Shown here piece after piece: positions 1 to 64,000 of a DNA stretch of 64,000 nt. The stretch spans positions 49,290,001-49,354,000 of the forward strand of contig OZ024741.1 in assembly GCA_964016885.1 (NCBI GenBank), in the 5' to 3' direction. Below the pieces are notes generated by a model. It saw nothing but the letters and a program-made list of their open reading frames with translations, was not told the DNA's origin and made no database searches. A program made the position numbers and the translations under genes. Positions within the stretch are counted from its first letter, which is position 1. Every line of letters begins with the position of its first letter. Source of the DNA: Eledone cirrhosa. Its lineage: Eukaryota.

Positions 1-127
1 TCAGCGTGTGACCAACAGTTTCCAGACGGTTTCTGCCTACCCAATTCCACACACATGGTAAATGAAATTTGCCCAAGATACGGATTGTATCGAACCGAGC
101 GAACTTCTTAACGATTCTGCCATCTTG

Positions 128-196
<69 letters not shown>

Positions 197-346
197 GTGT
201 GTGCGTGTGTGTGTGTGTGCGTGTGTGCGTGTGTGCGTGTGTGTATGCCGCGGGTTCAATCGGTGGCAACCACAGTAAGTAAGGTACTCAATACATAACA
301 GAGTATAAATATTTAATATAGAAATGGCTTCTGCAGGACTAGAACT

Positions 347-748
347 GTGGGCCGAAATTCCGATTCTCGATAATTTATTTGTATTTATATATATATATAT
401 ATATATAAATACAAATAAATTATCGAGAATCGGAATTTCGGCCCACGAAATAACGAAACACAATCTTCGAAATGCGTGGCAAAGGGCTCAGTAGTTTGGA
501 TAAACCAGAGCTATAACTATCGTTTAAATACTAACACACGGAGACAATGCTTAAAATCACTCGCACAGCCGAAAAAAACGACCAGGAAAATTCGGGTCAG
601 ACAAATAATAATATAAATGAATGAAAAATCTTTACCCGGACCCACTAGAATGATGGTAAATTCCAGCTTTTTGGTTTCTGCGTTTCCTAAATCAGTTACA
701 TAAAAAAATATTCGGCCTCTGGCAGAAAGATGAACGAGGAAAACCACT

Positions 749-752
<4 letters not shown>
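347..752. mobile_element. (TA)n-anchored interspersed element with inverted terminal duplication; homologous to 53217-54092
   Basis: 347-446 is a palindrome centred on (TA)n. The right arm continues (ggcccacgaaataacgaaa...ccagagctataac...ggtttctgcg...cctaaatca...ccactttct) colinearly with 53217-53545. Confidence 0.6.
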
Positions 753-786
<34 letters not shown>

Positions 787-793
787 GTATATA

Positions 794-868
794 TAGGGTA
801 TCTCAACAAATGTATACACACTTTTATTAGAATGCTGTTGAAGTGTGTATACATCTGTTTCGGACATC

Positions 869-873
<5 letters not shown>
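794..873. mobile_element. Tc1/mariner-type mini-MITE in (TA)n
   Basis: Imperfect TIRs tagggtatctcaacaaatgtatacacactt / aagtgtgtatacatctgtttcggacatcctgta with TA flanks; half-copies at about 940-972 and 1030-1055. Confidence 0.55.
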
Positions 874-908
<35 letters not shown>

Positions 909-967
909 GAAAAGTATAGAGATTATTGTATGTGTGCGCGTTTGTCTATACATTTGTTTGGGACATC

Positions 968-1018
<51 letters not shown>

Positions 1019-1226
1019 TGTGTGCGCGTGTGTCTCTATATATTTGTCTGGGCATATACACACACATATACCCATATACACACATACACACATATTTGCA
1101 TTGTGGGAGATTTTTCTCTGAAGACCTGCTGTCCAACTCTCCTGGGAATTACCACTGTATATATATATATATACTGAATAAAAAAAATGGCGTAGACATA
1201 CAACACAACAGGAGGAAAATATAACA

Positions 1227-1275
1227 CCACTGACGATGTTGCAGATGTGCAACGAAAGATTTATGTAAATTATGT
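1227..1275 (+). ncRNA. Partial hammerhead-like motif
   Basis: CTGACGA (1230-1236), t, gttgca-gatg-tgcaac stem, GAAA (1254-1257), then hairpin gattta-tg-taaatt. No clear NUH or stem I partner. Confidence 0.3.
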
Positions 1276-1471
1276 AAACTATATATATGTGTTTGTGTCT
1301 ATATTGTATCTGTATTATTTTTGACCGTCGGTCAGTCAGTGGCAACATTGAGGACCGAGTAAGCTAGATTACAGATATAAAAGACAGCGAGAAGCGAAAA
1401 CCAACCAAACAGTGAGTGTGTTCTGTTATTAATTCTGGCAATTTTACACAAATATGACCCTTCCCAAGTAT

Positions 1472-1547
<76 letters not shown>

Positions 1548-1578
1548 GCGAGAGTGTATACATACATCGGTTTATGTG

Positions 1579-1609
<31 letters not shown>

Positions 1610-1858
1610 ATGTGTTGGCCAATATGCTGATGTTCTGATGTTACCTTCGTTATTCTATTCACTGACTTCCCACCGCCATCTTACTATCTCTCTGGACTCA
1701 GCAACATCTCTTCTGTCACCATATGTTTTAGATTAAATTCCATTTCCATGATGGCGGCGTCGGGGACATAGCTCATCTTTTCATTCTACTTAGTTTTTCT
1801 CTTTACCGCTATCCACTCTTATTATCTCAGTCCTTTATCTTCCCCCAACACCGTCCTG

Positions 1859-2566
<708 letters not shown>

Positions 2567-2988
2567 CACGCACATATAACCCATACACATATACATATAG
2601 ATGTTTACACACAAACAACTCCTTCTGTCTACTCTGTACCGTCAACAATAATCTGTCTCTTTGTTAATTACTCGCAATGCTGGAAATGTTTTTGTTTTAT
2701 ATATCTCCTTATAATATATAACCAGCAATTTCTCTGTCTGTCTGTCCGACAGTGGAAACACGTGCGCGCGTGGTTGCTATCTCTCTCTCTCTCCAGCTAT
2801 CCCTCTCTTTTAGTCTGTCTGTTTCTCTCACTCACACTCTTTCTCTTTGTAACACACTAACATTCCTCCCCTCTATCGCTGTGACGAATGGGGAGATGGA
2901 GGAGGAGGAGGAGGAGAGAGTCACTTTGTCACTTCACCTCTGCCTTTCTTTCTCTCCCCTCTCACTCCCTCATTACGTACAGACATTA

Positions 2989-3180
2989 GGGCGGTGGATT
3001 GGCAGAATCTGTAGAGAGTCGGACACCATGCTTCATAGCATGGAGTTACGTCCCTTTACGATCTGAGTTCAAATATCGCCGAGGTTAACTTTGCCTTTCA
3101 TCCTCACGGGGTCGATAAAATAAAGTACCAGTAATGTACTGGGTAATTGCTGGCCTTGTGCCAAAGTAGAAACAATTATT
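2989..3180 (+). mobile_element. tRNA-derived SINE, family A
   Basis: Head ggcggtggattggcagaatc, B-box gagttcaaat, conserved middle gccgaggttaactttgcctttcatcct...ggggtcgataaaataaagtaccag, tail gctggccttgtgcc...gtagaaacaattatt. More than 15 copies in the window. Confidence 0.85.
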
Positions 3181-3362
3181 AGAAACATTGCTTCATTTTT
3201 ACATATATATAAGTAAAATATAGTAAAATAACTAATAATTTCAAAAGTAATTTTTCAATTCCAATTGTTATGAACAGCAAAACATTAATAATAATTTTGT
3301 TCTAAGAAATATATATACATTTCTGTGTGTGTAATATATATATATATACATTTCTGTGTGTG

Positions 3363-3417
<55 letters not shown>

Positions 3418-3966
3418 GAAATATATGGGCATTTCTCTGTTTGTCTGTCTGTCTGTCTGTCCTTCCCTAAAACTCAAATGTAGGTGCTACATAAATATTA
3501 CCTTCCCCTTCCTTTCTCCACTTTGGTACTACCAAGAGAAACACTGTCGCTATAGAAACATTACCTTCCCCTCTCCACTGACTTTGGTCACTGCGGCCGA
3601 GGGAATCGATGGTTGCTATAGAGACACCTTGCACAAGCCAGAAGTAACCAGTTCGAGGCGGTTCTGACTTGACACCATGCCAAGGACCATTTGAAGATAT
3701 ATTTCCATCGTTATATCATAACGTTTATGTATCATAACGTTTATATTTCCGTCACTAATCTCTTTTTCTCCTTTTTCGTTTTAACATATATATATTTCAA
3801 AGATTTCACCGTATAGATAGCATATATATTTATACATGCATAAAAGACACACCGAGAGACGGTGAACATGTGGTGCCGAAAACATTTCTTATCCAAATCT
3901 CAACAATATCAGTATATACACTAGATTTGCTAGCAGAAAACCGCCCACCGGGTGGTTTTCTGCTAG

Positions 3967-4258
3967 TCTATATATATAAAACTGAGGATATCTGTCTGTG
4001 TGTGTGAGTTTGAATCCCTAAAACTCGAGAACCACACAACCGACTGTTTTCAAACTTTACACATGTAATACTTATGTTTCAGGGAGTGTTCTGAGTAAAA
4101 ACAATTTCAAATTTTCAATGCCCTAAGGACCGATTTAGCGATCTCTCTCTATAATTCTTAGTCTTTCTCTTTTTAGATAGATACATACTTATAACGTCGC
4201 GCCCTTATAATATCTGTCTGTATGTCTGACTGTCTGCATTACGTCACTTCCCTGAGGA

Positions 4259-4294
<36 letters not shown>

Positions 4295-4857
4295 TGTGAG
4301 TTTGAATCCCTAAAACTCGAGAAGTACCCAACCGACCTTTTTCAAACTTTACATGTGTATTACTTATATTTCAGGGAGTGTTATGCACATAACAAATTCA
4401 ACTTTTTGATCCTCTAGAGCCCGGATTAGTTGAAAAATTGCGTTTTTTCAGGTTTTTAGGGCTTTTTGAGTCGTTTTTGAGACTGATTTCCTTGAAATTG
4501 TAACTATGTATTAGTCAGTCTCTTCACACGGTGAGCAAAGAAAATCCAACTTTTTTCAGCTTTTCAACTTTTTAGGGCTTTTTTGAGGCGTTACATCTAG
4601 CCGATTTTCCCGAAATTTCAAGGCATATTATGCACATAAAAAAATTCATTTTCTTGATCCCCTAGGGCCCGCATTAGGTGAAAACCTGCATTTTTCCTGC
4701 TTCATTGAGGAAAATCTTAAAGATTATCCAGCCATCAGAGTATTCAGTTTATTTTCTTTACATATTGTCCAGGCATGCAGTTTTTCCACGATTAGGTCTG
4801 TTGGTGGCCCGCGTTCCAAAATACCTTATCCCGTATAACGCCGGGTACCACCGCTAG
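3967..4857 (+). mobile_element. Non-autonomous Helitron
   Basis: 5' TCtatatatataaa, 3' hairpin cccgtataacgccggg then CTAG|t, with internal sub-repeats. Abuts a 37-bp hairpin at 3930-3966 bounded by CTAG. Confidence 0.7.
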
Positions 4858-5011
4858 TAAAGTATAAAAGACACAATACGATAAATAAATAGTAACGTAA
4901 GTTCAATCCAGTGTAATTCGTAAGAAAAAACATTAGAAACAAGTGTATATGGTAATCAATTTTAAGCTATGAAGAAAAAACAGGAGTCTTCAACGTTTCG
5001 GACTGAGGAAA

Positions 5012-5337
5012 AGGGTAAGGTTTAAAGACCCCCTTCGGTCACGAATGGCCATGGAATTTGCACCTAGAAAGTTCCCTTCCGAGGCACAAGTCCGGGCAAG
5101 TTTGTTTGAGGAAGACTTGCAGTCACCCATGGATACCAATCTCCCCTTCCCACGCCACCGGTGTTATCAAAGGCTGATACAGCTTGGCACCAGTGACGTC
5201 GCAACTCATTTCTACAGCTGAGTAAACTGGAGCAACATAAAATAATATATCTTCTTCAAGAACAGAACGTAAAGCCCGGTTCGAGTATCGAACTCACAAC
5301 ATCACGATTGTAAGTCTGATGCTCTAGCCACTAAGCT
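5012..5337 (-). mobile_element. tRNA-derived SINE, family B
   Basis: Minus strand gcttagtggctagagcatcagac...gtgagttcgatactcgaacc head, followed by the ttatgttgctccagtttactcagctg core shared with 13672-13982. Confidence 0.75.
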
Positions 5338-5688
5338 TTCACACGGATTGAGTTACTTTATAAACCCCCCAAAAGAAACAAAAAAACGGAGGTGAAAATA
5401 TAAGTGGGGGAAGCGAATGTTCGTTGATAGATAAAATTCGTGTTGTGTTGTTCAATTCAAACAAATATAAAAAATATGCCCTGCCCTTACTGAAAATCTA
5501 ATGAGAAAGCATTTTATAACAATATGAATTCCGATTATTAATGCTAATCCCCCTAATCAGGGAAAGAGTAAGAATAGATCTCGAAATATCCTTTGGTATA
5601 ATCCAACTTTAATATCAGTTTAAATCTAAGAACAACCTCACCAAAGAATGTTTAGATTAAAGTTATTTTCACTTCCTGTCAAACCATA

Positions 5689-6048
5689 TACGAGGGTCCA
5701 CTGAAAACTTTATAGGTTGATTATGAAGGTTGATTATGAAGCTGTGAAATCTTGCATGCATTGATTTCAGCTCTTCTTATTAATAACTGTCTTGTTTCTT
5801 TCTGGGGACTATGTTGAAAAATAAACATCACTTGGTAATTCCATGAGAGTATCTTGGTCAGCCTACGAAGGAGTGATGCTAGAGTTGTGAAATCTTGTCT
5901 GCATTAATTTCAACTCTTCTTACTAATAAGTGCATTGTTTCTATCTAGGGATTAATGTTGAAAAATAAACCTTATTTGGTCATCCATGAGGGTGTCATGG
6001 TCAACATATGGACTTTTCAACTTATGAACCTTTCAGCCGACCTCCCTA
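5689..6048. mobile_element. Mariner-type MITE with two internal ~133-bp units
   Basis: ta|cgagggtccactgaaaactttatagg ... tatgaacctttcagccgacctccc|ta TIR-like ends. Same family as 10681-11142 and 55291-55663. Confidence 0.7.
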
Positions 6049-6390
6049 TACCATAAGTTATAGTATAAGCAGAAGGAAAGTTATAGTAAGCTATTCATAC
6101 TATAAGAACTCTGCCACTTCAATGCAAAAAAAAAGCAAAAAATAAAACGAAATAAAATAGAAGACGTAATTGTATTGTTCCGGACGACTGTCGTCTTCTC
6201 AGTAATTGCTTTCGCAAACATTGGTTTGTGTTATATACAGACAGATAACAACGCTGTATTCTAGACTTATAATAGATTGGACTAAGAACAAATCTTGCTT
6301 CTCCTTAACCTAATTTCAGCTACTCATCACTCTTCTTGGGTTTGCAGAATAATTAGGAGCGTCGGATAAAATGTCTGGCGGTCTATTAGA

Positions 6391-6549
6391 GCTGCTGCTG
6401 CTTCTTCTTCTTCTTCTTCTTCTTCTTCTTCTTCTTCTTCTTCTTCTTCTTCTTCTTCTTCTTCTTCTTCTTCTTCTTCTTCTTCTTCTTCTTCTTCTTC
6501 TTCTTCTTCTTCTTCTTCTTCTTCTTCTTCTTCTTCTTCTTCTTCTTCT
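6391..6549. repeat. (CTG)n(CTT)n trinucleotide microsatellite
   Basis: Direct reading; source of the poly-Leu ORF 6371-6733. Confidence 0.95.
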
Positions 6550-6608
6550 GTTCTCTCATATTTTATATATTTGTATTTGGGTTGTGTGTATAACGTTTAT
6601 ATGGTCAA

Positions 6609-6690
<82 letters not shown>

Positions 6691-6699
6691 TGTGTGTAT

Positions 6700-6782
<83 letters not shown>

Positions 6783-6802
6783 TTTTATTAAGGCTAAATA
6801 GT

Positions 6803-6860
6803 GAGTTTTGTAACTCTGGAGTTTCGCCTATTTTAAATCAGGGTCATTAGACAGGAACTT
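6803..6860 (-). ncRNA. Decayed type I hammerhead ribozyme
   Basis: Minus strand: agttcctgt CTAATGA ccct-gatttaaaat-aggc GAAA ctc-ca-gag TT acaaaact, then AATAAA and (TA)n. Core has G5>A and the triplet is GUU. Confidence 0.55.
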
Positions 6861-6869
6861 GTTTGATGG

Positions 6870-6905
<36 letters not shown>

Positions 6906-6927
6906 TATCTATATATATATATATATA

Positions 6928-7254
6928 CAGTAGTCCCCTATTCGCATGGGTTACGTTCCTAGAGCACTGCAATTATTGGACGTGGTCCACTAAAATGCAT
7001 ATAAACGTCAAAATATAACATAAAATATAATAAGGGAGCGTCTTATGCGAAGCAGCGTCCCATAGACCGGCAAAAACGGTATATTGTTATTAATTTAGCG
7101 TTAACAAATATATATTACCACGAAATAAGCCATAAAAAATCGAAGATATTTACGATTCCGCGAATATGCGGTGGTTTCCAGGAACAATTATTAGTTAGGT
7201 TCTAATGAAAATCCCGCGAATAACCGAGACCGCGAATACCGTGGGGGTACACTG
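6928..7254. mobile_element. pogo/Tigger-like MITE
   Basis: ta|cagtagtcccctattcgc ... cgcgaataccgtgggggtacactg|ta with repeated cgcgaata subterminal motifs. Confidence 0.7.
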
Positions 7255-7265
7255 TATATATTACG

Positions 7266-7296
<31 letters not shown>

Positions 7297-7316
7297 AGGG
7301 AGTGTGAGTCACTGTA

Positions 7317-7395
7317 GGTTCACCCGACGAGCTTTTGATTCCAGAGTCGGATCAGATCGATATCAGTAGCGAAACGCGCGTCACCAACCAATAAA
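7317..7395 (+). ncRNA. Type I hammerhead ribozyme motif, partly decayed
   Basis: ggttcac CCGACGA gct..tgat/atca..agc GAAA cgcgc GTC accaacc AATAAA. Palindromic stem III ACGCGCGT; U4>C; proximal stem I mismatched. Confidence 0.6.
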
Positions 7396-7689
7396 CGTAA
7401 TGAAGGATTAACCATTCGTCCTTGTATCATATATATATACCCCCCTCTCTCACTTCCTCCCGTCTGACCTGTGTGAAAACCTTTTCTCTCTCACTTTTCG
7501 CGTGGTTCGGACGTGTCTGCTCTTCTCGTCGATTGATTTGTTCAGACTTAAGTCCACAAGTATCATTGACTTGTCTCTCGTTTCCTCTCTTTACGTTGCA
7601 TTACTACTATGTTGTTTGTTTACACAGCAAGTAATGTTTTCCTGCCAATACTTCAAGTTTGTTGCCAACTGTTGTTACTTGTTTGCGTA

Positions 7690-7947
<258 letters not shown>

Positions 7948-8012
7948 AACACGTTTACACACACGCACATATATACATATGTATATATATATATGTATGT
8001 ATAAATATATAT

Positions 8013-8067
<55 letters not shown>

Positions 8068-8149
8068 TGCATACATACACATATATATATAGATATAAAT
8101 ATGTATATATAAATATGCATACACACACATATATATATATAATATATAT

Positions 8150-8200
<51 letters not shown>

Positions 8201-8248
8201 GTACACACACACACATATATATATATATACATATGTATATATATATAA

Positions 8249-8311
<63 letters not shown>

Positions 8312-8904
8312 GTTTTGTTAAAGCAGATGACTAGTTTCGTCAAGAAAAATGTCCCAATCCACCGTTTATGACATTTGATATTTTTCATAACAGTATCATG
8401 ACCAGCATTGATTACTGTATAAATAAGAGACTTGGCTGAGACAACAGGGAAATCTATAGCTACAATGTATCTGGTTTATCATTTAAATTCCGTATATCGG
8501 GCGGTTATGCAAAGGAGATGAATATTTTCTGTCATAATAAATAATAACTTTCTTCTTATTGAACGCATAATTGCATGTATCTGCCAAGCCTGTTGGACAA
8601 ACATATGTGTACCGTACTTCAACTGATGATAAAAGACGGAAGATGATTAGAGATATATAATGGTCTGTGTTTGTTATCTCCGCCATGTTGACTGTGCTGT
8701 AAGATAAGAGGAAGAAGCTATGTGTCGCTTCAGACATACAATTTTTCAACTGTGAATAAATTATGTCAGTTGGGTAAAACGCAAATATTCTTCCTTAGAT
8801 GCAAATATATCACTGATAGTTGTTTATCTTTAGATAGAAGTGTTGTTGATTTTAGTTAAGTTATTTTTTTGTTATTGGAGAATCCTTTAATACTATTATT
8901 ATTA

Positions 8905-10185
8905 TGGCAGTATCGGTAGAGCGTCAGACACCATGCTTCGCAGCATAGTTTATATCCTTTTACGTTATGAGTTCAAATTCGGCCGAGGCTAACTTTGCTT
9001 TTCATGCTTCCGGGGTCGATAAAATAAAGTACCAGTCACGCAATGGGGTCGATTTAATTGATTTTTCCCTGTCCTAAATTTGTTGGCTCTGTGTATATAG
9101 TAGAAATCATTATTTATTATTTACCTGGTGGTGAATTGGCAGTATCGGTAGAGGGTTGGTTGCCATGCGTTCTAGCATAGTTACGTCCTTTTACAGAGTG
9201 AGTTCAAATCCCGCCGAGGTTAACTTTGCCTTTCATCCTTACGGGGTCGATAAAATAAAGTACCAGTAATGTACTGGGTAATTGCTGGCCTTGTGCCTAA
9301 AGTAGAAACAATTATTTATTATTTACCTGCTAGCCGAGCTTTTACGAAGGGTTAAGCTTGGAAGAAGATTGAAACGTGGTAAATTATGCTAGAATTTACT
9401 TCGTCCCCGTGGATTATGCAGTTACAAAACCCCCAAATAAGGTTCCATTCAACTGGGCTCGATTTAATTTATTTCCCCTTCTCCCCAAATTGCTGGCCTT
9501 GTGCTTAAAGTAGAAACAATTATTATTATTATTATGGCAGTATTAAGGGCGGTGGATAGGCAGTATCGGTAGAGGGTCGGACGCCATGCTTTGCAACATA
9601 GAGTTACGGCCCTTTATGATCTGAGTTCATCGTTACGGGGTCGATAAAATAAAGTATCAGTCACGCACTGGGGTCTATTTCATCGACTTTCTCCTCTCCT
9701 CAAATTGCTGGCCTTGTGCATATATAAGAAACCATTTGGATTGGCAGTATCAGTAGAGCGTCGGACAACATGCTTTGCAGCATAGAGTTACGGCTCTTTA
9801 TGTTCTGAGTTCAAATCCTGCTGTGGTAAGCTTTGCCTTTCATCCTTACATGGTCGATAAAATAAAGTATCAGAAATGCACTGGGGTCGATTTAATCAAC
9901 TTTCCCCTCTCCTCAAATTGCTGGCATTATGCCTATAGTGGAAATATTATCATTATTTATTATAGGGCGGTGGATTGGCAGTATCGGTAGAGCGTCGGAC
10001 AACATGCTTTGCAGTACAGTTACGTCCCTTTACGGACTGAGTTCAAATCCCGCCGAGGTTAACTTTGCCTTTCATCCTTACGGGGTCGATAACAAAAAGT
10101 ACCAGTTATGCACTGGGGTCGATTTAATCGACTTTCCCCTCCCCCAAAGTTGCTGGCCTTGTGCCTATATAAGAAACCATTATTT
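8905..10185 (+). mobile_element. Head-to-tail array of about six family A SINE copies
   Basis: Copies start near 8905, 9126, 9450 (3' part only), 9547, 9737 and 9965, all on the plus strand. Confidence 0.85.
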
Positions 10186-10680
10186 ATCAAATCTCTTCCC
10201 TGGGCCATCAAAGGCTCCCCACTGTGAACTGGGCTTTCATTAGAGTTGTTATAATCACGAGTACAAAGCATGCACACCCACATACACATACATACATACA
10301 CATATACACACATACACCCCCACATACACACACATACACATTCATATATACACACCCATACACACGTACACATATACACGCACATACACACGCATGTACA
10401 CACATGTACACACACACACATACACACACCCACACACATACACACATACATACACACACACACGTACACACACACTCACACGCTTACATATACATACACA
10501 CATATAACATGCATACACATACATACGCACATACACAGATATACGCACTATGCTCATTTAAATTGTATAGCAGTCTTTCGTTGTGAAGGCAGCATGACCA
10601 AACAGTTAAGGAGTTCTCTTAGCAGTCGTTAGATCCCGAGTTCGATCTCACTGTGTGGCATCTGGGGTGAGTGTTATTTA

Positions 10681-11142
10681 TTAGGGTCGATTGAAAAGTT
10701 CATAAGCTGATTATGAAGGAGTGATGCTAGAGCTGTAAAATCTTGCATGCATTAATTTCAACTCTTCTTATTAATAACTGCATTGTTTCTTTCTAGGATT
10801 ATGTTGAAAATTAAACGTCGTTCGGTAATTCCACGAGAGTACCTTGGTCAGCCAATGAAGGAGTGATGCTAGAGCTGTGAAATCTTGCATGCAGTAATTT
10901 CAACTCTTCTTATTAATAACTGCATTGTTTCTTTCCGTGGACAATGTAGAAAAATAAATGTCACTTGGTCATTCCATGAGGGTATCTTGGTCAGCCTTGA
11001 TGCTAGAGTTGTGAAATCTTGCATGTATTAATTTCAACTCTTCTTACTAATCACCGCATTGTTTCCTTCTTGGGACTATGTATAAACCTCATTTGGTTAT
11101 TCCATGAGCGTATCTTGGTCAGCCTATGAACTTTTCAGGCGA
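10681..11142. mobile_element. Mariner-type MITE with three internal units
   Basis: gggtcgattgaaaagttcataagctga ... tcagcctatgaacttttcag; the unit tgatgctagagctgtgaaatcttgcatgc...ttggtcagcc occurs three times. Interrupts a SINE head at 10585-10680. Confidence 0.7.
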
Positions 11143-11388
11143 TCATCGTACCATAATATCGGAAGTAAAATTGGGTAGACCGAGTCTTTTTATTCCGTTG
11201 TATGGATTCTGACCAAGAATTACTTTAAAGGTACACGTGTTTGTGGACTGCTCAGTCATATAGACAATAATTTCATGAGCAAGCAGTTCCATTGATGGAA
11301 CAAATGGAATACGCATCGTTGAAACCGACGGAGATTCATTCCAATCTTTCGTAGTTGGAATATATATTTTTTGTTTCACTCGTTTGTG

Positions 11389-11468
<80 letters not shown>

Positions 11469-11627
11469 AAAATGAGGGTTTTTTTTATGAAAAAAAAAAA
11501 AAACGAGATGTCCTACACGAGTGAAAGTATAAGGAAAAGAAATCGAAAATGTAACTGGAGTCTTTTTATTTGTTTCCTTTACCGGTTTCACAGTTCTTAT
11601 GCTTTTCAAAAGTAGAATTGAGATGGA

Positions 11628-11667
<40 letters not shown>

Positions 11668-11669
<2 letters not shown>

Positions 11670-11776
11670 GAAAAATTCGGGACGCCGACGGCTGAGCTCC
11701 TGCCGTTTCAATAGTTAGATCCGATCTAGCTGTTGAAATGGCAGGAGCTCAGCCATCGAGGTCCAGAATTTTTCAT
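11668..11776. mobile_element. Short hairpin (palindromic) MITE in (TA)n
   Basis: atgaaaaattcgggac..cgacggctgagctcctgccgtttcaatagttagatc / gatctagctgttgaaatggcaggagctcagccatcgaggtccagaatttttcat. Related fragment at 15575-15622. Confidence 0.7.
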
Positions 11777-11858
11777 ATCACCTACTCTACTACTCCAAGT
11801 ATCAAGTACTCTGGTGAGTAATGATCTAACTGGTTTTTACCACTTCCATTCTGATACA

Positions 11859-11904
<46 letters not shown>

Positions 11905-11909
11905 CCATC

Positions 11910-11946
<37 letters not shown>

Positions 11947-11973
11947 ATCATATACATATATATATATACCATC

Positions 11974-12005
<32 letters not shown>

Positions 12006-12009
12006 CATC

Positions 12010-12069
<60 letters not shown>

Positions 12070-13252
12070 ACATATATATATAATGTGTTGGGCGAGATTT
12101 AGTTACTCCTATGCTTCATATTTCACTACTGCACTTAACTGGGACGAGATAAAAAGGATATAAGCTTTTGGTGATCTTTTATTTAATTTCCGAACCGCAC
12201 TCAACAGACATAAGTTAAACAATGTCAGGAATTTCTCACAGATATTGTTACCCCACCACCCCACCACTTCTTCAACCCGAGTCCTTGCACCACGCACACA
12301 CATACACATAACAAAAGGAAAAGAAAAAAAAAATGTCACCACCACCACCACAATCATCATCACCACCACCACCACCGCCGCCATCATCACCACCATCACC
12401 ACCACAAGCACCACCACCACCATCATCATCACCATTACCGGCACCACCACTTCAACCAACACCTCAACCATCACCACATAATTACAATAATAATAAAAAC
12501 AACCCAGTAGTACCAGAATTTCCTTTTCGTTGTCTGTCTCCTCTCGCTTGTTTTAACGGGAGATGGGTTGGAACAGTAGAAATCTAACTAGGGTACGTCA
12601 ATCGTTAGCTGCAATAACATGAGGACAAAAAAAAAAAAATCAAAAGAGAAACACAAACCAAAATAACAAAAACGATGAAATAAAAAAAAACAACACAACT
12701 GCGATAAATAATCCCTAAGGTATAATTTGATATCGAAAACAATACTAAATGAAATGGGACAAATGAGATTCTTACAGCATCGAAATGTTCTTAGAATCTG
12801 TTTGTTTTTAATTTATTTTTCTTACCCCACCACCTCCCCTAAAAAAAGAAAGAAAAAAAAAGAAATAAACAAAGAAGGAAATAAAAAAGAAAGAAAAAGA
12901 AAGAAAGAAAGAAAAAGAAAGAAAGGAAGAACGAGAAAAAGTTAGAAAGAAAAAGATAGTATTTATAGTCAGTTGTTGAAATTTTGGCAGATTAAGCCTT
13001 TTATGAGAAATTTAACTGGGGAAAAATCAACGAAAACCAGAAGGATGATAAAACCGATTAGCGCTTGCACAACTTAGTGTCTTGTTCAACCGCCATTTTA
13101 CTTTTAGTTTTGAAAACCGATTATTCACATTTTTATGTAAACACTTCTTTCTCCTTTAGTTTCTTTTGTTCCTTATGGGGCACTGGAAGATAATAGCTCT
13201 CCATTCAGTACGGTTGCATGCATTATCACGGACCTGCTCTCAGACCAGGCCC

Positions 13253-13448
13253 CAGACCTGTCAACTCTCCCCGCCTGACGAGGAGATCTACCACTCACTT
13301 TGGGGTGGGTGAAAGATGTCTTCTCTTGTGAAAATGGGTATAGCTTTCATTATGTAAAATCTCCCCATTTTGCCTCATTTCTCCCCATTTCGGGGCACTT
13401 TTTTTTCATGGTATTCCCCGTTTGGGTTTTTAGAGGTTGGCAGGTCTG
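13253..13448 (+). mobile_element. ~195-bp MITE with CAGACCTG TIRs (hAT/P-like ends)
   Basis: cagacctgtcaac ... gttggcaggtctg. Other copies at 52225-52416 (+), 48130-48305 (-) and partial 47670-47725 (-). Confidence 0.75.
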
Positions 13449-13671
13449 TGGCCCATGTCTACCAGGTCCTTCTTCCACAGACCTCAATCATGTCTTCACG
13501 GGTCTAGACTTCCATTTAAGGGAGTCGTCCCTCTTTGGTCTCTTCATAATCCTTCATCACTCCGCTGAAGATTTCGGTCTCATGTATACGAGGGCGTATG
13601 TATATATCTTTTAGGATATACATATAATGATTTCTTTATTAGCCACAAGGGCTTGTAATATAATGTTGTTG

Positions 13672-13982
13672 GTTCTCCGTCGGTTCCGACGACGAGTGTT
13701 CCAATAGTTCGATCAACGAAACAGCATGCTCGTGAAATTAACGTGCAAGTGGCTGAGCATTCCACAGATATGTGTACTCTTAGCGTAATCTTCAGGGAGA
13801 TTCAGCGAGCGTAACACAGTGCATGACAAAGCTAACCCTTTGAATTACAGGCACAACTCCTTTTTGCCAGTTTACTAGACTGGAACAACGTGAAATAAAG
13901 TGTCTTTCTCAAGGACACAACGTACAACCGAGAATTGAACTCGCATTTCAACTGTGAGCCGAACACTCTTACTACTAAGCCT
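13672..13982 (-). mobile_element. tRNA-derived SINE, family C
   Basis: Minus strand ggcttagtagtaagagtgttcggctcac..gagttcaattctc..gtgtccttgagaaagacactttatttcacgttg ... ctcgtcgtcggaaccgacggag. Other pieces at 11200-11335, 24575-24695, 43615-43880 and 57670-57875. Confidence 0.8.
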
Positions 13983-14251
13983 TTTCGGATAACATATTGC
14001 CAAAGGTGTAAGCCTCTAGTGTGTAAGTCGGTTCCTAGCTGCCCACTATTGAAAATAGCAAATAAGACCACCACGTACTAGTGACATAGAATCAGTTTGC
14101 AGTCTACTATATCGATTTAACACTCGACTAGTACTAATTTTATCGATCTGGGAAAGATGAAAGCAAAAATTGAATCGGTGGGATTTGAACTCACAGTAAA
14201 ATATTGCAAGGCAATTTCTTCCGACGCTCTACCTCTTCATGGGACATATTC

Positions 14252-14545
14252 CTAGACGCTCACTCCACCTGTTGCAGACTGCACATCAACATGAGATATT
14301 CTTCTCCACAAAGTTCGATCACCAACAGCAGAGTTTAAAGAGCAACGGTGAAGTCCAGTCCATAAGTTGACATTATCAAGCCAGCGTTTTGGCTGTCGAC
14401 CCTTTCTTCTCTTACTGGCTAACTGTCCTTCTAGGCATAACTTACTCACTCTTCGAGTTGAGCTTTTGATATGACCATATAGTTTAAGTACTCTTGATTT
14501 GATAACTGATGTGATTGGTCTTGATTGTGTTAACTGGACGATAAG
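14252..14545 (-). pseudogene. RTE-clade LINE 3' fragment
   Basis: ORF SKLCLEGQLASKRRKGRQPKRWLDNV..W...DRTLWR matches the RTE C-terminal pattern G.R.RGRP..RW.D. Confidence 0.7.
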
Positions 14546-14809
14546 TTCACTTCAGAGGCTCTCTAGATTCCAGAACCACTTCATGAGACTTATGACTAAA
14601 GACTCAGCGACCATATCTCTATCAATGAGCTACTCAATATTACCAAGCTTAAACCAATCACATCAGTCATCAAGTCAAGTGTACTTAAACTGTATGGTCA
14701 TATCAAAAGACGTATATTCCGGATGAAATACTAAACCCTACCATTTCTATATATTTCCAATTCCCCACCGCACCTGGTATTTAGTAAATATCATGCTCCC
14801 GCAACCTGT

Positions 14810-15318
14810 GCAGCCAGTTATTGGGGTGCCACTCTAGATGTGCCACTAGTGTAGCCAGTCGTTGGGGTGCCACTCTAGATGTGCCACTGGTGCAGCCAGT
14901 AGTTGTGGTGCCACTCTAGATGTGCCAATGGTGCAGCCAGTCGTTGGGGTGCCACTCTAGATGTGCCACTGGTGCAGCCAGTCGTTGGGGTGCCACTCTA
15001 GATGTGCCACTAGTGTAGCCAGACGTTGTGGTGCCACTCTAGATGTGCCACTGGTGCAGCCAGTAGTTGTGGTGCCACTCTAGATGTGCCAATGGTGCAG
15101 CCAGTCGTTGGGGTGCCACTCTAGATGTGCCACTGGTGTAGCCAGTCGTTGGGGTGCCACTCTAGATGTGCCACTGGTGCAGCCAGTTATTGGGGTGCCA
15201 CTCTAGATGTGCCACTAGTGTAGCCAGTCGTTGGGGTGTCACTCTAGATGTGCCACTAGTGCAGCTAGTCGTTGGGGTTCCACTCTAGATGTACTATTAG
15301 TGCAACTAGTCGTTGGAG
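14810..15318. repeat. 41-bp minisatellite, about 12.5 copies
   Basis: Unit gcagccagtcgttggggtgccactctagatgtgccactggt, with no spacers. Confidence 0.95.
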
Positions 15319-15486
15319 AGTTACATGTGTCGCATAGCTAAAGGCCTTCAAAATATTTAATCATAATCACACCATATTTCGCTAGATATACAAAATACTA
15401 ATATGTATGCAGCTATGTTAGAGCGAACACCTTAATTATGTATATATATATTTACACGTTATATGTATGTATATATGTATATGTAA

Positions 15487-15567
<81 letters not shown>

Positions 15568-15969
15568 AACGAGTAGGACCCCGACGGCTGAGCTGAAGCC
15601 GTTTCGACGGCTAATTCTGGACTATATATATATATATATATATCGCTTTCCTCTAGCCATGGGACTTGGAGACCTGAGCCGAATACTACCATTCTATTAT
15701 ACATCGATGTGGGACTGCTATTTCTAATAACCATCTTTTCACTTCTTATTAATTTGTGTGTGAGACACGTTAGCTGGGAGCATCTGACGGGAACGAAAAG
15801 ATTTGTTTTCTATTCTCCCGCCACCACGTAAAGTTTGTAAATCGGTGGCTGGTCGAGGGACAGAATTGTATCGGATTCCAGTTACAAATCACTTTACTGT
15901 GTCGGCCGTCATAAACAGTCATAGCCGGCATGGGCTGGGGTTTGGATTCTGTGGATCGATTGGTTATTG

Positions 15970-16095
15970 AATAGGCGATACCCGCTGATGAAGCCGCATA
16001 CGCCGATTATGCATTTTGCATAATATATGCAGACGGAGGGTCCAGTGCACCCTACTGCTGCATTAAGTGTGGCTGAAATTCGAGTCCGGGAACTA
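15970..16095 (+). ncRNA. Type I hammerhead ribozyme, intact core, branched stem II
   Basis: aatag-gcgata-cccg CTGATGA (15985-15991) agccgca...tgtggct GAAA (16075-16078) ttcga GTC (16084-16086) cggg-aa-ctatt. All three stems pair. Confidence 0.85.
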
Positions 16096-16205
16096 TTATA
16101 GGCACCCGTTTTACTCGTGTTGTATTGAAGGGAATGTATCTTACATTGCCTATTGAGATACAACCGGCCCTGGCATTGATAAATATGCTGGGTCCGTCAA
16201 CTCCT

Positions 16206-16289
<84 letters not shown>

Positions 16290-16421
16290 GTAGAAGTTAT
16301 ATTTAAATTGTTGGGATACAACAAGCAAATATTTTTATAACTGATATAAAACACTCAACAAATTTTTGGAGTAAAAATACGATATATTAACAAATGGAAA
16401 CTATATTTATAAAACCATATT

Positions 16422-16486
16422 TATTTCGTTATACATATTTCAAGGACACCAAAGCAAATTATGGTGCGCTTTCATCAGATATAATA
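16422..16486 (-). ncRNA. Type I hammerhead ribozyme, mirror copy in the left arm
   Basis: Reverse complement of 16650-16714; tcatcag at 16472-16478. Confidence 0.65.
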
Positions 16487-16649
16487 TAATATAGATCAGT
16501 TTTATAAACAAATATTGACATACCCTTAAAGAATGCAACCATGTCGGTTGGAAGCTCCCGGATAGTCCAACTATCCGGGAGCTTCCAACCGACATGGTTG
16601 CATTCTTTAAGGGTATGTCAATATTTGTTTATAAAACTGATCTATATTA

Positions 16650-16716
16650 TATTATATCTGATGAAAGCGCACCATAATTTGCTTTGGTGTCCTTGAAATA
16701 TGTATAATGAAATAAA
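16650..16716 (+). ncRNA. Type I hammerhead ribozyme in the right arm
   Basis: tattatat CTGATGA (16658-16664) aag-cg-cacca..tggtg-tc-ctt GAAA (16695-16698) ta-tg-ta TA atgaaata. Triplet AUA; AATAAA at 16711-16716. Confidence 0.65.
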
Positions 16717-16756
16717 TATGGTTTTATAAATATAGTTTCCATTTGTTAATATATTG

Positions 16757-16804
<48 letters not shown>

Positions 16805-16908
16805 TGTATATATAGTGTATTTTGCAACACACTGTATGCTTAATTAAAAGCATTTTGAAGACCATACGCTATTGTTTTAAAGTAGCGACATTGTCGGTTA
16901 CTTAAATC

Positions 16909-16999
16909 TTTTCGGCAGACAGGGGGAGATAAGTTGACAGCTCTGTTTCGTACTTTTTGGTACTTATAAAAACTCACTACTCTCCCTGTCTGCCGAAAA
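16909..16999 (-). ncRNA. Decayed type I hammerhead, copy 1
   Basis: Minus strand gtgagtt TTTATAA gtac-caaaaa-gtac GAAA cag-ag-ct GTC aacttat, inside the long stem ttttcggcagacaggg/ccctgtctgccgaaaa. Confidence 0.55.
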
Positions 17000-17203
17000 T
17001 TATGTGTGTTGAATTCTTATAGAATTTCAGTAACAATCAGGCCCAGCAGAAATTGAAAATTAGAATTGGTGCTCTGAAATAGCGATATATATATGAACGT
17101 ATATATAGTGTATTTTGCAATACATTGTATGCTTAATTAAAAGCATTTTGAAGACCATACGCTATTGTTTTAAAGTAGCGACATTGTCGCTTACTTAAAT
17201 TTA

Positions 17204-17286
17204 CGGTAGACAGGGGGAGATAAGTTGACAGCTCTGTTTCGTACTTTTTGGTACTTGTCAAAACTCACTACGCTCCCTGTCTGCCG
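17204..17286 (-). ncRNA. Decayed type I hammerhead, copy 2
   Basis: Minus strand gtgagtt TTGACAA gtac-caaaaa-gtac GAAA cag-ag-ct GTC aacttat. The core is two transitions from CTGACGA. Confidence 0.7.
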
Positions 17287-17373
17287 TTCTGTAAAATCAG
17301 TTCCTGATTATTACATTATTACTGGAATTCTATAAGAATCCAACACACATAATTTTTGGCAGGCAGGCATATA

Positions 17374-17420
<47 letters not shown>

Positions 17421-17459
17421 GTGCATGTCCAGGGAAAACAGACGTTAAACAATGATTGT

Positions 17460-19130
17460 GATACATCATCATCATGTCTATCTTTTCATGCTTACGTGGG
17501 TTTGATGGGTCTTTCCCAGCACATCTTCCACCCACCTACAGTGTTGTGTTTCTCCGTCATCTCCTCTGCCATATTCAACATTTTGAGATCCACTACCTCT
17601 GCGAAGGTTTTCTTTGGCCTTCCTCTACTGCCGTTTGTTTCTACCGAGAACTAGCACATCTTCAGGCAACAGTCATCATCCATATACATAACATGTCCAG
17701 ACCATTCATGTATATTGACATTAGTAGATATCTATGAATCATGCTCGCTTCCTTTCTTTCCAGCCTTTGCTTATAATCTGCATTTACTGTCCATCTTTCA
17801 CTTTCATGCAGCATGATGCTTGCACTCAGGCTTAATACAGCTGTCCTTTAGTTCGTAGAGCGGAACTTTTTTTGTCAACTGATGCATCAGTTCTCTGAAA
17901 TCTTTCCAGCCTCTTCTTATTCTTGCAACCTCGTCCACTGCCAATTCAGTCACCTAGGTAACAGAAGCTCTCAACTACCATGGAATTTTCTGGGGATGAG
18001 AGATAAATTTATTACACTGGAGAGTATTAACTACCTTGGTACATTTTCAACATAAAAAGATCTACTTTTCTGTTAGTGTATCAACAATTCTTTTACATGT
18101 TTTACATTTTGTTCATTGTGTAGTGATTCCACTCATTCCTTTTCTATATATTGAATATAACTTCTTCGTTGATGTGGCTGGAGTTCTGTTTTCTTTTTCA
18201 TACTTATCAAGACTTTGGTTTTGTTAAATTTACTCTATTTGGTTCTAAATTTTCTTTCCACTATATGAATTTCTTCTCTAACTATTTCACATATTTAACA
18301 ATAAGAACCAAGTCATCAATCAGCATGCAGAAGTTCCCATGGACAACCAGTCTTAAACTCTTCTGTTATTTCTTGGAGAACTATAACAAGAGGAAGTTGA
18401 AGACAGAACTTTGATGAACACCTACCTGTACATTGAATTCCTCATTAAACCCTTTTTCTACTTGGTTGCTCTATCTCTCTTTCCATAATTTCACATCACT
18501 CTAGTTTCTTCTTTCTAGAGCATCGTCTTTCTCCATTTAGCAATTATATTGTTATGCCAATCACTGTATTTCACATAATCATATATATATCCCAATTGAC
18601 TATGTGGGTGACTATCTTCACTCCTATTTTGCTATAGCTTCTTTGACACTGTAATTGTCAACTTAATAGCCGGTCTCACCATTAAGTAAACTGGGGATTG
18701 TCCCTCTTCTTTACACCCATTCTCCAAATACATCAACCCCTCATAGTAAAATGTTCATTCCCAACACACTTTTCCACAACATCCTGGTTCATACAAACAC
18801 ACTACTTTGCTATACAGAAGACAACATTCCTTTGGTCATCACATTGCATATTATTGGCAAACCTCTTGGTATTATTGGCAATTCCTTTATATCCTCTTTT
18901 AGTAATGTGATATTGTTCTTTGCTTCCATTTTCCAGTTTTTCCACACTTGTCTCTTAGCTTTAATGGTTGTTCCACCATCATGTCAGCTTTCATCTGGCT
19001 GGTATTTTGCTCCAGCTACAGGTCTCACATCTGATCGGTAACTTGTAGTAGGTTGTCCTGTAGAAACTTCCATTTATCTTCCGTGCTACATGTGTTCATC
19101 TTCTTCCTTTCGCATGCGTCATTGTACAGT
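17460..19130 (-). pseudogene. Decayed RTE-clade LINE
   Basis: Minus-strand GRPKKT..EVVDLKMLNMAEEMT near 17540-17630 and gttcatcaaagttctgtcttcaacttcctcttgtt (VHQ.SV...LL, RT QG motif) near 18390; (CAT)n tail at 17465. Confidence 0.6.
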
Positions 19131-19194
19131 TTTTCTGAACCTATATTTAACTGAAGTCTTTTAGCTTACGCACCCTCCCCCAAAGTATGTACCG

Positions 19195-20460
19195 AAAATC
19201 TGGAGAAAAGGAGGAATAGAGCGTCTACTCAAGAAGGGGGATCGGGGATATACAGCAAATTACAGAGGAGTTATTTGTCAGTATTTGCAGCTAAAATCTA
19301 CAACAGAATACTACTAAACAGAATAAAACCATATCTAAACCCGAAATTCAGAATACATCAAAATGGTCTTAGACAGAACAGATCAACTGTCTCACAAATA
19401 TTGACACTGCGAAGGATACCAGAAGGCATCAGAACAAATAATCTGAAGTTGTACTAACTTTCATTGACTTCAAAAAGGCTTTTGACTTCATCCATAGAGG
19501 AAAGCTTATGTCAATATTAGTTGCATATGGCATGCCTGATGCCATAGTTTCTGTTATAAATGTAATCCACAGAGGCTCAAGTTTATCTCCTGATGGTGAT
19601 ACCGAGTTTTTTGGCACCGTATCTTATCATAATCGCTCTGGACAATGCCACAAGAGAAGCAAGTGTTAATGAAAAAGATTTCGGCTTACATTTATATAAA
19701 GGAGAAGCAAGTGAAACCAACCAATTGTTATATGGGATACAGATTGTGCTGATGACATCACTCTTCTCTCAAATACCATTGATCAAACTCAAGACCTTCA
19801 TAAAGTCGAATTCTATGCCAGAAAAAATAGTCTACACATAAATGTTACCAGAGCAGAGTACATGTCATCAAACCAAGATGGAAATCTTGTCACACTGGAT
19901 GGTGGAAAGTGAGTTGATGATTTTCTATATTTTGGCAGCTGGATGAATTCATTAAAACATTAGAATTTCCAAATCTGGGCTGCAATGATCAAAATGTAAA
20001 GGATTCGGAAATCAGATCTATCCAGAAAAATATAAAAAATATCATTCTTTAGAACATCTGTTGAGTCAATGTTGTTGTGTAGATCGGGTACATGGACCCT
20101 GGTACAAGCACTTGCGAAGAAAACAGATGGTGCAAAGTCTAAAAGCTTAGGGTTGTACAAAACATAAACTGGTATCAACGTATTACAAATGAAAGTTTAT
20201 ATGGAAACTTGCCCAAAATAACAACTATGATTGTTCAAAGACGATTACGATTTGCAGGACATTACTGGAGAAGTAAACAGGAGGTTATACACAAACTACT
20301 ATTGTGGGCACCAACTCACAGAAGACATGGTAGAGGAAGACCTGCTCGAACATTCATCGATCAACTCTCAGGCGATACAAGTCTCAGTAGTTGCCAGGAG
20401 TAATGGGAAATCATGAAGTGTGAAGAGGTTTTGTCAGGAATGTTCGACCGTGGTCGCAAT
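19195..20460 (+). pseudogene. Decayed RTE-clade LINE, RT to 3' end
   Basis: KKGD...NYRG, AAKIYNRILLNRI, QNG.RQNRST.SQILTLRRI, FIDFKKAFD, RRLRFAGHYWRS, GRGRPARTFIDQL, with many frameshifts. Confidence 0.85.
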
Positions 20461-21115
20461 GATATATATATATATGGGTGTGTGTGTGTGTGTGTGTATG
20501 TGTGTGTGTGTGTGTTTATACGTATGTATGCACATATATATGTGTATGTGTGTATACACACACACGTGTGTGTATACGAGTATATGACCCCCCCACCCCA
20601 CCCCCACACACACATATACGCATAAACCTGCATATTTTCAGTGGCTATGCAGTAGTTCAAGCTGGTAGACAGACGTGAATTGGCACGGGAGACATTGTGA
20701 TTATGCAGATGATAATCTGTTTTGACACTCCACATATTGGTCGCTCTCCGATAGGTTTGTGGTCGAGCCCGAAGCAGTGGAGAGTTCTGGTGTCCTTGGC
20801 TCTAGGGCCACCTCCCTACTCACCACCATCGGCACGAAGTCGGCTACGCGCAGGTGTGAGCCTCGCGATTGGGATGGCTCTTCCAACGCGTCTCCCTCAC
20901 CATCCTCCAGAGAAACGTCTTCTCTATTCTGTCCGCCGAGGCCGTGGAGTGGAGCGGACAGCGCGTGGGCCTCCATTTGCTTATAATATTGAGAGATGGG
21001 GAGAGCGAGAGAGAGGGAGGTAGTGAGTGAAAGAGAGAGAACATCAACATTTATTTATTTAGTTGATAATCCATTAATATATATTATTCTTTCATGGATA
21101 GGCACATACGTTCTA

Positions 21116-22192
21116 CCAGATAGACAAATGCGTACAGCAAAAAAAAGTAATATTGTTGGAATATAAACCTTTAAAAATACAGGACAAGAAACTAAGATAA
21201 AACTTTAAAGAATAGGACAAGAAACTAAGATAAAACTTTAAAGAATAGGACAAGAAACTAAGATAAAACTTTAAAGAATAGGACAAGAAACTAAGATAAA
21301 ACTTTAAAGAATTGGACAAGAAATAAAAAATTTTACAATAATATTAGTGGCAAAATTTTTATTGGTAAAAAATCGAGTTCCACATTCATAGGCTCTGGGT
21401 TCCACATTCAGAGGTCGTCGTCAGACCGGGGGGATCATTTGATCCTGGTTTGAACACCAATTGGGCCATAACCATACCCCTATTTCATCATTCGGCAACA
21501 CGCCTCATGTGTCATGCATAATGTGAATGAACCCATGGGCCCATGAGCAGCAGCGGACGGTCTTGTCGTCCCGCTCATCCTTGATCTTGACCAACCCGTC
21601 CATCTTCTCCTTGCATCTTGTCCTTGAGTTCAAGTCCGGCAGTCCAGATGAATGCGTGCCACAGCTTTCTGGTACAGGAAGGGGGAGCAGGAGGACTGGA
21701 GGGATGACGGGACAGAGGGAGGGAGGACCGGTGGTTGAGGGAGGTGCCGTAGTCGGTGGTCAGAGTCTACATCTTGTCCCGGTCGTCTTCTCCATCTTCG
21801 TCTGGTGTTGCGGGACCAGAAGTGCATTCTTGGAGGAGACCTGCAGCTGCATCGGCCAATTCTTCTTGCAATGGTCATTCTGACGGAGCAGAACTGCTCA
21901 GCCAACCAACCCCAACCAGAACCAACCGCTGAGGGGCAACGCACAATGAGGGCATGACAATTATTATGCACTAATCAAGAAGATACTGGGGCATAGCACA
22001 GGAAACGAAAAAAAAAATGTTGCCACTAATATTATTGTAAATTTTTTTATTTCTTGTCCAATTCTTTAAAGTTTTATCTTAGTTTCTTGTCCTATTCTTT
22101 TAAAGTTTTATTTTAGTTTCTTGTCCTGTATTTTTAAAGGTTTATATTCCAACAATATTACTTTTTTTTGCTGTACGCATTTTTCTATCTGG
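21116..22192. mobile_element. Foldback-type DNA element with long modular TIRs and GC-rich interior
   Basis: TIRs about 21116-21357 and 22012-22192 contain a 33-bp repeat (4 vs 2 full copies). Ends CCAGATAGA/TCTATCTGG with a 4-bp TCTA duplication. Confidence 0.85.
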
Positions 22193-22743
22193 TCTACTAT
22201 TTTTTTAAGGCAATGCAAGCAACAACTATCTAATAATTAAATGATCATAGTGAATTACTGACAAGTGATTGACATTTTAAAGTTCTTTTGAGTATAATTG
22301 CAATCTAGTTGAGGCAACTGGCTTAATGACAAAGCTAGTAAATCATGAATGTATTTGAATTCGTCATTTCTGGATTACCTCCCTAGCGTCACGCTTACTA
22401 CTCACTCACTTGAACACAAGATTTATCAGCAAACTTTGATTATAAACTTTTTCCCGCTGAACCAAATTTCTAGATTTTTAAGCCAAAAGATGCGTAATGA
22501 TCTACTGTTCATGCTCATATAAGTTTTATCTCAGTTAAATAAAGTAGAGCCGCGCTGTACTGTCGTAAACAGACGATTGCCAACGAAAACACGACCACAA
22601 CAATATTACTAAACGGACTACCGTCCGTTTAGGATTTAGCAGAGAACTACGCACAGGAGCAGTTGCGCCCCTTGTTCAAATTAGCAACAGAGAAACAAAC
22701 CATGACGGTGTTCGACTGTAGTCGAAATGATGATGATGATAAC

Positions 22744-22782
<39 letters not shown>

Positions 22783-22830
22783 ATAAGCGCGAGTTGTTTC
22801 TGAGTGCGTGTCCAATATTTATATAGAAAG

Positions 22831-22861
<31 letters not shown>

Positions 22862-24284
22862 GGCTGAAAAAAACCGTTATTTTAGACGCTATGGAGAATT
22901 TAAATAGTTATGATATGTGTTTGTATGCGTAGGAAAGAATAAAAAGGAAGAAGAGCTTGTATTTACGTTAATTTTGGGGAAAAAGTGGAATATGATTCCA
23001 GAGTTTAAATTTAAACTTATTTACCTATATTATGAGTAATAATTGTTTCTACTTTTGGCACAAGGCCAGCAATTACCAAGTGTATTACTGGTACTTTATT
23101 TTATCGACCACATAAGGATGAAAGATTGTATATATAATCAATTAGATTATATGAATAATTATGGTTGTAAGTATTTTTATCTTATTACATTACAATAGGT
23201 TATATGTATGTAAATATCTATATAGATTAATAATTGTGTATGTATTAGTATTATAGAAATATAAATAATTTACAATTATTAGTTGTTTATATTTCTAATA
23301 TGAGTTACGAAGGATGTTGATTTTGTATATTACACAAGCAAATAGGTGGTTCAAGATGTGAGAGGAGAACAATTTGTAGATTCGAATATTTTGTTCAACA
23401 TTGAAAATGTTTTCAGAATATTGTTAATTTAGCGAAGTTATATAGATTATCATATATAATATGTTTATGTTTGCACGATTGAGAAAGGAAAGATAACTCC
23501 AATTTTGTTTGTTAACCGTTAAATTTGATGAGTGATTTACTCAAAAATATATAGAGAAAATTATATATTATTTTGTGTGAGATTAATTATTTTAGTCGAA
23601 AGATGTGTGAATGTTTCAATATCAAAAAGAGAGGAAAAACGTAATGTGCTTTTCGAAGAACTATCGTAAAGAGGATAAATTTTCAGAATGTCAATTAAAG
23701 ATTATCAATCTATATCTAAAAAAATATATTTAGAGGGGTGTCATTAGAAAAATAATGTCAGAATTAAAAATATTAAATATATATTTAAAAAATTAATGTG
23801 AAAAGGTAAAAGTATTAGAAATATTAGAGATATTAAAACAAATTAGAAATATTAAAAATATTTTAAAGTATTAAACATACTAAAAAAATTTTAAAATTTA
23901 CATTTAAATTTTTAAAGAAGATAGGATCATTTTGAAGGTGTATAGGAATATTATAAATTAAAAATAGTTCTGAACGTGGAATTTTGGCGATGATTGCAAG
24001 AAGAAAATAATTCTGTTCTAAGATTAATAGAGTTTTGACAGTTAATTATATAAAAAAAATTTCTTCGATACACAAGTTACAGAATTTTGATAAAGCCATA
24101 TTTCGGTATGCAGGTGCTTTCGAAATCGTTCTCCAAGATATTGAATAGTCTTTTAAGTTCCAAATTAGATATGAAAGTGAAGTAGATTTTTTATCAGATC
24201 TCTCTCTCTATATATATAAATAAGAGAAGGAGAAAGACACATGACGAGAGAGAAGCAGAGAGAGAGAGGAAGACAGATATACAC

Positions 24285-24380
<96 letters not shown>

Positions 24381-25047
24381 GAGATGTAGCCAGGTTTAAA
24401 ATAGAAGAGAGTTGTTTATTTAAAAATTGAACCTATTTTACATTAACAGGATATTACAGTCGATCGAGAAGATCTCAGACCGCATTTGCTTAACAAGTGG
24501 GGTGGAGTTCGTCAAATGCTTCCATTTGTCTTTCCAATTGCTAATACTATCTACCGGTCACAAATCCAGGCTGAAAGAGCAACGTGAAATAAAGTGTCTT
24601 GCTCAAGGACATAACGCATCACCCGGTCCAGGAATCGAACTCACAACTTCACTATTGCGAATCAAATTCTGTAACCACTCAGCCACGCGCCTTCATTTAC
24701 TAATATCTGTACAGGCTAAAATAAACTAAATATGATGTTGAAGTCCTTCGATTCAGTCAAATTGAGGTGGGAGAAACTGTGATAGGAATAAGTTATAACG
24801 GTCGGCAACCATTTCTTCAAAATCTTTCAGGCGATTGGTCTATTAGAGTACCCTTCATTGTTATTACTATTATTTTTATTTTTATTACTATTATTTTTAT
24901 GCTTAGCAGCATATAGTTACGGCTCGTTGCGTTCTGAGTTAAAATCCCGCTGAGGTTAACTTTGCCTTTCATCCTTACGGGGTCGATAAAATAAAGTACC
25001 AGTAATACAATGGGATAATTGCTGGCCTTGTGCCAAAAGTAGAAACA

Positions 25048-25098
<51 letters not shown>

Positions 25099-25100
<2 letters not shown>

Positions 25101-28033
25101 AGTTGCATTTATCTTGCTTTATGTTCATACGAGTTATCACCAAGTCACAACCAGTGACCTCAAGAGACAACAAGGTCCGCCATGTTCAAGAAAGAACATA
25201 CATACTCACACATGCATCTTTAGTGTTTAGACTTGTGATGTACTTATATTGACAGAATCTTCCTTAGTATATGGGCAGTTCCCATTAGTACTATCTTTTG
25301 TATTTCTCCTATACGCGGGTTTCCTGGGATTTGCGATAAGTAATCATTAGACCCCTTAGGTATCATTCCCAGAGCGCCTACAACCACTGGTATTGTTTTA
25401 GTTCTCAATTTCCACATTTTTCCAATTTCTATCTCCAGGTCCTTATACTTGCTCAATTTTTCAAATGTTTTTATAGATACATTCTTGTCTATTGGAACGG
25501 GCATATCAATTAGCGGGCATACCCTCTTTTTAAAGTCCTTCAATATTATATCAGGTCTATTTGCATCTATTTTTCGGTCTGTTTGGATACTAAAGTTCCA
25601 CAAGATTGAGATGTGATCTTTTTCAAGTATGGGAGGTGGTTGATGCTCCCACCAATTCTTTTGATGGGGCAGGTCAAAATGCTTACACATTATCCAATGT
25701 ATGTATTGTGCAGCTCTGTCATGCCTGTTTAGGTATTCGGTTGGAGCTATAGGACTGCACATTGAAATTATATGGTCAATGGTCTCTGGTTGTTTTTTGC
25801 ATACACGGCATAATGGGCTGCATCCATTTTTTATTATGTTGGCTTGGTAATTTTTTGTTGGCAGACACTGATATTGTGCTGATATAATCAGTCCTTCAGT
25901 CTCCGATTTCAGTCCAAAGGATGCCAACCACTGATGGGTTAAAGTTTTGTCAACATCAGGATTGTTAGCTCGTTCTGGGTACTTTCCATACAGAGGCTTT
26001 TCTTGCCATTTCTTAGCCAGTTTCTGTAGCAGTTCTTTCTTTGCAGTTACTTTTACCTGCTTTGCTTTTTCTGTGTTTTCCATTTCAGCAGTAAATGGGA
26101 CTTCTGAAATTTGTAGTCCAGTTCTTTGTGCATCTTTTGTAATGGAATATGATCTTTTGATGCTTTCGTGTTTCAAAACGAGTTTGATCATCCAATCATG
26201 TGATTCCCTTAGATATGTAGATAATCCAATTGTTGCAGTTTTCAACGCAATGTCTAACTGGATTAACCCACGTCCTCCTTCTTTCCTAGGGAGATATATT
26301 CTATCTGTATCTGCCTTAGGGTGATGCATTCTGTGCATGGTTAAGAATTTTCGAATTTTTGTATCGAGCCTACGGATCTCTGTGCTTGACCAGTTGATGA
26401 CATTGTAACTGTAGGCAAGCGTGATGACATTGTAACTGTATGGCAAGCGTGTTTATGGCATCGATCCTATTCCTTACATTCAATTCCGTTCTTAAGATTG
26501 CTCTTACTCTGCGGTAACATTCCTTCCTTATCCTTTCCCTCATTGTCGAGTGCTTGATTCCGTCTCCTTCACAAACAGCTAGATATTTGTAAGTTTTTTC
26601 TTGATCAAGTTCTCTTATCAAGTTCCCCCGATCAAGATTAATGTCTGAACTCTTCAGCAGCTTTCCTCTGGTGAACGTTGCTTTGGCGCATTTATCTAGT
26701 CCAAACTCCATTTTAATGTCATCACTGAACTGCTCCACAGTGGATAATAGCCCTTGCAATTGTTCATCATTTTTTACAAATAGTTTCAGGTCATCCATGT
26801 AGAACAAGTGATTAATGGTTTTGTCATAGACTTTATATCCATGTTTTGTTTCATTGAGCATTTTACTTAATGGTATAAGTGCGATGCAGAATAAAAGCGG
26901 TGATAAAGAGTCACCCTGAAAAATTCCACAATTAATATTAACTTCTCCAGCTTCCAGTGATTTTGTTTCACTATTCAAAAGAAGTGTCGTTTTCCATGTC
27001 TTCATACTGAATGACAAAAACCTCCTGACAACGGGGGATATTTTGAAAATCTCTAAACATTTTTCAATCCAACTGTGTGGCAAACTATCGAATGCTTTTT
27101 CATAATCTATCCAAGCAATCGATAGATTTTTGTGTCTATTATGACAATCTTCCAGTATCATTTTGTTAACCAAAGCTGATCCTTACACCCTTTCTGCTCA
27201 ATGGGAAATAGGTCATTTGTTATCAGGTGGTCATATGTGTATTCAGTTAGGACTGATGTTAACATTTTATACATTGTGGTCAAGCAAGTTATCGGTCTGT
27301 AATTTTTGGGATTGTTTGTCTCATCATTCTTCGGAAGCAGGAATGTAATGCCGTTAACTAGCCATGATGGTATCTTTTCTGGCTCCTTAACTATTTCATT
27401 GTAAAGTTGGGCTAACAGCTCATGAGACTCTGTGAAGGCATTTATCCAAAAATTTTGTATTTTGTCTTTTCCTGGGGATTTCCATTTGCTGGTTTTTCTT
27501 AGAGCCAAGCGCAACTGTTCAACTGTTATATTTTCCCATATTTGTTCTTCAAGGTGAGCTGTATCTTTCATTTGTCTGTCTATCCATGGGGCATGTATGT
27601 TATGAGCTTTTTCTTCGGCCCAGATCTTTTCCCAGAATTCTTGCACTTCCTCCTTGGGTGGTATTGATTTAGCAGTTATTGTTGACTTACCAATTTTTCT
27701 GTAGAAGTTTCTTTGGTTGTTTTTGAACATATTATTATCCTTATAGAATCTAGATCGTTTTTCAAAGCGCCTTATACGAGCAGCTTTGGCCGACACTTTT
27801 TGCTTGATTATTTCTATCAGCATGTCTATGTCACTTGTTGATTTTATACTGTACTTTCTTTTCAATTTTCTAAGTTTAGTTTGTTTAACATGTTCACCTA
27901 CTTTATAGTTTGTTAAAATTTCTATGTCAGATCGGAGAAGGTTTATTTGGCGATTGATGTTCTCTTGCCAAGTAGATTTCTTGTGGGAATTCCTTTGTTT
28001 TTTCATCTTCACTCCACATAAGTGAGTGGTGAC
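25099..28033 (-). mobile_element. R4/Dong-clade non-LTR retrotransposon (RT + CCHC + restriction-like endonuclease), 5'-truncated and frameshifted
   Basis: ORFs 27158-28012, 26370-27173 and 25244-26446: KSPGKD, NYRPITCL, IDYEKAFDS, GIFQGDSLSP, FYMDD, CRVC..ETIDHIISMC, RHD, NRPDI, EKLSKY. (TAA)n on both sides. Confidence 0.92.
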
Positions 28034-28089
<56 letters not shown>

Positions 28090-30900
28090 GGCGACCTACG
28101 TAGGAAATCGTATTATCGTGAGCCCCGCAAAGGTTTGTTGTTTTCAATTATTTTAAATTACCATTTATGGAAATTTTTTGTTGTTAAATGTTTATCAGGT
28201 CACATATATTGCTTTCGGAAAAGGACACTCAAAAAGATTGGGGCCTTGAGCCCAAAATTTAAACTTTTATAATTATCAAACAAAAAATTTCTTTGAAAAA
28301 AGTATGGACGACTCACAGCTACACCAAGCTGACAGCCTCCCTCACAAACTAACACCTCACACCAACACCACCATTGTAAATATTACTACTTTTGCCAACA
28401 CTAAAAATATAAGCAGTAGCAATATTTTAAATTTGTCTCAGGCAGACATTCATTTCCCGCCATTACCAATGACTGCAGGTGTTGAAGCCGCCACTCCCAC
28501 CACCACCACAGCGACAACAGAAACAAAAGAAAAGAATAAATTATCTAGTGATATCGAAACGAATTCAGCCAAAATGAACTCTTCCACACCGAACACCAGG
28601 TAAATCGCCTGGTTTGGATGGTCTGCCCTATGAACTTTACGTACAGATGCCAGACTTGTTTGGAGGCCTCTTGGCGGACGTCTACTGCAACTGGTAACAG
28701 AAAGGGAGAATTCCCAGCTCTGTGAGCCGAGGAGCTGTGGCGCTGCTGAGAAAGGATCCGTACAAGAGGGATAACATAGATAATTTCAGGCCCATAACTC
28801 TGCTAAACACAGAGTTCAAGATTTTGGCCAAGGTGCTAGCAAAGAGGTTGGCGCTTGTCATTGGTGGTCTGGTGGGAGATGCGCAGACATGGGCCATTCC
28901 CGACAGATCCATCCACGACAACCTCCACCTCATGCGATACATCGTAGAGAGGGTAGCTAGGGAACCTGGCACGGGTGGGTCGTTGATCAATTTAGATCAG
29001 TCGAAAGCTTTCGATAGGGTCGACCATCGTTACCTAGCAGCAGTCCTGAGGGCGGCTGGCTTTGGGCCCGTCTTCAGAGGCTGGATCGCTGCCATGCACA
29101 GCGACATCTGCTCTGTGGTGAGAGTGAACGGTCACCTTTCGGAACCGTTCAACATCATGCGCTCGGTCCGCCAAGGATGTCCCATCTCGTCCCTTTTGTA
29201 CGTATTGACTCTCGAGCCATTACTGCACAAACTGGAGACGTTGAGGGAGGTCCCGCGCGAACTAGGATGCGGAAGATCCGTGTCAGCATATGCGGACGAT
29301 GTCACCGTAGTGGTGTCGAACGCCAAACACATCGAGGCGATCAGCACTACACTAAGAGAATACGAAGCGGTGACAGGAGCAATGATCAACCAGGAAAAGT
29401 CAGTGGGCCTGCAGCTCGGCACCTGGAGAGGCAGGTCCATGCCGTCCAACAGCGTCGTCGGGCGCTGGACGGACGGACCGGTTAAATTGCTAGGGGTCTG
29501 GTTCGGTCCGGACCTCCAGACGGACAAAAACTGGGACGAGGTGACGAGCAGGGTGGCTTCTCTCACCCGGAAATGGGCGGAGAGGAAGCTGTCCCTGAAA
29601 GGTCGAGCGGAGGTGGCTAACGTGTACATCGCGTCCGTCATCTACTACCGCCTGACCGTCGTACCTTGTCCTAAGCCCCGCCTGACTGCGCTGGAGCGTT
29701 TGCTCTTTCGCTTTTTGTGGAAGGGACGCGCTCCGATGGTCAGGCGGTCCATCTTCTGTCAACACCCGCTACGTGGAGGGCTGGGCATGCCGTGGCTGAT
29801 GATGCGCAGACACGCGCTCAGGCTACGACATCTCCACCTCTTCCTCGACGGTGATCAGGTGTGGTCGCCGTTTGCTAGACACGTTTTTCCCCAGCTCGTC
29901 TCCTTGACGGAGCTGCAGTCCTGGGTCAAGCGAAGACCGAGAGGGAGCGCTTGGAGACTGGAATGTCTTCAGGCGCTCACAGCCCTCGACCAATCAGGCA
30001 ATGTGATCGGTGGAAACTCCACCTTGGCGTTCTATAGGGGATTAGTGGTGGGGAAGGGCGACGACGTACTTGGAGAAACTCTAGGCATCGACGAAAATCA
30101 ACTAGCCAATCTCTTCGGAAGGACTTTCGGGCCGGGGCCTATGGACAACTTCCAGAAATCCCTGGCCTGGCAGTGCTACCGAGGAGCTTTGCCAGTTCGG
30201 GATAAACTCTACAGGCATGGAGGTGCCGTCATCCGGGCATGTCCGAGATGCGCGCAGGGCGACGAAACCGTCCTGCACGCACTCGTCCAGTGTCCGAGCA
30301 TTGCTGACTTGTGGGTTTATGTCGAACACCTGCTGTCACGTGTAGGACGGATCCAGCTATCAGCTGAGTCCATCGTGAGGATTGCCCCGCCCCCTTCCTT
30401 TAGCCTGGAAGGGCAGGCAGTTTTTATCTGTCTGGTGGCCATGGCGAAAGAGATAGTATGGTGGACACGTTTGAAAAGGCTGAAGACGAGCACTTACCTC
30501 TTCGGCGATGCCCTGATTAACTTTTTCAAATTTCATTTGAAAAGGAAAATCAGGGTAGAGAGGGAAGTGCTCTCTTCCCAGCATTTTGTTGAAAGATGGG
30601 TGAGAGAAGCAAGTATGGCCCGAATGAATGGGCCTTCTCTGAGTATGTGTCTGTAAATTAAAGGTGGAAAACTGGGAGAGGGCACTTGCCCTGGTGGTCA
30701 GGGCCACTGTGGTCTTTTAATGGGCTTTCTCCACAAATGTCCCTCGGAAGTCTCCCCCCTATTGGGGAATTTTTCTTTGTTATTTTATTTCAACCTCTGT
30801 TTTTTTTACACGCAGAAATGCCCATTTGTACCGTCCTGTATTGTACTGTACTGTCCTTAATGTCTACTTTATGTAAACCCTTGTAGTTAATAAAGAAAAC
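28090..30900 (+). mobile_element. Tx1/L1-clade LINE with retained 5' end and a large internal deletion
   Basis: Putative 5'UTR and short ORF1-like start 28304-28603 joined directly to GKSPGLDGLPYE; 3' AATAAA then (ATT)n. Confidence 0.85.
28722..30656 (+). CDS. LINE ORF2 part: reverse transcriptase and C-terminal CCHC zinc-binding domain
   Basis: NFRPITLLN, LDQSKAFDRV, VRQGCP.S.LLY, AYADD, GGLG, CPRC...ET.LHALVQC. Upstream in-frame TAA at about 28695 and no endonuclease, so probably non-functional. Confidence 0.85.
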   Translation: MSRGAVALLRKDPYKRDNIDNFRPITLLNTEFKILAKVLAKRLALVIGGLVGDAQTWAIPDRSIHDNLHLMRYIVERVAREPGTGGSLINLDQSKAFDRVDHRYLAAVLRAAGFGPVFRGWIAAMHSDICSVVRVNGHLSEPFNIMRSVRQGCPISSLLYVLTLEPLLHKLETLREVPRELGCGRSVSAYADDVTVVVSNAKHIEAISTTLREYEAVTGAMINQEKSVGLQLGTWRGRSMPSNSVVGRWTDGPVKLLGVWFGPDLQTDKNWDEVTSRVASLTRKWAERKLSLKGRAEVANVYIASVIYYRLTVVPCPKPRLTALERLLFRFLWKGRAPMVRRSIFCQHPLRGGLGMPWLMMRRHALRLRHLHLFLDGDQVWSPFARHVFPQLVSLTELQSWVKRRPRGSAWRLECLQALTALDQSGNVIGGNSTLAFYRGLVVGKGDDVLGETLGIDENQLANLFGRTFGPGPMDNFQKSLAWQCYRGALPVRDKLYRHGGAVIRACPRCAQGDETVLHALVQCPSIADLWVYVEHLLSRVGRIQLSAESIVRIAPPPSFSLEGQAVFICLVAMAKEIVWWTRLKRLKTSTYLFGDALINFFKFHLKRKIRVEREVLSSQHFVERWVREASMARMNGPSLSMCL

Positions 30901-30913
30901 ATTATTATTATTA

Positions 30914-30956
<43 letters not shown>

Positions 30957-31757
30957 TGGGTAATTTCTGGCCTTGTGCCTAACGTAGAAACAATTATTAT
31001 TATTATTATTATTATTATTTTTTTTTTTCATGACTTTCAGAGAATAGGATGATAGCTATCCTGGTGTTATCTGAACGCACAGAAACGACAACCGAATTCA
31101 ACTCATATCATATGCACTGATCTACTTCAAACCACCTAGCAAAATTTCATCATTAAATTTGTTGTTCTCATTTTGTAGAAACTTTCTGGGAGATATTTTT
31201 TTCTTTTTTCTTAAGTAAGAAATAAATATCTTTTGATGGAAAGCTTTCAAAAATTACAATAATATATTTATTGGCCTTTTGAAAATGTCCTTTTGGAAAT
31301 TAAATATGTTCAAACGCTGCTTTCGCAACTTCTTATTTTCTCATTTGTTATCAAACAAAATGGTGACATTGGAGGAAAAATATCATGGGTTTAGCGCATC
31401 TTCAGTTTCTCTTGACCTTGTTTAATTCATGAAAACCCTTCCTTCCTAACTTCAATAAAACTTCAAGTTGTACTTTTTCTTTTTCCTTTTCTTAATTTAT
31501 TCTTTAATTCTATCCCCTATACAGTTTCTTTTCATCATTCCCACTTTTACTATACCCCCCCCCCCCCACACACACACATAGATAGATAAGTTCATACATA
31601 CGTACGCACACATGTACTGACACTCACACACACACATACACACACAACCACATATATTTGGTGTGCATGTTTGTACATGTATGTCTGTATAGTATGCGTA
31701 TTATGTGTTTTTGTGTGTATATATGTTGTATATGAAAATAGAGAACCATCTGTGCGT

Positions 31758-31794
<37 letters not shown>

Positions 31795-32114
31795 TATATA
31801 AACAAATATACACGTATATAGATACATTTACATATATTATTTTGGGTTTATCTATATATCTAACTGTCTGTCTATAAAAATAAATATGTATAGGATATAC
31901 ACACAAACAGTGACACACACACAAACACGTACACAGACACACACACATATATATATATACACACACAAGGCGCCCGTTGTTTAGTTACATATTATATACC
32001 ATCGTTTACTCTATATTTCATTTCTCCCCATTTTGTTTAGAACTCGTTTTCTTTTATGTCCGTTTTATCTGTCTACCAGTGTCTTCTTTGACACTGGTAG
32101 ACAGACAGACAGAA

Positions 32115-32632
32115 GAACCAAGAAGGAGACGGGGGGGGGCAGAGAATTAGATAGTAAGAAAGGGAGAGGGGTGGGGGTGGAGAGAGACAGAGAATTAGAT
32201 AGTGAGAAAGAGAGAGGGGTGGGGGGAGACAGAGAATTAGATAGTGAGAAAGAGAGAGGGTGGGGGTGGAGAGAGACAGAGAATTAGATAGTGAGAAAGA
32301 GAGAGGGGTGGGGGAAGAGCGAGATGGGAGGAGGTGGAGAGATGAGGGAGATATAGAGGTAGTGGCAGAGGTAGGGAGAGTGGGAGGTGGAGAGATAGAG
32401 GTAGTGGCAGTGGTAGGGAGAGTGGGAGGTGGAGAGATAGAGGTAGTGGCAGAGGTAGGGAGAGTGGGAGGTGGAGAGATAGAGGTAGTGGCAGAGGTAG
32501 GGAGAGTGGGAGGTGGAGAGATAGAGGTAGTGGCAGAGGTAGAGAGAGTGGGAGGTGGAGAGATAGAAGTAGTGGAAGAGGTAAGGAGAGTGGGAGGTGG
32601 AGAGATAGAGGTAGTGGCAGAGGTAGGGAGAG
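32115..32632. repeat. Two adjacent purine-rich minisatellites
   Basis: About 4 copies of gagacagagaattagatagtgagaaagagagaggggtgg (32115-32310) and about 6.7 copies of the 42-bp gagatagaggtagtggcagaggtagggagagtgggaggtgga (32349-32632). Confidence 0.9.
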
Positions 32633-32915
32633 GGGAATAATAAGAAGATGGTAAAGAAGAAGATAGTGAAATAGATAAGGATGTGATCCAATTGAGAGAA
32701 TGGCTGTGGCTGGTTGTCTCAAACAAGTGTGCTTCTTTTACTTTAGTTTGGTTTTTCATGTTTTATAGTCAGGGGGAGAGGAGATGGGAGGAGGGCGGAA
32801 CCAAAAGGGAAGTGTGAATGTAAGTCGGAGGGGAGGATTTCTTTGGTGATGGTGGTGGTGGTGATGGAGATAGTGATGGTGATGGAAGTGACACAGAGAG
32901 AGAGAAAGACAGAGA

Positions 32916-32948
<33 letters not shown>

Positions 32949-33487
32949 TAGGTGGATGGAGTGTGAGGTGGGTGACTGAAGATACTGCTGACCGTGGGAA
33001 CATCGTCCCGTAAAACAAAAATCAAACGCCAAAATTAACTGACCTCACCAGGAAACAGAAACACATACACGTAGAGAAGATATAACAAATGCCATATACG
33101 TACACACACAAACACATATGTATACTGTTTTTCAGAGATAATTGTTTCTACTATTGGCACAAGGCCAGCAATTATCTCAGTACATTACTGGTACCTTATT
33201 TTATCGACCCCGTAAGGATGAAAGGCCAAGTTAACCTCTTTTCAGAGATAATACTAGCAAGATCCACCCATATCTGTTGCTCTAGCCTCACCCTATTCTC
33301 CTTTATTTCTCGTCTCCTTAATCTTCAGCTACTCATCACTCTTCTTGGGTTTGCAGAATAATTAGGAGCGTCGGATAAAATGTCTGGCGGTATATTAGAG
33401 GTGCTGCTGTTTCTTCTTCTTCTTCTTCTTCTTCTTCTTCTTCTTCTTCTTCTTCTTCTTCTTCTTCTTCTTCTTCTTCTTCTTCTT

Positions 33488-34520
33488 GAGTGAGTCGTGG
33501 GAAGCAGCTGTTTTCAACTGATTCGGCTGGATCCCCAAGCGTGACCAGCCAAGCTCATGGATGGTATCCAGCCATATTGCTCTCATGCAGGTTGGTTTTT
33601 CCGTAAAATCAGTCCAGCGATTCTTTCCTAAGACATTCTAACCACATACCCATAATATCAGAGCTGTGATCTCTCAATTCAGAGAAGTTGCGGCTCTACC
33701 TGGAGTGACTCTTTGATCTCCGAGCTACACACTCTATCGAGTAGTAATGTTACTCTAAAGACTCTTCGGAGGAACCCCCATTTCGGCTGCTTGTATTCGC
33801 GATCGTATTCTTTCAGTCATGACCTAAGATTCATGACCATAGGTAAGGGTTGGCATGAATACCGAATTGAAGATAGCAACTTTGGCTTTTACACCTACCT
33901 CCCTTCTTTTGATTACTAAATGCTGAAGCTGGCGCATTACTGCCCCAGTTCTTGCAATTCTTGCACTTAATTTAGCCCCCTGCCTTCCATGACTCGTGAA
34001 CACAGCACCAAGATACTTCTTCACCTCCTTCAGTGGAACTCCACTCACATGTAGAGTGCACTGCACAAGCTTCCTTGAGAGAACGAGTGTCTCAGTTTTC
34101 GCAGCTCTGATTTTCACTCCAGCCATGCAGCACTCAGCATCAAGTGCTAATCGGAGTCCATCTTCTGTCAAGTTAAGTATGCAAACTCCAGCCGACTGAT
34201 TTTACACTTGCCAGTCGTGACACCACTTCCAACCCGGCTGCATATGTCAATCCTGTTCATGTAAATAATGAACAGGAGAGGTGACGGTAAGCACTCTTGG
34301 CGGAGTACGACTCCCATATTGAATAGTTTCGATTTATCTGAACACACACTAGAGCATTCATATAGAGACATCAGGGCAGCAAGAAGCTGACCATCAATCC
34401 CGTACTCCTGCAGAACCTTCCACAGCAGTTCACGTGGAACGCAGTGAAATGCTTTTTAGAGGTCTACAAAACAAGAATATATATCTTGGCAAAACTCCCA
34501 AGATTTCTCGAAGACCTGCG
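33488..34520 (-). pseudogene. Decayed RTE-clade LINE with an (AAG)n tail
   Basis: LRQEC.PSPLLFIIYM.RI, KYLG.VFT..G, AIFNSVFMPTLTYGHES; (CTT)n at 33411-33487 at its 3' end. Confidence 0.85.
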
Positions 34521-34699
34521 GCAGTGTGAATCGGCTGATGGACAGTGCAGTATATTAGAGCGTCAGATAACATGTCTGACGGTGTTCCGGTTCTTTACGC
34601 TCTCGTTGAAATCAACATTGATTTCCATTTTTCCGAGGTCGATAAAATAAAGTACTGGGGTTGACTTACCCGTTCTCCCAAATAGCTATTCTTGTGTTT

Positions 34700-34769
<70 letters not shown>

Positions 34770-34933
34770 CAGACGCGTGTAACTTCGCAGAGAAGTTTCC
34801 ATTAATTTATGTAAGAAAAAAACGTGAGTTTTCAGTTAAATTTTATATTATTGTGTTATTATTACGTTATGAACGCTGCGTTCAACGATAATGGTGGTGG
34901 AGAGTCGGTAAGACTACAGAGCTCGCAGTCAAC

Positions 34934-36774
34934 ATGGAGATGGAAAGACGAAATGAAAATATAAAAACAAATTCATATTCAAACAACACAAATGACACCA
35001 AACAGTTCAATGACAACAAAAATAACAACAACACCAATAATGATGATAAAAACAACAATGACAACAACAACAAAGAAAAAATAAAGACAACACCAATAAC
35101 ACCAGCATCAAAGACAACAACAACACCAACACCAACACCAAGGAAAATACGAATAATATAAACATCAGTGACAACAAGAATAACAACAACAATAACAACA
35201 ATAATGACAACACCACCAACACGGATAATTCCACAAAGAAACCAAAAATCTCCTTTGCACAGACAGTTCAAAAAAAGGAGTAACTGACATATCTCGACAT
35301 AACAAATGCCGAACAACTTTTAAAGGACGCTAGGAGATATGTTACTTTCGAAAAAAATGGTGCTTTCAGCATCAATTCTCCGGTAGAAATTCGCAAGGAA
35401 ACTGCTCTCAAAACGATAGTTTTTAGGACAGTATCCAATTCTACCCAAAAACCAGTCCAATTGTCACAGAAAGAAATTGAACTGGTTTTCAAAAATTCAA
35501 TGAATGATATTGCATTCATTCAAAGAAGCAAACTTTTTGGGAATATTTCGGTACTCATGAAGGATCAATTGACGGCCCAAAATTACTCTGTGTCGCCAAT
35601 TGTATCCAACCTGTATACCTTTTTCCCTACATACATGGGAAAAAGGACACAAAAGATTAAAATCACGAGTGTCACACCAAAGGTGAACATATGGTGGATA
35701 CTGTGCGGCTTCATCAATTTTGATGAAGACAGAATACTGTCAGAAGGAAAGTCCCCCAGAGATGTATTCAATGGGACTAGCATTGAAGTTCTAGTGCAAA
35801 TGAGCCCAGAGCGAATAGCTATGATCCCACAACGTGTACTCCTGGACGGACTCACCTACATAAACTTTTCGGTTGAGGGTAGGCGGCCTTCATGTTACCA
35901 TTGCTTTAGCAGGAGTCACCTGAGGGCTTCCTGTCCTAAATTAATGAGTCAAAAAAAGGCTCTTCTGCCGACACCCATCAAAACAACACAACCACCAACA
36001 CCAACACAACAACAACACCAACACACAAAAATAACCACAATAAACACAGTCCCACCCAACCCCACTCCACCTAAAACCACTGCAAAATCACATACAGACA
36101 CAACAGCTCCCCAAGACATACCCCTCCCCAATCACACAGACGATACAACAGATGAGGCTATCTCGCCATCACCCAGTGAAGACGAGGGAGAACCCCATCG
36201 CTCGAAAAGAAAGAAAAGACATCACAAAAGCAAAAAACCAGCAAACACTACCATAAACATACAACCACCAACACAAACAACAAAAACATCACAAACAAAA
36301 CCCCCACCTCCTGAAAACAAAATACCTACAACAAAACGAAAGCACACACAAGAACTACAGACAAAAACAAACACAACACAAGAAAATTACACTTACACTT
36401 ACATAAACACTGAAAACAAAACACTAATGGAGACCATCACGAACGACCCTTCGGTAAAAACCGAAGGGAAAACTTTCGCCCACTCTATTAAAAATAACAA
36501 AAAAATGAACCTAAAACTAATTAGGGTCCCTATACAAACTTATAGGTCCCTAAAAGAAACATTTGAGAAGGATGTGGGGAATTCCTGCGTGAAACCACTT
36601 AACCGCGTCCTTCTCAAATGTCTCCCCACCCCAGACACCCCCATCCCACCAGACCCCACCCCACCAAAAATCTCCGTCCCCACCTCGCCGGAAACCACCA
36701 CCCACCCAGACAACCCCTCCAACACCCCCATGGAAATCGTGCAGCCTGGTTCCCAGGAGACGAAGGGTGAGTGA
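34934..36774 (+). pseudogene. LINE ORF1 (gag-like) with CCHC zinc knuckle and P/T-rich tail
   Basis: VEGRRPSCYHCFSRSHLRASCP in ORF 35461-36774; N-terminal low-complexity part 34934-35161 is disrupted. Confidence 0.75.
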
Positions 36775-36807
36775 TCTCTTTGCCTCTTTTAACTTTTCAG
36801 CACCAAC

Positions 36808-39800
36808 ATGGCCAATATAAGAGTTGGATGTGTGAACGTACGCGGCCTGGGGATGCCCTGGAAATAGGGCAAACTCTTAAACGACCTCAGGTCGCACAGT
36901 ATGGATGTGGTAGCCATTTGCGAGTCCAGGATCCCCAGCGAGCGACAGCTGGCCCCCATCTTCGATGACTTTGAGATCTACGCATCTCTCTGTCAACCGG
37001 GAGGTGGGGGAGGAGTTGCCGTTTTGCTGCGGAAACACCTGAGCCTCGTAACACAGACGGTACATCTGGACTCGGAGGGGCGACTGGTGGTCCTAGACGT
37101 TGACGGTAGTGAAGGTGGAGCCTTCAGGCTGGTGGCCGCATATGCCCCATCCGGGACACCGCGGCCAGACTTTGGGAACGTTCCACTCCTTGCTTTTAGT
37201 GGGGGACTGGAATGGAATCCTAGATGCACGTTGGGACTATGTGGGAGCATGTCCCGATAAAGGGGGGGGGGGGGTGTAACAGCCTCAAGCAGTTAATCGA
37301 CCGATTTGACCTGGCCGATAGATATCGACTAGATTTTCCGACTGCGCCACTGTGGACGTGGACTAATCGTAGAGGAACATCTAGATCGTACCTAGATAGG
37401 GTTCTAGTTAGAAATAAGGATAGGGACATGTTAAGCTGTCCACAAATGTTCATGGTTGCCTATTCAGATCACAAACTAGTGACCTGCATGGCCAACCTTG
37501 ATAGAACCCATAGACAAGGACCCGGCTACTGGAAGCTGAACTTGTCGTTACCGACAAGCAAAGCCTACAGTAGACGGATTAGCACTTTAGTTAAACAGCA
37601 CTTGACAGGGGCCATTGTCAACAACAGATGGTGGTACTCTCTCAAGAGGTCAGTTAGATTAGACTCGTTAGTTTTTAGTAAAGAATTAGCGTTAGATAGA
37701 AATAGAACCGAGAAGGAACTGGTAGATAAAGTAGAAGAGGCAATTAGAAGTGGCAACGTAGCCAGCGTGCTAGCAACGAGAACGGCCTTGGACCAGTTCT
37801 TCGACGCAAAGCACGAGGGCTGCGTTGTCAGAAGCAAAATACGTGCTCTGGGAAACGAGGGAGCCAAAGCTGTTAGCTGGGCCCGAGTGACGGAGGCAAA
37901 AAGTGGCAACAAGTCCATGATTCGGTCTTTGAAGGACCAAAACGGACGCATGATACGTGAGCCGAAGCAGATGTGTGCGGCCTTTCAGCGGCACTTTGCT
38001 CAACTGTTCAGGTGGGGCGGCGCGCCGGGAGGGGCTATGGATTTCGGTCCATACCTCGACGGCCTACCGCGACTCTCGGACAGCGAGGCAAAGTTCTGCA
38101 AAAAGCCGATTTCAGCCGCTGAGATAGGGGACGCGCTGAGCCAATGCGGCAAACGCAAATCTCCAGGTCTCGACGGTCTACCCTACGAATTTTACGTAGC
38201 AATGCCAGACTTATTCTCCGGTCTCCTGGAAGCGGTCTACTGCAACTGGCAACAGAACGGGAGAATTCCCAGTTCTGTAACCGGGGAGGTAGCCACACTA
38301 ATCAGGAAGGACGAGAATAAGGGGGATGACATAGGCAACTTCCGGCCCATAACTCTGCTAAACACAGAGTTACAGATTTTGGCCAAGGTGTTGGCAAAGA
38401 GGCTGGCGCTTGTCGTCGAGAACTTGGTGGGAGAAGAGCAGACATGCGCAATCCCGACCAGGTCCATACACGACAACCTCCACCTCATGCGATACATCAT
38501 AGAGAGGGTAGGGTGTAAACCCGGCTTCGGTGGGGCCCTGATCAACTTGGATCAGTCTAAGGCTTTCGATAGGGTTGACCATCGTTACCTGGATGCGGTG
38601 CTCGAGGCGGCAGGCTTCGGACCCGTGTTCAGGGGCTGGATTGCTGCAATGCACAACAGCAACATCTGTTCAAGGGTCAAGGTGAACGGCTACCTCTCGG
38701 AGCCGTTCCATATTACGCGATCCATTCGACAGGGATGCCCTCTCTCCTCCCTTCTGTACGTACTGACTCTCGAGCCACTACTGCGGAAGTTGGAGCTATT
38801 GCAGGGCATCCCTCTGGAACCGGGACTGCGGAAAGCGGCCTCGGCCTACGCCGACGACGTGACAATAATGGTGTCGAGCGCCTCGCAAATCGAGGAAGTT
38901 GGCACCTTACTGAAGGAATACGAAAGTTTCACAGGAGCGATGCTGAACCGGGACAAGTCCATCGGTTTGCAACTCGGATCGTGGAGAGGCAGACCGATGC
39001 CTTCCGATGGCGTCGTCGGACGCTGGACGGAAGGACCGGTAAAGCTGCTCGGGGTCTGGTTTGGTCCGGACCTCCAGGTGGAGAAGAACTGGAACGAAGT
39101 GACGGCCAAGGTGTTTGCACTCACCCAGAAGTGGGCCGAGTGCAAACTATCCTTGAAAGGTCGAGCGGAGGTGGCGAACACTTTTATAGCGTCCGCCATC
39201 TACTACCGCTTGACCGTCGTGCCTTGTCCAGCCAAAACGCTCGCCAAAATGGAGCGCGCGCTCTTCCGATTCCTTTGGAAGAGGCGGGCTCCTTTGGTGA
39301 GAAGATCCATCTGCTGCCAACACCCTTCTAACGGAGGGCTGGGGATGCCGTGGTTGACGATGCGCAAACACGCGCTCAGGTTGCGGCATCTCTACGTATT
39401 CCTCACCGGACAACCGGTGTGGGCCCCGTTCGTGAGGCGAGCCTTCCCACGACTCGTCTCGCTGACGGAGCTGCAGTCCTGGGTCAAGCAAAGACCGAGG
39501 AAAATGGGCGACTGGCACATCGAATGTGCTCAGGCGCTCACAGCCCTCTGGCAGGCGGACCCGGCGATCAGTGGAGACTCCACTTCGTCATTCTATAGAG
39601 GGTTGGTCCGCAGCAAGTGCGACGACGCGCTCGGTGAAACTCTAGGCGTAGAGGAAGATGAACTGGCCAGTCTGTTTGGTAGGACCTTCCGCCCGGGACC
39701 GATGGACAACTTCCAAAAGTCCCTGGCCTGGCAGTGCTACCGAGGAGCTCTACCAGTTCGAGACAAGCTCTACAGACATGGGCGCCCGGGCAGGGACCCT

Positions 39801-40228
39801 GCAAAAAAGATCTGTCCGAGGTGCGTGCGAGACGAAGAAACCGTCGCGCACGCATTCATACACTGCCCGGGCGTCACTGACCTGTGGGGCTATGTAGAAT
39901 GACTATTGTCGCGGGTGGGACCAATCCAGTTGACCACCGAGTCCATTGTCATGATCAAACCACCACCCTCCTTCAAAAACGAAGGAGAGGCGGTTTTCCT
40001 TTGTGTGATAGCTATGGCGAAAGAGGTTGTATGGTGGACAAGGTTGAAAGGGCTGAGGTCAGACACCTTTCTCTCCGGCCAACAACTGATTCTTTTTTTC
40101 AAATACCACTTTGGAAGAAGAATCAGGATGGAGAGAGAGGTGCTGTACCTCAGCAAGTTTTATGAAAGGTGGGTGAAAGTGGCGAGATGGCCCGAGTGAA
40201 TGGGCCTTCTCTCTATATCAGCCTGTAG
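36808..40228 (+). pseudogene. LINE ORF2: APE endonuclease + RT + CCHC
   Basis: MANIRVGCVNVRGL, DVVAICESR, GGVAVL, YAP, SYLDRV, SDH, YWKLN, KSPGLDG, AYADD, CPRC..ETVAHAFIHC. In-frame stops near 36865 and 39900 and a frameshift near 37200. Confidence 0.92.
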
Positions 40229-40529
40229 GTTGAGGAAAAGGAGGAGGAGAGGAAAGGAGTACAAACTCTTCGTACTCCTGGAGATGAGGGTTGCACATTT
40301 TTTTTCGGGGGTATGTGTTACTCATATGAACTGTCTCCCTCTATTGGGGGAAAATCGACTAACTTTTTAAATTCCATTTGTGATAACATTTTACACGTTT
40401 TTATTGTATGTAAACTTCCCCCTTTGTATTTGTCCCCTTCTTTTGTGCCCCTGTGGCTAATAAAGAAATATATCTATCTATCTATCTATCTATCTATTTA
40501 TCTATCTATATATATATATATCTATCTAT

Positions 40530-41625
40530 GCTGAGTCCATAGTAAGGATCAAACCGCCAACTTCTTTCAAAAACGAAAGAGAGGCGGTTTTCCTCTGTAT
40601 AGTGGCTATGGTGAAAGAGGTTATATGGTGGACGAGGTTGAGAGGACTGAGGACAGATGCCTTTCTCTCCGGACAACAATTGATTCCCTTCTTTAAGTAT
40701 CACTTTAGAAGGAGAATCAGGGTGGAGAGAGAGGCACTGCACCCCAGTAAATTTACTGAAAGGTGGGTGAATGAAGCGAAAATGGCCCGAGTGATTGGGC
40801 CTTCTCTGTTTATAAGCCTGTAGGTTGAGGAAGAGAGCAAAAGGAAGAAAGGAGCACTTGCACAACACGCTCCTCAAGTTGAGGGTTGTTCTATCGACGG
40901 GGTATTAAACAACCCATTTGTGGCGCCTCCCCCCTATTGGGGATTTCGATTGTTGAAATTGTTTGTTTTTATATTTTTTACACGACTGTATGTAAAATCC
41001 CCGGCATGTCTTTGTATTGTCGCCTTTCTTGTTGCGCCCTTGTGGCTAATAAAGAAATCTATCTATCTATCTATATATCTATATATATATCTATCTATGC
41101 TGAGTCCATAGTAAGGATCAAACCGCCAACTTCTTTCAAAAACGAAAGAGAGGCGGTTTTCCTCTGTATAGTGGCTATGGTGAAAGAGGTTATATGGTGG
41201 ACGAGATTGAGAGGACTGAGGACAGATGCCTTTCTCTCCGGACAACAACTCATTCCCTTCTTTAAGTGTCACTTTAGAAAGAGAATCAGAGTGGAGAGAG
41301 AGGCATTGCACCCCAGTAAATTTACTGAAAGGTAGGTGAATGTGACAAAAATGGCCCGAGTGATTGGGCCTTCTCTGTATATAAACCTGTAGGTTGAAGA
41401 AGAGAGCAAAAGGATGAAAGGAGCACTTGCAACACGCTCCTGAAGTTGAGGGTTGTTCTATCTACGGGGTATTAAACAACCCATTTGTGCCGCCTCCTCC
41501 CTATTGGGGATTTCGATTGTTATATTTGTTTGTTTCATATTTTTACACGATTGTATGTAAAATCCCCCGCATGTGTCTTTGTTTTGTCTCCTTTTCTTGT
41601 GTGCCCTTGTGGTTAATAAAGAAAT
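40530..41625 (+). mobile_element. Two tandem 5'-truncated 3' ends of a sister Tx1 family
   Basis: 40530-41058 and 41099-41625 both start gctgagtccatagtaagg and end aataaagaaat plus (ATCT)n. Confidence 0.9.
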
Positions 41626-41956
41626 ATATCTATCTATCTATTTACCTACCTACCTACTTACCTACCCATCCATCCATCTATCGATCAGTCGGTCTGTACC
41701 TCCGTCCATCAGTCCATCCAAACACAACCATCTTATCTCCGAAATGAGATAAGATGGTTGTGTTTTAATGACTGTTTGATCATGGCTGATCTGCTGCTAA
41801 ACAATATTAACGAGACTTCCTGTTAACACTTCTAAACAAATACGCAGTAATCGCTTTGAACACTGGGCATGCGTAATCATATTTACGAATGTTATTTTGA
41901 TACTGCGGTTTAGATATATTTTGACAGATTCAATAACGAAATCTTTTCTTCGTAAT

Positions 41957-42117
41957 AAGGGACGCTAACTATGCTTTCCAGCATAGTTAACGTCCCTTTA
42001 CGATCTGAGTTCAAATCCCGCCGAGGTTGACTTTGCCTTTCATCCTTACGGGGTCGATAAAATAAAGTACCAGTAATGCACTGGGTAATTGCTGGCCTTG
42101 TGCCTAAAGTAGAAACA
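41957..42117 (+). mobile_element. 5'-truncated family A SINE with fold-back 5' end and 66-bp flanking duplication
   Basis: 41891-41956 is repeated at 42118-42183 with one mismatch; 5' hairpin aagggacgctaactatgct-ttcc-agcatagttaacgtccctt. Confidence 0.85.
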
Positions 42118-43180
42118 GTTATTTTGATACTGCGGTTTCGATATATTTTGACAGATTCAATAACGAAATCTTTTCTTCGTAATTCTAAAGGAATTTATCT
42201 AAATTATCTTTCTCTTCGTCGATTCAGTGTTAAGAATATATGTACGTCTTTTTTAATGTGAAAGTCAATAACAAGTGTTGACGGTCCAGACTTACCACTG
42301 TTATCAGTATTCACGTTCTTAACGTTTCTATATGCCAGACTTTAATGGCTTTGATTCTGTCTTTCATTATTACGACAGATTACCCATCATTTCACCCCTC
42401 ACCCGCCTCCTTCTTCCTTAAATCTCACCCACCCACCCCTTCTCATAATACTTCTCCTTGTTCGTGTAGGCTGCAGATTTTCATTGTCAGAATAATATGG
42501 AAACAATTGTCTGATCAAATCTGCCATAACATCGAAAGACAGTAAAAAAAAAAGAGAGAAACGTTAAATGCATTCGTAAATACGCATTGAAAATAATTAC
42601 CGACTTGCTGTGGATGTATGGAATTGTTAGGATTATTTAGTTTATTCTCAATACATGTGTTTTACTCTGAAATTAGGCTTAAAAACCATTGATAATTACA
42701 TAAATCTGAAAAAGAAAGCTAAAAACAAGATTAAGTAATGAGAAAAAGGGGAAGGGGTAAAGAAGGGCAGATCTGGCTGTATGGGAAAGTAGAGGAAAGG
42801 ACTATAAATGCCATAAATGAGACAAAATGAAGGGGAACAGCAAGGACTCTTGGGCCACAGAAGAGAGGGATTGGGTGGTGGCGTCTTGATCTAGAGCGGG
42901 GTTATTCTGTAATACTAGCAGTCACCCATGCGGCTATAAATGCCTTAAATGAGAGAAAAAGGAAGGAAAAATCAAGGACTCTTGGGCCACAGAAGAGAGA
43001 GGGGGGAAGGGAGAGGGTGGTGGGCTGAGAGCCTAGGGCGGGGATGAGTTTGGGCTGCACCCAGCGGACAAAACTGCAAAGGGTTAAAAGTAATTGTTTC
43101 AGGGCTTATTAGTATATATCAGGAATTTACTGAGGTGGTAACAAAAGAGATGTGGTTTTGATTTGCTTTATACTCTAGAA

Positions 43181-43367
43181 CAAACATGTCAAATATGCGG
43201 CACTTTACAAGCACACATGCGGCCCGCACGAAGATTTTTACAGCGCGAGCATGTTTTATCTTGGTAAAATTAGCTGTAATGTGCGCAATTAATTGTCGTG
43301 TGTGGCCCTCAGACAACACATATGTGACACATGTGGCCCTCGGGGGACCCTCAGTTTGACATGCCTG
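43181..43367. mobile_element. hAT (Charlie-type) MITE
   Basis: TIRs caaacatgtcaaa / tttgacatgcctg, 8-bp TSD CTCTAGAA, subterminal gcggccc/gtggccc motifs. Confidence 0.85.
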
Positions 43368-43900
43368 CTCTAGAACATCTTATTGGCTTTCTATATCTGA
43401 ACAGAGACAGGTAAACAAGAATATATTTTTATTTCTTATTTCTCTAAATTTAAGTACTACCAGCAATACACTTGTTTTTCATCATCACTATAACCATCAT
43501 TATCGTCATCATCACCACCATAACTACCAGCACCAGCACCACAACCACCAATACGACGACGGCCACGACCACCACCACCTAAACCACCACCACATCACAA
43601 CCACCACCACTACCGATTTTAGGTGCTGCGTTGTATCCTTAAGCAAGACACTTTATCTCACGTTGCTCCAGTCCATGAAGTTGGCAAACATGAGTTGCAC
43701 CTGTAATTCAAAGAATCATCCTTATCACATACAGTGTCACGCTGCATCTCCCTGAGAATTACATTAAAGATAAACATGTTTCTAGAATGTTCAGTCACTT
43801 ACACGTTACTTTCACAACTAGACTGTTCCATTGTTTGAACAACTAGAACACTCCTCGTCACAATCAACGATGGTCCAACAATACAAATATTGCATGTATG

Positions 43901-45726
43901 TTATCTCTTTCTCTTAATTTCGAGTATATTTTTTGGACCGGCCACCTTCCTGGTGGCAAGGCTGTAAAAGAAAAGAAATTGTTATCCCTTGAATCGCAAG
44001 AATGTTTTGCAAATTTTGAAGGTGCCAGCTATCTCAGCCATTTGTAGACTATGAATTAGGGAGCTGCGCTCTTTGTCCGCAAATCCAAGTTCAGTCATAC
44101 TTTGGTCCAATTGGGTTGGTATATAACCCGTAGCTCCAATAATGATGGGTATGAAGCTAAAGGTGTATCTTGGATACTGGATTTGTAAACTCTTCATCAA
44201 TGGTCCGTAGATGTCCTCCTTCTCCTGTATTTTTCTGACAACGTTTACATCAAGTGGGCAGCTGATCTCCACAACAGAACACGTTTTCAATGTGTGGTTC
44301 CAAACAACAATATCAGGCCGGTTGTGCTTTAATTTGGTGGCAGTTTTTATTTTCAGGTTCCACCAGTATTCTTTAGTGCCATCTGTCTCAATATATTCTT
44401 CCTCGTTTGTTTTCCGAAGTGCGTTCCAGATGGTTCTAGCTATCCCTTTGTGTCTCATGGGGAGGTAGTAGCGAGATGACATTCTTTCGCAGCTGGCAAC
44501 AATGTGGCTTACATCCTCGATCTTTGTTTTAGATAGCCTACATTTATTGTCAGCTGATGGCTCTCCCCTTTTGTGCAGCAGATATTTGGTAGGGAGTTCT
44601 TGTTCCTGTATTGCATAGAGATATCCCTCAAGTTGTGATGTCATAAACTTGTCGGAACTCAATGCCAGGCTTTTTGAGTGGTTTATCCCCTCTATGGTCT
44701 GTGTTTTACGTCTCAAGTATCTATGCACAACTTTTTCTGTAAATTGGTCAATTTTTTCATCTTGTTTGAACATTGAATAGGATCTTCCGATTTCTCTGGG
44801 TGAGAGATTTATATCAGGCTTTATTCCATATCTCTCCTCCAGTTCAGTGGCTATTCTAATGATATTTTTTTTTCATGCTCATAAACCTGGGCAAGATGGT
44901 TGCCAACCTTTTTCCTCTGTTGAAGATGTTGCTTCAGTGTTACTATCCGGGTCTCATATGATGTTAATATGGATTTTAGACCCCGGCCACCTTCCTTGCG
45001 TGAGAAGTATAGCCTATCCACATCACCATTGATGTTAAAGTTCCCAATAACACTGAGAAGTTTGCGAGTTCTAACATCCATCTCACTTAGTTCTTGCAAT
45101 GACCAGTTCAGCAGGCCAAATGTTGGCGTTAGAATTGGCACAGCATAAGTATTGTGGGCAATGTATTTGTTGTACGCTGACAGTTCTGATGACCATATTT
45201 TCTTTACTCTTCTGAGGTATTCAGTTCTGGTTCTTTCCTTATTTATGGGTCCATCATATCTGACATTCTCATCCTGTCCAAGATATCTGTAGTTGTCACC
45301 TGACTGTAGATGTTGTATTGTCAGGCCGTTCATCTCTAGATTTCTAGAGGAGGGCACAGCTCTTCCACGTTTTACTGCCAAATATGCACACTTGGACTCA
45401 CCAAATTTCATTTTGATGTCTGTTGAAAATTGTGTAATGAGGTCCAATTGTTTCTTGATGTCATTGATATTTGGCCCATACAACTTCAGGTCATCAACAA
45501 AGAAAAGATGGGAGATACTTCTGGACCCACTTCTTTGTCCACCTTGTTTCCTGAGTAGGTAAGATAGTGGATTTAGTGAGAGAACGAAGAGTAGCACTGA
45601 CAAGCTATCATCCTGAAAGATGTCCTTCTGGTAATGTATCTTATCAGTCTTAACTTGCTCCTTCTCACCTCTAAGGATCAAATTGGTGTACCAGTTCTTG
45701 GTCAGACGTTCAACAGCAGCTACCAG
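43901..45726 (-). mobile_element. Second R4-clade RLE non-LTR retrotransposon, 5'-truncated
   Basis: IFQ.DSLS.LLF, HLFFVDDLKLY, YRYLG, RKEGGRGL, AIQEQELPT, CRL...EDVSHIVASC, RH, NRPDIV, VEISCP. (CATA)n-type sequence at both junctions. Confidence 0.88.
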
Positions 45727-45808
45727 TGTATGTATGCATGTATGCATGTATGTATGTATGTATGTATGTATGTATGTATGTATGTATGTATGTATGTATG
45801 TATGTATG

Positions 45809-46860
45809 GTGCTACTGGTAACATGTATCCCAGTACAACCTGTCTCATGGTCGGGTCGTTGGCGACTAAACTGGCAACCCCACCAATGTTTCTTGGTGAG
45901 GAGGGTGACTCTGGACATCCTGCAGGACTAAAAACAAAACCTGTCAAAGGACAAAGGAGCTCTTGAGAGTCAATGGCCATCCAAAATCACCGGGAGAGAT
46001 GACTCCTTAGCCTTTGTCAAGGCAGAATTCTAGGAGAAGGAAAACTCTGATATAACACCTGCAACCCTGATGGTATCCAATGATGTTGACTTGTTCTTCT
46101 TTTTGGTAAATATCATCTTGGTTAAGAGAGTGGGACTGGCTTTGTGCAGTGCCTTTGCTCACTATAAAAGCTTCACGGCACAGGCATTGCTTTATATCTG
46201 GAGATCTCTCTGCACTTGTCGTCACATGGTTCCATGTGTCAATAATTGTCACAGGTGTAGTGTTTGTACCAGAGTTTTCAAGGACTAAAAAGTCACACTT
46301 GTTTAGCGCATCGGTAGGGGTTCTCCTACATGAATATAAAGTAGTGGCCGTACTCGAAAACGAGTTGGCAGCCACCATGTATGTATGTATGTATGTATGT
46401 CAGGTCGCTCTCGAGTGCTACTGATAACATGTAACCCAGTACAACCTGTCTCATGGTTGGCGTCTAAACCGGCAACCCCACCAAACTTGCTTGGTGAGGG
46501 TGGTAATGTTTGGACACCCTGCGGGATGAAATACAAGTCCCGGCAAAGGGCGGAGGAACTCAGCAGAGTCAACGGCCATCCAAATAGTATTTTTTTTTCC
46601 ACCTGGGAGTAAAAGGTCCCGGTTGTCACAACACCTTTCTAGGAGATGGAAACTCTGAAAAAAAAACCCTGCGGGTTCGGAAGCATCCGATGATGTTGAC
46701 CAGTTCTCCTTTTCGGGTAGTGTTTTCGATTCTCAGAGAGTGGGATTGGTCGAGTGCAAGGCCTTTCCCTACTTAAAAACCTTCAAAGCACAGGCATTGC
46801 TTGTTAAGGATCTGTTACAAGTGATTGCAATACTCTTAGCAGAGTTTGCAGTCATCACAT
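45809..46860 (+). mobile_element. Two diverged copies of a non-coding element resembling RTE/BovB 5'UTRs
   Basis: 45809-46376 and 46401-46860 share gtgctactg.taacatgta.cccagtacaacctgtctcatgg, ggcaaccccaccaa..ttggtgagg and ttctaggaga.ggaaa(a)ctctga. Each is preceded by (ATGT)n. Confidence 0.55.
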
Positions 46861-47004
46861 AAAAAACATAATAACAATAATAATAATAATAACAACAATA
46901 ATAACGAGAACAACAACAATAATAATATACATATATATATATACACACACGCGCACACACATAAACCTATCTACACACACATACACACACACACACGATA
47001 GCAA

Positions 47005-47665
47005 CTAACAGTGCTGCGATCGAATGTGGCTTTTTAGCCCAGCCAATGATCTAAAATGTCTTGCAGAGAGTTGGCAACCAAAACATTCACTGGGAATAGC
47101 CGGCTGTGGTTGGTGTTTGTGTACTTTTGCATGTCGTTTGAGCCCTCCTGCTGATTTACATTCTCTACCACATGCTTGGCAAGCATGATGAGTAGCATCT
47201 CCAACAGCAGCCTGGTAGTCAACCACTGGTCTTACTTTATGACTGCGAAGATGACTTTCGAGTCCAGCTTTGCTTAGGCAGAGTCTCGCACAGACGCTGC
47301 ATGTCAGCACCATAGGAGGACCCTCGGCGTCTGGAAGTGCAACAGCAATGCCATTCCTCACATCCCGCTTTACTTTCTCGTATGCGATTCGAGATGCCTC
47401 AAAGGCAACTTTCCCCTCATATACAGCCTTTCTCCATTTATTACGATCAGCAGCAACATTTTCCCATGTATCAGCAGAGATGTTAGCGTCTTTCAAAGAG
47501 GCTTTCAAGGAATCCTTATACCTCTTTTTTGGTTTATGTGGCGGTCGTTTTCCTTTAACTAACTCTCCATAAAAGAGTTGTTTTGGTATTCTAGAATCCT
47601 TCATCCTGGCAAGGTGACCACTCTAACGGAGTTGTTGCTTAAGCACAAGAGTTTCTATACTGTCA
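47005..47665 (-). pseudogene. RTE-clade LINE 3' end with three C2H2-type zinc fingers
   Basis: RM.DSRIPKQLFYGEL..GKR...PKKRYKDSLK...WE..AADR.KWR, then CSVC..H..H, CQAC..H..H and CQLS..H...H. Confidence 0.85.
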
Positions 47666-48129
47666 CACAGAGAGCAAAGTGGGTGGGAGATTTCCCCGTC
47701 GGACGGGGAGAGTTGACTGGTCTGTTATCAACTGGTAGTAAAATGAATTCCGCTTTTTCTTCACCAAATATTTGTTTCGACTGTGTAAATGTTGGACTTA
47801 TGCTGCTAAATTTAATTCTTGTTTGATTCTATTTGGAAATGCAGCCTTCTGAAAATAGTGTTGAGAGTTGATTAGATATATTGACAATGTAAATATATTC
47901 TAGAGATTTTTGGTATTTATATAGTGATATACGTAGCCCGAGGTATTTGTTTTAATTCTTAATATACTGTACACTTGAAACCACATTAGCAAGACATTCT
48001 CGAAAAACGATTGCATTAAAAATTGAAGTATTTATTCTAACCCTGAAAATTTCCACAACGATCTGTCCACTAGTAAAGATATAGATGTTTTAAAATATTT
48101 TCGAATAAATGATTATAGGATGTTAAAAG

Positions 48130-48305
48130 CAAACCTGCCAACCTCTAAAAACGCAAAGAGGGAGTGCCATAAAAAAAGTGCCCCAAAACGGGGAGAATAA
48201 GGCAAAATGGGGAGCTATACCCTTTTTCACAAGAGAAGACATCTCTCATCCACCCCAAAGGGGGTGGCAGATATCCCCGTCCGATGGGGAGAGTTGACAG
48301 GTCCG
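48130..48305 (-). mobile_element. CAGACCTG-family MITE
   Basis: Reverse copy of 13253-13448, with 7-bp flanking repeat TTAAAAG. Confidence 0.75.
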
Positions 48306-48358
48306 TTAAAAGTTAACACAATATTCTTCTTTACTAGTTAGTTAACTACAATATTTAA

Positions 48359-48885
48359 TCTATATATATAAAGCTGTGGTTGTCTGTCTGTCTATCGATT
48401 TTTGGCACACATCTCCTCTTAGAATCTCTGACGGAATTGCACTGAAATTGCTATACTTGTACATTGAGCCCTAGCGAAGACATCGGAAAAAAAATATTTC
48501 AAATTGACCCACCCTATGTGACGAAATCGAATCTAATGTATCGATTTTTGAGCGTAAGTGACGAGTTATTTCCCTTTGTTCTGTTTACATTGAGCGTCTT
48601 ACGTTGTTTTTCTCTGCGTTGCAGTGTTTACATTTTCGATCTTTGTTAATAAATAACCAGTGCAGTTTTTATCCCCAGTATCCTCTTTTGTTATAACATT
48701 CGAGTTATCGTTATGTTTTCTTAACTTCATAAGGCATATTGTTGGTTGAGGGAATATTAATCAAAAACACCACATGCAAGTCTGCACAGTAGACACTACA
48801 GTTTTTAAGCCAAAAAAGAAACTTAACATTGTAACTTTAACACAGCTACTGAGCGACCCCGAGCAACGCCGGGCTTTACTGCTAG
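48359..48885 (+). mobile_element. Non-autonomous Helitron
   Basis: a|TCtatatatataaag ... cccgagcaacgccggg hairpin, CTAG|t; internal (GTCT)n. Confidence 0.8.
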
Positions 48886-50494
48886 TCATCACTAAAGATA
48901 CTACTATAAAGACTGGTTGCTGATTTCTTTCTTAATCAGGTTTGAGCTGATTGGGTTGATTAATAACAACATACCGCCACAGCACAGGAGTAGAAACAGT
49001 AGCATAATTTATTAACAATGGAATTTTGTAAACAAGACTGGTTATTAAACAGTATGTATGGTCCCGTAACTCCTGGGGAAGTCGTTGGGACCTCGTATTA
49101 ACAACCAGCGTTTCTAGAGCATTTTAAAAACCTGGTGGAACCTATCTCCTCTCCAGGTCTGAATACAGCAGATTTTTTCTAGAGAAGGTTAAAGAGTGTG
49201 AGAGAATGGAAGTGTGTATATGTGTGTGTGAGAGAGAGAGTATACCCCTGTACTAGACTGGTACTTTACATCGACCTTAAAGGGATGAAAGGCAAAGTGG
49301 GATTTGAACTCAGAGAGCAGAGAGTCTGAACGAATATTACAATGTATCCTATCCGACGTTCTAACAATTCAGCCAATTTGCCGCCTTTTCTGATGATAAT
49401 AGCAGCCATTTTACCTGAATGAACGAGGTTCAACAGTAGCGGTAGTAAATCGTTTAACTCGTCTTGTTAAATACTTTCAGATCATAAGCTTGAATGAAAA
49501 ATTCGACATTTCATTGATAGACATATTTTCGTAGCTAATTTGAAAAAAAAAAAGGGAACCACAATAAATAAATATTCTCCAATTCCATCGAATTAGTATA
49601 TTCTATCTGATTATCTAGTAATTGTTTTAGGGATATTATGGATATGCCATATTTCTGATGTGTGGTGACTAAAATAACAGCCATATCTTGCTTATGTTGT
49701 GCTGTGCTATCAAAAAAAAAAAAAGGAGAGATACATGTAATCCTAGAAAACTTTAGAATGGTGGGTTGCTAACCACTGGAATTCCTTTATCATAGGTTTG
49801 CTTGATCAGTGTATACCTGGACTAAGGAGCAGCAGAAGTAGCAGCAACAACAGCACCACCGTTATCACCTTCGCTACCACCACTACCGCAGCTGCCAACA
49901 ACAACAACAACAACAACAAACGGTAGACCCTCCTCAGTTCTAAAAGGGAAAGAAAGCAAGATATGTTTTATTTTTACAGTTTTGGTGTAAAAGGTGGTGG
50001 AAATAGGAGGGAAATGGCACATGAAAAAGAGAAAATTAAAAATAATTATTTTAAAAAGTCATCATATCTTAGATTTACTTAAGAAAGAGTTGATTGTTAT
50101 ATTTAACCTGTTAGAATGATATTAGCGGCTTCAATGAATTTAAGTGAAATGGATTTAACTTGGAATCGAAACCGAGTCTATGATTCGAGTGGTTGGGAGC
50201 TTAACTTTAATCTACAGTTGTCACTAACTTAAAAACAAAACAAGGAAAACATTTAGACATTTTCACCTAAGTTCAATAATGGTTTCTAATTTAGGCACAA
50301 AGCCAACAATCTTAAGGGAGGGGGAAAGTTGATTAAATCGATCTCAGTACGTCACTAATGCTTTATTTTATCGACCCCGACGAGATTTAAACTCAGTAAG
50401 TAAATGGACGTAACTATATACCGCAAAGCATGTTCTCCGACACTCTACGATACTGTCAATCAACCACACTAACCTAAATTTAATAATATTATAT

Positions 50495-50707
50495 GAATCA
50501 CACACTAAAGAAGTCTTATCGCTGCTACAGAGGCCTAGCTGGAGGCCCAACCTTCCGAGTTCCTTTTACAGGACTTAGAAAAACTGAAGGACCGCAGCAA
50601 TAGGTGTGTGAATCTGAGAGGGGAATATGTTGAATACAATCATAATTAACTGATCCTCCCGTATTTTCTGTTACCCAAAGCAAGGAACTTTTCAGCACCC
50701 CCTTGTA
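50495..50707 (+). pseudogene. Mariner transposase C-terminus and right TIR
   Basis: FLLQDLEKLKDRSNRCVNLRGEYVE resembles the mariner C-terminal motif; ends ggaacttttcagcacccccttg|ta. Confidence 0.75.
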
Positions 50708-51114
50708 TATATAAATATTTTCTCATAACCTCACCCGGCAACTGATTAATAGTAAACGAATACCTCAAACCCAATCCAACCATGACCCCCTCCCACAAAT
50801 ACAATTAATTACTCAGTCATCTTTTAAAACAAAAACCCAAAGCCCATCACAAACAAATCAACGACAAGGTACTTCATGTCTAATCAACAAAACCTGAAAC
50901 TCATAACCAAAAAATAAATCCAAATCAAATTTAAACATCTTATAGAAAGACGCACGCATGGTCCCATAACTCTTGGTGGAGTCATAGGGACGCCGTATTG
51001 ACGGCATTTCTAGGGCATTTTATAAACCTGGCGGAACTAATCTCCTCTCCAAGTCTGAATACAGCAGATTTTCCCCAGAGAAGAATAGAGCGAGTGAGAA
51101 AGAAATATAGAGGA

Positions 51115-51510
51115 AGAATCGACCTCAGTACTATACTGGTACTTTTTTTTATCAATCTTGAATGGATGAAAAGTGACGTTGACCTCGGCGGGATTTGAAC
51201 TGAGAGAGCAGAGAGCCAAAACGAATACCGCAAAACATTCTATCCGGCGTTCTAACTACTCTGTCAATTCGCCGCCCATACAGTAACATAATGGTTTCTT
51301 ATATAGGAACAAGGCCAGCAATTTTTGGGGAGGGAAAAGTCGATTAAATCGACCCCAGTGCGTAACTGGTACTTTATCTTATCGATCCCGTAAGAACGAA
51401 AGGCAAAGTTAACCTTGGCGAGATTTGAACTCAGATAATAAAGGGCCGTAACTCTATGCTGCAAAACATGGCGCCCGACCCTCCACTGATACTGCTAATC
51501 CACCGCCCTT
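51115..51510 (-). mobile_element. Two tandem family A SINEs
   Basis: Reverse complements of the family A consensus. Further minus copies at 14105-14230, 23040-23125, 33140-33238, 49245-49390 and 50275-50470. Confidence 0.8.
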
Positions 51511-52224
51511 CAGAAAGACAGTAACATAATATAAACCAACCCACTGTACTGGTACTAAGATGACAGCCTTCATCAGGCCTACGAACTACATTTAAAAAGA
51601 AAAGAACATTGCAATAAACTCTTCAAGAATAAGCACGAGTAGAAGTCAAATGTGAAAATTCACATGGCTATATAGGCGTTTAATAAGTAGCTTATGAATC
51701 CGAGGATTGTATCAACGTTGTTCATATTCAGAATATGTTCACAGAAGCAACAGAAAATATAATTACGTTATTTTGTATTACAAATTTTTGCTGAGTTTGC
51801 ACGAAGAGTATAGCCAATTAAATTAACAAAACTATATTACAGGAACATATTTTCTAAAAGGAATTAAAAGCGGTGCCAAGAATTCAGTCACTGAACAAAG
51901 AGCGATGGACTGAATTGTGTCATACATATATTTAGTTCGGCGTTCCTATGTTTCAGACATCTATACTGATAAAAAGAAAATTAATATGGATTTCTCACAT
52001 TTGTCATAAATTTGTAGGGGAACCAAACATGCCTTGAGGATACTAAACTCTGTAAAAAGTTTGGCCTGGCTCTTTAGTATTTCTGCTACTCCATAAGGTA
52101 CCTAATATGAAACATTAAAACTCAAATATTATTTTATTCAAAATATGTTTATCAAACAGGCTTTTAAAACTGCAGCAGTTTTTTTTTATCTACTTCTTAC
52201 CACGCGAGGAAGTTTAATATAGAT

Positions 52225-52416
52225 CAGACCTGTGAACTCTCCCCGTCCGACGGGGAGATCTCCCACCCACTTTGGGGTGAATGAAAGATGTCTTCTCTTG
52301 TAAAAATGGGTATAGCTTTCATTATGTAATCTTCCCATTTTGCCTCATTTCTCCCCACTGGGGGCACCTTTTTTCATGGTACTCCCTGTTTGGGTTTTTA
52401 GAGGTTGGCAGGTCTG
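52225..52416 (+). mobile_element. CAGACCTG-family MITE
   Basis: Colinear with 13253-13448. Confidence 0.8.
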
Positions 52417-53168
52417 AGAGACAATGTCCTTAGAGTATCGCGTAAGATAGGATCGCATTCAGAGCTGTTTAGAGGAATGGATTTAAAAGTTAAAGTTAAC
52501 ACCTTCGAATAGCAATTTTATTATTGATGTTATTTGAAATTTATGACGAATAAATTAAATCTTCTTTCATAAAAATAAGGATTCGAACTACTCCTAGTCA
52601 TCTGAGAGATTTAGTCCCAGCATAGGTAAATTTTCGTTATCTTTATCAGATAAAGTGGCATTCATTAACAGTGCCGGATTTACCATTGGCTTAGGTGTGC
52701 CTAAGCACAGGGCCCCGTTGTCCAGGGAAGCCCACCTTCCTGATGACTGCCTCCTTCAGGGCCCAAGTAACTTAACTAGAAAAAGGTCTCATTTGTCATA
52801 AATCCAGCACTGTTCATTAGTGTTTCTCATTATAACGAAGCACTTCATAAAACATTTACCACTAATGAGAATACAAATTCGTACAATACACAAACTTACA
52901 CATACATGTATACATATATACACACACGACACAAACGCATGCATACGTTTTGGTGTACAAGCGAGAGAAAAGGTACTCAATGCACATAGCAGAGTTAATC
53001 AAAATCATTCCTTCGATGTATATATATATATATAGTAGAACAATGAAATTAAACAAAAAACGGTTAATTCATAGTATATATATATATATATATATATATC
53101 ACACGCACATATATTACACACACTCACATATAATATATAATATATATAAATATATATGTATGTGTGTG

Positions 53169-53216
<48 letters not shown>

Positions 53217-53219
<3 letters not shown>

Positions 53220-54092
53220 AACATAAATTATCGAGATTCGCATTTCGGCCCACGAAATAACGAAAAACAACCTCCGAGATGTGCGGCGAGTGTTCAATGA
53301 TTCAGATGAACCAGAGCTATAACAAACGTTAAAGGCCAAACACACTGAGACGATGGTTAAACAATCATTCGCATAGCCCCCCAAAAAACGATCAAGTAAT
53401 TCGGGTATTGAAAATTTACCTGGACCCCTGGAAGGTTGGTAAAATCCAGTATATGGGTTTCTGCGGCTCCTAAATCAAGTACCGTCCGCTTACATAAATA
53501 ATGTCAGGCTTCTGGTAAGATGATTGAACAAGGAAGCCACTTTCTCAACAGGTTTTAGTTCAATGTTAATACAAGGACTGACTATTGCTGACCCCACATG
53601 GGGATCGGCAAGGGAGGCAACCCCTATATCAGGCGAATGAATTCAGTTGTGTATATTTTTGCAAGAATGCAAAAACATCACAAATCGAATAGAGTTCTCA
53701 ACAGAAGGGTTAAAATTAACATAAGCTATTCATCAGTCAATAGAATCAACTAAAAAATCAAGAAAATTAACTGGTCAATAGCTAGAGTCTGGAGAATAAT
53801 ACAAACATAAATTATCGAGATTCGCATTTCGGCCCACGAAATAACGAAAAACAACCTCCGAGATGTGCGGCAAGTGCTAAATGATTCAGATGAACCAGAG
53901 CTATAACAAACGTTAAAGGCCAATCACACTGAGACGATGGTTAAACAATCATTCGCATAGCCAAAAATAACGATCAAGTAATTCGGGTATTGAAAATTTA
54001 CCCGGACCCCTGGAAGGTTGGTAAAATCCAGTATATGGGTTTCTGCGGCTCCTAAATCAAGTACCGTCCGCTTACATAAATAATGTCAGGCT
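53217..54092. mobile_element. 1.5-unit tandem repeat with a 584-bp period, bounded by (TA)n
   Basis: acaaacataaattatcgagattcgcatttcggccc begins at 53217 and again at 53801; the second copy stops at 54092. Confidence 0.8.
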
Positions 54093-54250
54093 TATATATA
54101 CATATAAAAGAGTATAATATATACTCCAATATTATAATATTATACTGGAGTATAATATATACTCCAGTTCTACCAATTGTTGAGTGCTACTTATCTGATA
54201 TATGCATAGTTTTATTGTTCTACAATATTACTCACCTTCTACATATATAT

Positions 54251-54387
<137 letters not shown>

Positions 54388-55290
54388 TGTGTGTGTACTA
54401 CTGTTATATTTCGTGTCCAGTTAACTAACTTCCACAGACACACGCATACAGATTATTTTTAATTTGTTTTATTTTATTTTTTCAACATTGTGTGAACTAA
54501 ATAGAGAGGAATTTCATGTTGAAAGTGGCACTAGTTATCAGTTTTGACGAGATGAACCCAGTCAAAATGAGATGGCTCCAAAACAGTGACAGCAGCCGAC
54601 ACACGTGAAAAGAATTGGCAAGAGAGGGGGGAGAGAGAGAAAGTGAGAGAGAAAGAGAGAGAGAGGAAGTGGCATTAGGAAATTAAAGAGAAAATATATG
54701 AAAACAAAGCAAAACTTGAGGAAAGTAACCCCAAAAAATAAAGGAAAGGGAGAATTGGGTGAGTTGGGGGTAGAAAACAAGAGATAGTTTGCATTTTTTC
54801 CCTCTCATCTGCTTTATTGCTTACTAATTCTGCCATCTTTGTGTCGTCAGCGGGGATAGTACACAGCAGCTGCCATACGTACGAACGCTACTGTAGATTT
54901 TGCACTAGATGCCCCCCAGGCTAGCCATTTTTCCATTTCCCGACCCACGAAGCAAACACTCTGTACTGACAATTTATTATGGTTTTTAATTATTATTATT
55001 TACAATGATCATGGATATGTATTCATGCATTTATAATGTACGTACATACATATATACATATATACATACACACATATACATACATATACTACATACACAA
55101 AATAGTATGTATCAACAGATCGTTACACACACGCATACATACTCTCTCTCTCTACACACACACGCACACATACACGCACACATACACGCACACACACACA
55201 CGCACACATACACAGACATATATATATATATATATATATATATAAGTAAGGATCTTTTCAGTTTGACTCACATAGACCGATTTTATTGCA

Positions 55291-55663
55291 CGAGGCTCGG
55301 CTGAAAATTTCATAGGCTGACCAAGATACTCTCATGGAATGACCAAATGAGGTTTATTTTTCAACATAGTCCCTGAAAAGATACAATGCAGTTATTAATA
55401 AGAACAGTTGAAATTAATTGTTTCTACTTTTGGCACAAAGCCAGCAATTACCCAGTACATTACTGGTACTTTATTTTATCGACCCCGTAAGGATAAAAGG
55501 CAAAGTTAACCTCGGCGAGATTTGAACTCAGACCATAAAGCGCCGTAACTCTTTGCTGCAAAGCATGGCGTCCGACCCTCTATTGATACTGCCAATCCAC
55601 CGCCTTCAGTTGAAATTAATGCATGCAAGATATCACAGCTCCCACATTAGCAGCCTACCCTCG
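55291..55663. mobile_element. Mariner-type MITE interrupted by a family A SINE (about 55415-55605)
   Basis: cgaggctcggctgaaaatttcataggctgacc ... cagcctaccctcg; cagttgaaattaat is duplicated around the SINE. Confidence 0.75.
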
Positions 55664-55699
55664 TTCACTTTTAAACAAATTTTCCATGCCGTGTAATAA

Positions 55700-56120
55700 T
55701 GATTTCTATTATAGGCACAATGACAGCAATTTTGGGGGAGGGGTAAGTCGATTAAATCAACCCCAGTATATGACTGGTACTTTATTTTAAATACCCCTTA
55801 AGGATGAAAGGCAAAGATAACCTCGGCGGTTATTAACTCAGAACGTAAATAGCTGTAACTCGAAGCAGGGTGTCCGGCACTCTATCGATACTGCCAATCC
55901 ACCTGTTTTCTGATTTAGGTACAAGGCCAACAATTTTAGGGAAAGGGAAAGTCGATTGAATCGATCCCAGTGTATGACTAGTACTTTATTTTATTGACCC
56001 GTAAGGATGAAAGGCAAAGCTAACCTCGGCGGGATTTGAACTCAGAACTCAAAGGGCTGTAAATCTAAGCTGAGAAGCACATTGTCCAACGCTCTACCAA
56101 TAGTGCCAATCCGCCCCTCG
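55700..56120 (-). mobile_element. Two tandem family A SINEs
   Basis: Reverse complement copies; tgccgtgtaataat is repeated at both ends. Confidence 0.8.
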
Positions 56121-57212
56121 TGCCGTGTAATAATATATAGTTACAACCCTTTAAAGATTGATTTTAAAAATTAATTTTATCAAATTAGATTTATTCCTTG
56201 TCAAGAGCTCACCAAATAATTATCAATACTAGCTATTGGTATGGTAAGGTTCTGTAACTCCAGAGAGAGTCGTAGGGTCGGACCAAAATATATGATCAAA
56301 GCGAGAGAAAGAAGAAAAAAGAGAGAAACAAAAACAAAAGCGACCATCAATTCACCACCAAGTGCGAAAATCGGTTACACATCACAAAGGATCAACAGAA
56401 AAAATGTTGAGGTAAGCCAACACACTCGCAGCATTACCGTGGGTGATGGCGAGGCTAAGGCGCTGAAACAGCCAAGTACTCTCACGGGCACCACCAGGCA
56501 GGTCTTCTCATAGCAACTCCTAAAGTACCTCACCATCGCCGACTACTTCATTTACAACAGTTTCTATATCAACTCATTCTAAATTGTCGATTATCCACCA
56601 TTTCTACATTATTCTACTCGATACATTTCTGAAATCTCCATCTTCAAACCATTTCCTGATTATTCTTCAAGAATTCAAAAGACTATCAATTCTAGCTACA
56701 AATCATTAACTGTCAATCTCGTAGAAGCGATTGATAAAGCAAATGACATCTTTCTTCTTCTTCTTCTTCTTCTTCTTTAGCACCACCGCCACCACCACCA
56801 CACGCTTACTCGTTCTTCCTCTCACACAGAAGCACGCACTCACACACACAGATCCACACACGTACGCACACACACACAGATCCACACACGTACGCACACA
56901 CACACGCACCCCCTACACGCAGACACACATAGACACATACACACACATAAATACACACACACATCAACACACGCACACATACGCACACACACACACAAAC
57001 ACACACATACACATAGACGCACACATACGCATAAACGATCACACACATATATGTCACTACGTGTGACCATGATGGCTCGCTCACCTTGACACAAACATCT
57101 TTTTTCTTCAAAATCCTCTTCACACTGTAAGAGATGTTGTACATTCAATACTCGCCAACTATGGTCGCCATTGTCGCTTATATAATAATTGAAAGGTTAG
57201 CAACGTCCTTAA

Positions 57213-57613
57213 CCCTTTAGCATTTAAACCGGCCATATCCGGCCAGAATTCTCTCACCTCTTTCTGTTCAAACCAGCTGTAACTAGCCACTCATACTTAT
57301 GTTAAGGTAGTGTTCTCAAAATAAATAATATAAAAATCCCATAGATTCGATGTTATGTGAGATAATTATGTAAGATAAAGTGTTTACCTCGAAAATACAA
57401 TGGTATATATAGAATAATAATTTCTACTTTTGGCACAAGGTCAGTAATTATCCCAGTGCGTAACTGGTACTTTATTTTATCGACCCCGTAAGGATGAAAG
57501 GCAAAGTTAACCTTGGCGGGATTTGAACTCAGAACGTAAAGGGACGTAACTATGCTGTAAGCATGGCGTCCGATCCTCTACTGATACTGCCAAATAATGT
57601 AAATGCTAAAGGG
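57213..57613. mobile_element. piggyBac-like MITE with a nested family A SINE
   Basis: TTAA|ccctttagcattta ... taaatgctaaaggg|TTAA; SINE at about 57415-57592 (-). Confidence 0.85.
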
Positions 57614-59899
57614 TTAAATCTATTATTACACCCGGCTAGATCAGAGCTTTCCCGAACGTATTTGGAATACCGTGGTTAAGGTGTTGGATTCATGATCATA
57701 AGGTTGTGGGTTCAATCCCAGGACCAAATGGCTGGTTGTGTTCTTGAGCAAAATATTTAACTTCATGTTGCATGGCTGAGTAGTTAGAAAATTGGAATCG
57801 TGAGATTGTGAGTTCGATTCCTGGACTGGGCGATGCGTTATGTCCTTGAGCAAGACACTTTATTTCACGTTGCTCTTTATATCTGAGTTGCGACCGATAT
57901 ATAGTATTAGCAATTCGAAAGACCAATGGAAACATTGTTTCCTCGGTCCGATTTGACGAAAGTCGATCGACTATATATATATCTTCAGTATATTTGTTAA
58001 TTACTCCCTTACGGTCGAGTAAAGAATTTGGCGAATCGGACTGCTATATCTAGCAGTCCTTTCACTTGTAGCGGAGAACTCAGTTGAATTCTCTCTTGTT
58101 TGAAAATATTTTCTGATGATTTGAGATTTTTACAGTTCAAAATGGTGTAAGGACGCTCTACGTAAATAGGTAAATATTTCTTTATCTTATTTGTAACCGT
58201 ATAAGAAGACGAAATACTTGTATTTCAGGATCTTTATCAATCTTCAGTGGCGTTTACTCACTCGGTAATGAGACAGAGAAGCTGATAACTTATATATATG
58301 TATAGATTTTGTAATATAAAAATATTGATTTTCCTTGATTGAGACCAATCTTTGTAAAGGAAGGATGTAGTCGATTGTTTCGACTTCACACATCTCTGGT
58401 CCACATTTTAGCCTCAAAATTGTTTTTATATTACTATACATTACTTTTCTAAATTAACACAGCAGTAATATATTCTTTTCTTTTCCTTTGGCTCTTGATT
58501 TTTTTCTTATTTTTATTTTTTCCTTTAGCTCTTGAATTTTTTCTTATTTTTATTTTATTTTCTTATTTTTTTTGTATTAATAATTACCATTTTTGTGAAG
58601 TCCTCGCACCAAGTACAGAAAATATCTGGCGATTAGATTCATAGGATAAAAATAGAAATAAAAAGAAAAAGGAAAAGAAAAAGAATATCAGGTGTTTTGT
58701 ATTTTTATATTTGTTTATGTCTTTTAATGTTCAAATTCAATATATTCGAAAACAAAGGAAACAAGCCAATCGTCAGATTGGACCAAGGACATAATATTTC
58801 AATTGATTTTTCTATTGATGATACTATCCGCCAGACACAAGTGCTGGTCGCAGGAGTAGCACGATGAGTAGCTTACGACCCGGTCTAGGGACCAAACGTG
58901 CGACCTGACAACTAGGCCAGACACCTTCAATAAAAAGAAGCCAGATGTACTAATAATATATATTGGCTCTTTTTTTAAACATATATATACAATCCTCTTC
59001 AAGCCCTCTTCGGGTGTTGGTATTCAGAATTATTATTACTATATATATATTGTTTTATAACGTATGGGATTTCTTGTAATGTAATTTTTTTTACATATAT
59101 AAGGTTTTTTAATGTCCAAAGAAAATTAATTGTCGCAGGAATGCTACCACTTAAAATAAAATTTTAGGAACCCTTTCAGGAATGAGAGGAGAAGAAGAAG
59201 AAGAAGAAGACTGTCAATTGGAAGAAAAGAATTTTGCAATGCATTAGAATGCGAAACCACAAACCAGGAAGCAGTTGTATCTAAATCATACATACAACTA
59301 AAGCTGACAAACCGACTTAACTACTGAAATGTAGCTGCCAAAACCCTGATTAGTATTCATGAAAAAAGAAATTGCAGTCTTAGAAAATGCAAATGATTTT
59401 AATGAAATCATGATGTCATAATCACTATTCTCAAATTTATTTTAAGTAAACATCTTTTATGCATATATTATGGAACCATATCCTTCCTGTCTGTTTGTTA
59501 TTTCCTCTTTAATGAGAATATATTTTTAATAGTTCCACACTCCTTTGACTCTCGAAGATTCTGTATGGGTTAAATTATCATCCCAATAGATATTCAATTT
59601 CAATACAGACGGAGCAACATAAGGCAGCAATGTAACTTTATTTTAAACGCAATATCACGATTTCCGGCCGAGGACAATTGTCCTTCCCAGAGTTTCTTGT
59701 TTTCTTAGTATTAAATGAAGGTTTATAATCTACTGGCTTTAAGAATATATATAAAAGTAATCTTATATCAAGTGTTTCATAAATTTAAATAGTACTCAAG
59801 TAAATTAGATGCTGACGCAAATGATTTAATTGTTATTTTCTATGGAAGTATTAGTGTATCAAAACAGCAATGTAAATTAATACTAGGGCAATGACATTT

Positions 59900-61700
59900 T
59901 ATTTGGCTCCTGCTAAGTTTTGATGATTTTTCCCTTTATAATATCTTTTATTCTCATTCTACATTTGTGGTGGAAAACGCAAAATCGTTTACCTTGCTGG
60001 TCCCCTAGGAGCACCTTTCTTATATAATTTCGTAACTCAAGAACCATACTCACCCAAAATTCTGATAAGTAATTAGGGTTTCGCCACAAGACTTCAGACA
60101 TGCAATCTGTCGCATCAAAAGACCCAGGAAAAAAGCCCTCTCTTCCAACATTGGGATGTCACTGCGCTTATCGCTTCCAGTGCATGACTCAATCTCACAA
60201 CCCCCCCCCCCCCACACACACACACACCACATTCTAAAAATCACTTTACACGCCCTCAGTCCGTGTCGAAGTTAGTTATCCACCTATAAAGATGTCGCTT
60301 TCTCTGAGACCTTCCCAGGGCTGGTGTGCTATTCGTATTCTCTTCTCTTTCGTTATCATCCGACGAGCTGAAAACCCTGCAGACGTCCAGCTTACTGAAA
60401 AGGTCTGTTTTGCTATAGGGAGACAATATTTAAGTTCTTGATCCTCATAGAGCAAAGTATCTGCATTCACAAGATGCCTTAGTATTCCATAAACACAGAG
60501 GAGTTTCACCATCTTATTTTGGGGAAATCAACAACGAGTAATATTACTTTTTGATTGTTTCTTTTAACACTTATAATCCTCCCGAAAGAAAGTATACGAA
60601 ATATAGTCGACATGTTGGATCTGAAGCCATTTTGATTCAATATTAGGTGGAGATCAAGGTGTGACAGAATTTTATTTAATATCATTTTGTCTATGATTTA
60701 TCCCTCAGTAGTTTACTGTCACCAGACTTAGGCAAGAGTATTATACCAATTTGTGACCATTGTTGTAGTTTGTCACCCTCTATCAAAACTTTCATCGATA
60801 CTACGAAGCTTGACAACGTCGAGTGGTACGCCATTAGGTTCTCCAACTAATATGTTCTTGACTGCCTGACACACATCAATTGTAAAATATTCTGTGCTTG
60901 TTCCAGTCTCTGGTAAAACAGGGATAACTTTTTCCTCTTAATTACCTGTGATGGTCGGTTCTTTTCTAAGTAGCTCAAAAACAGGTAGATGGTGGGGATG
61001 GGGGGTGGAGGCGATGGCAATGGGAATTCGGCTCTTCCGTGTTCGGACACATTGCACCTGTCATGTGGATCATGTGATATTTTACCAATAAGCTACACAC
61101 TCACCAACTACACATTTTATCACTGTGATGGTCAGTTCCTTTCTAACAGCTACTTCTTTAATCTATCTTCCACGTTGCTCCTTTTTAGCACATCTTTCTT
61201 AGCCAAATTTCTGCCACTAATTTCATTAACGAACTTCCATCACTCTGCGTGTTTGTGTCTGAACTGTGCAGCCTCGATTATTTGAACCCCGCTGTTGAGT
61301 TCTGCAATTGTGTTGCAAACGGTTTCCAGATTTTCTACTTCTTGTTTCAATGTACATTTTTATCATTTGGATGTTTCTAGTATTCAGTGAAGGCATCTTG
61401 TATTTCCATCTAGAAAGTTCTAATCATGCATCATTGGACTATTGCTTCGTATTTCTCTCCTTTTTTGGTGTTGGGGTATGAGCTTTTTGCCAATCTCATC
61501 GTTTGCCTGTATCATGTTGGTCTGATAATTCTTCGTTGCTGTATCTAAGCTCGTAAAACCTGTTGTTAATAGATAGGATATTGTCCCTGTAGGTTAGGAT
61601 TCCTTAGGGCTTTCCAGTTGTATGTAGTTCTTTTTAGCAGTGTTTTGTTTCTTCTTTTAGTTCAACAAGGGCTGATATAAGACGGTGATTTAAACCATGG
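59900..61700 (-). pseudogene. Highly decayed RTE-like LINE
   Basis: MVKLLCVYGI.RHLVNA..LLYE and EYFTIDVCQAVKNI.VGEPNGVPLDV resemble RTE RT segments; boundaries uncertain. Confidence 0.5.
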
Positions 61701-61799
61701 CTAGTATAGACGGTGTAGGCTTCAACATTTTAAATAAAGTTTATCCACGTTTTGTTAACAAAAATAGTCAATCTGATGTTATGCCAGACGTGTCTGACA

Positions 61800-63150
61800 T
61801 AAATATCCCCAGTTTCATATTAAGAAAAAATAAAATAAAATAAAAAATAAAATAAAAGAAAAAATAATGGCGGCACGGGACGGCAAAATGTAGTTTTTTG
61901 TGTAAAAAATGTTTAACAAAAACAACAAGCCTAAAAATTTGAAACAAAAGAAAATTCTCCAATAGAAGAGGGAGGACTTCCGAGGGTCACTCATGGAGAA
62001 AGCCTACAAAAAGCCACGGTCACCCTGGCCGCTAGAACAAGTCCCCTGTCCCGGTTGTCTTCCTCCAGTATACAGGCGCACACACAGAGCAGGCCCCTTC
62101 ACTCGGGCCATACTGACCACTCTCACCTACCTGTCAACAAACTTGTTGGAAGGTAACACTTCCCTCCCCATCCCGATATTGTTCTTCAAGTGAAAACTAA
62201 AAAAGTTAATCAGGGTTTCGCTGAAGAGGAAAGTACTTGTCTTCAATCCTTTCAAACGTGTCCACCACACCACTTCTTTCGCCGTGACCACCACACATAT
62301 AAAAATTGCTTGCTCTTTTCGGCTAAAGGAAGGTGGCGAGGTAGTCTTCACAATGGACTCAGCTGATAGTCGGATCCGTCCTACATGTGACAGCAGGAGT
62401 TCGACATAAACCCACAAGCCAGCAATGATGTTGAACGGTTCCGAGAAGTAGCCGTTCATTCTAATCACAGAGTAGATGTCGGTGTGAACTGCAGAGATCC
62501 ATCCACTGAAAATGGAGTCGAAGCCGGCTGCCTTCAGGTCTGCCGCCAGGTACCGATGGTCGACCCTACCGAAAGCCTTTGTTTCATCTCAGTTCATCAA
62601 GTCCCTACCCATGCCAGGTTCCTAAGCCACCCTCTCTATAATGTATCGCATAAGGTGGAGGTTGTCGTGGATGGATCTGTCCAGAATGGCGCATGCCTCC
62701 CCCATCACCAGACAACAGACAACAAGCGCCAGCCTCGTTGCTAACACCTTGACCAAAACTTTAAACTCTGCGTGTAGCAGAGTTATGGGCCTGAAATTAT
62801 CTATATGGTCCCTTTCGTTCGAGTCCTTTCTCAGTAGCAACACCGCCACTCAGCTAATAGAACTGGGAATTTTCCCGTTCTACTGCCAATTGGTGCAGAC
62901 GTCCGCTATGATGTCGCCGAACAAGACTGGCATGTTTGCGTAAAGATCGGAGGGGAGACCATCTAAATCAGACGATTTTCTCCTCATGGAGCTAGCCTTC
63001 GCGTCCATATTTCATCGGCTGTTATCGGCTTTTCGCAACACTCGGCCTCCCTTGCCAAGAGTTACGACGGGCTGTCGAGGTAGGCGCTGAAATCCATCAT
63101 TCGATGTGGCCCGCCACTTCTCACGAACATTTGAGGTAAGTATCACTGAA
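61800..63150 (-). pseudogene. Tx1/L1-clade LINE fragment with an internal deletion
   Basis: NFRPITLL.AEFK, SIHDNLHLMRYI, then EPFNII joined directly to AGLWVYVE..AKEVVWWTRLKGL; homologous to 28722-30656. Confidence 0.85.
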
Positions 63151-63222
63151 AAACTGCACACATCTGATTGGGATCGAGTACCATGCACCGCACCATCGTG
63201 GTCCACCAGAGAATGGATTGTA

Positions 63223-63566
63223 CAGGATGGTCCGAACGTCTTGTCACCCCCTACCAAACAGTAATGAGAAAACAGTTTATTTTCCCATTGTAGTATCATC
63301 CTCTTCGGAGGAGCTGGTTTGCCGAATCTTGCAGTGAAGACATGTCGCACGTCATCCATGCTCTTGCCAGCATGCACAAGATCATATGTCCATACACTTG
63401 CAAGCAGCCTCTCTTCCAAACTGTAGGAGCTCTGAAATAGAAAATTATATTATTATTATTATATATTATAATTAATGATATTATATATTATATTATTAAA
63501 ACAAAAAAAATAATGAAAATTAAAACAATATGTGAGAAGGGGTGACAAAACTTTCGGACCACCCTG
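63223..63566 (-). mobile_element. Internally deleted Tc1/mariner element with an N-terminal HTH (DUF4817-like) remnant
   Basis: TIRs ta|caggatggtccgaacgtcttgtcacccc and ggggtgacaaaactttcggaccaccctg|ta; EERLLASVW...FTARFGKPAPPKR.I..WE.KLF. Confidence 0.75.
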
Positions 63567-64000
63567 TAGATTCGTTGTCCCGCCGCGCCACCGACATTTT
63601 GGTCCATCGAACGTCCAAGGAAGTTTGTTTTCCATCTCATCAGATGGTGGTTTGAGGCTCATCTTGTGACACTCTTTTTCCACCATTTTCTTCACCTCTG
63701 TTAATTCTTCCTGTTTAATGGTTAATTTCTCTAGACTGTTGCCACGCCACGACTGTGTAGGAAACAGCTGGCTGTGTAGGATTGCTTTTTATGTTACTGA
63801 CAACGACTTTCCTTTCCTTGATCCCGTATCATGACTGGCTGGCTGGCTGGTTGGTCAACCCAGTGCTTAACAGGCTTGTTTGTTGGCTAGCTGCTTTTTC
63901 GTTTTTGTTGTTGCTGTTAATGTTGTTGTTGCTGTTGCTGCTGTTGTTGTTATTGCTGCTGCTGTTGTCGATGTTATTGTCGTTGTTTCTGTTGTTGGAT

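Follow-up and report, generated by a model that had tools for sequence, protein, structure and literature searches.

The hammerheads of animal Penelope-like elements (PLEs) have been described as slow, as minimal (PMC4209133), and as lacking tertiary contacts (PMC6155905), and their cleavage is predicted to be of the dimer type (PMC4209133; PMC6765202). Pseudoknots have been noted for all three hammerhead types (PMC3088659). Hammerhead variants with additional helices have also been reported (PMC13725137), as have 'half cores' located 35–50 nt apart that fit no descriptor (PMC8557442). Retrozymes, dimer-type PLE hammerheads, and pseudoknots between stems I and II are each already known.

The hammerhead analysed here is located on the plus strand of the window, i.e., the whole stretch of 64,000 nucleotides of Eledone cirrhosa DNA under study, with its core at positions 15985–16086. 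The catalytic box CUGAUGA (15985–15991, with 0/7 changes among the subfamilies described below) is separated by 83 nt from the GAAA box (16075–16078). Stem I is formed by CCCG (15981–15984) and CGGG (16087–16090), and stem II by residues 15992–15999, comprising position 10.1 and the 5′ arm, paired with residues 16067–16074, comprising the 3′ arm and position 11.1. Between these arms, hairpin A (16006–16024) and the variable hairpin B (16027–16063) belong to a predicted three-way junction. The segment that starts with the GAAA box (16075–16086) also includes the palindromic stem III (16078–16085) and ends with the cut base C16086, cleavage being predicted between 16086 and 16087. Outside the core, a weak hairpin is predicted upstream (15954–15972), in a flank that shows 0/24 subfamily changes, GGCG (15974–15977) and CGCC of the junction strand (16001–16004) represent the 5′ and 3′ strands of a predicted pseudoknot, and a downstream hairpin (16087–16108) is predicted to capture the 3′ strand of stem I with residues 16105–16108.

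All of the elements named in the first-pass annotation, namely the core, the stems, and a stem II opening into two hairpins, are present, and the fold of 15960–16100 recovers stem II together with both hairpins (z −2.29, equalled in 3 of 200 shuffles); the minimum-energy fold of this interval does not include stem I. The CUGANGA, GAAA, and UH boxes surround three stems, with stem I open, as in type I hammerheads, and the atypical architecture that had been claimed is borne out. Judged by its sequence, the motif is a genuine hammerhead with predicted self-cleavage. A pattern comprising the core, the ends of stem II, and stem III has 218 matches in the TA-rich, 3.0-Gb host genome and none when reversed, and thus the motif is not due to chance; the conservation among genomic copies that the first-pass annotation had proposed to check is also supported. 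Other searches yielded 2,294 and 3,037 candidates, with the best 40 of the 2,294 being 92–100% identical, a pattern with a 12-nt palindrome gave three matches and its control one, and a metagenome scan gave none. The expected failure of standard descriptors was confirmed for Rfam, which returned no matches in the window and, at a looser threshold, 27 weak ones, none of them a hammerhead; its attribution to the insert did not hold, since Rfam also misses the short-stem-II hammerheads of this genome (locus L257).

The closing A-U pair assigned earlier to positions 10.1/11.1 proved to be a minority variant. The family consensus is an A.C mismatch, 86 of the 102 aligned rows having C at residue 16074 and 10 having T, and the 34 full cores comprise 22 with A.C, 9 with A.A, and 3 with A-U, so that a Watson-Crick pair is not the rule. 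By analogy, such a non-Watson-Crick arrangement lowers the expectation of activity but does not exclude the predicted activity, because the axolotl hammerhead with U.U in this position shows measured cleavage (PMC7229834). Mismatches in these positions (U.U, A.A, A.C, C.A) are common in the hammerheads of this genome, as seen at six of the loci. The proposed extension of stem I by aatag/ctatt is not supported, with all five pairs found in 5/102 rows and A15971 in 4/102, and C16042 is private to the window copy (1 of 102 aligned copies). In stem III, residue 16079 is C in 87/102 rows, resulting in the family palindrome ACUCGAGU, and AUUCGAGU (16078–16085), found in the window, is a minority variant.

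The claim that a short stem III favours a dimer is supported by the predicted energies, which amount to +2.9 kcal/mol for the monomer hairpin, compared to −10.7 kcal/mol for the self-duplex of the family copy and −6.1 kcal/mol for that of the window copy. Because the monomer form of stem III is predicted to be unstable and the self-duplex stable, two cores would likely have to come together in a dimer for cleavage to occur. The downstream hairpin that captures the strand of stem I is predicted in all seven subfamilies, with a probability of 0.32–1.0, and in subfamily E the predicted probability of stem I decreases from 0.76 to 0.02 once residues 16093–16112 are included. Stem I is thus not favoured at the predicted equilibrium when the downstream strand is present, and its capture would limit cleavage to the period in which the RNA is being transcribed.

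The motif is carried by a mobile element that the first-pass annotation had not recognised, namely a 5′-truncated copy (15645–16208, plus strand) of a non-coding tandem unit of 840–890 nt (about 840 nt in young and 890 nt in old copies). The copy begins near unit position 246, departs at 3.7% of its positions from the majority sequence of subfamily E, has neither the head-to-tail junction nor the predicted intron, and contains two small deletions in its 3′ tail. It is flanked by a TA run at the 5′ junction (15623–15644) and, beyond the fixed 3′ end, by (TA)39 (16209–16286). Among 133 distinct loci, chosen by similarity rather than at random and covering only part of the roughly 3,000 candidates, 124 reach the fixed 3′ end and 109 of these continue into TA; TA-like letters are present at the 5′ end in 83 loci, and a head-to-tail junction, in which the 3′ end of the unit is joined directly to its own 5′ end, in 32. 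Copies extend to about 1.5 units, two strict cores are present in only one of the 133 loci, no full array of the window family was seen among them, and many tandem copies continue through the predicted cut site. The fixed 3′ end, 5′ truncation, partial tandems, and microsatellite target are features of PLE-type insertion, with an anatomy matching that presented in PMC8557442. Of 37 copies of the 5′ part of the unit, 33 carry the donor GTAAGT and 27 a site resembling an acceptor, suggestive of an intron, and introns are present in some PLE repeats (PMC6765202). Copies in which most of the stem II insert is deleted were found at six loci, each with a different breakpoint, and none was seen as an amplified subfamily. 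The family and its head-to-tail joints are also present in three sequencing runs from a single sample, whose type is not stated and which are uninformative on expression. A pile-up of 5′ ends at the predicted cut looked promising in tandem copies (3/32 within 2 nt); an unbiased sample gave no clear enrichment, with 4/100 ends within 3 nt, compared to about 1.6 expected (p 0.08).

No long ORF is shared across four copies, no tRNA was found in four loci, and no protein likeness to nine ORFs of GIY-YIG elements was detected (best E 0.052); the unit does not include the RT plus GIY-YIG ORF of an autonomous PLE. As in non-LTR retrozymes, the unit is non-coding, is arranged head to tail, and has a single hammerhead motif of type I. 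On the basis of its sequence, and because of the fixed 3′ end, the TA-repeat sites, and the partial head-to-tail tandems, the repeat is very probably a non-autonomous PLE (non-LTR retrozyme). The window copy itself, with one core and the weaker palindrome, has probably lost the ability to move. RT plus GIY-YIG elements are abundant in the genome, with 10,597 GIY-YIG candidates; no autonomous partner sharing sequence with the unit was found in 40 of these candidate loci, or by protein comparison. A long-stem hammerhead behind an ORF at locus L134 was considered as a link to a partner and rejected, as it belongs to a separate TA-flanked insert. In turn, an RT plus GIY-YIG family (loci L133, L134, L138–L140, L144) has, as judged by eye, a short hammerhead-like motif in its 3′ region, with a core of the U3-A8 variant known from PMC4209133.

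Other repeats are located nearby. A 41-bp tandem repeat (12.4 copies, 91% match) occupies 14808–15316, and a short TA-flanked fragment of another repeat, also present at four other loci, is found at 15567–15623. In region 16377–16759, two copies of a second TA-flanked element that carries a hammerhead lie in inverted orientation, with cores at 16478 (minus strand) and 16658 (plus strand), a 30-nt stem II, and the palindrome AUAUGUAU; 27 rows among the loci belong to that family. The long ORFs at 25244–28033, 28698–30656, 35284–39902, and 43982–45927 resemble, by eye, proteins of non-LTR retrotransposons.

The tree of the 102 aligned copies, 94 of which could be assigned, is a ladder of subfamilies from A (oldest) to G (youngest); as many copies were retrieved through the ribozyme, families with altered cores could be hidden. 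Between A and G, the ribozyme frame including hairpin A changed at 7/101 positions and the 5′ body at 109/310 (p 4e-9). Hairpin A shows 0/20 changes (p ≤0.003) and is likely structural. Hairpin B exhibits no clear constraint (11/38 changes, p 0.48 compared to the body), with changes on both sides at 16036/16055 and in the upper stem, and its stability in subfamily A is not significant against a random-change null (142/400); it is likely a tolerated passenger subject to near-neutral drift. The cut base follows the order A > U > C across subfamilies, with G in 1/102 rows. Stem II pair 15996/16070 (AU 22, GU 4, GC 4) proceeds along the ladder from A-U through G.U to G-C, but overall covariation within the family is weak: in a pair test on 30 copies, 91% of cells are paired and both sides change in 5 of 41 pairs, with 19 to 379 of 500 shuffles scoring as high.

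The CGCC that follows the 5′ arm of stem II complements GGCG, located just 5′ of stem I. The idea of such flank/junction pairing was formed before other families had been seen, and the descriptor that found those families was blind to it. When applied to 60 evenly spaced 10-kb stretches (600 kb), this descriptor returned 37 rows, equivalent to 36 sites, and two controls returned none; stem II is 44–92 nt long in 9 of the 36 sites. The 108 distinct long-stem hits fall into 10 families; the median pairing reaches at least 4 bases in five of the nine other families, compared to 10 of 90 cross-family pairs (11%) reaching 4 bases (permutation p 0.001, window family excluded). The paired letters vary by family, with UGGGC:GCCCA, GAGCG:CGCUC, GAGCU:AGCUC, GAGUUU:AAACUC, GAGG:CCUC, GAGAAU:AUUCUC, and GGAAAA:UUUUCC seen in hand-picked copies, and in 15 such copies both strands lie 4–9 nt from the core, a spacing compatible with a parallel arrangement of stems I and II. 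In three families, the 3′ junction strand is complementary to the flank as well. No flank/junction pairing was found in four other families, at least one of which may be a false hit, some long-stem-II families may share ancestry and are thus not fully independent, and the spacings of the pseudoknot on its two arms are not correlated (rho 0.12). The pairing is weakest in the window family, with its 4 bp attained in 23 of 57 hits (median 3); no compensatory change was found between its subfamilies, and subfamily G loses one pair. The pseudoknot is probably real in the long-stem-II class, and has a little better than an even chance of being so in the window family. The earlier suggestion that the insert is a docking module is retained for a part of it, with docking predicted for the junction strand 16001–16004 and not for a hairpin loop.

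The same two-hairpin topology is found in an unrelated family (loci L183–L212, L218, L294) with a 95-nt stem II, 2,271 candidates, and a period of roughly 750 nt; its best copies are 96–99% alike, and its diverged copies keep the pairing, with stem II and hairpin A covarying. A young tandem family (L313–L332), with 3,363 exact matches spaced by 554–571 nt, has a predicted pseudoknot of 5–7 bp, the junction strand being kept in 20/21 distinct copies while stem II covaries. A covariance model of the window family matched only its own members in 713 kb (two matches), and blastn detected no kinship with two other long-stem families, so that the shared topology is not evidence of shared descent. 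A further tandem array at locus L213 (G000:C4:42646000-42655900) has a period of about 655 nt and a hammerhead with a 49-nt stem II, giving 12 anchor matches in 9.9 kb, and many of the 36 hammerhead-like sites of the 600-kb sample (L220–L279) are found in 310- and 467-nt tandems with a 14-nt stem II.

The reading that we prefer, with a probability of about 0.68, is that the window contains a 5′-truncated copy of a non-autonomous PLE with a type I hammerhead motif, a stem II predicted to form a three-way junction, and a predicted 4-bp pseudoknot with the flank of stem I, which would be cleaved mainly as a dimer. In a more-than-unit transcript, two ACUCGAGU palindromes would pair into a shared stem III, and the pseudoknot would hold stems I and II parallel, resulting in a higher rate. 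Cleavage would take place while the RNA is being made, at a point when the strand of stem I has not yet been captured by the downstream hairpin, and an autonomous Penelope-like element would provide the RT/GIY-YIG protein that copies the unit-length or circular RNA into TA repeats in trans.

The same element could also be read in the opposite sense, with the pseudoknot and the long stem II damping cleavage, so that the monomer or circle is kept intact and cutting occurs only in multimers. There is a precedent in the hammerhead of the luteovirus satellite sCYDV-RPV (+), in which a long helix II is broken by internal loops (PMC1636495) and a peripheral interaction lowers the rate (PMC3152364), and both the competing downstream hairpin, predicted with a probability of 0.32–1.0 in all seven subfamilies, and the tandem copies reading through the predicted cut site would agree with damping. 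However, the strands engaged in the predicted contact are those of the activating pseudoknot of type II hammerheads, where it accelerates cleavage by about 20-fold to more than 100-fold (PMC3088659), and the position of both strands 4–9 nt from the core in the hand-picked copies would suit parallel stems I and II; by this analogy, the contact is fairly likely to be activating, and damping is unlikely. Quite unlikely, too, is a hammerhead that acts like the minimal ones of PLEs, using a stem II of 7 bp, in which case the insert would be a fold-back passenger of neutral effect and the GGCG:CGCC match due to chance. Hairpin B changing at the body rate, the 4-bp match in 11% of cross-family pairs, weak within-family covariation, and single copies with insert deletions are what such a passenger would produce, but it would account neither for the unchanged hairpin A of the oldest and youngest subfamilies (0/20, p ≤0.003) nor for the significance of the pairing across families, and short-stem-II versions number 2 against 218, counts obtained with differing search patterns.

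It is highly improbable that the unit is merely the terminal repeat of an unsampled autonomous Penelope-like element, even if partial tandems, an intron-like signal at the 5′ end, and TA targets are typical of autonomous PLEs (PMC8557442). The 30 loci found by the 5′ end of the unit either continue into the unit or break off, the nine breakpoints that were read are apparently unrelated to one another, and the junction joins the 3′ end of the unit straight to its own 5′ end.

We can speculate further that the long-stem-II families constitute an undescribed animal class of type I hammerheads with a dimer stem III, an expandable stem II of 47–95 nt with one or two hairpins, docking by a pseudoknot, thousands of copies in unrelated families, and transcription-timed cleavage. 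This proposal is tentative and rather doubtful, as is, jointly with it, the view that its pseudoknot would be the form known from bacterial type II ribozymes and its families retrozymes of one genome. The combination was not found in a literature search, including the available text of PMC10085705, PMC3185516, PMC6155905, and PMC13725137, and motifs of this kind may be present in the supplements of PMC3088659 and PMC8557442. If true, a form that has a large stem II and docks by a pseudoknot would explain how some animal PLE hammerheads could be fast. Since 9 of the 36 sampled sites have a stem II of at least 44 nt, and in view of the half cores mentioned above (PMC8557442), searches with short loop II limits may undercount hammerheads.

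Comparison with the sCYDV-RPV (+) satellite RNA, a double hammerhead, reveals a long helix II with internal loops in both cases, as well as a peripheral interaction of stems I and II, which is predicted for the window family. The contact in the satellite RNA is a pseudoknot. The satellite, however, is that of a plant virus, with an unbranched helix II, unlike the predicted branched stem II of the window family, and an interaction reported to lower the rate. In type II pseudoknot hammerheads (Perreault et al. 2011, PMC3088659), as predicted here, the side of stem I is paired with the bases that directly follow the 5′ arm of stem II; the window family differs from them by its type I topology, a stem II closed by one or two hairpins, a dimer-palindrome stem III, and an animal retroelement as the host.

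Minimal PLE hammerheads (Cervera and de la Pena 2014, PMC4209133) are similarly of type I, with a stem I of 4–5 bp, a stem II of about 7 bp, a palindromic stem III, and predicted dimer action. Unlike them, the window family has a stem II predicted to form a three-way junction, A.C in place of the conserved G-C at 10.1/11.1, and a predicted contact of the tertiary kind said to be absent from minimal forms (PMC6155905). The animal non-LTR retrozymes compared here (Cervera and de la Pena 2020, PMC7229834; Li, Clavereau and Pollet 2026, 10.64898/2026.07.22.740005) share with the window family a non-coding head-to-tail unit, one type I hammerhead, the lack of an LTR, and the presence of autonomous PLEs in the genome, and the length of its unit falls within their 51–972-bp range (10.64898/2026.07.22.740005). 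In contrast to retrozymes, the copies seen are dispersed, 5′-truncated, and up to about 1.5 units long instead of forming long arrays; its unit is longer than the 170–400-nt circles of invertebrate retrozymes, and its stem II carries an insert of 84 nt.
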